From positions 54,374,001-54,438,000 of the forward strand of contig OX597831.1 of assembly GCA_951406725.2 (NCBI GenBank): a stretch of DNA of 64,000 nucleotides, read 5' to 3'. The DNA comes from Octopus vulgaris. Its lineage: Eukaryota. The notes below the pieces were generated by a model that ran no database searches, had not been told where the DNA came from, and worked only from the letters and a program-made list of their open reading frames with translations. Below, in pieces: positions 1-64,000 of this stretch. A program made the translations under genes and the position numbers. The first letter of the stretch is position 1; the number at the start of each line of letters is the position of its first letter.

Positions 1-451
1 AGTTCAGCAATATCCTGTAACAGCGCTTGGAAACCATGTAGATGCCCATCATACCATCTGTATCGTTACATTGGCATTTGTCTTTCTCTCTCTCTAACTT
101 TATGTTAAAACTATTCCATGTTGGTTTATTAACATCTCCATTACTTAGTAGTTCAGCCAAAAGGGGGAAAAAAAAGTACCAGTTAATTTGATTGACTAAT
201 CACTTCAAGACAGTGCCAATATATGGCTGCAGTCCAATGACTGAAATTAATAACAGAATATAAACACCCAGCGCAGACTGTAGAGCGGTTGGCATTAGGA
301 AGGACATTCAACTGTAGAAACAAAGTCAAATCAGATTGGAACCTGATGCAGCTCTCCTCCTTCCCAGCTCTGGTCAAACCATCTAACCCATACCAGCATG
401 GAAAACAGATGTTAAAAAATGATGATGAATGAAGCACCAATTCATATTTAC

Positions 452-590
452 CTGAACCAGTATCACTTCGAAACTCCTCCTCAAGATTTGGATAGAGTCT
501 ACCATTGGGAGTTTCTGGTACTTCTTGAAAACGACCTTCTATTCTTTGAATAGTTACTTCTTGTGTGATTTCAGCAAATTTCATAACATG
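452..590 (-). CDS. KIF23: KIF23 exon 14, end of motor and start of neck (HVMKFAEITQEVTIQRIEGRFQEVPETPNGRLYPNLEEEFRSDTGS); gene continues beyond position 1
   Basis: VMKFAE.TQEV end-of-motor signature; acceptor ccttgcag, donor gtaaat; 139 nt. Confidence 0.93.
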
Positions 591-1281
591 CTGCAAGGGG
601 ACAAAGAGAGGGAAAAAAAATTAAATGTGATAAACTAGCTTCAAGATATCTTACAGTTCCACACCAATTAAAATGTTGATTCAATGGATAAGCAAACATT
701 TAACACTGTACATCTCCCTCTTGCATCCCATCCCTCCACCATACTTCACATCATCTGACCCACTCCTATTTCCTCCCCACTCGCATATGACTACATCACC
801 CTTGTTCACCATTCACATTTATCCCCATCTTTATCCCTCTGCCACTCTCCCTAACATACCTATCTATTCACCCCCTTCACTCTTCTAACTTGAAAATACA
901 CCCTGACAGCTCTTCACCACCACCATCTTTCTTTCTTTTTCCAACTAGGACAGACGTGCATCTCTTCTACAGCAAGACACCTGCTCCTGTCCCACCATCA
1001 TAAATTAATATCTCATCACCTGGCACAACAACCACCTTCCTCAATGCTACACTCCCTCATTTGATGTGGGTCTTGTCTTGCAAGTCCCATGGTGACCACA
1101 CTAGCAATGCTGGAGTGTAAAAAGCACCCAATACATTGAGTGAAGTGGTCGATGCTACAAGGGGCATCCAGCCATAGTAACCATGCCAAAGCAGACATTG
1201 GAGCTTGAGATAGTCTTCTGGCTTGTTGGCTCATGTCGAACTGCCCCAACCCATGCCAGCTTAAAAAAAAATGGATGTTAA

Positions 1282-1497
1282 CCCTTTAGCATCCAAATTA
1301 TTCCGTCAAATGCATTGCTTATATAGCCATATTATTTTGAATTAATCATGCATTACCTTGTAGCTTCAAGATTTTTACGATATGATTGCTTAGGTTTAAA
1401 ATGACATTATAGAGTAGATGTGAGAGGTATGATCTGACCAGTTTGAACATAAAACAGAATACTTTGGCCAGATATGGCCAGTTTAAATACTAAAGGG
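1282..1497. mobile_element. piggyBac-like MITE (~220 bp family; other copies near 11590, 15570, 16585, 19457-19676, 28370, 29570, 30240)
   Basis: TTAA|CCCTTTAG...CTAAAGGG|TTAA termini; many related copies in the window. Confidence 0.8.
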
Positions 1498-1714
1498 TTA
1501 AACAATGAAGATGAATTTGCATATCTTATGAAATACATGTGAATGTAAGAGCATAGTAACTTTTTTTGTTTTTTTCTAAACAATTAGCTACTTTCAAAAA
1601 CATCATTGGACAAAGGGATTTTATCGACACAGATGTCAAGAAACATGTTGATTTAATGTTTAAAGGGCCAGACATAAAGTTTCCAAATAAGCCCTTTCAT
1701 TATGTTATAATATA

Positions 1715-1960
1715 AATAAATGCGCCCTTTTAAAGCCTAGCCAGGCTCATGGGCCTAGTTTCAATGGCATGTGTGTTCCCCAGCTGGACAGGACGCCAGT
1801 CCATCGCAGCATTACTCATTTTTGCCAGCTGAGTGGACTGGAGCAACGTGAAATGAAGTGTTGTGCTCAAAAACACAATGCGTTGCCCGGTCCAGGAATC
1901 GAAACCACAATCTTACGATCATGATGCTGACACCCTAACCACTAAGCCACACGCTTCCAC
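1715..1960 (-). mobile_element. tRNA-derived SINE (related copies ~37164-37501 and ~39791-40115)
   Basis: Minus-strand head with A box TGGCTTAGTGG and B box GGTTTCGATTCC; 13-bp TSD ATGTTATAATATA (1702-1714 and 1961-1973). Confidence 0.8.
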
Positions 1961-2409
1961 ATGTTATAATATACTATAACACAATATGATGTCCTGGTCA
2001 TCATGAAACATTATAGTATGATATAACTACAATGTATTATATCAAGCAAGACAAAAACTGAAATCAAAGTAAACTACTCAGAGTTTGTACTGGCAAGAAA
2101 AAAATCAAGAAAACTAATGGAATAATAAATAATCCTATTGCCCCGAGGAGTAGGAAATATACATTTCAGGCTCTTGCTTTTCATCAACTCCTTTGTTTTC
2201 TTGAAGGAGTTATTGAATTATTTGACAGACTCTTTTTCTGTCAGTGTCTAACGTTTGTCTCTAACTAGCCAGGCACATGTTGGTCAGAACATCACAGTAT
2301 GGCAACTTTGCTTCTGGAATCTTAATCATTAATCTACAGTGCCACTTGGCATTACATAAAATAATGAAATATTCATCAGGATATTTTAAAATAGCTCTAA
2401 GAAACAAAC

Positions 2410-2529
2410 CAAAGTTTCTCCAACTTCATTGGCAGCAGGATTAACACAAACAACCATTCTGATCTTGCCATCACCTTCTAAGTAGCTCTTGAAGAGATGA
2501 GTTAGTTTGGAATCACGATATGGTACAAT
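2410..2529 (-). CDS. KIF23: KIF23 exon 13 ([40 protein letters not shown])
   Basis: VPYRDSKLT microtubule-binding motif; acceptor ttaaacag, donor gtttgt; 120 nt. Confidence 0.97.
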
Positions 2530-2982
2530 CTGTTTAAAATTAAAGTAAGAAAAGAAAGCAGATTAAATGTTGTGAACAATGAATTTTAACAGAATTTAGA
2601 ATGACAGAAGCAGACAGAGCAGAGAAAGAAACTGAAGAGAAAGCTGGAGCAGTGAAACAAAGAGAAGAGAAAGGAGGAATAAAGAAGACAGCAAGAGAAT
2701 AAGAAATAACAGAAATAGAAAGAGTGACAGGCTAATGAAATGGATCACATGTCAATGAAATGAACAAGTTATTTAAGAACAGAAATAATATTTCCAGTAC
2801 AGCCAGTACAGCCAGCCACCGTTCATAAGTAAGTATGGTTTAGTAACATACCATGCTTTTGCTAATTGTTTTAGCTGCCCATGTAGCCTTTATAGGCTAT
2901 GAAAAAACAAATACAGCTGCTACACAAGAATATTAAAAGTGGCTTTGAATGTTAGATGGGGAGCTCATTTAACCAACAAGTA

Positions 2983-4263
2983 TTGGGTCATCCCATAAAT
3001 AACAAGGTTTTTTTCAATTCTATGAACTAAAAGTCAGAGGGGCACAGGATGAACTACCTCCATCAACTTGCTATAAAAGCAGGTAATAATTTTACCTTGC
3101 ACTTATTCTTAGTGCAAGTTTTGACAAGTGCAGTTCGATTTTAACAGTTATCTTTTCAAAGCTATAATTGAAGTGACAAAGGAGCATATTCAGCATATTT
3201 TGCTTTATGAGTTCAATAAAGGCAACAATGCAATGGAAAGTGCGAGGAATATTAATGTAGTATATGGGGATTGAACAATAAGCATAAGCCAGTGTAAATG
3301 AGGTTCCAGAAATTCTGAGCCAGAAACTACAGCCTAGAAGACAGGCCACATCCTGGGAGATCAGCAGAGATCAATGAGGATGTCCTGCAAACCCTGATGG
3401 AACAAAATCCCATCGTAACTGTTAAGAAACTAGCAGAGAAGCTTGGATTTGGTCATTCAACTGTTCATTGACAACTGCATGCCATCGGAAAAAGTAAATT
3501 GGGCCTGTAGGTTCCTTACAAACTCTCCAAGTCTAATTGCACGCAGAGAGTGAATATGTGCTCTTCTTTGCTGTTACATCTCATGAATGAACCTTTTTTG
3601 GACCGAATAGTGACTGGCAACAAGAAATGGGTTCTCTATAAAAATGTCAAGCACTGAAGACATTGGGTAGGGAAAGGAAAAACATTGGTACCCCAGGCTA
3701 AAGAAGGTCTTCACTCACATAAGGTGTTATTTATTTGGTGGGATGTGAAAGGTTTAGTCCATTTTGAACTTTTAAACCCAAATCAAACAATAGCAAAGGA
3801 GATCTACTGCAAGCAGCTTGTGTGGCGGTTTAAGTCACCACAAGAAGAAAAACGACCATCTTTGGTTTCAAGATGAAAGATGTTCTATCAGGATAATGCT
3901 CAGCTACATACAGCGAGGATGTTATTCCAAAGGCTGGAACAGGTTGAATGGGAAACGATGCCCCACTCACCATATTCGCCGGACATTGCCCCATCTGATT
4001 ATCATTTATTCTGTAGTCTTCAAAATCATTTGGACAGAAAAATATGAATTCTGTAGACGAGGTCAGAACAGTACTGAAGGAGTATTTTTTGTCACAGACA
4101 AGTGAGTTTTGGAAGAGGGGCCTTGCAAGTCTACCAGATAGATGAAAGAGCATTGTAGAAAATAAAAGAGAGTATATTTTAGATGAAAAACGAACTTTGT
4201 TTATCTTGAGTTTGAAAAATAAAAAAAGTATAAAAAAACTGCATTATTTATGGGATAACCCAA
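2983..4263 (+). mobile_element. Full-length degenerate mariner (DD34D) DNA transposon
   Basis: TA TSDs; TIRs TTGGGTCATCCCATAAATAA / TTATTTATGGGATAACCCAA; 1281 bp. Broken transposase with *VPYKL (WVPHEL), RIVTGNKKW (TGDEKW), QDNA and YSPDIAPSDYHLF motifs; many stops and frameshifts. Confidence 0.93.
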
Positions 4264-4674
4264 TAGCTTTATCAAGATCTACACAAAATGACTGAGAAGA
4301 TTCAGCAGAGAAGAATGACAATTGCTGGTCATTGCATCAGGCACCCAGAAGAATCTGGATGTCAACTGGTCTTATAGCAGTCAGTTGAAAGGTAAGCAGT
4401 CAATAGGGTAAGAAAATATCTAACCTATGTGGACAACTTGCTTCAGCGTGTGTGTGTTTATAGAAGTATGAAGCAATGAGTTGAGTTATGTCCCTTCATA
4501 TCAACTTTAACTGGGCTGTTAACAAAATAAATATCATCCATTTCCTCTGCCTGAGAAAACTATGGGAGTAAAGTTCTCAGTTACCTCCTTCATAGGGTCC
4601 TACAGAAACAATTGTCATTAAAGTTTCCCGCTGGAAACCTAAGCATGACAGACCTCCCTCCAAGCTACACACCC

Positions 4675-5070
4675 TGTCAATCTCGGAAAGGCGCATGACC
4701 ACATGCCTCAGGATATAGTATGGAAGGGGTGCAGGAGTTTGAGATTAATGAGCAACTTCTGGTTGCTGTAAAATCCCTACAGATGTTGTGTTTGAGTAAA
4801 AGCTGCTAAGTCAAAACCTTTAACAAAATTGGGTGTCGGATTTCAGGTGTATTGTCACGTCTCCTTTTCATAATTTTTATGAAATGGACAAACATGCACA
4901 GCTGTTATGGAAAGGGTATCACAATTGGTGGGTGTAGAATCAGTCAGCTGATATTTGCAGATGACATGGTGCTACTTGGCTCATCAGAAGGTGATTTCCA
5001 GCATGCACTGAATGGGTTTGCAGGAGAGAATGGCAAAGCAGGAATAAAATAGATACCAACAGACTAAACA
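4675..5070 (+). mobile_element. Non-LTR retrotransposon reverse-transcriptase fragment (RTE-like)
   Basis: ORF 4852-5052 contains ISQLIFADDMVLL (F/YADD catalytic motif); upstream is a decayed KA(Y)DHVP-like motif. Confidence 0.75.
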
Positions 5071-5185
5071 AAATAAGTGTCATGTTCAACTACAGCCCTT
5101 GAAGGTGGTGCCCCAGCATGGTCATAACCCAATGACTAAAACTAGTAAAAAAAAAAGAAAAATAGAGAGAAATAATTCTACACAC

Positions 5186-5265
5186 CCTACTTGATCCAAA
5201 TTTCTGATTTTCACGGAGAATATCAATGCAGTTTCTTAGTGTCATGAGTGTGTTGTTGATATTAG
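5186..5265 (-). CDS. KIF23: KIF23 exon 12 (SNINNTLMTLRNCIDILRENQKFGSSR)
   Basis: NINxxLxTL helix alpha4 and LRENQ; acceptor gattttcag; the gtgtgt donor was chosen because it keeps phase 0 with the next exon. Confidence 0.93.
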
Positions 5266-6173
5266 CTGAAAATCAAAGAAAACTTCATCATAACAATTAT
5301 TTAATACTGGTTATTTCAACAACTATACATCATGTACAGACACGGACGCACAGTAAAATATGTGAGCACAGATAAGTGAGCCTGAGTTAAACTCTAACCA
5401 AGTATAACTATGCACAAAGGCAAGCAGACCCACAATCAAAAGAACTATGTTCAGATAAAATTATATTACATGCCAGTGCCACATTAAAAGCACACAGCAC
5501 ACCCCTGTAAAGTGGTTGGCGTAAGGAAGGGAATCCAGCCATAAAAACCAAATCAAATCAGACTGGAACTTGGTGCAGCTCTCCAGCAGCCATCTCTGGT
5601 TAAACCCTCCAACCCATGCCAGCATGGAAAACTGATGTTAAAGAATGACGATGATATCACATCCCGTAGGTATGCAAACTTTCCAAGAACAAATACAGTT
5701 TTAATTCTGAAATTTATGTTGAGGATTTATTAGACTTGCATGGTAATATATTCCTATTTCCTTGATATAAGTTAGGACTTAAAATTCATCAACAGCCTGG
5801 CTAGAAGAGGTTGTTGTTGATCTGTCTGGATGCTCAACCTGGTGATAAATATTTTTAACCTTGCCACAGTGGTAAACCTGCAGCAGATACCCCATGACTT
5901 GTAGTTTGTAATGTATTTATTATAACATTTGCTACAAAAACTATCAAAGACAGAACTACTTTGTATAAGAATCAGCTCCACTTCCATAAATGTTTAAGAT
6001 GAAATTAGCAAAAATACTTAACTTACAAGATATTCTAAAAGTATATCACCTCATTGAAATCTTGAAGCTACAAGATAATGCATGATTAATTCAAACCAAT
6101 TTGAATAAATAAGAATCACGCTTGCTAGAATAATCTGAATGCTAAAAGATAAATGAGAAATAAGACAACTTAC

Positions 6174-6276
6174 ATGCTTCTCTGAGTTGTTCACCCATAT
6201 TTTTGGTGCGTACAGTACGTTCACTTCCAGCCAAATCAACTAAAGATAGTTGTCCTACACAAATTGAATTTGCTTC
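6174..6276 (-). CDS. KIF23: KIF23 exon 11, switch II (EANSICVGQLSLVDLAGSERTVRTKNMGEQLREA)
   Basis: LVDLAGSER switch II; acceptor tctgtaatag, donor gtaagt; 103 nt. Confidence 0.97.
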
Positions 6277-6545
6277 CTATTACAGAAAAAAAGGTCACTT
6301 TGGTTATTAAAGCAGTGTAAAATACATATGATCATGGGTCAGTTTACTTTTATCAAAATGCTCACTACTGAAAGCTCATGTATCTGAGCACTCAATTCTG
6401 AAAGATCAGTTCAACAAGGCCTTTTTCTTTTATAGTAAGCTACTGAGGTACGTATTAGTCTTTAGAATCACATTTGGCTATGTTGACAGTGTCAGTTAGT
6501 CAACTGGCTGTAAAGCTCTAAGACTTTATCCTTAAAGCAATACTG

Positions 6546-6587
<42 letters not shown>

Positions 6588-6589
<2 letters not shown>

Positions 6590-7058
6590 GAGCAAAACGC
6601 CCCCCACCCCCGGTCCAATGGACAGTGCTGAGTTGTCAAACATTTAAACCAAGTTTTCTCAAAACAACCTGTCCGACTGTCTCATAGGCCTTCCCTTTGA
6701 GAAACACTGATTTAACCTAAATTTGAGACACCAGCAAAAGAAAAAATAAAGATAGACTTTTTTTTCTATTTCAAAGAAAAACAATTTTATTCACATAAAT
6801 ATGCAACCGAAGAGTTTAAAGTACCAGTAAGTACATCGCAACAGCTGATGTACATGCGCGTACAAATGCACATTCCCATGGTTTTATCGATTGCATTCTC
6901 ACCTGGAATCGATTTTTGTAATTTTTTCAAGACATACACGCCCTGATACCGTCGGTATCTACATATCAAATTTGAGCGCAATCAGATGGAGGATGCCCGA
7001 GATCCTAGAAGACATCCACACAGACAGACAGAACGGATTTTAGATAATAGATATAGAT
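6588..7058. mobile_element. Possible Helentron-associated (HINE/DINE-like) non-autonomous element; similar 3' end at ~62030-62175
   Basis: CpG-richer insert ending in CAGA repeats followed by ...ATAGATATAGAT. Family assignment is by resemblance only. Confidence 0.35.
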
Positions 7059-7969
7059 ATATATACACACACAAATGAGCACATAGGTGTAACAAGGTGG
7101 GGAAAAAATAGTACTTGAATATTAAATGTTAATAAGTTTTTTTATTTTATTGAAAAGATTTCACAGACTGTTCCTCAGAGTTTCACATAAACAATGAATC
7201 AGTCACAAGTATGTTCACAACTGTTTGAGGATCAATTACAAGAAACTGAGTAACAGTTTGTGATTACTTTTCAGTTTGAATAAAATACTGTATATATATA
7301 TATATATATTCACATGCATACATACATATATTCACACACAAAAGCCAAGACACCTCTTGCTGGTTCACTACCTAAGTGTTAAATTTTTTAAAATTCTAAA
7401 CAGGTGATTTTTCTCCAAAGATACAAGCAAGAAAATTAATGTAGCTAACTGTAAAGATAACCTTAAAAAGAAAAACAGATACAGAGAATTTAATAGTTTT
7501 TACAATAAACGAGGTTATTTTTGGGTTTTTTTTAACTACTGTAGCCTCACCTCAAATATATATTTAAGAAATTAAAACAAAAGCTACTGTCTTTTAGAGC
7601 AGGCTTAACTGATATATTGAAAGAAAGCAACAAGCATTTTGATGCAAACAATAACTAAAATCAAACTAAAGTACAACACTCTACAAAAAGCTTTATTAAT
7701 AAATCAAAAATAGCCAATAAATCCACCAAAGCAACTAACAGGTTGGGTTTTTTGCCTTGTCTTTTCTTTTTTTCTAACATTTGCAAGTCAAGTATTAATA
7801 CATTTTATTTATATTTCTTCTTGTTCATTTTTAACTATTCTTTTTAGCTGACGAAATGCTACAACAGCAGGTGGCAGGGAAGGTGTTTTCTAGTTAGATC
7901 AGCCACAAAAATATAAAGGGTGACAGGAAAACGGAAGTGGAAGGATTAGAAGGGAAGGCAAGTCAAATA

Positions 7970-8484
7970 CCGTATTTACTTGAGTACAATACAATCTCAA
8001 ACATAATGTGACTTCCACTTTTTGTAGCTAGAAAAATTGGTTATATATTTTATTTTCGTATATACCTGTGACCTCTGACAAGGTTATTTCAGAACCCAAT
8101 ATAACATCACTGTGATTTTAAAACACATAAACCGCAAATATCAAAAATGGCATGGTTTCAGCTTTTTTTAAATCTTTTAAATTAAAATAGTCACTTTTCA
8201 ACACTAGTGAGTATAACCATATGGCACCAGTGTACTAAGAGAATTAACAATTACCATTGAATGTATTTGCTATACATATAGTGATTCATAGTAACAAGCA
8301 ATGATAAATATACATTAGTGGTTAGATGTCTCAGAGCTAATGCTTTCAGTGTCTTTGTCTCCACAAGTTTGTCATTAGGAATTTTTTTGTTTTTTCATTA
8401 AACTGGTGTAAATTTATATTCAATTTTAATCTAGATTTTTTTGGTTTTAATTAAATTTCTTGCATTATACATGAGTAAATACGG
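7970..8484. mobile_element. Tc2/pogo-like MITE
   Basis: TA|CCGTATTTACTTGAGTACAAT ... ATTATACATGAGTAAATACGG|TA imperfect TIRs with TA TSD. Confidence 0.7.
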
Positions 8485-9171
8485 TATTACTGTTATTTAT
8501 TTCTTGGATAAAATATAGTGTAGAAATCAGTCATGCCATTACATTACCAAAACTTTGCATTCATGTGACTATCACAAATTTATATTTCATCTCACTTATA
8601 AAGGTTTCATTAATAATAATGAAATTATTGTATACAGTGCTCAGGTGCACCACAACTTGTCAGAAAGTGCATATAAAGTACATGCAGTAATGTAGAAATG
8701 TCTGGAAAGTGAACATGCTTGTGTGTGTATGGAGGGGAGAAAATCAAGTGTAGTGTTGGCGAATCTCAGGAAGCATGGAAGTCTTGAAGGATGCAGTGCT
8801 CCGACAACTAACAACCCATGCTTATATTTTCCATATATTTTCCTTATAAAGTTATCTACACTGACACTTCAGATGTGGGAGTTTGATACAATTTTTTTTT
8901 AACTAGTACTTTAGCATTAAGATAAAGACAGAAGGGTAAAAAAAAAGTTTGAAAATAGTTCTACATATCTTAACAATATATTTTAACATCACAAGATTTT
9001 CAGGACAATAAAGAAAAAGGAGAAACATTCTGCAAAATATTCAACTTCCGCATGACAAAATTTGAAAGGTTATAAGAAGGGAAAAAAAAGACTGGTGTAA
9101 TGAGCCATGCAAAGAAGAGACCCAAGCAGCCAGAGAACTAAGAATGTTTATGTATTAATAAATTTGCTTAC

Positions 9172-9189
9172 CACTCCGTCAATGCCAAC
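9172..9189 (-). CDS. KIF23: Candidate alternative 18-nt microexon of KIF23 (VGIDGV)
   Basis: ctctttttgtctag|GTT GGC ATT GAC GGA GTG|gtaagc; phase 0/0, stop-free, between two phase-0 exons. No transcript evidence available. Confidence 0.55.
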
Positions 9190-9378
9190 CTAGACAAAAA
9201 GAGTAAACTTAAATTTGTGAGGCATAATTTAGAGATGACAATGTTTGATTGAGCTAGTACAAATCGAAGTTGTGCAGTGGATTGGAGAGTAAACATGTCA
9301 GTTATTTGAGAACATTGCAAATAAACTTTACTTTAAAGCTGGTCACTTAACAGAATATTTTAGAGAATTAAAACTTAC

Positions 9379-9500
9379 ATGCATTACTTCTTCTCCACTC
9401 TGATCCACTGGGCCTTGTACAATACGAATATTGAAAACACTGTGGCTACGACTAGAAGATTCATTTAAAGCAGTTCGAGCAACCCTCCGTCGGTTCTGAC
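9379..9500 (-). CDS. KIF23: KIF23 exon 10, switch I ([41 protein letters not shown])
   Basis: NxxSSRSH switch I; acceptor cactag, donor gtaagt; 122 nt. Confidence 0.97.
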
Positions 9501-11930
9501 CTAGTGTCGGTAAAAAAGTTAAGACATTAAAATGTTATGAGGTATTTTATTCTAAATCAAGCATTTAAAAACATTTTTTCTTTCAACACTTCTTATTAAA
9601 CACCATCAAAACAGTACAAAGTAAACACACACAAAAAAAAATCATCACATATACAACTTTCACTACAACTAGAAGATTTATTTAAAGCAGTCTGAGCAAA
9701 CTCTCTGTCAACTTTGATATTTAGTGTTAGTAGGGCATTGTATTTTTAAATCAAGCATTTAAAAACATTTTTTTTGCCTCTTTTATCACAACTTATTAAA
9801 CACTACTGAATCTAGCCATCAAAACAGCACAAAGTAAACAAACCCCAAAAATATCACATATACAAACCAAACAAAAGCTAACCATCTTCACAACTAAATA
9901 ATAAGACAATTATAACACAAAGACTCACAAGAAACATATCCAGATATTATATTTTATATAAATATGAACTACAAGATTACAGTATTTCTTCATACATAGA
10001 TCAACTATTCCTACCAAAACAAACAAAAATTGTAACTATAAGAAATAGTTAGAATTTGAAATCAAATTGTACAGAAATATCTCTATACACTTGATTATAC
10101 TGAAAAACATGTTCTTAACTTCAATTTCTACTATTCCTCATTTACGTTCCACTAATCTCTCAATAAACAAGTATACATACACAAAAAAAGCCTTCACCAC
10201 CACATTAATACCATAGATAGGTGCAGGCAAGGCTGTATGGTTAAGGAGCATGCTTCCTAATCATGTCTTGGGTTCAGTCTCACTGTATGGAACCTTGGGC
10301 TGGAGTATTCTATGATGGCTCTGAATCAGCCAACGCCTTGTGAATAAATTTGATAAATGAAAGGAGCCTGTCATATGTGTACTTTTCATGATACCCTTAA
10401 AGCCAGGAACTTTACAGCACCTCATTGTGTGTGTGTGTGTGTGTGTGTGTGTGCATGTGCGCGCATGCACATATGATGGGGTGCTGAAAAGCTCCTGGCT
10501 TTAAGGCTATCATGAAAGGCCTGGCTGGAGGCCCAACCTTCCAAGTTCTTTTAGAGGGCTTAGAAAAAATGAAGGACCATTGCAATAAGTGTATGAACCT
10601 GAGAATGGAACATGTTTATAAAATCATAACTGATCCTCTTATATTTTTTTTATTACCCAAAGTCAGGAATTTTTCAGCATCTCTTCAAGTGTGTGTTGTT
10701 AGGAAGCACAAGCACTTGCACACAAGACAGTAACTTCCACCTACCAAATTCAATCACAAGGCTTTGGTCGGTCCAAGGCTAAAGCAGAAGACACTTGCCC
10801 AAGGTGCCACACAGTGGGACTAAACCCGAAACCATGTTGCTGGAAAGCAAGCTTCCCAACCACATATATCTTTGTATATTTGGTGTGTACATATATATGT
10901 ATATGAGCATATGTGCATTTTCGGGTCTTCTTGTCTTGAAAATGATTGTCAGTCATTTAAATGTTGTAAATGATTGACAGTCATTTAAGCAGTATCATTT
11001 CTTTCCAATACCCTGTAAGAACATGTCTGGTTGTAAAGAAATATTAACTTGCTTGGAAACAGGTGATTGTTAGTGACATGAAGGGAGACTGTCCGTACAA
11101 AATCTGTTTCAATAAACTCCATCCAATACACGTAAGCAAAGAAAAGTAGGCACTAAAGTAATGAATGAATGAAATTAATAAATATACATAAATCTCCCTT
11201 AAAAAAAACGATTTTGTGCCTAACCAAAGAAATAAATATTTGCTTAAACAAGTATTTTATGATAGTCTCTTCCTTACAAGCATTTAAAAACGTTTTTTTT
11301 TTCCTCTTTTATCACTCCTTATTAAACGTTATTGAATCTAGCCATCAAAACAGTACAAAGTAAACAAACACCAAAAATATCGCACATACAAACCAAACAA
11401 AAGCTAACCTTCTTCACAACTAACACGTCACTATATAGTTATAGTAGAATCATTTTACAATATTGGTGTCATGAAATATACATTCTTTGAAGAGTAAGTC
11501 ATACTTCTTTGACACAATTTCATTAAATTGAAGATAAATCACCGAAGCAGCAGATCCTTGCAGGAATAATGATAAAGAGGAAGACTCTTTAACCTTTTAG
11601 CATTTAAACAAGCCGTATCTGGCTCCAATATTCAACCTGCTTTATGTCCAAACTGGCCAGATCTGACCTCTCACACCAACCCTACAATGTCATTCTAAAA
11701 ATAAACAATCACTTCACTGAAATCTCAAAACTACAAGATAATGCAAGATTAAACTCAAAAATAATCTGAATAAATAAGCATTACATTTGATAGAATAATT
11801 CGAATGCAAAAGGGTTACAGCTACCACCACTTGAAATAATATAAACATTTTTTAATGTAGGCTATTTCTTATGATTACTATTCATTTTCTCTCTCTCCCC
11901 CCCTCTTTTGCAAAATCTTCATATACTGAC

Positions 11931-12043
11931 CTTGGTAGATGACATGAAAAGCCTCATCAGGATTTTTCACTTCAACTTCTTTGCACTCATGAATGTACAT
12001 CATTTTACTACTATCTTCTCGAATTGTTTTAGTTTGCTGGGCC
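11931..12043 (-). CDS. KIF23: KIF23 exon 9 (AQQTKTIREDSSKMMYIHECKEVEVKNPDEAFHVIYQ)
   Basis: Acceptor ttcatttcag, donor gtcagt; 113 nt; IRED/EVEV motifs. Confidence 0.94.
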
Positions 12044-12366
12044 CTGAAATGAAAATAAAGACAACACTTCTTGTTTCAGGTTTTACTGTTTAGGTAAGGT
12101 ACATTACTTACCCCTAGTATAATACTCAACAGCAGTAAAGAAATACCAATACAATAAAGTATTCACTGTTTCAGTCAAGTGAAATAGCCACTAGCTTCAT
12201 GGCCAAACTACCACAATTCAACTAAGTACTGCATGGCAGAGAGTCAAGACCAAGGGTTCATGTTTAGATACACAACAAATCCAATAGCTTCACAGAAATT
12301 GGAGTTACTTATATACATACTATAAGTGTTTAACACTTTTATAGAATACTGAAACAGACCACTTAC

Positions 12367-12534
12367 TTGTATCCAATGATAGGGTCAGAGGTCAACTCTT
12401 CCAACAAATCATACACCGCATTATTATAAACCTCAACGTACGACACAAAGACAGAATACAAGAACTGATTGCTGACACCTTCCACTTTGCTTTTATCTCG
12501 TAGACGAGGATTTTTCAGGAACTCACACTTGTCT
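12367..12534 (-). CDS. KIF23: KIF23 exon 8 (DKCEFLKNPRLRDKSKVEGVSNQFLYSVFVSYVEVYNNAVYDLLEELTSDPIIGY)
   Basis: VSYxExYN..YDLL motif; acceptor attgtag, donor gtaagt; 168 nt. Confidence 0.96.
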
Positions 12535-13853
12535 CTACAATAGGAAAATTTAAAAAAGCAAACAAGGTCATATGAATACAACAACAAGGATATACTGGTA
12601 CATTTGTAACAAAACAAAAAAAAAAAACGGTGGCATGTTGACATCCCCTGTAACAGTGATTTGACAAAAGAAACAGGTTGAATAGGCATCAGGCATAAAA
12701 GTAAGCACTGGGGTTGATTCATTTGACTAAAATTCTTCAAGATAGAGCTCCAGCATGGCTGCAGCCTAATGAAACAAGTAAAATAATACTACTTAGGTGC
12801 ATGCATGGCTTTGCAGTTAAGAAACACACTTTGCAACCATGTGATTTCAGGTTCAGTCCCAGCGCGCAGTACCTTGGGTAAGTGTCTTCTATTACATAGT
12901 CCTGGGCTGACCAATGCCTTGTGAGTGAAACTTATAGACAGAAACTGCATGGAACCCAGTCGTGTGTGTGCGTGCGTGCATGTGTACAAGCATGTGTGCG
13001 TCTTCCTCACCACTTGACACCAATGTCAATTTGTTTGCCTTCCTGTCACTTAGCAGTTGGCAAAAGAGACTGACAGAATAAGAATCATTTAATAAGTACT
13101 ATGGTTGATTTATACAACCCTTCAAGGTGATATCCCAGCATGACCACAGTCTAATGACACAAGTAAAAGTTATAATGAAATAAAAGTAAATAACATTCTG
13201 TTCATTTATTTAATGTCTGTTTTTCAATGCTTGCATGGGTTGAAAGAAGTCTGAGGATGTATTTTATGGTTAGGTGCTCTTTCTGTCACCAACCCTGATA
13301 TAGACCATACTGTCACAGATGCTCAGTTTTTAAATTCCCTGTTTAATCTACATTATAAAAGTCAAGCTGATCGCCACCTCACTGTCTGCCATAACATATA
13401 TATAGAGAGGAAAAGGGAGAGGAATCAAATGGGGAGATAACCCCTGTCATAGCATATGTAAAAAAAGGGAAGAAGGGGAGGAGAAAAAGATGTTGCTATT
13501 GAGAGAAATAATGAGAGATAGTTACTATGATCACAACGCTACCTAACAAGTTCTGATTAAAAACAGGAATTTTAAGTGCAAGTCTGTCAACACAACACAA
13601 GCTTTCACTATATAAAAGCCTACTGGTCATACCACACAAGGTCATGACACTTCTCCATCACACTTATATGCATATATATAATATAGCTACTTTTTTTTGC
13701 TTGTTTGTGTATGTGTGTTTCTGTATGTCTTTCAACATATAGAAAATGCAACAGACTTAAATTTTCACTATAATGACAGGTGCTGCTGAGAAAGAGTGTG
13801 AAAGATAGAATCAAAATTTGTTTTAAAAAAAAACAAAACAGGTTGTTGTTATT

Positions 13854-13898
<45 letters not shown>

Positions 13899-14401
13899 AA
13901 GAGAGAGAGAAAAAGAAAGAGTGTGAGTGTGTGTGAAAGGTAGAGTCACCATAGTAACTAACAACAAAACTTTCATTATATAACAGTCCACTGTTAACTG
14001 ACTGTACCAAAGATAGAGACCCTGAAAACCAGTGCATATAAGCATTCCAAACAGAATTCAGCTGCACAGCCAAGAAGAGAGAAGACAATGGGAAAAGGAC
14101 TTTGACAAGGAATGTTGCATATCATGAAGTTATCTTACAAGATATTGCTCAATAGAATATATTCTGTAGAATATGAAAAAAAAAGTATTCTAAATAAATG
14201 TTATTAACAGTATTCAAACTATTATTAATATTCACAGAGAAAGTCAATCTAAACATTACTGGAACAATTTATGAAGAAACGTGGATGATTAACAAATATT
14301 TTTACAGATGGTGTAGCAGCAGATAATCTAGTATACCATAAAAAGTAAATTTTAAAGACATTTAATATAAAATAACCAATAGAATAACAATTTATTTTTA
14401 C

Positions 14402-14517
14402 TTTTTTGGTGTCTTTGGAACAACAGAAGGACATGGCATGATGTCAGCTTGGAGTTTTGCCATAGCATCAGCTTCACTTTGAACTCTAAAACCATTTTGA
14501 TTATTTGGCTCAAAAAC
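14402..14517 (-). CDS. KIF23: KIF23 exon 7, loop-6 insert (VFEPNNQNGFRVQSEADAMAKLQADIMPCPSVVPKTPK)
   Basis: Acceptor ccaacag, donor gtaaaa; 116 nt; resembles the long L6 insertion typical of kinesin-6. Confidence 0.9.
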
Positions 14518-15054
14518 CTGTTGGTTAAAGAAAATGTAAATATATATACATATATACACATACACACAGAGGAAATTATAAGAGATTTCTTAAAACCAAG
14601 CAACCTAAAGAAATGCTAGCTTTCCAAAAGTAACTGAACTGAATCAAATTTTCAAGGAAAAAAAAAAGATACTAAGATAAATGGGATGGTTTATATTAGG
14701 AAATCCTATTAAAAATGTGCCATATTTGATGGCACAATAAAAAGTACAACTCAATTTCAGTAGCATATATACAAGAAAAACAGTTTTTAGTGCATTAAAT
14801 CATGTGATATAGGTCCAACTCTGCATAAAAGACTCAGGGTTACATTTTTGAGACATTGTTTGGGGAAAAAAAAATGCCATCAAAAATGCTAAGTTATATG
14901 ACAAAACAGACTGAAATAAACATGAATAAATTTACAAATCTGTTAAATCTAAAACATAATAAAATGAGAGCATTAGAATATTTACAAATTCTTCCATTAC
15001 TAGTTAAAAAGGAAGGAGAATGTGAAAAAAAATTTTTTTTTTATTCATTAATTA

Positions 15055-15548
15055 CCGCAAATCCTCGAGTATATCCGCATTTTTCCCCCAAAATTTAAAG
15101 GTCAAAATCCCTAGTGCATATTATACACAAGCTTAAAAATGAAAATTATCTTCTAAGCAATGTCTGAGACCCTATTTGCTGTCTGGCAATGTTTATTCAG
15201 ACACATTTTGTGATGTCGGGCGCAAAAATACCTTAAGCTAAGCCTCAAACCAATGAAGTCATAAAAGAATCATCCATAACTTGCCGTAAGCAACATTTAT
15301 TAAACATTATTACTGTTATTTCTTTATTTTCTGCAAACAAAATGCACCAAAAAGCTACACATTTGCATTATGTTATATATACAATAATAATAAAGGACGT
15401 TACCGTATACATTTTTACAAACCAAGGACATTATATAGACCTCCTTGACTCAAGTTAGATAAGGGGTGCGTATTATACACAAGGTTTAGGTTTTTCAGAG
15501 GTACGGCTCTCTAAAAGTCCCCTGCGTATTATACTCGAGGATTTACGG
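15055..15548. mobile_element. Tc2/pogo-like MITE (partial inverted copy at ~51328-51510)
   Basis: TA|CCGCAAATCCTCGAGTATA ... TATACTCGAGGATTTACGG|TA; the empty site is visible in a local duplicate near 16565. Confidence 0.85.
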
Positions 15549-16912
15549 TAACCAACGTAATATCTTTTAACCCTTTAGCATTTAAACCAGCCATATCCGG
15601 CCAAAATACTCTGCCTGTTTTATGCTCAAACTGACCCGATCTAGCCTCTTGTACCTCACTCTATAATGTCATAGTAAAACTAAACAATCACATCATTGAA
15701 ATCTTGAAGCTACGAAATATTGCATGAAGAATTCAAAGCAACGTGAATAACTAAGCATTGTATCTTACAGACAAATATGAATGCTAAATATAGTTGCAGG
15801 TACATTGAAAATACATTTTATTGTGCTTTAATATTCTGAACTAATCAAACACTTGTTGGCGCTCAGGGCTTTATCCTTTAGCATTTAAACTGGGCAGATC
15901 TGGCCTCTCACACCCATCCTGTAATGCCATTATCAAAATCTTGAAATTGCAAGATAGTATATGATTGATTTAAAACAATCTTCATCATCATCATTTAACG
16001 TCTGTTGTCCATGCTAGCATGGGTTGGACGGTTTGACTGGGCTGGCCTGCTGGAAGGCTGCACCAAACTCCAGTCTGATTTGGCATGGTTTTCTACGGCT
16101 GGATGCCCTTCCTAACACCAACCACTCCAAGTGTAATGAGTACTTTTACATGCCACTGGCATGGGTGCCATTTGCATGACACTAGTATCTGCCATGACTG
16201 CAATTTTGCTTGGCTTGTTGGGTCATAGTGCCAATGGTCTTGGTAATTGCTTCCATGAGGCCCAATGCTGGAAAGGAACTCAGCCACCTCACCTCCATGA
16301 GGTTCATTAAATCACATGATATAGGCCCAACTCTACATAAAGGATCTAGGGTTACATTTCTTAAGCATTGTTTGGGGAAAAAAATGCATCTTATATGCCA
16401 TCAAATATGCTAAGTTATATGACAAATCAGACTGAAATAAACCTAAATGAATTTACAAATCTGTTAAATCTAAAACATTATAAATTAAGAGAATTAGAAT
16501 ATTTACAAATTCTGTTACTAGTTAAAAAAGTAGAATGTGAAAAAGGTTTTTGTTTTTATTCATTAATTTACCTATGTAAAATCTTAACCCTTTAGCATTT
16601 AAACCAGCCATATCCAGCCAAAATACTCTGCCTGTTTTATGCTCAAACTTTCCAGATCACACCTCTCCTACTTACTGTGCAATGTCATTCTAAAACTAAA
16701 TCATATCATCAAAATCTTGAAGCTATGAAATATTGCATGACAAATTCAAAGCAACATGAATAACTAAGCATTGTATTTTACAATACGAAAAAATAAGCGT
16801 TACAAAGGGTTAAGCTTCAATACCTCAGAGAAGCAAAATAAACTAAAATAAAATAAACTGAAAACAAAAACAATTTAAAAAAAAAAAGGAAAGAAATACA
16901 AAATTTTCTTAC

Positions 16913-17049
16913 ATATTTTTTTGCCTGATGATGTTCAATTGTGTTAAAAATGACATCAAGACACCTCGGTAATATACCCTGGTCAACTGGGGTACCAGTC
17001 ATTGTGTACGTCTTACCAGAGCCAGTTACACCATAGGTGAAGAGGAGAG
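16913..17049 (-). CDS. KIF23: KIF23 exon 6, P-loop ([19 protein letters not shown]...[22 protein letters not shown])
   Basis: Kinesin-6-type P-loop GVTGSGKT; acceptor ttgtcag, donor gtaaga; 137 nt. Confidence 0.97.
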
Positions 17050-17256
17050 CTGACAAATAGATTAAAAATCAAATCTCTTAGATTTTCATGCAATGTATTT
17101 ATTTTTATTATTTTATTATCTACAGAGGCTGAAAAGCTAGATATGAAAATAAGAAATCAAAATGAATCATACCCTTACAGTTCTATATTTAAGAGATGAG
17201 AAATTATGAGCATTATTTACATTCAACAGATATTTGTCCTCATTTTGTTTGTTGTT

Positions 17257-17302
17257 AACACAACGTTTCAGCCGATACACCCTCCAGCATTCTTCAGGTG
17301 TC
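17257..17302 (-). ncRNA. Minimal type-I hammerhead ribozyme motif (Penelope-like), sense to KIF23 pre-mRNA
   Basis: Minus strand GACAC CUGAAGA a-u-GCUG gaggguguau CGGC-u GAAAC GUU GUGUU: intact CUGANGA and GAAA core, stem I GACAC/GUGUU, loopless AC/GU stem III. Confidence 0.72.
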
Positions 17303-17411
17303 TTGGGGAAATTTCGAACCTGTGTTCTCATTCCTAAGGTGATTTTCTTTTAATAATAATAGCATCGAAAAATACCTTAGGGATGAGAACCCAGGTTTGA
17401 AATTTCCCCAA

Positions 17412-17457
17412 GACACCTGATGAAGGCTGGAGGGTATATCAGCAGAAACATTGTGTT
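17412..17457 (+). ncRNA. Minimal type-I hammerhead ribozyme motif, inverted partner copy
   Basis: GACAC CTGATGA a gGCTG gagggtatat CAGCa GAAAC aTT GTGTT; core intact, one G>A change in stem III. Confidence 0.65.
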
Positions 17458-17728
17458 AACAACAAGCAAGATGAGGACAAATATCTGTTGAATGTAATTA
17501 ATGTAAATAATGCACAAATCATAGCCTTATAATATCAGAATAGATAATGTCATTTAACATATTGGTTTCAAATTTTGGTACAAGGTCAGCAATTTTGAAG
17601 GTGGGGGTAAGTTAATTAAATTGACCGTAGTGCTCAACAGGTACTTATTTTAATGACCCCAAAGGGATGAAAAGCAAAGTTGCCCTCAACAGATTTTGAA
17701 CTCGGGATACACAGACAGCCAAAATACT

Positions 17729-17951
17729 TATTTCATTACTACCCACAAGGGGCTAAACACAGAGAGGACAAACAAACGGATTAAGTCGATTATACTGACC
17801 CCAGTGCATAACTGGTACTTACTTAATCGACCCCGAAAGGATGAAAGGCAAAGTCGACCTAGGCGGAATTGGAACTCAGAACGTAACGGCAGACGAAATA
17901 CGGCTACGCATTTCGCCCGGCGTGCTAACATTTCTGCCAGCTTGCCGCCTT
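17729..17951 (-). mobile_element. Young tRNA-derived SINE nested in an older copy of the same family (other copies 36194-36424, 36755, 45940, 46900, 56145, 59350, 63380)
   Basis: Conserved GGCGGCGAGCTGGCAGAA...GAGTTCAAATTCC...GTCGACTTTGCCTTTCATCCTTTCGGGGTCGAT body. The 36194-36424 copy has an 11-bp TSD AGAAACTGTGT. Confidence 0.85.
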
Positions 17952-20370
17952 TGAAATACAGTCGAAATACCACTAAGCATTTTGCCTGGCATGCTAACAA
18001 TTCCGCCAGATTACCACCTTAATGTTAATTGATATATTAAAAACAGATTGATATAGAATTTCAGTCATCATCATTCTTTTACACTTGGCTTCCATCACAG
18101 ACCAAATTAACTCATATCTGGAGTTGTCCTCTTAAACTAAGCAACCACATTTCATTCAAACATTAAGTTCAACATGTTTTCTACAGCTTGCTGTTCTTTC
18201 TATGCTCAACTACTGAACCGTGAACATTAGGTGCATTTTATGTGAAACCAGCACTAAAAAGGTTGTCATGTCCTCAACAAGACAAGGCTAAGATCTTCAT
18301 AATGCCACATTGTAAAGTTGTTGGCAAATGAGTAGATAAAGTGAACTGGGTGCATGTTGTCACAATACCAGCACTAGTACTATTTCTATTGTCTTGTACA
18401 CTGCAAAACAAAAACCATCTACTATAATAATACATATGTGTTTTTCTCCGTCACAACATATGAATGAGAAAGGAAGGAGTGATAGATGAATAAGGAACGA
18501 AGGAGTGATGGCAAACTGGTAGTGGGAGCATTTCAACTTTGTGTGCGTATATGTGTATGTAAAAGGGAGGTATGTAAATATTTGTGTGTGTGTGTGTGTG
18601 TGCAATGGAAGTGGGATGGTGAACTTCAACGCTGAAAAGAAAAATCAAACAGCGTTTCAATTCTGTGTGAGTATATGTATGTGTGTGCATGTACAAGAGA
18701 AGTATGTGCGAGCTAGTGTTCTTCCAGTAACAGTGATTGATGTCACATCTCAAAAGACAATCACCAGATAACATTGACAAGTGTGTTAATTTGATTTAAA
18801 ATCCATATTTATATATAAAGTACTACAATTAGCCATCATTTTTGATGGTATGGGGCCAGCTAGTTATATACAATAATTCCTTTTGTAATACTCTAGCTAT
18901 CATCATCATCATTTCATGGCTGCTTTTCCATGCTGGCATGAGTTGAATTGGTCATCACCATCCAAGTTAGTTTTATACAAAGTTACTGCCATCCCAATAG
19001 CATCTCACATATCCCATTTCTGACAAGGTTTCTGCATTTGGTTACCCTTTCTATCATCAATCACTCTACAGAGTATCCCGAATGCATTTTATCATGGAAT
19101 CAGCAGTGACAGAGAAAGACTGAGAAGTCTTCTCTACCCTATGTTGCTGTCATTCATTTGTTCATCAGCTCCAAAGAAGTTATATCTAATCTTTAGCAAG
19201 ATTAAAGGAAGAGAGAAAGGAGTAAAAGAAATGAGTAACAGAGATAAGTGGGATGGATGTCAATAATAAAAGATAAATGAAGGGAAATAAAGGAAGAGTG
19301 TAATGGGGAGGGGGAGGATAAGGATAGCAGATATTGTACAGAGGACACAGAACATGAATAAATATAATTCATTGTCATATGTTGTTTCATAGGCAGCATA
19401 ACGGAATAGAGTGGTATGGGTAAATAGGGTAAGATAGACCCTGATGTAGATATTAACCCTTTAGTGTTTAAACCGGCTGTATCCGGCCCAAATATTCTAC
19501 ACATTTTATGCTCAAACTGGCCAGAACCAACATCTCACACCTACCCTGCAATGTCATTCTAAAAATAAGCAATTACATCTTTCCTGGCTTGAAGCTACAA
19601 AATAATATCAGTTAAATTTTTTTTAATGTGAATAAATAAAGATTATTTTTGCCAAATTAATATGAATGCTAAAGGGTTAAACATACCTTTTAACAATAGG
19701 TTCAAGACCACAAATTTTGAGGAAAAGATAGATTGACTTGAGAGCATGACAACTAAAGTCAGACTTGGTAGGTTTTGTAATAGGCATGGCTGTGCGGGTA
19801 AGTAGTTCACTTCTCAACCACATGGTTTCAGGTTCAATCCCACTGTACAGCACCTCGAGCAAGTGTCTTCTACTGTAGCCCAGGGCCAACCAAAGCCTTG
19901 AGTGAATTTAGTAGGCAGAGATTCCATCATGCGTGCATGCTTGTGCCTCCTCTGATAGACAGTACCATAAACAGATAAGTGAAATAATGTAAGGAACTTT
20001 ATCTGAGTGTGTCTCTTTAGAAGCATATGGTCAGGAATTTGTGTGGAGAACAATTGATTATATTTACCCCAGTACTTGTATGTTAGATATTTCATCAACC
20101 CCAGAAGAATGGAGGGTAAAGTGGATCTCAGCAACATTTGAGGATAGAACATAGACTAAAAACTACAAGGCATTTTGTTAGTTTTAATCACTCAGCTAAT
20201 TCTCTACCTTATACAATAATGACAACAATCCTAACAACAAATTCTTTACAAAAATTTTTCAGTCAGCATTATCAACATCAATAATTTAATGCTTGTTTTC
20301 TCCTCACCCATAATCATGATTACAATGATTTTAAAAGACAAAATTCAAATGTTTAAACCTAACAACTTAC

Positions 20371-20476
20371 TATTACGTCCAGCAATAAGATCTTCAACAA
20401 GAGGCAAAGAAACCACATCAAATATGTCCTTCTGTGTTGAAGTTTCATCAAATACTTGCTGGAATGTGTATAAAAA
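20371..20476 (-). CDS. KIF23: KIF23 exon 5 (FLYTFQQVFDETSTQKDIFDVVSLPLVEDLIAGRN)
   Basis: Acceptor tctctcccccag, donor gtaagt; 106 nt; YxFxxVF and TQxxxF kinesin motifs. Confidence 0.95.
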
Positions 20477-20884
20477 CTGGGGGAGAGAAAAAAAACAAAA
20501 AAAAAACATTTAAAATATTAAAATAAAAATTGTTAAAGATCATCATAAGGATGTCAAAGAAGCTTCTAGAATTACAGGTTCTTCCTATTTCTTTAAACAT
20601 GTTTAACATTTTCAATGCACAGGCCACTCCAAAGTGGCCTGGAATAGGTGCAAACCAGTTCAAAGTGGTTCGCGAGCATGATAAATGTCTGCATTTCATG
20701 CTGACTAGCTCTATAGAGATACTTAACAGAAAAGTGCCTAAGCACATCTATATTCAACTCATGGAATGAAAGGCTAGCTACTTTCCCAGAATTTATTGAG
20801 AAAACTCAGGAAAATGGGTGATCATTCATTTCACAAGTCAAATACAGTTAATATAGTTTCAATATGGTCCACTGATAGACTGCA

Positions 20885-21142
20885 GGTGGCACGTTAAAAA
20901 AGAAAAACACCATTTGGGCGTGGCCATTGCCAGTACCGCCTGACTGGCCCTCGTGCCGGTGGCACGTAAAAGCACCCACTTACACTCTCACGAGTGGTTG
21001 GCGTTAGGAAAAGCATCCAGCTGTAGAAACTCTGCCAGATTCAAGATTGGAGCCTGGTGCAGCCATCTGGTTCGCTAGTCCTCAGTCAAATCGTCCAACT
21101 CATGCTAGCATGGAAAGCGGACATTAAACAATGATGATGATG
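20885..21142 (+). mobile_element. Abundant SINE/LINE 3'-end family with (GAT)n tail (many copies, e.g. ~280-430, 15983, 27770, 34150, 34800, 58100, 62200)
   Basis: Recurrent GGTTGGCGTTAGGAAGGGCATCCAGCTGTAGAAAC...CCATGCTAGCATGGAAAGCGGACATTAAAC(GAT)n on both strands. Confidence 0.8.
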
Positions 21143-21742
21143 AATTTTAGAGGGGTAATGTTGTTTAGATGAGGGCATCACTGTAATTTGTACTGTGAAT
21201 GATCATGACAATGGCCGTAATGAACAACACAAGTAGATTTTGTGTATGTTATGTAAGCCTAGTGTACAGACATTGTTTATTACTAATCCGCTGATCAAAA
21301 TGTAAACAAATGTCAAAGCTTCATGTAAAAATGTCAATTTTTTGCTTCGCATGTTAAAGACAATACACCATACATTGCATATATGTGCATGCATGTGTCT
21401 TTGTGTTTGTCCCCTACCACTGCTTGACAGCCGATGTTGGTTTGTTTACATCCCACAGCCTAGCAGTTCACCATAAGACACTGCCAAAATAAGTACCAAG
21501 CTCTGAAAATATAATTACTGGTGCTGATTCACTCTTCTAAAACCCTTTGAGGTAATGCTCCAGTATGATCACAGTCCAATGACCGAAACAAGTTAATGGT
21601 AAAAAGAATACATTAAGCTTCAGATTTTAAAAGCAAAGACATTGATTTCCCCCACCTCTAAAAAGCCATTACAATTACAAGAAGTGAAAGACCTTCAACC
21701 AAAAATCCAAATATAGGCATCAGACTTATGATAATTTTAGTA

Positions 21743-22055
21743 TAGTAATACCTCACTTTACAAGGAATTGCTTTATGAGCCACTGGGTATATAAATTTTA
21801 TTTTTCAAGTGTAAGATCCAAAATTTTAAATGATCTTGACATTCTTTCTACTTTGCATAAAATATTCTTTACATTCTACGGTTTTATTGCCATTTATTTA
21901 TAAGTATTACAAATTTTACAGGTAAAATATTTTTCTGGGAACGAATCGTGATTTATATAAGCATTGCGACTGTGGGAAAGTATTACTGTTTTACGAGTTT
22001 TCGCTTTATGAGCAGTCTCTGGGAATAAATTAACTCTTATATCGAGGCATTGCTG
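21743..22055. mobile_element. Tigger/pogo-like MITE
   Basis: TA-flanked imperfect TIRs TAGTAATACCTCAC / TCGAGGCATTGCTG. Confidence 0.55.
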
Positions 22056-22503
22056 TAATAATACACCTAGGCCAGGAATTTTAGGAAGGAATGTAAGGAG
22101 GACAATTCTTAACTAAACGATTAAGCACAATTAAGGGAAAACTATTTAAAATTCATAATTGTTTTTTTTTCTGTATACAAATATCATCCTTATGGTTGCA
22201 CTAAAGAATCCAGTTGCCGTTGCTTCATTTTTGTACGTGTAAATCGATATATGCACATGCATATACAAGTGCACGGGTGCATTTTATATTTTTCTTATTC
22301 TTTAATCCAAAGAAAATAGAGATCCACGCTTAGTCTTTGCAGTCTCTCCTAGGCAGGTGAGATCATTGCAGTTATGTTCATCTGTATCGTTAATGTCTTG
22401 TATCTATGACAGTGTTATTTGTTAGTTTTATTTACCAGATAATTCATAATAAACATCTCACTTCTTGTAAACTAAATCACGAAAATAACAAAGGAATATT
22501 TAC

Positions 22504-22530
22504 TTCTCTTGGTTGTGCATTTCGGTATCC
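22504..22530 (-). CDS. KIF23: KIF23 exon 4, 27-nt microexon (GYRNAQPRE)
   Basis: Acceptor ctttcttttctgttttttag, donor gtaaat; phase 0/0; fills the gap matching vertebrate GYRLNRNGDYKE. Confidence 0.82.
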
Positions 22531-23225
22531 CTAAAAAACAGAAAAGAAAGTACAAAGCGTTTTTTAATAATCAAAATTTTCATAAATTATAAACAAAATA
22601 ACACTTCTTTAGTAATAATTAATGCAAAAACAGTTAAAACAATTATTATACATATTCTCAGACATCAGTCATTTCAACTATATATCAAACATTATAAACA
22701 TAAATACATCTAGAAAACTCATTAAGAACAATTTCTGTGAATGTACTGCACTACTGATCGCATGGTTTCACTACAGGTATTGAAAAGACACGATGCTGTA
22801 CATAACTCAGTTAGTTAGATTGTTTATCAGCACTGCACTGTCTTTCAGATTTCCTATGTGGAATGAGAAAAATGACTAAGCAACAATGCAGAACATGTGC
22901 CAGGTTTTGTAAATCACTCTGTCCACTCAGCTTTGGAAAATGAATTTAGCAAAGCTTTATCAAAAAGGTTTTAAATGTTTTTATTGCTTAACACACACAC
23001 ACACAAAATTAATACCAAACTTAAAGAAAATAAGATGCCACAGAGACACCCAAATAGATATGGCATAGGCATCGCTATGTGGTAACAAGTTTGCTTCTCA
23101 ACCATATGGTTCCAGGTTCAGTCTCACTGCATGGCTCCTTGGGCAAGTGTCTGCTACTTTAGCCTTGGGCTGACCAAAGCTTTGAGTAGAAAGAAACTGA
23201 AAGAAGCCCATCGTGTGTGTGTGCG

Positions 23226-23264
<39 letters not shown>

Positions 23265-23502
23265 CACATCTGTATGTGTCTTTGTGTCTGTCCTCCACAA
23301 TCACTTGACAACCAGTAATGCTGTGTTTAATTGCCATAACTTAGCAGTTCAACAAAAGAACTGATAGAATAAGTACCAGCCTTAATAAAAACATAAGTAT
23401 TGGGGTTGATTCATTTGACTAAAATTTCTTTAAGGTGGTGACCCACCATGGCCACAGTCTAATGATAAAAACAAGTAAAAGATAGAAACATAGATTAAAC
23501 TA

Positions 23503-23719
23503 TGAGGGGATGCTGAAAAATTCCTGGCTTTGAGTAAAAGAAAATAGAAGAGAATCAGTTAATCATGATCTTATCCAACATATTCCCCTTTCAGATTCGC
23601 ACACCTATTGTAATGATCCTTCAGTTTTCCTAAGCCATGTAAAAGAACTTAGAAGGTTGAGCCTCCAGCCAGGCCTTTCACAATACTTTTAAAGCCAGAC
23701 ACTTTTCAGCACCCCCTCA
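23503..23719. mobile_element. Mariner-derived MITE (related copies ~10473-10687 and ~41420-41607)
   Basis: TA|TGAGGGGATGCTGAAAAATTCCTGGCTTT ... AAAGCCAGACACTTTTCAGCACCCCCTCA|TA. Confidence 0.78.
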
Positions 23720-24256
23720 TACATCAGTTTGGTTGAAACTTTACATTAGTTGCTCTTTGTTAATTTAAGGTAAAATCACCAATAGGATATCAGATTCAAA
23801 TGCACACCTTATGGAATATGTTGAATTGAAATATCAAAGAATTAAGAATTGTCTAACAGGCAAAAATACAATCCCCCTGATGGAAACAAGAGAAGAATTA
23901 AATGAATTGACCTAAGACAGAGAAATATAAAACTTTAAGAAGGTGTACTCATGAGATCTATTTATTTTAGTCTCTTGAAAGAATAATAACAATTGGTACA
24001 GTTAATTGAGATGACTTGGATAATTGATATCTCTGCAGGCATGTATGGTGCTGGAGATACAAAAATTGTAATTTGTTTGAGGAGAAACATCAAGTGTCTC
24101 AAACTTGCATTTCAAATTTTCTCTCCAAAAAATGCATCCATTGTTTACATGAACTGATCTATAGTTTGTTTTTTTTGTAATTTAACCTACTTTTTATTGT
24201 AATTTTTACAAAAAACTCATTGAGGATTCTTCCTGTTTATATTGTTTACATGCCTA

Positions 24257-24689
24257 GGCATAGGAGTGGCTGTGTGGTAAGTAGCTTGCTTACGAACTGC
24301 ATGGTTCCGGGTTCAGTCCCACTGCGTAGCACCTTGGCAAGTGTCTTCTACTACAACCTCGAGCCAACCAAAGCCTTTTGAGTGGATTTGGTAGACGGAA
24401 ACCTAAAACTGCCTGTCGTATATATGAATACATATGTGTGTGTGTCTGTCTGTGTGTGTGTGTGTGTCTGTCTGTGTGTGTGTGTGTGTCTGTGTATGTG
24501 CCCCCAACATCACTTGACAACCGATGCCGGTGTGTTAACATCCTCATAACTTAGCGGTTCGGCAAGAGACTAATAGAATAAATACTAGGCTTACAAAGAA
24601 TAAGTCCTGGGGTTGATTTGCTTGACTAAAGACAGTGCTCCAGCATGACCACAGTCAAATGACTGAAACAAATAAAAGAGTAAAAGAGT
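24257..24689 (+). mobile_element. Abundant tRNA-derived SINE with internal (TG)n (many copies across the window)
   Basis: Head TGGCTGTGTGGTAAG / GGTTCAGTCCC, internal microsatellite, AAAAGAGT tail; closely similar to the TSD-flanked copy at 60512-60913. Confidence 0.88.
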
Positions 24690-25626
24690 GTGCCTGTTCC
24701 AACATCTCACATGATTTTATTCATTAAAACTTAAACTTCTTATAACTTCCATCATCATAATTGCTTTGCTTTCATTAAAAGTTTGTGGCCATACACAACT
24801 ATCACACACAAAATATAATAATAATAATGAAATTATTGTGCATAGTTCTCAGGTGCACTACAACTCGTCAAAGGTGCATGTACAAAAGTCAGAAAAGTGA
24901 ACAGTGTATGAGTCATGATACACATGTATGCATGTGCATGGAGTGGGGGATATCAGGTGTAGTGTTGGCGAATTTCAGAAAGAATGGAGGTTTTTAAAGG
25001 ATGCAATGTTTCGGCAACTATCAACTGATGCAGGTAATTTGTTCCATGTTTCACAAATCTGAAGTATGAAAAAATGTTTCTGAAAGTCGTGGGAGTTGTG
25101 CTGATTTCTGACTTTGTAGGCATGCCCAAAGCTTCCGAATCCTGTTTTATGATTGGATAAAAATTATTAAACTTTAAAGCTCTGTAAAATTTTTCTGAAA
25201 CCGGTAAATAAAATCAGATTCAGCATAGAAAAAAGTACATCAATATACCAAATTTGAAAACTTTCAATTTTAAAATTTCAAAAACTGTGAAAGCAATAGA
25301 ATAGATCTGGCAAGTGCTTTCTGTTATGGCCCCAGGCCAACCAAAGTTTCATGAGTGTATTTGGTAAGGAGAAAGTGAAAGAAACCAGTTGTGGGAGGGG
25401 GGGTACGATCCCCTTGCCTTGACTTTGTGCGATAGCTGTAAGAGTCACGATCATGCAAGTGATGGCCTTCATTTCTAATCTCCAAGGAAAACCTACCTGG
25501 TCACAGGGAAACATTACCTTACTCGCAGAAAGGTTAGTGTTAGCAACAGAAAGGGCATCTGGCCATAGAAAATCCTCAACAAATTCCATCTGGCCCATAC
25601 AAGCATGGAAAAGTGGAGGTAGTGCT

Positions 25627-25913
25627 GGTGGCAATGACAATGATAATGGCAATGAGGACGGCAATGATCACGCTGACAGCGATGATCATGATGGTAATGA
25701 TCACAGCAATGATCACGATGACGGCAATGATGATGATGATGACGGCAATGATCACAATGAGATGATGATGGCAATGATTACGATGATGACGACGGCAATG
25801 ATCATGATGATGATGGCAGCAATGATCACGATGATGATGATGGCAGCAATGATCACGATGATGATGACGGCAATGATCACGATGATGATGATGGCAATGA
25901 CTATGATGATGAT
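25627..25913. repeat. Degenerate (GAT)n-derived minisatellite at a SINE tail
   Basis: Repeating GGCAATGATCACGATGATGAT units directly after the 3' end of the (GAT)n-tailed family. Confidence 0.85.
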
Positions 25914-26044
25914 ACAAAAGTATCTTCATACGTTTTTCACTTACAAAAATTTTTTGAAATAGATACAAAGACACCTGTACTAAAATTTATACTATTTACT
26001 AATTTCTGTGAAGAAAAAGAAAGAAATTCTGTGGTTTCACTTAC

Positions 26045-26137
26045 ATCAGCAGGTATCATCAATTGTACTTGATTATCACCTACACTTTTCAGACATACAT
26101 TATTGGAGTCATCTGCTGGTTTGATACGACAGTAGAC
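26045..26137 (-). CDS. KIF23: KIF23 exon 3 (VYCRIKPADDSNNVCLKSVGDNQVQLMIPAD)
   Basis: Acceptor ttccacag, donor gtaagt; 93 nt; VYCR[IV]xP start of the kinesin motor. Confidence 0.93.
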
Positions 26138-28669
26138 CTGTGGAAATATTTAACATTTACAAAATTTATCAACATGTTTACATTGAGATATTTATATAAA
26201 TTTCAATTAGGTTATTTATCTCTTTTTTAACCCCTCATAAAATCACATATATCACAGAGTGGTCCTAATCTCCTGTATCAAAAACATAGGAATTGGAAGA
26301 AATTTAGGAAAAAAGAGATGGGGTGCAAATGTCACCTTGGATATGCTAGAAACAATAGGTAAATGATAGGATTTCTGGGAAAACTTCCTTTTAAGTTTAT
26401 ATTGAAGATCAGGTTTTTAAATACTCTCATCACAAACAAATTACCGAACAGAAAAAGATCATTTCAATTGGATCTGAGCTGTAATTTCGTGTGTACACAC
26501 AGCAAGAAAGGCCATAATTCATACAGAAGTTTTACCTAGAGAGAGAGAGAGCAAGCGTGCATGCGTGTATGCCAAAGGAAGTTATCTTATGGCATTCTTT
26601 TGTTTGAAGCAGCAAAGTTGTCAACTCGATCATATGATTTTTCATTAATTTCTGTAAAGATTTTTTATTTCTTTATACTTTGAAGAGAGCAGAAATTGAA
26701 AGAAAGTGAAAAGGTGACATTTGCTTTGAAGTGAGAGTAGAAGGTGAAAAAGAGGAGAAAAGGAACGATGTATGTTGAAACAAGTCAATTACAAAAACAA
26801 AACTGTAAACAAAATATTTAACAGCAGGCATGGCCATGTGATCAAAAAGTTTGCTTCCAAGCCACATGGTTTCAAGTTCACACTCACTGCACAGCACCTT
26901 CAGCAAGTATCTTCATTGATAGACCTGTGCCAGTCAAAGCCTTGTGAGTAGATTTTGTAGATGGAAACTGAAAAAAAATGTCCATCATGTTTGTGTATGT
27001 TTGTGTCTCCTTGTCATGGCATTGCATGATTGTAAATGAAGGTCATTCATTTCCAATATTCTGCAAAAATATGCTTGACCATGGAGAAATATTACCTTGC
27101 TTGGAAACATGTAAGGAATGGTGACACGAAGGGCAGCCAGCTGTACCAAATCGCAATATACTCCATCCGACCCATGTAAGTATGGAAGAGTAACACATTA
27201 AAACAACAACAACGATGATAATGATGAATGAAATAAGTTCAAGTGTTAAGCTTTCAACAACTTAAATATGAAACAAAATCCAAGAATTAAATGAAATCCT
27301 TAACATAATAATACAAATTCAAGTATTACCCTTCCAACAATGTTAAGTATGAAAAAAATAACAATCAAAATATTTAACAAAATGAAACAATGTTTTAAAA
27401 GAATGAAACAGGAATATAAAACAAATACAAGGATAAATAAAACAGGATAACTGACATTAAATGATTTACAAGTGGGACCCACTTGTAAGCCATTAATTGT
27501 CAGTTATCTGAAAAGAAATGCTGTCTTGTTTTTTCCATGGTAGAACTGACAGGAAATTAAATATGAAAGTGGATGATAGCCACTTGTGTTCAATGCATGA
27601 CTGTGTGATAAGTCTGCTTCCCAACCACATGATCTCAAGTTCAGTCCCACTGAGTGACACCATGGGCTAGTGTCTTCTATTATAGATCTAAGTTGACCAA
27701 AGCCTTGCAAGAGGATTTGCTAGATGGAAACTAAAAGTCTGTGTGTTTGTGTGTGTATACATATATATTATCATCATCATCGTTTAATGTCCACTTTCCA
27801 TGCTGGCATGGGTTGAACAATTTGACTGAGAACTGGTGAGCCAGGAGGCTGCACCAGGCTCCAATCTGATCCAGCAAGGCCTCTACAGCTGAATGCTCTT
27901 TCTAATGCCAACTACTCCGAGAGTGTAGTGGGTGCTTTTTACGCATGGGGGCTAGTCAGGTGGCACTGGCATCGACCATGCTCGAATGGTGCTTTTTATG
28001 TGCTACCAGCATGGGAACCAGTCAAGTGGCACTAGCATCGACCACACTCAAATGATGCTTTTTACGTGCCACCATCACTAGCATTAACCACACTCAAATG
28101 GTGCTTTTTACAAGCATGAAAAAGTAGATGTTAAAAATGATGAACAAAATCTACTTAATTTACCATCTCACCAAGCCTTCTTACCCAAGGCCCCAATCCT
28201 CTGCCACCTCCTCTCTTCTTACATTTACTCTGACAAATACAGACTTGCAAACATTGAATCTAAACATCAGGCCTAAGAATATTGCCTGTCTTCCTTAAAC
28301 CAGCAGAGATTATTAACACGGACTCTCTTAAATTTGCAGAGGCTATAAACATTACTACCCTTCATTAAAGCTTTAGCATTCAGAAATTACTTTGTCAAAT
28401 GCTATAAGTATTTATTCATTGTTTTGAAATAACCATGTATTATCTTGGAGCTTTGAAATTTCAATGACATTGTATATTTTTAGAATGACATTGTTGGGTA
28501 GATATGAAAGCCAGATCTGGCCAGTTTGGACATAAAACAGGTAGGTGTCTTACTAAATATAGATATAACCGCATATTATCCATATCTAAATTCTACCTAT
28601 TCCCGTAGTACTTATTGATAATGGGATATATACAGCAACTGAGAGATAAGTATCTACCTTAGACTCAAC

Positions 28670-29060
28670 TCAGAAGAGACCCACACTGGAGTACTACTCC
28701 TCCCATATCTGGAACAGTGCTACTACTACTTACAAATATCCAAAAACCACATCCAAATTAAGGCCACTCAACTGATTGGTATTAAATCACACCAACCTCT
28801 GACCTACAGATGTACTGTCTCCTTTCACTCTGCTTTCTCTACTCCTACTAGTGTAGCCCCTACTCATCAGAGATAGCTGATCTCATGCTGTGTCCACTCA
28901 GTCACTCTCAACTCACTCGTTCCTCCTCCTCCTCTTGTTACCCAGTGTCCACCTCCAACTTACACTCTGCAATAACCACTAGATTCAATTCTTCCTTCCT
29001 AAAAATGCAATCTTTCTGGAAATCACTTCCTGCACATATTTTCCCTGCAAAAGTTCAAGT
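28670..29060 (+). mobile_element. Decayed non-LTR retrotransposon 3' fragment
   Basis: RPTLEYYSSHIWNSA resembles the post-RT RPxxEYxSxxW motif of CR1/Jockey-group LINEs; frameshifted. Confidence 0.5.
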
Positions 29061-29863
29061 AGAACACTGACAGTATCAGTCTCAACAGTAGTGAAGGGCC
29101 TATAAAATCCATGAGCAGAGGTTCTTCATCCAGCGCAAAACTTAAAAAGAAGGGGGGAAAAAAAGTGCAGCATGTCACCCCACCCTGCCCTTTGATCAGT
29201 TTATCTCAACTGAAATTATTGGGTTTTTCTTCAGATATATTACTCTTTTTTTTTAAAAGAAAAATAAGAACCCCACCACCCAGATTACTTTAAGCCCCAC
29301 AACTTCTGCTGAGCTCTCCCAATGGCCAAAGTTATATAGAATTACCAAAGTCATTTCTCCAAAAACTAACTTTTCTTTTATCTCCTCCAATTAGAATTTA
29401 AACAATAAAACTTTAAACGGAGGTTTAATTATTCATTAAACTCCAAGGATCATAATTTAATCCCATCAATTTAAAAATTATTGTGCGTCTGGTGGGTATT
29501 CCAACTTTACAATGAGAGTTATATAAAGCAAAAAAGGTTCCCTGGCACTGACAGATCAGCAAAATTTAACCCTTTAGCATTCAGATTATTGTCTAATGCA
29601 ATGCTTATTTATTCACATTGTTTTGAATTAATCATCTTGTAGCTTTGAAATTTCAATGATGTGATTATTTTTAGTACGACACCATAAGGTAGGTGTGAGA
29701 GGCTGAATATGGTTAGTCTATACATAAAACAGGCTTAATGTTTGGGCTAGATATGGTTGGTTTAAATGAACAGTGTGTGAACCAAGCAAAACAACAAATT
29801 CTGTCATCACCACAACATATTATGCAGAATAAGAAAATAAAATGAAATTCATAAAAACTTTAC

Positions 29864-29927
29864 CTCCACAGGTTCTATAACAGATGTTCCAGTAAATGCA
29901 AATTTCTTCCTTGGGGTTTTCCCCCTC
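29864..29927 (-). CDS. KIF23: KIF23 exon 2 (QRGKTPRKKFAFTGTSVIEPVE)
   Basis: Acceptor ttctttttcag, donor gtaaag; 64 nt; KTPRK motif and EPVE leading into the motor domain. Confidence 0.9.
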
Positions 29928-29951
29928 CTGAAAAAGAAAAAAATACATTAA

Positions 29952-30172
29952 CCCTTTTGTCACTGTATTTATTTTGAGATGCTCTGTGTTTCTTTCAATT
30001 AATTTAAATATAACAAAAGAATTTAGTAAAATAACTTAGTTATCATTCAGCTAGTGTTAGGAACATAAATTGTGACTAAGGTTTGGTGGAAGATTTTAAT
30101 TCAAAATTTATGAAAACAAGACATTTGTACTCAGAGCCAGAGCCGGTTTCAGCCAGGTTGGTATCGAAAGGG
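29952..30172. mobile_element. piggyBac-like MITE (second family) next to the exon 2 acceptor
   Basis: TTAA|CCCTTTTGTCAC ... GTATCGAAAGGG|TTAA. Confidence 0.75.
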
Positions 30173-33100
30173 TTAACTGGTAAGGCAGTCATATGAAGAA
30201 TTCAAATTATTTGTATCACCTCAATATAACTGCCAACTTTTACCCTTTACCATTCAGATTATTGTGTTAAATGTAATGCTTATTTATTCACCCATGCCAG
30301 CATGGAAAGCAGACATATGATGATGATATTTTGAATTAATTATGCTTCATCATGTAATTTCAAGATTTTGATGATGTTGTAGTTTATTTTTAGAATGACA
30401 GTGTGTCCTTCAGATGCCAGTGCCACTTAGAAAGCACTCATGCCAGTGCTGCATTAACATGTCCAGGTCAGTGCCACATAAAAAGTACTCAGCACATTCT
30501 GTTAAGAGGTTGGCATTAGGAAGGGCATCCAGCCATAGAAACCATTCCACAACAGACAGCTGGAGTGCAAACAGCTCCCTGCTTGCCAGTTCCATGTCAA
30601 ACCATCCAACCCATACCAGCCTAGCGAGAGGGCATTAAGCAATGATGGCAATGACGATGATTGTATTGTGCTAAAGGCTAAATCCAGCTGATTTGAACAT
30701 AAAACAGGCAAAATATTTGGGCCAGATATGGCCAGTTTAAATGCTAAAGGGATGATACTGGACTGTTTGCTTTCCACACAATTTAACTATCTTTCTTTTT
30801 TAAGATAATATGGATGTAAAGGGTATGTGGTTTTGAAGCAAATATTTGTACAAAGAGTAAGCGTCATCATTAGCCTCATTTTTATATACAAGTACAGACA
30901 TGGTAGTTTAAGAAACTTGCTTCACAACCATATGATCACAGGTTCAGTTCTACTGCACAGCACCTTGGACAAGTGTCTTCTACACTTCTACTATAGACTC
31001 GGACTGACCAAAGCCTTGTGAGTGAATTTGGTAAATGGGAACTGAAAGAAGCCTGTTATATGTGTGTGCATGTGTGTGTGTACACACCCTTATCTTGATA
31101 TCATGTGATAGTCATAAATAAGCATCACCATCTTACGAGTACTATTGTTCATTTCCAGTCTTCTGTGATAAATATGTTTGGCTTTGGGCAAATATTACTT
31201 TGCTTGGAAACAGATACAGGTTGGTGACAGGAAGGGCACCTGGCCATATAAAAATTTGCCTCAACAAATCCCATCTAACCCATGCAAGCATGAAAAAGTG
31301 GACATTAAGTTATAATAATTAAGTTTTATATACAGGATTAAGTTAATTAGGTTCCTTTCAACATAACATTTCTACTAGCAACCATTCTTCATCTTAGTTG
31401 TGAGAATCAGCATCCTGGAAGCAGGGATCAGACTGTACCACATCTTGTCTTCTTTGATCTATTTTTCACTCAACCATTATTGTTTATACACATCATATGT
31501 CCATTATAGTGCAATCTTTTCCCCTACCCAAACAGCTGATATCTCTAAAAGTTCAGTTTTTTTCCCCCTCTCAGCATATCCTTCATATTTAGAGCCCATG
31601 TCTCACTATCATGCACTACTGCACTTCATACAATCTAACTTCATTTGACGAGAGAAGCCCTTTGTTTCCAAGAGGTAATAGCTACTGTTCTTTTGTAACA
31701 TTTACTTCTCATGGTGAGTCATAACAAAATAAAAATTACAACTTGCAGTTGAGTAGGTGAGGTGGGAGAGAATGAGAGAGAGAGACACCAAAGTAAGACA
31801 AAGAAATATCTATTACACCAGAACATAATACAGTTCTGAAATAGGATTTCAACCAATCACTCAAAAACAAAGTGTAATGTAGCCCAACTCCCTTTTGACC
31901 AGTAACACTTGGAACTAATCACTTAAATATACACACCTTCCCAGCTTCACAATATTTGCATGTATTAATGAGGTCTCTCATTAACTCCACTATCCCAAAG
32001 GAATTGTCATATCTTCAACTGTCTCTTTAATGATTTGCTATCTGCAAAACAACTATTTGAATTACACTATTGTGTGTGTTTCTTTTACTTCTTTCAGTCA
32101 TTGGAATGTGGCCATGCTGGAGTACTGCCTTGAAGGATTTTCCCTTCTTTTCACTTTTTAGTCCAAACAATCAGCCCCGGTACTTATTCTATCAGTTTCT
32201 TTTGCCAAACTGCTAAGTCACAGAGACGTAAACAAACCAACACCAGTTGTCAAGCAGTGGTGGGAGGACAACAACCGCAAGGGAACATGTATACACACAC
32301 AAAATGGGTTTCTTCCAGTTTCCGTCTATCTATTCACTCACAAAGCTTTGCTTGGCTCAGGGCTATAGCAGAAGACACTTGCCTGAGGTGTCACACAGTG
32401 CGACTGAACCCAGAGTCAGGTGGGTGAGAAGCAAATATCTTATCACACAGCCACACTTGCACCAAATATCATAAGCAACCTTTTGCTAAAAAAATCCACC
32501 TCATTTTGAAACTTCTAAAATGCTTACCACTTCAACTGAAATTCCATATTAACTAGCATAGTTAACCAACTGAATAGTCCTTAATGTTTGAGGTGTGACC
32601 ATTAAGTTGCATGAATCTAACTTCAAAACTGAAGTGTGTCAGCTTAGGTTTATGAACATCCTGTACGTTAAACAATGAAGCTTTTCATGGCCATATTTCT
32701 GATGAAATATTCTATCCATGTTTTACAAGGAATTTGAAGAGATTTAGTAGAATTAACTTTCACATCATTAAAATGTTTGGAAAGTAAAGAGTTCTTACAT
32801 AAAATAAGAACAGGCTTATAATAAAACATTAACACTTCAATACAATAAGTTTTAAGCCATGAAACCAGACAAGTTGATATCAAAGTAGTATGTTCAGCTG
32901 TGCTCATTCCTTCATTATCTCCTTCGTGAAGCTTAGTGTCTCGGGATTGGCCTTCAGTACTTCATTCCAGGTCTTCCTGGCTCCCCCTCTTCCACGAGTT
33001 CCATTCACCAATCACTGATCTTGTTTAATGTCCAAAACTATTACAGCACCAAGTTGAAGTCGCCATTTCAAAAGAAATTTAAATTACAACCAAAATTATC

Positions 33101-33220
33101 TGCATAAACATCAAGATTTCTTATTCCTTTCTCTTAATTAAACAGCACAGGCATGGCAAGGGGTAGACATGGCTTATGTTTAAGAAGCTGTGTGGTAAGA
33201 ATATGCATATATGTATATGT

Positions 33221-33600
33221 GGAGGCGCAATGGCCCAGTGGTTAGGGCAACGGACTCGCGGTCATAGGATCGCGGTTTCGATTCCCAGACCGGGCGTTGT
33301 GAGTGTTTATTGAGCGAAAACACCTAAAAGCTCCACGAGGCTCCGGCAGTGATGGTTGTGATCCCTGCTGTACTCTTTCACCACAACTTTCTCTCACTCT
33401 TACTTCCTGTTTCTGTTGTACCTGTATTTCAAAGGGCCGGCCTTGTCACTCTCTGTGTTACGCTGAATATCCCCGAGAACTACGTTAAGGGTACACGTGT
33501 CTGTGGAGTGCTCAGCCACTTACACGTTAATTTCACGAGCAGGCTGTTCCGTTGATCGGATCAACCGGAACCCTCGTCGTCATAACCGACGGAGTGCTTC
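33221..33600 (+). mobile_element. Young CpG-rich tRNA-derived SINE (separate family)
   Basis: Head GGAGGCGCAATGGCCCAGTGGTTAGGGC...GGTTTCGATTCCC followed by a non-tRNA body and a (CATC)n tail. Confidence 0.8.
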
Positions 33601-33819
33601 CATCCATCCATATGTCTATGTCTGTGCTTGTCCCACTTGACAACTGGTGGAGGTATGTTTACATCCCTGTAACTTAAAGCAGTTTGGCAAAAGAGACTGA
33701 TAGAATAAGTGCCAGGTTTTAAAAAATAAATACTAGGGTCAATACATTCGACTAAAATCTCTAGGCAGTGCCCCAGCATGGTCGCAGTCTAATGAGTGAA
33801 ACAAGTGTATGTATGTATG

Positions 33820-33859
<40 letters not shown>

Positions 33860-36800
33860 ACATGCATCTGTGTTTGTCTCCCACCACTGCTCACAACCAA
33901 TGTTGGTTTGTTTACATCCCTGGCCATTAGCAGTTCAGCAAAATAGACCAATAGAACAAGTACCAGACTTTAAAAAATAAGTGCTGGGATCAATTTATTT
34001 GACTAAACCCTTCAAGGCAGTGCCCCAGCATGACTGCAGTCCAATGACTGAAACATGTAAAAGATAAAAGGATGATACAAGCCATTTAAGCACAGAATGA
34101 GAGGTAGTAGAAACACGTACGATACTGATAGTTTATCATTATAGCATCATCATCATCCTTTAACAGCCATTTACCATGTTGGCATGGGCTGGACGGTTTC
34201 AGAGCTGGGAAGCAGGAGAGCTGCACCAGGTTCCACTGTGATTTGGCTTGGTTTCTATGGTTAGTTGTCTTTTCTAATTAATGCCAGCCTCTTTTACAGT
34301 GTGCGTTGGGTACTTTTAACATGGCACTAGCATGGGTGCTTTTACACAATGCCGGTACAGGGCTCAAGTCATAGGTATGGCTATGTGGTTAAGAAAATAG
34401 GATTTATTCCATGTGACTGTTTCCAAGTCACATGGATTCTGGTTCAGTCCCATTGCAAGGCACCTCAGGCAATTGTCTTTTACTGTAGCACTAGAACAAC
34501 CAAAGCCTTGATAGTGGATCTGGAAGAGCCACTGTGTGTGTGCACGTGTTTGTCTCCTTGTCATGACATGGGTTGATAGCTGTAATTGAGTGTTACTGTC
34601 ATATAAGCAGTGTCTTTCATTTCCAATATTCTGTGAAAACATTTCTGGTCACGGGAAACTATTTACCTTGATTGCAAACAAGTGAGGGTTGGCAACAGAA
34701 ACGGCATGCAGCAAGAGAAAATCAACCTCAATAAATTCCAGCTGACACATGCTAGCATATTAAAATGATTATATATAGACAGATATAATATACATTTTCA
34801 TCATCATTTAACATCCATTTTCTATGCTGGCATGGGTTGGATGGTTTGGCTAGAGCTAGAACACTAAAGAAGCTGCACCAGGTTTCAGACGTATTCCAGC
34901 TTGGTTTCTACAACTGGATGCCCTTCTTAATGCCAATTACTTTACAGAGTATACTGAGTGCTTTTTACATGGCACCAGCACAACTGCTTTTTGTGCAGCA
35001 CCAGCACTAACAGAATCACAGAGGAACTGGCAAGACAAAAACCCCTACAGCTGAGAGGAGAGTATTAATAAAGGTAGTTTAGGATATCAATTCTGCTGTG
35101 ATGGGTGGGTCTTCTTGAGTACAGTAAGATGCTTTTGTTGTCTCCTTCATAAAGCCTAGTGTCGAGATCAGCCATCAGTACTTCATCCCATATCTTCCTG
35201 GGACTCCCTGTTTGGATGCAGAGTAATCAGTTAAGGTCCATGTTCTGTGCAAACATTGGTTGGACAATCTGACAGGAGCCAGTAGGCCAGAAGACTATGC
35301 CCAGCTCTATTGACTTTCAGTTTAGTATTAATAGCTGGATGTCCTTCCTATCACCAACAACTTTACAGTATGGACCTGGTGCTTTTTTTGTGCCACCTGC
35401 ACTACTGAGATTGCTATGCAGCTCACAGGACTATGAATCCAGGTAGGGAAGGGAGGACAGTTAAGAAATGAGAGGATTACTATGACGAGGGACTTGGAGA
35501 GGGATCTGCATGACTACTCACATCTAGTAGGAAAAAGGGAAAATGAACAGTTGGAGTTGCAAGAGATAGTAATGGGTGGGTTAGTGGGCTTGTTTGTAAT
35601 GGGCGGGTCAGTACAGTTTGCAAGACTGTGAGGTGGGGCATGGGCTGGGGCTGACTGCCAAAATGGGTAGGATTGATGGTTGGATGAACAGAACAATGAG
35701 CAGGGCTGGATAGTGGGATGCAGAAGACAGAAGGAGGTGAAATGGCAAGAGTAATAAGATGATACAGATGCCAGTACAAGAGAGGGGGATGATTTGGTTG
35801 GGTTGTCTGAGAGGAAGGAAGGCAGCAAGTATAATGCATGAGAAGGTGGGAAGAAAGACATTGTAACATGGATGGAAAGCGCAACATGGTTGCCTTCCAG
35901 GCTAATGGGAAAATGGAAATCCTAGGTTATGTAGAGCAGGGGAAAAAAATTCACTGCACAGTACTTTCCACATAGCTCTGGGCTGATGAATACCTTGAGT
36001 GAATTTGGTAGACAGAAACTGTGTAGAAGTCTGTCATGTGTATTTGCATGTGCCTGTGTTAGTCACTCCTCACCACTACTAAACAACTAATGTTTTGCTG
36101 TATGTCCCTATAACCTCTAAGGTTGAGTAAAGAAACCACTATAGCTCTGTACTGACTAATGCCTTGAATGAATTTGGTAGGCAGAAACTGTGTTAAAGGT
36201 GGCGAGCTGGTAGAAATGTTAGCAAGCCGGGCGAAATGCTTAGTGGTATTTCGTCTGCCACTACATTCCGAGTTCAAATTCCGCCAAGGTCGACTTTGCC
36301 TTTCATCCTTTTAGGGTCGATTTAATAAGTATCAGTTACGCACTGGGGTCGATATAATCAACTTAATCCATTTGTCCTTGTTTGTCCCCTCTGAGTGTAG
36401 CCCCTAGTGGGCAGTAAAGAAATAAGAAACTGTGTGGAAGTCCATCATGTGTGTGTGCGTGTCAGTCACTCCCTCACCAACTCAACAACTGATGCTTTGT
36501 TTGTTTATGTTCCTGTAACTTAGAGGTTCAACAAAGAGATCAATAGAATACCAGACTTAAAACACACACACACACACACACACACACTGGGGCTGATTTG
36601 TTTAAAACTCTTCAAAGCAGTGTCCCAGCATAGCTGCAGTCCAATGACTGAAACAAATAAGAGGGTAAAAAATACTACACTGCTGCAGTGAGTATGATGA
36701 CCAGGATTATAGTTAATGGAATTAAGTTTGGAATATCAACTTAGTATTATTCCAAGGCAGCAAGCTGGCAGAATCATTAACATGTTGAGCAAAATGCTTA

Positions 36801-37645
36801 CTGGCATTTCATCTGTCTTTACATTCTGAGTTCAAATTCCAATGAAGTTAACTTTGCCTTTCATCTTTTCAGGGTCAATAAAATAAGTACCAGCCAAGTA
36901 CAGGGGGTCGATGTAATCAAATAGCCTCTCCACCAAAATTTCAAGCCTTGTCAACTATTCTATAAACTCCATAAAATTCAAAAAAAAAAAATATTGACTT
37001 TAAAACTTCAGGACCCAAACTGAGCACCATAGGAAATGCTCAACTATTTGCATTGAATCTACCAACTAAATGCATTTTGTAAACTCTCATATTTCTATAA
37101 TAATAATAATAACAATAATATATATATAAAACAACTTACAAATAAAAAATATATATTGCAGAGCGGAGACCCCCTTCGGTCATAACTGACCATGGGATTG
37201 CACCTAGAAAATTACCCTCCCAGGCACAAGTCCGGGCAAGGTTGTATATGGAAGGCCAGCAGTCGCCCATGCATACCGGCCACCCCTCACCATGCCACCA
37301 GTCTTATCCAAGGGAAAGGCAACAGCAGATACAGCTTGGCACCTGTGACGTCGCAACGCATTTCTACAGCTGAGTGAACTGGAGCAACGTGAAATAAAGT
37401 GTCTTGCTCAAGAACACAACACACAGCCCGGTCTGGGATTCAAACTTACAATCTCACGATCGTAAGCTCGATACTCTAACCACTGAGCTATGCACCTTCA
37501 CCAAAAAAAATATATATATATATACACACATACATAATCAAAATGAGGGTGAAAAATTGGATATTAATTTGATAACATCAATTTTAACACCAGTGGTCTA
37601 GCATATAAAAAAAACTGAGATTCAGTAAATAGTATTTCATACATA

Positions 37646-37880
37646 TATATAAGAGGGAATTTTTTTAACCACTATGTGGAAACCCTTTTGCTAGAAGATC
37701 TGCTATGGTCCCAACCACTAAGAATTGTTCTCCAGAAAATCTCGCACACCAGAAACATAAGCTTACATTTCTGGTGTGCTAAATTTTCCGGAGAACAATT
37801 CTTAGTGGTCGGGACCATAGCGGATCTTCTTCTTAGCAAAAGGGTTTCCACATAGTGGTTAAAAAAAATTCCCCCTTATA
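37646..37880. repeat. ~235-bp near-perfect palindrome
   Basis: Arms of ~115 bp centred on AAGCTT (37759-37764); AACCACTATGTGGAAACCCTTTTGCTA matches the reverse complement of TAGCAAAAGGGTTTCCACATAGTGGTT. Confidence 0.92.
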
Positions 37881-38324
37881 TTTATATATATATAACTCAT
37901 GCAAATAAATATAAATTTCAATCATGCTGTCAAAGGTCAGATATCAGAGGATGTGGCAGACAATGTATATTAAAAATTCACAAGAAACTTCAGCTTTCAG
38001 AGATACTGAGCAAGTCAGATTTAATAATATGCCTGCATAAAAAAAAATCAATAATCTGTCACTTTTCTTATCAGTCATAAAGCAAAGAAATATTTATCAT
38101 AACATAATCAAAATCCATCATGGTTTACTGAATTTCGGTCAAAAATAGGTTTTGAAATTAACTAAAATGTTCACAGCAACCATGTCTGTCATTTCAATCC
38201 CAAATTAAAATCACAAGTTTTAGGGAAAAAAACATTATTATTTATATCAAGACACGCTCTCTTTTCAAACTTGACACCTAACTAGTTTTGCTGTGAACAA
38301 GTGTGAAACAAGTTTTCTTTGCTG

Positions 38325-38358
<34 letters not shown>

Positions 38359-39499
38359 ATAACACACACAGATATGCGCTACATACAGGTGCTGCATAAT
38401 TAACAAGTTTACTTTGTAACTGTGTAGTTTCAGGTTCATTCCCACTGCATGACACCATGCACGGACAGACCAATACATTGCAAATGAAATTAGTAGGTGA
38501 AAACTGTATCCAGTTGTTGAGGAGTGGTCCATTCTGTGAAAGACTAGGGGAATAAGAACTTTAGTTAGACACAGGTGAAAATGGTCACAGTATGAAAAAA
38601 AAATCTGGTCACAGTATGGAAAAAGCAGGCATAAAAACAACGATCAGTTACACTGATATAAATAAGTCAATGGGGCAGTACTCCTAGCTTTTGCAGGCAC
38701 TCCCAGACTACAGTGAATAAATAATGGTACTGATGTTTGCATGAAAATGAAAACAGGGAGAAAATTCCAGAGAATTACACTGCTAAAGAACAAGAACTGG
38801 GAAAAGTGTTTATTGCGCAAGATCTTAGAAGAGGCAGAAGGATGAAACAGAATCAATGTGAACTAATTGTTACAATACCATTGATAAATGAATCTTTACT
38901 AACCAGTTAAATACCCTTCTTTTAGATGCAGTCTAAGATCTTAACACCAATAGCATCTAGAGATGGATGCTCGTTCATCAACATCATTTAGCTTCCATAT
39001 TCCATGCTGCCATGAGTTGGATGGTTTGACAGGATCCAACAGGTCAGAGAACTGTGTCAAGCTCCAATGTCAGTTTTAGCATAGTTTCTATAGCTAGATG
39101 CCCTTCCAAATACAAATACTCTACGGCAGATAAGTTTTTCAATATAAGCAGTACTTAAGCTTTGTAATAGCAACAACTAATGAAAAACTATTTCTAGAGG
39201 AATCCTGATCTCTATGTTGCAGCTTCAGCAAGGTTATATCTACAAGAGATGACCGTGGGGGACCAGAAATTGAAGTCTGATTACAGCAACTTGCCTCAAG
39301 AAGATGATAAAATATTGTTTCCATACATGTAGTAATTGTGCTTGTTGGAAAAGAAGTTTCCATGCTAAACATTTTAGAAGACTCTCTTCATGTCAAGTGC
39401 AATAACATTGTTTTTGATTAAGTTCTCAATGACAAGAGTCAACTAATGAATGAGAAACGAAAGCAAATCTCTGGTAAATCAGGTTCTACAGAAACCCTT

Positions 39500-40900
39500 A
39501 ATTTTTTTTTTTTTTCAATTCACCAATGGTGTCTCCAGCTATCTCAGTCCTTCAACGTTTATGTTTTGGCTCCCATAACACCAGCTAATTGGCTGAGAGT
39601 TCCCAATATCGGTGGTAGTAACCAGCCACTTTTAGTCTTATGGCTGCTGTTTTCTCTTTCAACCTTGGTAACCCACTACACAGATGCTTGTTGTTAATGT
39701 ACTCGTTCTGTTTGAAGTACTACATACAGCATTCTGGTATATGATTCAGTCAAGCATTCAACCATATAGTAGAATGGACTTGAGTGAGTGAACCCCTTCA
39801 GTCATGACTGACCATGGGATTGCACCTACAAAGTTACCCTTCAAAAGCACAAGTTCGAGCAAGATTGTTTAAGGAAGGCCAGCGGTTGCCCATGCATACC
39901 GGCCTCCCCTCTCCACGCCACTAGTGTTATCCAAAGGAAAGGCAAAGGCCGATACAGCTTGGCACCAATAATGTCGCAACTCATTTCTACAGCTGAATGA
40001 AAGGGAGCAATAAAGCGTTTTGCTCAAAAACATAACACACAGCCTGGTCCAGGAATCAAACTCACTACTTTGTGATTGCGAGCCCAACACTCGAATCACT
40101 GAGCCATGCGCCTCATAGGTTGAATAAAAAAGCTAAACTGAGCCTGGAGTTCTACACACATGCCATGCCATTCAGGGGCTTCAATGTCAGCACCTTCCTC
40201 ACTTTGGTATTTTGTGCTATGCTCCTACCACACACCTATGAACTCTGTTCTATAACACTGCACTTTCTTTCACAAAATCCATTTTTATTCTCAAACCCTA
40301 AAATTATCTTGATCTCTCCTGAACTGTCTCACCTTTCCTTCCAAAGAACTGAAAATCAATATGACATTTTGGTTCAGAATTTTCTCATCTCCAACCACAT
40401 TCAGCATGGAACCTTCAAATACTTCTGTCTCAAATCTCGTTACCACATTATCTACTTTAACTATACATCTTGCTTCATTTACTGCTTTGCTTCTAAAAAA
40501 TAGAGAGAGAAGCCTCCATGTGCTCTTTTGACATGATAGAAATAGCAACCAAATATCTCTCAAATCCAAAAAAAAAAAAAAAGGATGCATTGATAAACTA
40601 TGCCAGAAAATATGAGAGGCTGGTCAAGGCAAGGATGCCACTGATCAAAGCTAAAGCAATTAAGGCTGACTTAGAGCTAAATAACAACAATTGGAAGCTT
40701 TACAAAACACTGTATGCTGTCAAAGTAGGCATAGTTTGAGTGACTACTCCCAACATCATCTTGATATCTGTAACAACATTCAGGGTGTCTCCAAAACTGT
40801 GGCCTGACATTTCAATTTGTCAGGCCACTTTACAGATTAATTTTCAGTTTGTGAGATCATCTTACACTTACAGACACAAGTGTGTCATCATCTTTGGCAT
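39500..40900 (-). mobile_element. Decayed RTE-like LINE fragment interrupted by a SINE
   Basis: Minus-strand translation near 39560-39750 gives YTRML...HINNKHLCSGLPRLKEKTAAIRLKVAGYYHRYWELSAN*LVLWEPKH, typical of RTE-group C-termini. Boundaries are approximate. Confidence 0.55.
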
Positions 40901-41081
40901 TTCTAATCTCTCAGTAAATGTTTGTTTTACCTTTAAATTCTAGCCCAAGCCTTCTCCACTTATCATATTCTTCTTTCAGCTGCTACTTTATATTTCTACA
41001 TCTGCACACAATCATATATAGGTTGTTAACTAGTATATATCCGTGCCTTACACTTCCCTTGCCCCGTTATTATTACAGGTT

Positions 41082-41939
41082 AGGAGGGTTTTTTTTGTGT
41101 TGTATAGTAATTTTCTCAGATCTTCCTTATCATAAATCGTGATTGTGATGAGAACTTTGTTATAAACTGCAAGTTTTTGAGTTGAAGTAGGAAAGTGAAA
41201 ATAGGATTTATTGGGGACGGTGTGTGAGAAATTTAAAAACTTTAAAAGAGCATAAAGAGCATATTATCTCTCACTCTTGATCCTCTCATCTCTTCTGCTA
41301 CACTTCATTTTCTCCTGTCCTAAATTATCTCTTCACATACACCTCTCTCTCTCTCTTTTTATTTTAATTTTTTTTTATACACAAACCTTAGTGCCTGGGT
41401 ATATGTATTCATGTATATACAAGGAAGTGCAGAAAAGTTCCTGGCTTTGGGTAAAAGAAAATACAGGAAGATCAGTTATGATTTTATTCAACATATTCCT
41501 CTCTCAGATACACACATTTATAGCAGTGGTCCTTTAGTTTTTCTAAGCCCTCCAACCAGGCATTTCACAATACCCTTAAAGCCAGAAACTTTTCAGCAAC
41601 CCCTCATATATATATATGCATGGAGACACATGTTTACATATGTATTTCTATATTAGTTGCCATGCTTACATGCAAATCCTGTATCTTATCTTAATGGAAC
41701 TCTGGTTTAAGCACCCCATATAATCCCTCATAGTTTTTTTATTTTTTGAAATTTTTGCAAATTTATGCTCTTTTAAAGTTTTTAAATTTCTCACACACCG
41801 TCCCCAATAAATCCTATTTTCACACTTTCCTACTTCAACTCAAAAACTTGCAGTTTATAAATGACTTCTCATCACAATCACGATTTATGATAAGGAAGAT
41901 CTGAGAAAATTACTATACAACACAAAAAAAACCCCTCCT
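41082..41939. repeat. Long inverted repeat: ~175-bp arms (41082-41256 and 41762-41939) with ~500-bp spacer
   Basis: The arms are near-identical reverse complements, e.g. TGTGTTGTATAGTAATTTTCTCAGATCTTCCTTATCATAAATCGTGATTGTGATGAGAA. Confidence 0.93.
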
Positions 41940-43028
41940 GAGCTCTGGGTGAGCAAATATATAATCAAGAGCATTCCAGTCAAGGCCATTCTGCTTTTTG
42001 GTTTCCTAAATATTGTGTATCAAGAACTAGCTTATCCAATGCAGCACTTGCCTTTTTTAAGACAATAGTGTTTGACAAGAGAGAATTAGCTATGTCTAGC
42101 AGGTCAACTAACCACATGGCGATTTTCTTGGTGTGGCTAAAAAGTGTGCTTCCCAACCCAATGGTTTGGGGTTCAGCTGCAGTGTGTGGTACCATTGGAC
42201 TAATGTCTTTTACTATAGCCCCAGGTTAAACAAAGCTTTGTGAGTGGATTTGGTAAATGAAAAGTGAAAGGAGCACATTGTGTGCATGTGCGTGTGTGCG
42301 CTTGTCTTGACCTAACATGAGAGGTAAATAAGTGGCACTGTCATTCATTTCCAATATTCGGTGAGAACATGCCTGGCCAAGGGGTAATTTAACTTTGCTT
42401 GTAAAATAAGCGAGGGTTAGCAACAGGAAGGGCATCTGACCAGAGAAAACTCACCACTTTGTCTGACTCATGCACAAGTGGAAAAGTAGGGCATCAAAAA
42501 AATAATGATGATGATGATACTGGTGTTCCACATGTAGTAATAATGATCTTAACTTACAAAATTGCTCCACACATATCTTATCAGTAAGATAATCCCAAAG
42601 CAATAAAAAAAAACTTGTGCAAAGGGACAGTTGGCAGAGGAATTAATAGATACAGATACGAGATAGGTAACTTCATATATTGAATGTGCAGATAATATGG
42701 GTAGATTATAAATATAAATTCTTATCAGTAAGCATTAATTCTGGTTATATATATAAAAAAATTTTTTTAAGCGGTTTTTACACAAAGCATAGTGGATAAC
42801 TGATCTAAGGGAAGTTACCTAGGATAGGTAATTAGTACTGGGAACAGAACTAGTATTAAAAGCAAGGGCTTCAGTCCATGTAGTTAATTCCTTTTTCTGA
42901 ATGGAATGAAAACTACATGAAATGAGAGTTAAGCCTAACTTAGTATGAAGCATTGTGAATGGAAGGCAATGAATGATAAGACAGGTGTGCTATGCTAAAG
43001 TTATGAGGTAAACAATTCAGAAAGATAT

Positions 43029-43416
43029 TACTCTTTTACTCTTTTACTTGTTTCAGTCATTTGACTGCGGCCATGCTGGAGCACCGCCTTTAATCGAGCA
43101 ACTCGACCCCGGGACTTATTCTTTTGTAAGCCCAGTACTTATTCTAACGGTCTCTTTTGCCGAACCGCTAAGTAACGGGGACATAAACACATCAGCATCG
43201 GTTGTCAAGCAATGCTAGGGGGACAAACACAGACACACAAACACACACACGCATACATATATATATATATACATATATACGACGGGCTTCTTTCAGTTTC
43301 CGTCTACCAAATCCACTCACAAGGCTTTGGTCGGCCCGAGGTGCCACGCAGTGGGACTGAACCCGGAACCATGTGGTTGGTAAACAAGCTACTTACCACA
43401 CAGCCACTCCTGCGCC
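43029..43416 (-). mobile_element. Young copy of the (TG)n-containing SINE, adjacent to an inverted diverged copy (~43490-43770)
   Basis: Reverse complement of the 60512-60913 family, with CpGs intact. Confidence 0.88.
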
Positions 43417-43847
43417 TATATGAACAAAATACTACTTTGATAAGGATCCGTTACATAACAAGTAAATGGCAAATAAGTGAAGCTGTAGGCCTTCCTGTCT
43501 TCTTTGTAAGCAGTTTGCTTCATAACCACATGGTGCGGGTTCAGTCCCACTCCGAGGCACTCTGGGCAAGTGCCTTCTACTACGGTGTTGGGCTGACCAA
43601 AGACTTGTGGGTGGATTTGAAAGGCAGAAACTGAAAGAAGGCCATCGTGCGTGTGTATGTGTGAGTTTGTCCCACCCCACACCGCTTGACAACCGGTGTT
43701 GGTGTGTTTACGTGCTAATAACTCAGCGGTTCGACAAAAGTCCGATAGAATAAGTGCTAGACTTTAAAAAAGTAGGAATTCTTTCGGCCAAATATATACC
43801 ATCACTTAAGGGAACAATAAATATATATATATAACTTCGGCTTAAAG

Positions 43848-43905
43848 AGTCTTACGAGCCGGCCATGGGGCTAGGCGCTTTATGGATGTGAAACCATTGG
43901 TCACT
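43848..43905 (+). ncRNA. Degenerate type-I hammerhead motif
   Basis: AGT CTTACGA [stem II CCATGGGGC/GCTTTATGG] GAAAC CATTG GTC ACT; one core substitution (CTGACGA>CTTACGA), GUC cleavage triplet. Confidence 0.5.
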
Positions 43906-43943
43906 AAGATAAGACATAGACTTAACTGTACATACACACAATA

Positions 43944-44207
43944 GGTACTACTAGCGAACAGTGGTCCCGGTGCGCGCACTCGCGCAAGCTAGTCGTATAT
44001 AGTCGATCCTACAACGTCTTGCGCGAATGATTCAAGGCTGAATACATATCAAAGAAAATTAAATAATATTTTTCGAACAAAGTAAATAATTTTTTAAACT
44101 AAGTAAATAAATCATTTTTATAAACAAACTAAGGTTAGGGTTAAAAAGTCGTTGTAGGATCGACTACTTACGACTAGCTAGCGGGACCACTGTTCGCTAG
44201 TAGTACC
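43944..44207. mobile_element. Mutator(MULE)-like MITE with 9-bp TSD
   Basis: Exact TSD CACACAATA (43935-43943 and 44208-44216); TIR GGTACTACTAGCGAACAGTGGTCCCG plus a second inverted block; internal GGTTAGGGTTA. Confidence 0.88.
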
Positions 44208-44312
44208 CACACAATATATATATATATATCATAAAAACTATATTTTTCATTAATCAGTGCTGTTAAAGACATTGACTTAAAATTGTACGCACACACAATA
44301 TATAAATATATG

Positions 44313-44378
<66 letters not shown>

Positions 44379-45106
44379 AAAGAATACATAACAAAAACAG
44401 GTAGGTTTCAGTATTTGTTATGTTGTGAACATTAATGGAAATTCCAATATGAAAAAGTCCATTCATTTTTGACAATACCTTGTTAAGTAATTTTTTTTTT
44501 TTAAGTTTTATGGGTGTGAAACAATAATGTTTTCTAAATACGTGATGTAGCTATTATTATTGTACAAGACACACACACAGGACGTAAGACGAGATCGGAT
44601 ATATCCCGATTTTAGGAGTGACAACGTTAGTAGATTTAAAACCAAAACAAAGGAAAGAATGAGTCAGTCGAGTCATAATTTTTAAAAAGAAAAAAAAAAA
44701 AAAAAACAATGCCGGTTAGGTTACTTTTATTTTGAGATAATTATCATACATTTAAGGAACAATGGATAAGTAGGCTAATGTCAATTGTTTTCGCTATTAT
44801 AAGCAAGGCAGTAAACAGTAATGGAATTAGGGTAGATTTAAATAACTAACGCGAAAACAGTAAATGATCTTGGCTGTTAGTTAGTAAAATCGGGGACCTC
44901 GATGATGATCCCGAAGAGCCAAACGAAAGATATTTTTTGTCGGACTAACGATTGTGGATTAAACTTGAGTTCTTTCTTCTAAGTGGCCGGACATAACTTT
45001 TTTGAAATTGTCACCCACTAGAAGGAATATGAATGAATGAATATGTATATATATATATATATATCGCTCGATAATGTTTCAATCTCATTCTGAGATTTAA
45101 TTATGC

Positions 45107-45139
<33 letters not shown>

Positions 45140-45732
45140 TTAAATATACACATAAATCAAGCATACTCTAAAATAACTGACTTTCACATTTCTAATAACA
45201 AAAAAATTTCCGTTAGCCACACGAGCTGTTTGAAGGTTCAAATTATTAAAATTATGTCACATGAAATATGCGATATCCAATATTAAAACTACAAAAACTT
45301 CCTAAAAAGTGTAGAAAAATTATTGAATAACTTCACAAAAGGGGAATTTTGAATGAGAAGACAACAGAAATGGTAAATTAACTTCATAATACAATAAAAC
45401 AACGTCAAATATATTCAAATAGAACCCGTAAGACCTTTTAAATAAAACAAGAGCAACAGTTAGATGACAGTTGTGGAAAAGATGATTATTGACTTAAAAC
45501 GATGACAGAGTTCGCCGAGCGTAATCTGCAATTCAAAATTAAAACCGAAAAAACTAATTTAATTTTATAACAAAGAAAATTCTAACCCAGTTCTAAAATA
45601 AATTACCCAAGCTTCGTCTGAAAGATCTTATAAACAGAAGCAACAGAAAGGTGGCAGGGGTTGCACATATCAAGTAATCTTTTTTTTTTAACTCTTCCTT
45701 TTCAAGTAAATTAAAACAAAATAATTACTTAC

Positions 45733-45743
45733 TGTCCTTTCAT
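45733..45743 (-). CDS. KIF23: KIF23/MKLP1 kinesin-6, coding exon 1 (MKG+CA, 11 nt)
   Basis: Minus strand reads tcaaaATG AAA GGA CA|gtaagt: good start context and consensus donor. It joins exon 2 in frame (MKGQRGKTPRKK), resembling the vertebrate KIF23 start MKSARAKTPRKP. Confidence 0.8.
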
Positions 45744-45814
45744 TTTGACAAGAAAATCAAGCGACTCTCAAGCAACGCTGAAATATCAAGATAGCGAATC
45801 TTATCAAAGTTAAA

Positions 45815-45930
45815 TTGACCGCCAACTATTCGTTCGCCATTTAAATCAACAATTAAAATGATAACCAATCAACGGTAAGAAGCTTATCACGTGACTAAAG
45901 CACAATAAAAATACGCCGGTTGACGTCCAC
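45815..45930 (-). promoter_or_regulatory. Putative KIF23 core promoter with cell-cycle-type motifs
   Basis: Within ~190 bp upstream of the ATG: TTGGCGG E2F-like (45819-45825, minus), TTTAAA CHR-like (45840-45845), CCAAT (45865-45869), CAACGG MYB site (45870-45875), TCACGTGA E-box (45887-45894), TGACGT (45921-45926). CpGs are retained locally. Confidence 0.55.
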
Positions 45931-46899
45931 TTGTTATATCGACTTTGCCTTTCATCCTCTTGGGGTCGATAAATAAAGTACCAGTTTTGCACTGGGGTCG
46001 ATGTAATCGACTTAATCCCTTTGTCTGCCCTTGTTTGTCCCCTCTATGTTTAGTCCCTTGAGGGTAGTAAAGAAATATATATTGAAAATAATCGACTGCT
46101 AAACGGGTCTAAATAAATACAGAGTGAGATGCCCTCCCACTATCGATTTACTCTGCTGTGAAATTATATTACAGTGCAGATGGTTCCGTTCTGTCTCTTA
46201 ATAGTTATCACTTCTAGAGAGATGGTTTTTGCCTAGTAAATTAGCATACTATCCGAGATGGATTAGACGATTTGTCTTTTTCCCCTTTACGGAAATTAAC
46301 TAAAACATAAGCTCTCTGAGATATTTAGAAATTTAATATTTCTCTAATAGAATAGATTTATTATAAATGTTTATTCTTTCGTTATTAGATAACTTGTTGA
46401 GTTTTCTTTCGATTTCAATCTCCTTAATCATTCAATCAAGTATAGACAGAGAGAGGGGAGAGAGAGAGAGATCCCAAAGTTTGGGGGTTGGGGGGTGACA
46501 AGTGACTTAATCTAAGATAGTTGATTAAAACTTCAAACAATTGCATCGTGGAAAAATCACGGTAACCGTTTAAAAACATTTATCATCATATTCACTTTAT
46601 ATCGTCTTGTAATAGACTTGTCAAAACGTAACTGTCAGAATGATGACGTATGCCTGAAATTGTGTGAGTCATAGAAGTTCAACGAAATTTTTTACACTTC
46701 ATAGTGGAAGTTACTATTCCAAAATACAAGGCCATATGTGTGTACGTCGAATGGGATCCTCGCCGAGGTTGACATCATCCTTCGCGAGTGGCGGGGTTTA
46801 GGAGAATCAATAAAATATGTTTTCAATATAAGCCGTTCAAACAAACAATGGGACTAATCACCAGCAGCTGGAAAAGACAAACGGTTAACGAAAGGGTAT

Positions 46900-47342
46900 T
46901 AGGCGGCGAGCTGGCAGAAACGTTAGCACGCCGGGCGAAATGCGTAGCCGTATTTCGTCGGCCGTTACGTTCTGAGTTCAAATTCCGCCGAGGTCGACTT
47001 TGCCTTTCATCCTTTCGGGGTAGATAAATTAAGTACCAGTTACGCACTGGGGTCGATGTAATCGACTTCATCCCTTTGTCTGTCCTTGTTTGTCCTCTTT
47101 GTGTTTAGCCCCTTGTGGATAGTAAAGAAATAGGTATTTCCTCTGTCCTTTAAGGCAGCGATCTGGCAGAAACGTTAGGTTCTGAGTTCAAATTCCGCCG
47201 AGGTCGACTTTGCCTTTCATCCTTTCGGGGTCGATAAATTAAATACCAGTTACGCACTGGGGTCGATGTAATCGACTTAATCCCTTTGTCTGTCCTTGTT
47301 TGTCCTCTCTGTGTTTAGCCCCTTGTGGGTAGTAAAGAAATA
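46900..47342 (+). mobile_element. Composite (dimer-like) tRNA-SINE insertion
   Basis: Two SINE bodies lie between one 17-bp direct repeat GGTTAACGAAAGGGTAT (46883-46899 and 47343-47359). Confidence 0.85.
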
Positions 47343-47569
47343 GGTTAACGAAAGGGTATGTATTCACCAACTCTCTGTGTAAGTGTTGATAGAATTATTA
47401 GAACGTCAAACGAATTGCTTTACGGTATTTAGTTATGGCCTATTACGTTATGAGCTCTAATCTTTCTATGGTCACTTTAGCTTATTTTCTTTTTAGGATG
47501 GGAGTTCTTAAAATAAAGTATTGGACAAGTACAAGGGGCGACCTACACCATATATATGTGTATACGATA

Positions 47570-48144
47570 GGCATACCTACATGAGTGTTTTCCCCAACTT
47601 TGTTTCCTCATAACTTTGAGAAAGATGAGGATTTTTTTAATGAAATTTTCTATAAGTATTTTTCAGGGTGTGTAGATTATGATTGTATCAGAAATTAATG
47701 TGGGAGAAAAAAGTTGGTGAGTATGCACACTTACATACTGACACACATCACATGTAAATCGACAAAATAAAACTAGAAATTTCGAAAAATATTGTGATGG
47801 GTATCCGTATGTATGTGTGCGTGCTCGCTATTTTTTATTTTTCATATCAAGTTCCGATATAATCATTATCTAAACCATCTGAAAAGTATTTGCAGAAAAT
47901 TTCATTAAAGAATACCTATTTTTCTAAAAGTTATGAGGAAATAAAGCCAACTCATGTCAATTTTCTTCACCTGTGAAACTCCTCTCCCCACTCCCGGAAA
48001 TTTTTTCACAGCAAATTCCGATGTAATCGGAATCTACACCACCTGGAACATATTTGTAGAAAATTTAATTAGAAAATATCCATTTTCTGAAAGTTCTGAG
48101 GAAACGAAGTCAACGTGGGTGGGGGACACTTGTGTAGGTATGCC
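47570..48144. mobile_element. Non-autonomous TIR element
   Basis: TA|GGCATACCTACA...TGTAGGTATGCC|TA termini with extended imperfect inverted similarity and internal subrepeats. Confidence 0.7.
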
Positions 48145-48187
48145 TAAATGATATGTGTGTGTGTGTGTATATCGTATACACTCACAC

Positions 48188-48218
<31 letters not shown>

Positions 48219-48925
48219 CAAGGAGAAGATAAAAATTATCTACACTTTTGTCAATACTTTCCTTAAGTTAGCCACACTGCCTTCAGTGCCTGCATGCAAA
48301 AAGTGGGTACTCTTGTGCTTATGTAATCAAGGTTTGACCTTGGTCACTCAAGTTTTCTTCCTTGTGTTACAGAGTAAACATTACTGCTTTGCTGGTGGTG
48401 TGCACCAAGGAAGAACAGAAATCGGTGAACCAATTTCTCTGCCCTGAAGATGTATCAGGGGCTGAAATTAACCACATACTTTCAGTACAATATGGAGACA
48501 GCATACTACTATCTGGAAGTGTGTTTGAGTGGATTGAGAAGTTTTAAAATGGCCAGATAAGTGTGAAGTATGAAGAAGGAGCAGGACACTCTTCAACTTC
48601 CACTGCCATGAAGATTCAACAAGCTTGAGAGATGGTTCTGGGGAACCGATGAGTGAATATCATCGAGGTGGCATATTCTCTGCAAATTAGTTATGGTTCT
48701 GCATACAAAATCATCCATGACAAGCTTTGCTTCCATAAAATCTGTGTGAGATGGATGCCAAGAGAACTTACCAAAGCTCAGAAGTGCAATTTGTCAGAGA
48801 TCTAGCAAAGCTTACTCAATTGCTACAATCATGAAGTTAAAGCTTTCTTGGGAGAGAATAGTCATAGGAGACCAGACCTGAGTCCATCACTTTTAACCAG
48901 ACTTCAAAAGGCTGAGTATGGAGTA
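48219..48925 (+). mobile_element. Truncated mariner (irritans-like) 5' half
   Basis: Pseudo-ORF CTKEEQKSVNQFL...EINHILSVQYGDS...VFEWIEKF...ISYGSAYKIIHDKLCFHKICVRWMPRELT (HTH plus WVPREL motif); stops present. Confidence 0.85.
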
Positions 48926-49022
48926 TGTTTAAAGGCTAATATACACATTTGATTGACAAAATATACAAGTGCATATTTTTTTAGATATATGGATTCTTAG
49001 ATGATTATATATATAGAGAGAG

Positions 49023-49901
49023 AGGGGGGGTCCAAAATTAAGACAACTAAAGTTTTGGGCTTTAAATGTGATAAGGATATGAAAATTATACTTCATTATA
49101 AAAGCTTAGTGTGTCTTCTTTTTGTTTCAGACTAAATAAATTCAGATTTATAAATTAGATAATGGTTATAGACTAAAATATAAACATAACCCTCTACAAA
49201 GGAGGCAAAAGTAATACAGCTATAGCAAAGAAGCTTGAAATTAACCAAACAGTTTGGAAAATTGTCAAGAAATTTCAAGAGACTGGTTCCTCAGCTAACT
49301 GAAAATGGCTGAAAAAGAAGTGTGCAGATCTCTCAGCTTATCAAAAATACCAGAGAAAAGATATGGTAAAATCCTTGTCATTCTGTCAGAAACAGCAAAA
49401 ATAAGCCAAACATCGATGTGTCAAGTGCTGAAGGGGGATCTCAGGACCAACCACATCTTTACTGTCCGACGACTTGGTGAGAAAAGAGGAAGAGATGAGT
49501 CTCTGAACCTTAATGTTACAAGCCACCATCAGGGGAGGAAACTGCACCTACACCATCGTTTATAGGCAAGGATGTATGGCCCCCAAGAAGCCACAATGGA
49601 TTTTTCTGTTTGGTCCATTTTGGAAGCAACAATCTCAATCACTCCTCATGCTTTACTTGATGCTCTGAAGGCAAAACTGTGCCAGGAATGGGCTTTGATT
49701 TTACAAGAACTGCTGCGAGCCATGTGTGAAGCATTCACACCTAGACTTAAGGCTATAATTTGAAACAGATGGGCATATTGAATAAATGTGCCCATCACGT
49801 TTCCTTCACTATTGCATTGCAACGCTCAGACCTAAAATATAACAATATTTTGCTTTGGCAAAATTGAAAAATGTCAGTTGCTTTTATTCTGGGACACCCT
49901 G
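49023..49901 (+). mobile_element. Internally deleted Tc1/mariner-superfamily element (maT/DD37D-like)
   Basis: Right TIR ...GTTGCTTTTATTCTGGGACACCCTG|TA with a degenerate left TIR; C-terminal MDFSVWSILEA...LKAKLCQEW...RLKAII and an N-terminal IAKKLEIN.TVWKIVKKFQETGS HTH. Confidence 0.75.
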
Positions 49902-49943
49902 TATGCATGCATACATACATACATACATACATACATACATACA

Positions 49944-49975
<32 letters not shown>

Positions 49976-50170
49976 CACACACAAATAGACAGCATAACAT
50001 TTGTGTTCTTGCACTCATGACAGGGCATACCTGAAATGAGGAAGCCATGAATTACCAAAAGAGATTGACTGATGTTTGCTTGCGTATTTATAATTTTGAT
50101 AATTTAATTAGGTCAACCAATCCCCTTTTCTAATCAGCTTTGATCTATGAATGCCTTGAAAGGTCTAAGA

Positions 50171-50492
50171 CAGGGGTTCTCAACTATTTTTTTTAATCTA
50201 TGAACCCCTTTGATTACTATTTTATTCTGGTGGATCCCCATAGCCATTCAATGTTTAGAAACTAGTTTTAAAGAAGCTTCTTTCAAAATTCCTATCCTAT
50301 TTTTCACACATTAACTTATGTTAGTTGAACTATGTAAAATGCTAGAGAAAGAAACCTAGTTGCTTCTTGCCATACATATAGGGGCCCTTGAAATACTATT
50401 GAGGATCCCCAATTCACTATTTTGTTTTGTGGACCGCCAAAAATCTCATATGAACCCTCAGGGGTCATATGGATCCCAGTTGAGAACCACTG
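50171..50492. mobile_element. hAT (Charlie-like) MITE; related end at ~56691
   Basis: CAGGGGTTCTCAAC...GTTGAGAACCACTG TIRs; 8-bp flanks GTCTAAGA / ATCCAAGA (6 of 8 match). Confidence 0.78.
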
Positions 50493-51609
50493 ATCCAAGA
50501 GGTCAGTTTATTCTCATTAATCTCTCAGTGCTGAAAGGCTAAGACCATGGCTGAGAACTTGTTTGAGAATGTGGAAAAAATATAGATTCACATTCATGTC
50601 TTAGCTTAGGTATTCTGTAGCTGTTCATTACACATACACACATATATAATCAATTCAAAACACAGAGAAAAAAATTAAAATAAAAAAACAAACATGAGGA
50701 TGTAGCACAAGCAATGTATTAATATGATGCTCAGAGAAAGAAGAAAGTTGTTGGTTTATATTTTGAGCATAGCTCTTCATTGTAAACAGGAAAAACTGGG
50801 AAGTCCAAACGGAAAGAAGGAAGAAGGAGGAAAAATTGCCAACAGTCCACATCTGGTTACATTTCTGAAGTAAGCCGAAGTAGAAGAAGGAAGAGAAAGT
50901 GCTTTCTGGGACTGGAGAGTGTGAAGATGGTTGATATATATGAGTGTGTAGTAGTGTGTGTGTGTGTGTGGCAGTAACTCTGTGTCTGTGTGTGTGTGTG
51001 TTTAGTAGTAGTAGTAGTAGTAGTAGCGTGTGTGTGTGTGTGCATGGTAGCATGCATGCATGTGGTGAAAACTCTGTGTGTCTATGAGTTTATTCTTTTA
51101 TTCTCTTATTTGTTTCAGTTGTTTGACTGCAGCCATGCTGGAGCACTGCCTTTAGTCAAACAAATCGACCCCAGGACTTATTCTTTGTAAGCCTGGTACT
51201 TATTCTATCAGTCTCTTTTGTCGAACCACTAAGTTACAGGGACTTACCAATATCAGTTGTCAAGTGATGCTGGGGGACACAAACACAGACACAAAGTCAC
51301 ACAAATATATACAAACATACATTTATACCATAAATCCTTGAGTATAGTCCACCCTTGAATATAATACGCAGGGGCTTTTTAGGGGGCTGTACCTCTGAAA
51401 AAGCTAAACCTTGTGTATAATATGCACCCCTTCTCTTACTTGAGTCAAGGAGGTCTATATAATGTCCTTAGTTTGTAAAAATGTATGTATATGGTAATGT
51501 CGTTTATTATTGCCTTCTTGCCTTCTTTATCTTTCGTATCTGTTTAATTTCATCTTTATTTCTTCTCCATAATCTGGCATTGCTTTCATCAACATCAAAT
51601 ATATTTACA

Positions 51610-51640
<31 letters not shown>

Positions 51641-51721
51641 ACTATGTGGTTGGGAAGCAAGCTTCTTACCACACAGCCACACCTGCATATATATTATACA
51701 GACAGAGAAACAAACAGACAG

Positions 51722-51761
<40 letters not shown>

Positions 51762-52814
51762 TTCAATACATAGCATAGATATGTTGTTTATTTAAACAAA
51801 AACCTTTTGCTCATTACTCAAATTCCACAATACTACAATCATCAAGCAAACTGTTCCCTTTTGGAGTGTTTCCAGCTGGCTTTCCATATATATATATATA
51901 TATATATATCAGAGAAGGTTTCTTAATTTGTGTATAGTTATTCTTTCATTGACTGGTTTTATGTTGTTTTATTAAAACATTTTATAGTTTCATCATTAAT
52001 GACAACCAGGAAATAATACTTAAGCCAACCGATGAAAACAACAATTGGCAAATGAAATCATAACATCCATAGAGAACTCTTAACAATGCAATGTTTAAAA
52101 GAAGTAGGCAAGATCTCTGCATAGTGTATCCAATGTAAATTATGAATGGACAAGAAATCCAACTGTACTCTATTGCACTGGGATCACAGATAGGCTGACA
52201 GACAAAAGGACTATGTGGCAGACACATATATTAGTTAGAGGTAAGAGCACTAATCAAATATATTCTTCCATATGCTCAGAAGGTTCTGTAGTGGGAATGT
52301 TCAGCAGTCAGATCACTACACCTGATGTCACACTTCATTAGAATATTACCTATGTGATCAATAAAATCTAACCAATCACGACTTCACATGGATTAAGCTT
52401 CAGCAATGATTTCATCTTTGGGTGCACTTCCACCTGAGCCTAACTATCAGTATAAATTCAGCACAGCTCGACTACTTGACAGAGAGCTTGGTGAGAGTAT
52501 TGAAAATCTGCAGTGAAGGCATTGACAGACACCATAGGAGACGGCCAACAGAGACAGCAAACAGCAACTTACAACACAACGGCAATGATCAGCCAGAAGA
52601 TGAAAACATTAGAAACCAGTAGCTTTGCAAGTAGATAACCACACTTTGACTGCTATTTCAGTTACTCCAAACTCAATAACATTCAAACTCTCTTGACATT
52701 TTGTTGTTTTTAGTAGTTAGGACAGTATTTATTTTTGCAAATGAAAAGAATAAAATTTTCAAAAATTGTAACAAATTTGGTGTTTGTTTTTGTATAGACC
52801 CATAGTTATAATAA

Positions 52815-53390
52815 TAATATATAATAATAATAATGAAATTATTGTATACAGTGCTCAGGTGCACCACAACTTGTCAAAAGTGCGTATAAAGCATATGCAG
52901 TAATGTACAAACGTCTGGAAAGTGAACAGTGTATGAGTCAGATACATGATTGCGTGTTTATGGAGGGGAGAAAATCAGGTGTAGTGTTGGCAAATCTCAG
53001 GAAGCATGGAAGTTTTGAAGGATGCAGTGCTCCGACAACTAACAACTGATGCCGGCAGTTTGTTCCATACTTCAGCAACTCTTAGCGTGGGGAGCTGTGC
53101 TGCTTTCTGAGTTTGTAAACATGTCCATGGGTGTTAGACAGGTGGAGTTTGGAAAGGTGCTCAGAGTTATTGTTAGTAAGATGGTTAATAATTTTATGGG
53201 TGTCTGCCAAGTCAGCTGCCAGACGTTGGAGTATCCATGCCCAGGGAAGTAAGGCATTCAGAATATGGCAAATGCCTGATGGAGGCTATTCTCTTGGTTG
53301 CACATCGCTGAACAGTTTCCAGACAATTAATGTCCTGGGCAAGATAGGGGTTCCAGACCGGTGATGCAAATTCCAGGTGAGCTTCTATTA
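52815..53390 (-). mobile_element. CR1-like LINE 3' end with (ATT)n tail (shorter copies ~8610-8822 and ~24815-25127)
   Basis: Minus strand encodes HLEFASPVWNPYLAQDINCLETVQRCATKRIASIRHLPYSE, a CR1-type C-terminal motif. Confidence 0.85.
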
Positions 53391-53951
53391 CCTAGGTGAC
53401 CTAATCAGTAATTAAGGTGGGAATCACTCTGACAGTATACAGAGTGGAAAAAGTTCAGGGAGTTACTTGCTATGCAGGCAACAAAGAATCTCTTTTTGAA
53501 TCAGGAGTATATGGCAATTATGTAAGAAGTGCAATGTTGCTTGATAACAAAACATGGGCACTGAAAACAAAGAATTTGTGAAGATTGAAGAGAAATGAGA
53601 CAAGAATGCTTCACTGGCTGTGTAGTTTTAGTGGACATGAACAATGGAACACAAATATGCTGAGAGAAAATCTGTCTATGAGAGGAAGCAGATCTAGAGT
53701 GCAAATGAGAAGACTGTGGTGATAAAGACATACAATGCATACAAATGATGACAGCTGAGGAATGATTTGCCTGGCGATCTATGTAGAAGGGTATTGTGGA
53801 AGAAATTAAGTAATATGGGAGGAAAATTAGGGAAAATTTATATCAGGGTGCTGATCCTTGCAAAAGAATACAGAAGCTCTGTTGGAGAGTACTCCTTCAA
53901 ACTGTGTAAGCATAGGAAAATGAAAGTTAATAATGATGATGATGATGATGA

Positions 53952-53983
<32 letters not shown>

Positions 53984-54072
53984 AGCAAGGAAAAATTGTA
54001 AAAATGCAGAATGCTCAAATGAAAGAAAATTTTAATGAAATGAGAAATTGATAAAATATATAAATATATATT

Positions 54073-54114
54073 TATTCAAACCGGTTTTCGTCATTGTATG
54101 ACTTGTCAAGAATA
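54073..54114 (-). ncRNA. Decayed type-I hammerhead motif; a second truncated one at 54471-54501
   Basis: TATTC ttgacaa GTCA tacaa TGAC GAAA accggttt GAATA: stems I and II intact, core decayed from CTGACGA. The second reads GATGA a GAGC tcc GCTC aAAAC GTT. Confidence 0.45.
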
Positions 54115-55615
54115 TTTAGGTTAAAAAGTTTTTTAAAAATTAGAAAGGGAAAAAAAAGAAAATTGTATTGTTTTTTGCAAAAGAATAATGATAAATATGT
54201 ACAAAAATTAAAAAATAAGTACTCTGATACATTGTGAGTTCGTTGTGTATCTTGAGTTTAATGATTGTTCACGAAAAAATTACCTTGAGGTATTAGGATC
54301 CAATGGGATTAAGAGCATGTGTTGTTTGGTTTAATTAAGGATGTTGGCAAAACAGGAAGTATATATACATATATATATAAAGTTAATCCAAACAAGAAAG
54401 CACAAAAAAAACACAACAACGCGAGGACGTGGAACAAATATAGTATTATTGGACGATCAGGAAAGAAGGAGGGTTTAACGTTTTGAGCGGAGCTCTTCAT
54501 CCACAAAAGAGATACCCAAAGAATAGGATATCTGACTGGTATCTCGGGTATCTCTTTTGTGTTTGAACGTACACTGTATTCTTCTCTGAATAATATATAG
54601 TCTATCGACTAATTTTTTCTTTCTTGCTAGACCACTGGTAACTAAGAATTTTTCGATGAATATTCTTGCTACCCTAAGATTTTAATATATATATATATAT
54701 AATGTATTTGTGTGGATGCACTCACTGTAGCTATCTTCCTTGTCACCTACTTGGAATTTTCAATTTTAAAGCTGTGAAAAACAAGAAAATTAATCATCTT
54801 ACAAACTAGACCTGAATATTTAATGAGAATGAAATATTATTTTCATTTTGCTTTCATTCTATAGTAACATGTAAGAAACAAGACAGCATGGACGATATCT
54901 TCAAAATGTGTGCATGTGTATGTGCACATGCTCACATGCATGTGCATGTGCAAGTTTCTATGTGTGTATGTGTGTGTGTGTGTGTGCACGCATGCACATA
55001 TGTATTCATGTTAATACATGATTTAATGAAAAGCTGTTTCCAGACACACACAATTTTCTACAGGTATTTTACTGTGTTCAGGGAGAGAAACAACTTATTC
55101 TGCATCGCTTTGATTAACCTTGCTGCCAGGAATATTTACACATGTTATCTATAAGAGAATGATATCTTTTCCAATGAATGGTTGATCTTACTGTCACTTA
55201 TTGCATGATGCCACAAACAAGTACTAATCCTCAAAGCCCCCACATTCGAGGTATTCACAATATTTATATTCCTTGTATGTTTAAAACTTGTGACCATAAA
55301 ATCAATTCTCCATTACCCACCCTAAATTTGTAGTCATTGAACTGCTAGTTTAAATTAGATGCCTCAAATCTCATATAGTCCAAATTTGCCTTGTATCTCT
55401 CCAGAGTCAACAAAATAGCCAAGGGTTATTTTATTGACTCTGAAAGTATTTAAATCCAATGATTTGAGGCCCTCTGTCTATGTCCTTCTCTTAAGCTCTT
55501 CACTCACAATTGAGCATTGGCCATCAATGACTTTTCTCCCCCTTTCATGACTCTGGGTTGTCTTTTCTTCTTCTCTCCAATAGAATCCCTGCTTTTTTAG
55601 CTCTGCTTCAGTATC

Positions 55616-55752
55616 TGTTGTATGGACGCCCCCAGACGATGAAGTAGGCTAGCCCAATACGTAGATATAGAGGGAGAAGTCTAGACATCGTCAGAGTAGA
55701 GTAGCAGTGAGAGTAGGGTTGAGTAGAAGGCATCCGAACGTGTGACATAACA
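55616..55752. mobile_element. Very short (137 bp) solo-LTR-like insertion
   Basis: TGTTG...TAACA termini with exact 5-bp TSD GTATC (55611-55615 and 55753-55757); CpG-rich. Confidence 0.75.
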
Positions 55753-56839
55753 GTATCTTGCTTCCAGCTGTTTTAGGGTGTCCTCTCTTCTTCCTTGCTC
55801 AAGAGTTCTAAATCAGGGCCTGATGTATAATGCAGGATGTTAGTTTCATATATTTCCCTGAGGGAAGGCCTTCTTCTCCCACATCTTGTTGGTTTTGAAT
55901 TGTCATTGATGCTTCTGTAACTTTGCTTTTTTTCCTAGGTAGGGAGTGCTGGCCCAATGAAAATCCCTTTTTATGCCTGGTGGTCCATATTAGTCTGGCC
56001 GCTATCCTGAGAGGCTCTATCAGGAGCTTGTGCTCCACTGGCATGACTCTCAGAGTCATTGATGCACACAAACCACCACACTTCAATAAGAAACGGACTT
56101 CCAGACAGTTGTATTTGCATTAGAAATCAGTATTATTAAATTAAAGGTGGCAAGCTGGTAGGATCATTAGCACATTTCATCCAGCTTTATGCTCTGAGTT
56201 CAAATTCTGTCAAGGCCAACTCTGCCTTTCATCCTTTTAGGGTTGGTAAAATAAGTACCAGTTGGTCACTGGGGCCGGGGGTGGGGAGCAATTGGTTTAC
56301 CCCCTCCATGAAATTACTGGCTTTGTGCCAAATTTGAAACCAATATTACTGTTAAATTAGTTAGCAAGAAATTGTTTAAAATGAAACTGGGATTCAGTAT
56401 TATGAATTTAAAAGACAAAGTAGATAAGCATTGAGAATTGTGCTGCTTAAAAGATAGGGTGTGCTGAAGTTTATCATAGCTATGTGCTTATATTGTCTTT
56501 ACTAAAGTTACAGACAGACACTTGTAACAAGATATGAAACGACAAAAATACTGGAATTAGTCTAAGTAGTACTGAATATATAAACAAGTTACAAGAATGA
56601 ACAGAAAACAAAAAGAAATATTACAAGTAGTACTCAGTGCGTCGCAGAGTAAATTATCTAATGTTGTCTTTCTCCTTCATTTATTAACACCAGTGGTTCT
56701 CAACTGAATTCCATTTAAGATTTTGTTAAAATTTATTTCCAATAAATTGGTTATACTTTTACAATACACAAAACATTTCAATAATTATTTTTATACAATT
56801 CCTAATAATATTTAATTATCAAAATATAATAGGATTTTT

Positions 56840-57275
56840 GGATCTTTTCGGTTTGAACGGCAGTTTTTTCTAGCGGTGTCATATGAAATTGTCACCCATA
56901 ATTATGACCCTAGTATCAATCAATTGCATTTCAATCTGTTTTAGGGTTAGGGTTAGAGTTAGGGTTAGGGTTAGGGGTGGGGGGAAGGGTGTCTTTTTTT
57001 TCTTCAGAAATGTAAATAAACCCAATCTGTTTCTTAAACAAGGGACATATTCATATGCCACAGAATGTTTTCACCTCAATAGACGTCATTCATTAGTTGA
57101 AATTGCAGAAATTGAAGAAAAAAAACAACAAACATCTTACAAACTATAGAATTTTCTCAATAAAGCCAAGAGAAAAAGATGTTTTATAAACACATTCTAC
57201 CAGTATACGAAGTTTAAAAGTGTTTAGTTACATGGAAATTATTTTAAAAAACTGCCGGTCAAACCGAAAAGATCC
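56840..57275. mobile_element. TIR MITE carrying an internal TTAGGG array
   Basis: TIRs GGATCTTTTCGGTTTGAACGGCAGTTTTTT / AAAAAACTGCCGGTCAAACCGAAAAGATCC; imperfect 8-bp flanks GGATTTTT / AGATTTTT; (TTAGGG)2 TTAGAG (TTAGGG)3 at 56941-56976. Confidence 0.87.
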
Positions 57276-57888
57276 AGATTTTTTTAACATTAAATGGTTA
57301 GGTGGGTCCTTCTGAGAAATGGAGGAATCAAAGGGGTCCATATCTAAAATAGGAGCGTGATTTGAGGCAGATTTGGCTGCTGATACTAAAACGTCAAGAA
57401 ATTAGACACAGGTCTTGATCACTGGGTCTCATGCATGAATTTAGTTCAATTCACAATCCTTTTTTTTTTTTCATATTGTGGTGGGAGTGAGTGATACAAT
57501 ACTGGATCACAAATTAAAAAATTGATAGTGGATATCTTATAACTAGCACAGCAGTATTAGATAAATAATGGAAGAGTCTGAGGAAGACAAGTTCCAGCAT
57601 GTTTATGAGCAGCGGATTATCACAAGAGTTTAGATATGCTTCATCATCAGTTGGGTCAACTCCTGCGTGACTGTCACACAGCTTCCTTGGAAACCTCAAG
57701 AGCTGGGATAATATCACTCTCATGTTGGCATGGTTGTAATAACGAGCCATTGTTGTACCAGTGTCAGTTATTTAAACTCCACACTCTCTTCCAACTACAA
57801 ACAGAAAATAACATAAACAGTTTCTATCCATTAGTAAAGAAAAGGAATCATTGAGCAAAATTGACTTGAGAAACTATCAATAACTATT

Positions 57889-57937
57889 ATGTATGTGTGT
57901 ATGTGCGTACATGTATGTATATATGCATATGCATATG

Positions 57938-57969
<32 letters not shown>

Positions 57970-57975
57970 TGTATG

Positions 57976-58020
<45 letters not shown>

Positions 58021-58050
58021 GTCTGTCTGTCTATCTATCTGTCTGTCTAC

Positions 58051-58090
<40 letters not shown>

Positions 58091-58104
58091 ATATCTATAT
58101 CATT

Positions 58105-58140
<36 letters not shown>

Positions 58141-58147
58141 TTCATCG
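57889..58147. repeat. Compound microsatellite (TATG)n(TATC)n(CAT)n; other long SSRs at ~6550, 13857, 44320, 49909, 59853, 61180, 62675
   Basis: Simple repeats read directly from the sequence. Confidence 0.95.
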
Positions 58148-58488
58148 TTTAATGTCCGCTTCCCATGCTGGCATGGGTTGGATGGTTTGATTGAGGGCTG
58201 GTGAGCCAGAAGGTTGCACCAGTCTCCAATCTGATCTAGAAACGTTTCTACAGCCAGATGCCCTTCCTAACACCAATCACTCTGAGAGTGTAGTGGGTAC
58301 TTTTATATGCCACTGGTACGAGGGCAAGTCAGGCGATATATATATGTATATATATATATAAGTTCAGCAAAATTTAGATTCAAATGAATATGGTACTTAA
58401 GTTAGATGCACCAGAATTTTGTATGGTGTTGTCCATATAAATCCATGGGGTGGTTATAATCAAAATAAGCAACAAGAATAACTTCGGT

Positions 58489-58580
58489 AATTGGGTACGA
58501 TCGTTTCACGCTACATCATTTTATTAAATGTTGTAAGTATTACAACAGTTTTAAAATGCTGAGCACTCATCAGCCATTAA
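58489..58580 (-). ncRNA. Type-I hammerhead motif with long stem II, inside a Penelope-like remnant (~58340-59120)
   Basis: Minus strand: aatGG CTGATGA GTGCT...TGTTGTAA tac TTACAACA...AGCGT GAAAC gatc GT A CCcaatt. Core intact, palindromic GATC stem-III loop, weak stem I. Confidence 0.6.
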
Positions 58581-59852
58581 TAGAAGTTTTCCATTAATAC
58601 ATAATTTTCATATCAATTGATAACATTATAGAGAAGGTAGATATATAGACAAAGATGTGGATTTAAATTTTAAGGTCATTTAAGGTAGTGGAGTTTATCA
58701 ACTCATTGAAGAATATTCAGAAGAATGTTCAGTTGTTTTGAACTGCTAGAAGGTTTTGGGAAGAATGAACAATTGAAACAAGACAAGAAAGATCTTCTAT
58801 TTATAGAAATAGGGGTGAAATAGATGTCAAAGTTCTATATAAAGAAATTGAGGTTGAGAGAAAGGGTTGTCATACTACAGATGCCTTTTACTATGATTTG
58901 GCAAACAGAATTTAGCATTAGGAAAACTAGGTTAATGTCAAATGGTTACAGTGACCACTCATAGAGAATGCAGAGATTCTTTTATACTTATATACATCAA
59001 CTTTATAATTAGCTGATCGGTTTTGAATATTTTGCTACATTGGATTAAAGGAGAAATTATAAATCTAATATTTATTCAATTTGAAGAAAAATCTATCTCT
59101 TAATATGAGTAGGCATAATACATATATATATATAAAATTATAAATTAGGATATCTACAAGATATCACCATGCTGAAAATAGCAGCCATGATCTGACTCTA
59201 AAACCACCTTAATCTCCAATAAACAACCACTCTAATCTGCAGGAAGTTGAAATCAAGTCACTATGCATGAACACTATATTAGGCAGCACATCACAAAAGT
59301 TGAACAGAACTGACAGGTGCCTGTTATCCTCTATTATTGTACTTATTGTAAGGCGGCGAGCTGGCAGAAATGTTAGCACGCTGGGCGAAATGCTTAGCGG
59401 TATTTCGTCTGTCGTTACGTTGTGAGTTCAAATTCTGCCGAGGTCAACTTTGCCTTTCATTCTTTCGGGGTCAATAAATTAAGTACCAGTTGCATACTGG
59501 AGTTGATCTAATCAACTGGTCCTTGTGCCTCGAGTAGAAAAGATTATTGTATTTATTGTTTGTTTGTTTTTTTCAGTGAAAATGACTCTAAAATATGAGT
59601 CACAGCAGTAGTATGGCAAGAAGGGGAAAATATATGAGATGAGGAAGGTTCGAATGAAGGTGGCATGAAGTTTGCAAGACAACAGTGTAGATATGATTAT
59701 TAAAGAGACAGAGAAATAATTTAGTTTAATGATTTATGAGATGGTGAGTGTATGTTTGTGTGTGTAGGAATAGTGAATTGAAACTTTAAATCTATGGTCA
59801 ATCTTTAATTTTTCTTTTGACAAACTGCTAAGTTACGGGACAAACACAAAGA

Positions 59853-59913
<61 letters not shown>

Positions 59914-60292
59914 TCTATATATATAGGCATGGGAGTGGCTGTGTGGTAAGAAGCTTATTTCCCAACCACATGGTTCCAGGTTCGGTCCCACCGCATGTTA
60001 CCTTGGGCTAGTGTCTTCTACTATAATCTCAGGCCAACCAAGGCCATGTGAGTGGATTTGGTAGACAGAAACTGAAAGAAGCCTGTTGTATGTGTGTGTG
60101 TATGTATATGTGTGTGTGTCTATGGGTGTGTTTGTCTTTGTATCTGTGTTTGTTCCCTACCTTACCACTTGACACTCAGTGTTGGTGTATTTATGTCCCC
60201 ATAACTTAGTGGTTTGGCAAAAGAGATTGATAGAATAAGTACTAGGTTTTAAAAATTTGACAGAAGATGGAATATATGAGAATTTATTATTA

Positions 60293-60395
60293 ATCACAAT
60301 TGTTTCGATGCATCTAGCATCGATTCCTCTTGGGTGGGACACTCAACAACTGGTTCAGGAGCGTCCGGTGGTGCAGATGTATCTCATCGGGTGAT
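60293..60395 (-). ncRNA. Degenerate type-I hammerhead motif with long stem II
   Basis: ATCAC CCGATGA GAT aCATCT...AGATG c ATC GAAAC aatt GTGAT; stem I perfect, one core T>C change. Confidence 0.5.
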
Positions 60396-60511
60396 AAATA
60401 CAGCTTGTTAAAATGACTGTTCCGCAATGTAATTTTCCATTTTGTAGAGAGATAAGCAGCCAGACGGAAGAAATATCTCCATTTATATAGAAGATTAAAA
60501 ATAAAATCACA

Positions 60512-60913
60512 GGCGCAGGAGTGGCTGTGTGGTAAGTAGCTTGCTAACCAACCACATGGTTCCGGGTTCAGTCCCACTGCGTGGCATCTTGGGCAAGTGT
60601 CTTCTGCTATAGACCCGGGCCGACCAATGCCTTGTGAGTGGATTTGGTAGACGGAAACTGAAAGAAGCCTGTCATATATATGTATATATATATATGTATG
60701 TGTGTGTGTTTGTGTGTCTGTGTTTGTTCCCCTAGCATTGCTTGACAACCGATGCTGGTGTGTTTACGTCCCAGTCACCTAGCAGTTCGGCAAAAAGAGA
60801 CCGATAGAATAAGTACTGGGCTTACAAAAAGAATAAGTCCCGGGGTCGAGTTGCTCGACTAAAGGCGGTGCTCCAGCATGGCCGCAGTCAAATGACTGAA
60901 ACAAGTAAAAGAG
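60512..60913 (+). mobile_element. Full-length young tRNA-derived SINE with 16-bp TSD
   Basis: TSD TAAAAATAAAATCACA (60496-60511 and 60914-60929); intact A/B-box-like head and AAAAGAGT tail. Confidence 0.92.
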
Positions 60914-61214
60914 TAAAAATAAAATCACAGATGGCAAAAAGAGAAACGAACATACAATCCAATGAGAAAAGTATATATTGTCGTGTTTGTTTTCATGACT
61001 ATCCCCTGTTTGTTTGCTATTCCTAGCAGCTTCTCACAGCTGGCACTACCAAAAGTGACCAATATTATTTTCAAAAGCATAAAATTGTAAGGATCTTTTG
61101 GATAATAACTGACGAGGAATTAGCAACATCCTGTCCTGTGTATGAATGTTCCATTTGTTCCTTTGTTTTGTTTCTGTTCATATATATATACATACATACA
61201 TACATACATACACA

Positions 61215-61292
<78 letters not shown>

Positions 61293-61380
61293 CTACTAAT
61301 ATAGGATAAATTTTTTTCAGAAAAAATTTCATCAAAAGTGGCAGCATATTAAAATATCTTTAAAGGTTAAAATTATAAAC

Positions 61381-61465
61381 AACTTATAAACAAGGACAAA
61401 AGAAAAATGATTTCTATGCCAATATGGCATAGAAATAATTTTTCTTTTGCCCTTGTTTATAAGTT
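61381..61465. repeat. 41-bp-arm hairpin, followed by an imperfect inverted repeat (61503-61608 / 61705-61814)
   Basis: AACTTATAAACAAGG...TTCTATGCCA ata TGGCATAGAA...CCTTGTTTATAAGTT, two mismatches. Confidence 0.88.
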
Positions 61466-62688
61466 ATATATATATGCGTGTGTGTGTGTAAAATTAATTA
61501 AAATTAATAGTCTAAAGAAAACAAAGAGTGCACATAGAATATTTGCTTTTTAATCATTGTGCAGTCATATTAAGTTCTGTTTTTGCTTATGTGACATTTC
61601 AGCCATTCAGGAGAAATGAAAAATAGCGGTTAAAATGCCCAGAAGAAGCCATTGTTAATTTACTACATCATAATACACTTTAAAGTGCAAGTATGGACAC
61701 TAACAAATGACTGAAACATCATGTAGTCAAAAAACGAAGAACTTAATATAACTGCACAATGGTTAAAAAGTGAAAATTCTATGCGTATTCTCTGTTTTCT
61801 TCAAACTATTAATTATTTCTCCAATATCGAAAAGAATGAAGTCTCTATAGGGACAATTGGATTTTCAGAAGTGGAAAGTACTAAGAATGGTCAAACTAAC
61901 CAGCCATAAACATTAGTATATAAGCACATGAATGATAACCAGAATTACAAATCAATAGTAGGACAAAACTGGTGCCCACTTGGATAACATTTCACCATAA
62001 ACAGTGGCCCTATTATGGATTTTTTTCAACAATCTGAGTATGCCATGAGATTTCCAGATGTGAGTTGTACTCACGTATCAAATTTTATCAAAATCGATGA
62101 AACGATGTAGACGGAGTTAGCTAACAACTCCACAAACACACCCACAGACAGAATTTTCCACATATGTAGTAGATATACATACATATATATATATATATAT
62201 CATCATCATCATCATCATTGTCGTTTAATGTCTGCTTTCCATGCTAGCATGGGTTGGACGGTTTGACTGTGGGTGGGTGAACCAGATGGCTGCACCAGGC
62301 TCCAGTCTTGATCTGGCAGAGTTTCTACAGCTGGATGCCCTTCCTAATGCCAACCACTCCAAGAGTGTAGTGGGTGCTTTTACGTGCCACCGGCATGGGG
62401 GCCAGTCAGGCGGTACTGGCGACGACCTCGCTCGAATTTTTTACACATGCCAACGGTACAGATGCCAGTAAGGCGATGCTGGTAACGATCCCGCTTGAAT
62501 GGTGCCTCCTACATGCCACTGGCATGGAAGCCAGTTAGCCGCTCTGGCAACGATCACCGTCAGATGGTGCTCTTAGCACCCTACCAGCATGGGGCACAAG
62601 TGCCAGAAATGCGAGGCTGGCAACGATCACGTTCATATGGTGCTTGTGCCCATCATCAAATTTCACTTTGATTTTATATATATGTATA

Positions 62689-62754
<66 letters not shown>

Positions 62755-64000
62755 TTATATATATACACATTTATGTATATGACAGGCTTCTTTTGGCTTC
62801 CATCTACCAAATCCACTCACAAGGCTTTGGTGAGACTGGGCCAAAGGAGGAGATACTTGTCCATGGTGCCACACAGTTGGATAGAACCTAGAACCATATG
62901 GTTGGGAAGCAAACTTTTTACCACAGAGCCATTTTTGAATCAATGAATATGTTTTTTTTGCCTCATAATACATTGCATAGTAGGAGCAATGTTGAAGACT
63001 TTGTCTTCATGTTACATATATAAAGCAAGACAGCTTAGGAGAACTAAAATCTTTCTGTGCTATAATAACCTTAGGAAAAGTTGTACTCAGCCCTGCAAGC
63101 TCATAAAACACTTTGCCAGTCAATTTTACAATGCTGCTGCTACCTGCAACAGTGAGGCATGCTTACTATGCTGTACTTCATTTATAGCAAAATGGGTGTG
63201 ACTGCTTGAAAGTTAAGTGTCTTAACTATATAAGCAATTCTGCTGACCACTTGACCAGTTTTCCAATGGTAACCACTAACATAGTCATTTGTATTCCCTT
63301 AATAAATGACATAAACTTTTAGAAAAAAAATAATTCTGTCTATTGTATTAAATTGCTGTAATATTATGTATGTGTGGGTAAGGCAGTGGGTTGTCAGAAT
63401 TGTTAGCATGCTGGGTGAAATGCTTAGTGGTATTTCATCTGTCTTTACATTCTGAGTTCAAATTCCAATGAGGTCGACTTTGCCTTTCATTGTTTTGGGA
63501 TCGATAAATTTAGTACCAGTTGCATACTGGGTGGATCTAATCAACTGGCCCCTCCCCACCCCCCAAAAATTTCAGGCCTTGTGCCTACAGTAGAAAGGAT
63601 TAGGTATGTGTGGGTTTAAGTTATTTTGCTCATATAGTAGATTTTCAAACATAGGCTTCTTTGAGTCTTAGGAACAGCATATCTTGCTGCTTGCTGTAAT
63701 TAAATTTAGATAGAAAATAATAGATAAAAGTCCCCACCCATTACAGAATAATTCACTCCTGTGTCTGTATCTTAGCCCATCAAAAGACTATCTCAAGAAA
63801 CTGAGAATATATAATTTTGCTATTGAGAGTTGTAAAAATAGATGAAGACATGGCCGTGAAGTTAAGAAGTTTGCCTTGCAACTATGTAATTTCAGGTTCA
63901 GTCCTACTGCTTGGTACCTTTGGACAAGTGTTTTCTAATACAGCCCTGAACTGACTAATGCTTTGTGAGTAAATTTGATGGACAGAAACTGTGTGGAATC

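Follow-up and report, generated by a model that had tools for sequence, protein, structure and literature searches.

Results

The window, a 64-kb stretch of the Octopus vulgaris genome, carries on its minus strand an exon (positions 16913 to 17049) with AG/GT ends. We read it as encoding the P-loop of a kinesin motor and assign the host gene to kinesin-6, because the exon matches the Pfam Kinesin model at 1.9e-14 and its best solved structures are 5x3e and KIF20A. The more specific label KIF23, which the first-pass annotation had used, is an assumption. That annotation placed a pair of hammerhead ribozymes about 210 nt upstream of the exon. The predicted cut of the ribozyme in sense orientation, after 17262, lies 212 nt upstream, so the distance and the kinesin-6 P-loop stand, the name KIF23 being presumptive.

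Two inverted arms of 145 nt each, 88% complementary and separated by 19 nt, were found at 17203-17347 and 17367-17511. Arms of ~135 bp with a ~20-bp spacer had been described here. The inverted arms are real. What looked like a spacer belongs to the 5' portion of the plus arm, which meets the other arm directly at 17349/17352, leaving no separate loop. RNA of the minus strand folded into a single hairpin of -209.6 kcal/mol (z = -25), and 0 of 100 shuffled sequences folded as well. Rfam matches of the palindrome to miRNA precursors were rejected, because they scored below the gathering cutoff and mirror nothing more than the long hairpin.

The palindrome belongs to a single insertion, 17178-17516, flanked by a 13-bp target-site duplication with one mismatch (plus strand, 17165-17177 on the left and 17517-17529 on the right). 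The duplication was spotted by eye and was missed by the automatic scan of our 55-pair survey, described below. Between its two copies lie two 5'-truncated end repeats (pLTRs) of a Penelope-like retrotransposon, which we aligned to a natural family copy, L070, as the reference for both arms. The minus-strand pLTR (17178-17349), sense to the host pre-mRNA, matches positions 91-264 of L070 at 90% and has lost the head and the (AAT)n stretch. The plus-strand pLTR (17352-17516), inverted and antisense in the host pre-mRNA, matches positions 76-236 at 91% and begins in an (AAT)n remnant. The window copy consists of these two truncated ends only, the tRNA-like head of the family being lost. A 3' tail of ~30 nt is found on the minus-strand arm alone (17178-17207); in full-length elements this tail continues into the ORF, as seen from ORF continuity in the copy L227. 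No empty site for the insertion was found among the contig joints listed, and a contig from a second organism that spans the kinesin exon enters the element by 17 nt only, too short for a bridge.

At 17608-17955 lie two neighbouring fragments of a dispersed SINE-like family, which is present in many copies across the window (inverted-repeat pairs I1-I3, I8-I10 and I25). A second short palindrome, at 47628-47917, has 125-nt arms (75%) and a 40-nt gap; it contains no hammerhead core and is not a member of the Penelope-like family described here.

Scanning the 64-kb window for a CUGANGA...GAAA core with a 5-bp stem I returned two matches, one per strand and one per arm, which bears out the claim of a minimal type-I hammerhead in each arm. 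In both, CUGANGA is followed by an extra A, then by a short stem II and GAAA, and lastly by two bases and UU, and the hallmarks of the minimal type I (CUGANGA, GAAA, NUH, stem I and an extra base after A9) are all present. The minus-strand motif spans 17257-17302, with CUGAAGA at 17297-17291, GAAA at 17269-17266 and a GUU triplet; the plus-strand motif spans 17412-17457.

Both motifs are damaged. The pair that closes stem II, 10.1-11.1, is G-C in the family, U/U in the minus (sense) copy and G/A in the plus copy. It is missing in just 1 of 49 scored family arms and in both copies of the window. At 17289 and 17270, the contig majorities from four runs are the G-C letters of the family. The self-complementary palindrome of dimer helix III (15.1-16.1) is kept as ACGU in the sense copy and replaced by ACAU in the plus copy. 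The description of the minus-strand core as intact thus holds for its CUGAAGA, GAAA and GUU boxes and fails for its stem II pair. In isolation, the sense motif had a hammerhead-fold probability of 8e-6, as opposed to 0.18 for a family-type copy. Both window hammerheads are predicted to be inactive remnants, and the sense ribozyme is predicted from computed folding to misfold even alone, with no need of a lock by the other arm. The sense copy may still cleave with the help of protein, or in a trans dimer with another family RNA, since all core bases and the ACGU are retained. Folding energies may also understate activity, because the anole ribozyme, according to the available text of PMC11167929, cleaves only with its protein.

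Rfam hammerhead models, proposed as a check of the motifs, gave no match in the window at the gathering score and none in 17100-17600 at E values up to 10. This negative does not discriminate, because a family-type copy was likewise unmatched.

The palindrome has thousands of counterparts in the genome, likewise decayed end pieces of a Penelope-like element standing back to back. With the window stretch as query, the 2.8-Gb genome yielded 4598 candidates; full palindromes of the same design were present in 22 of 40 scored places, a share that is biased because the query itself favours palindromes. Exact matches to the 35-nt hammerhead occurred at 2155 genome sites, to the head at 2521, to the head-to-head apex at 510 and to the junction of ORF end and head at 177, as opposed to 0 for each reversed control. 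The counts 2521, 510 and 177 are not usable as ratios because the search patterns differ in length. The family is also abundant in the runs X18, X19, X20 and X11, which fall under four organism labels, and is therefore common to related species. The window copy is ~6% diverged from the family majority, which makes the insertion an old one.

We surveyed 55 head-to-head pairs from the collected loci, some of which had been picked as palindromes and a few of which are duplicates. The ~30-nt tail was present on one arm only in 49 pairs, on neither in 4 and on both in 2, and the window copy obeys this rule. A target duplication of at least 10 bp flanked 33 of the 55 pairs, compared with 2.3% of mismatched flank pairs. 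The window locus holds a head-to-head pair and not a head-to-tail tandem, and so differs from a non-LTR retrozyme array. At the 510 apex sites (e.g., L046-L060), the two arms meet exactly where the tRNA-like head begins. The centre is 2 nt, either AC/GT or the form derived from it by CpG decay, and often one of the arms measures just 11-33 nt.

We propose that the element protein nicked both DNA strands ~13 bp apart, that two cDNAs were primed at the end and at the start of the tail, which are both known as internal start sites, and that both cDNAs stopped early and were then joined at their truncated ends. The two cDNAs would have been copied from RNA of one source, because the arms of a pair share a subfamily allele in 45 of 51 pairs, the window pair being an exception. 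The same shared alleles would suit a single cDNA that folded back and primed itself, or a longer palindrome that was shortened by a later deletion, in place of two primed cDNAs. So would the fixed short hairpin that forms the apex at 510 sites, and self-priming is proposed in the available text of PMC3846280. However, the arm ends differ in 49 of the 55 pairs, one lying at the tail end and the other ~30 nt earlier, as with the two RT start sites and two-strand priming in the available text of PMC11167929. The two arms are also truncated at different places at the junctions. We consider fold-back or deletion rather unlikely and retain the model of two primed cDNAs.

In longer copies, the arm is preceded on its 5' side by (AAT)n and then by a head of 75 nt, and in some copies an ORF that bears an endonuclease-like motif ends upstream of the head. 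BLAST showed 27 of 30 ORF-end loci passing straight into the head, the other 3 showing a few head bases; four of these 30 loci are duplicates of one insertion. Among 30 ORF-start loci, 21 had part of a pLTR in front of the ORF, its tail leading into the reading frame. Two more started at the head, next to unrelated flanking sequence, and another two were partial tandems. L227 (G000:C1:7950500-7957500), a near-full-length but broken copy, comprises an inverted pLTR, a truncated direct pLTR, the ORF and a 3' pLTR with tail. It matches Pfam RVT_1 at 5.8e-8, and its endonuclease has no Pfam match. The pLTR therefore flanks a single RT-endonuclease ORF, and every copy examined is broken. Compared by eye with the description in PMC8557442, the C-terminal endonuclease appears to have a GIY-YIG motif with two Cys in its core and no CX2-5CxxC linker, Pfam being silent. 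On these motifs, we place the family among EN+ Penelope-like elements (probably Penelope/Poseidon). The Penelope origin and inverted insertion of minimal hammerheads recognized at first pass were right, as the link of the pLTR to this ORF, the one-tail pairs and the target duplication attest.

The short, palindromic form, the tRNA-like head and the thousands of ORF-less copies would also suit a MITE, or a separate SINE of tRNA origin that has acquired its hammerhead tail from elsewhere. Of 30 hammerhead-selected copies, 11 begin within -7 to +3 of the head with no ORF upstream, as a SINE might; 7 have an ORF upstream. Yet in the 27 loci the ORF end is followed at once by this head, which also precedes the ORF in full-length copies. 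The ends are asymmetric and the duplications of variable length, unlike those of a MITE. An independent SINE would be a non-coding family apart from the terminal repeat of its partner, and this head belongs to an autonomous pLTR. A separate MITE or SINE family is largely refuted and highly improbable; the idea survives only in that solo pLTRs may act as their own sources. Very probably, an abundant Penelope-like retrotransposon left two 5'-truncated pLTRs at this locus in one old insertion, head to head in a kinesin-6 intron, with hammerheads that are damaged and predicted to be inactive and a palindrome that is likely a by-product of insertion.

A young PLE family with a 781-aa frame was tried as the partner and rejected: 30 of its endonuclease loci showed no pLTR similarity, and 16 wider loci contained no matching hammerhead. 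Its frames were intact in 16 of 150 scored matches; at four of the five loci L151-L155, a 333-479-aa frame lies upstream, and this pLTR is not shared. Other retroelements have inserted into the (AAT)n of the pLTR at L035, L136, L142, L147, L183 and L194. The insert at L035 has a 691-aa open frame, which we take to be R4/Dong-like. A GIY-YIG match at L108 is presumably a host SLX1-type nuclease exon and not a PLE. ARAGORN called a tRNA-Thr(GGT) at L031 (1341-1416, minus strand), away from the element.

The first-pass annotation had further suggested that the antisense arm could act as a lock, shielding the kinesin pre-mRNA from cleavage, and that A-to-I editing by ADAR or temperature could loosen it as a switch; we weighed this idea in the form in which selection maintains the lock. 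The geometry of the idea is correct. Since the antisense arm leaves the polymerase ahead of the sense arm, it would pair with the latter on emergence into a ~145-bp duplex, which pushes the ribozyme fold below 1e-48; the core boxes to be buried are those found intact above. However, the duplex beats the ribozyme fold by 69 kcal/mol at 37 C and by 89 kcal/mol at 10 C. Cooling thus tightens it, and temperatures of 10-37 C cannot open it. In simulated editing, changing every non-core, non-stem A to G left a gap of 54 kcal/mol, and making these positions unpairable still left 30, so that full editing retains at least 30 kcal/mol; in addition, seven A's lie within the ribozyme core itself.

Among the first 30 exact-core copies on contig 1, three of which are duplicates, 15 had an inverted arm upstream; antisense burial of a ribozyme therefore needs no selection. 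The arm covered the ribozyme in 12, and 18 of the 30 had no antisense arm over it, all copies being counted irrespective of genic context. Head-to-head pairing is the normal insertion footprint of this family, and the sense motif is predicted to misfold without the antisense arm. Divergence was 5.5% in the hammerhead core and 4.6% outside it, or, with base correction, 17 observed differences compared with 18.9 expected. The arms differed at 6.8% of sites within pairs and 7.5% between pairs (8/112 in the window pair), and this comparison gave no sign of gene conversion or selection on the hairpin. Cores and hairpin are thus not conserved beyond the rest of the repeat. The family copies descend from one source and carry no covariation. 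Since the transcript holds one sense ribozyme only, no dimer partner exists in cis. The protective lock has next to no likelihood in our judgment, and it is very unlikely that the palindrome acts on the kinesin gene as a switch. The ~145-bp duplex is likely an ordinary editing substrate.

Survivor bias without a switch offers a weaker form of this idea: a passive purifying filter would remove sense-intronic copies with working ribozymes, leaving copies that are locked or mutated. The window copy is both locked and unusually damaged at 10.1-11.1 (missing in 1/49 family arms), and retrozymes are reported to be excluded from Xenopus introns in the available text of a preprint (10.64898/2026.07.22.740005). 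Yet single minimal motifs showed no cleavage in vitro (PMC4209133, available text), which leaves selection little to act on. Damage is just as great in the plus arm, which the host gene does not transcribe, and one locus cannot show a bias. We judge such a filter improbable and keep to the reading of the palindrome as an insertion by-product.

Words resembling an A box and a B box occupy positions 8-18 and 51-61 of the pLTR head. The best match of this head among 30 genomic tRNAs was tRNA-Arg, with z about 7 against shuffles. ARAGORN at default settings made no tRNA call in 47 heads, and the Rfam tRNA models left the head unmatched. Conservation of the B box (2.4% vs 6.4%) was rejected as a sign of selection, having vanished on base correction (8 observed vs 12.5 expected, p = 0.13); neither the A nor the B box showed extra conservation after that correction. 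The 11 of 30 copies that begin within -7 to +3 of the head point to an RNA start there, and L244 and L261 are full-length starts at the head.

The coding strand of L227 contains 0 T4 runs in 2184 coding nt, where synonymous shuffles predict 3.2 (p = 0.027); seven control ORFs contain 1-9. In 74.7 kb of aligned sequence, with 22-31 copies compared, no T4 site recurred in more than 3 of them. There are almost no G4 runs either, which weakens the argument, and the lack of TTTT in L227 is modest evidence, at the level of sequence, for transcription by Pol III. For the family, we hold the balance about even on whether the tRNA-like head is a Pol III promoter that sets the 5' end of the RNA.

A more far-reaching possibility, which we hold tentatively and with more doubt than belief, is that the family is a coding Penelope-like element whose whole length Pol III transcribes, starting at a tRNA promoter that the pLTR has captured. 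The 2.4-kb ORF would have been purged of TTTT, and solo pLTRs would spread in the manner of SINEs, making the family a SINE and its autonomous partner in one. Such spread of solo pLTRs is feasible because reverse transcription starts inside the RNA.

Discussion

In this genome, hammerhead pairs arranged as palindromes mark past insertions and are not to be taken for host switches. The window locus itself is ordinary debris of little consequence; the unusual part is the pLTR family, whose end repeat opens with a tRNA-like sequence. We found no description of a tRNA-headed PLE in the literature searched, largely the main texts of openly available papers. One study annotates octopus PLEs and SINEs (PMC13282606), and the words ribozyme and palindrome are absent from its available text. 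Autonomous retrotransposons are thought to need Pol II (PMC10886601, available text). If the Pol III reading is true, a coding element with a tRNA-type promoter and without a Pol III terminator makes translation and retrotransposition of a Pol III RNA testable. The family would also illustrate one way in which Penelope elements could give rise to SINE-like ribozyme repeats of the Sm-alpha kind.

The insertion resembles those of known Penelope-like elements. In the available text of PMC11167929, the tail of anole PAc marks two internal RT start sites, and both strands are cut and extended; the ribozyme needs protein, is dispensable when insertion is reconstituted in vitro, and left no read ends where it would cut. 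Tails, duplications and inverted pLTRs that lack the tail are on record for Adineta Pen2a (PMC3846280, available text) and in PMC8557442. As far as the available texts on PAc (PMC11167929) and Pen2a (PMC3846280) extend, the octopus family shares with them a pLTR with a hammerhead, a tail that is the ORF start, an inverted tail-less pLTR placed head to head, a variable target duplication, and an RT followed by a C-terminal endonuclease. Unlike either, the octopus pLTR opens with a tRNA-like head and (AAT)n, whereas Pen2a has a putative TATA/Inr promoter; the window copy differs further in consisting of two truncated ends only.

The hammerheads are of the kind described for metazoan PLEs by Cervera and de la Pena in 2014 (PMC4209133). 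The available text of that paper reports opposite-strand pairs 100-700 bp apart and a single minimal motif without cleavage. Shared features are the extra base after A9, the short stem I, the lack of helix III, the palindromic 15.2-16.2 and the opposite-strand pairs. The octopus family has a stem II of 5 bp with a 10-nt loop, and both window copies, unlike the metazoan motifs of that text, have lost the conserved G10.1-C11.1 pair.

For the head, the closest precedents are Sm-alpha and TRIMp3. The SINE-like Sm-alpha/Sj-alpha elements of Schistosoma (PMC6765202 and PMC2770079, available texts) likewise join a tRNA-related Pol III promoter to a hammerhead. They are non-coding tandem repeats with canonical hammerheads and no ORF shown in those texts, whereas the octopus head sits in a protein-coding element. 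The TRIMp3 elements Cassandra, Helenus and Ajax (Kojima 2024, PMC10886601, available text) also have a small-RNA-derived Pol III promoter within a terminal repeat. They are non-autonomous LTR elements of 311-1263 bp, and their autonomous partners are argued there to require Pol II. As described in these available texts, the precedents are all non-coding, whereas the octopus head lies in the pLTR of a 2.7-kb coding PLE.
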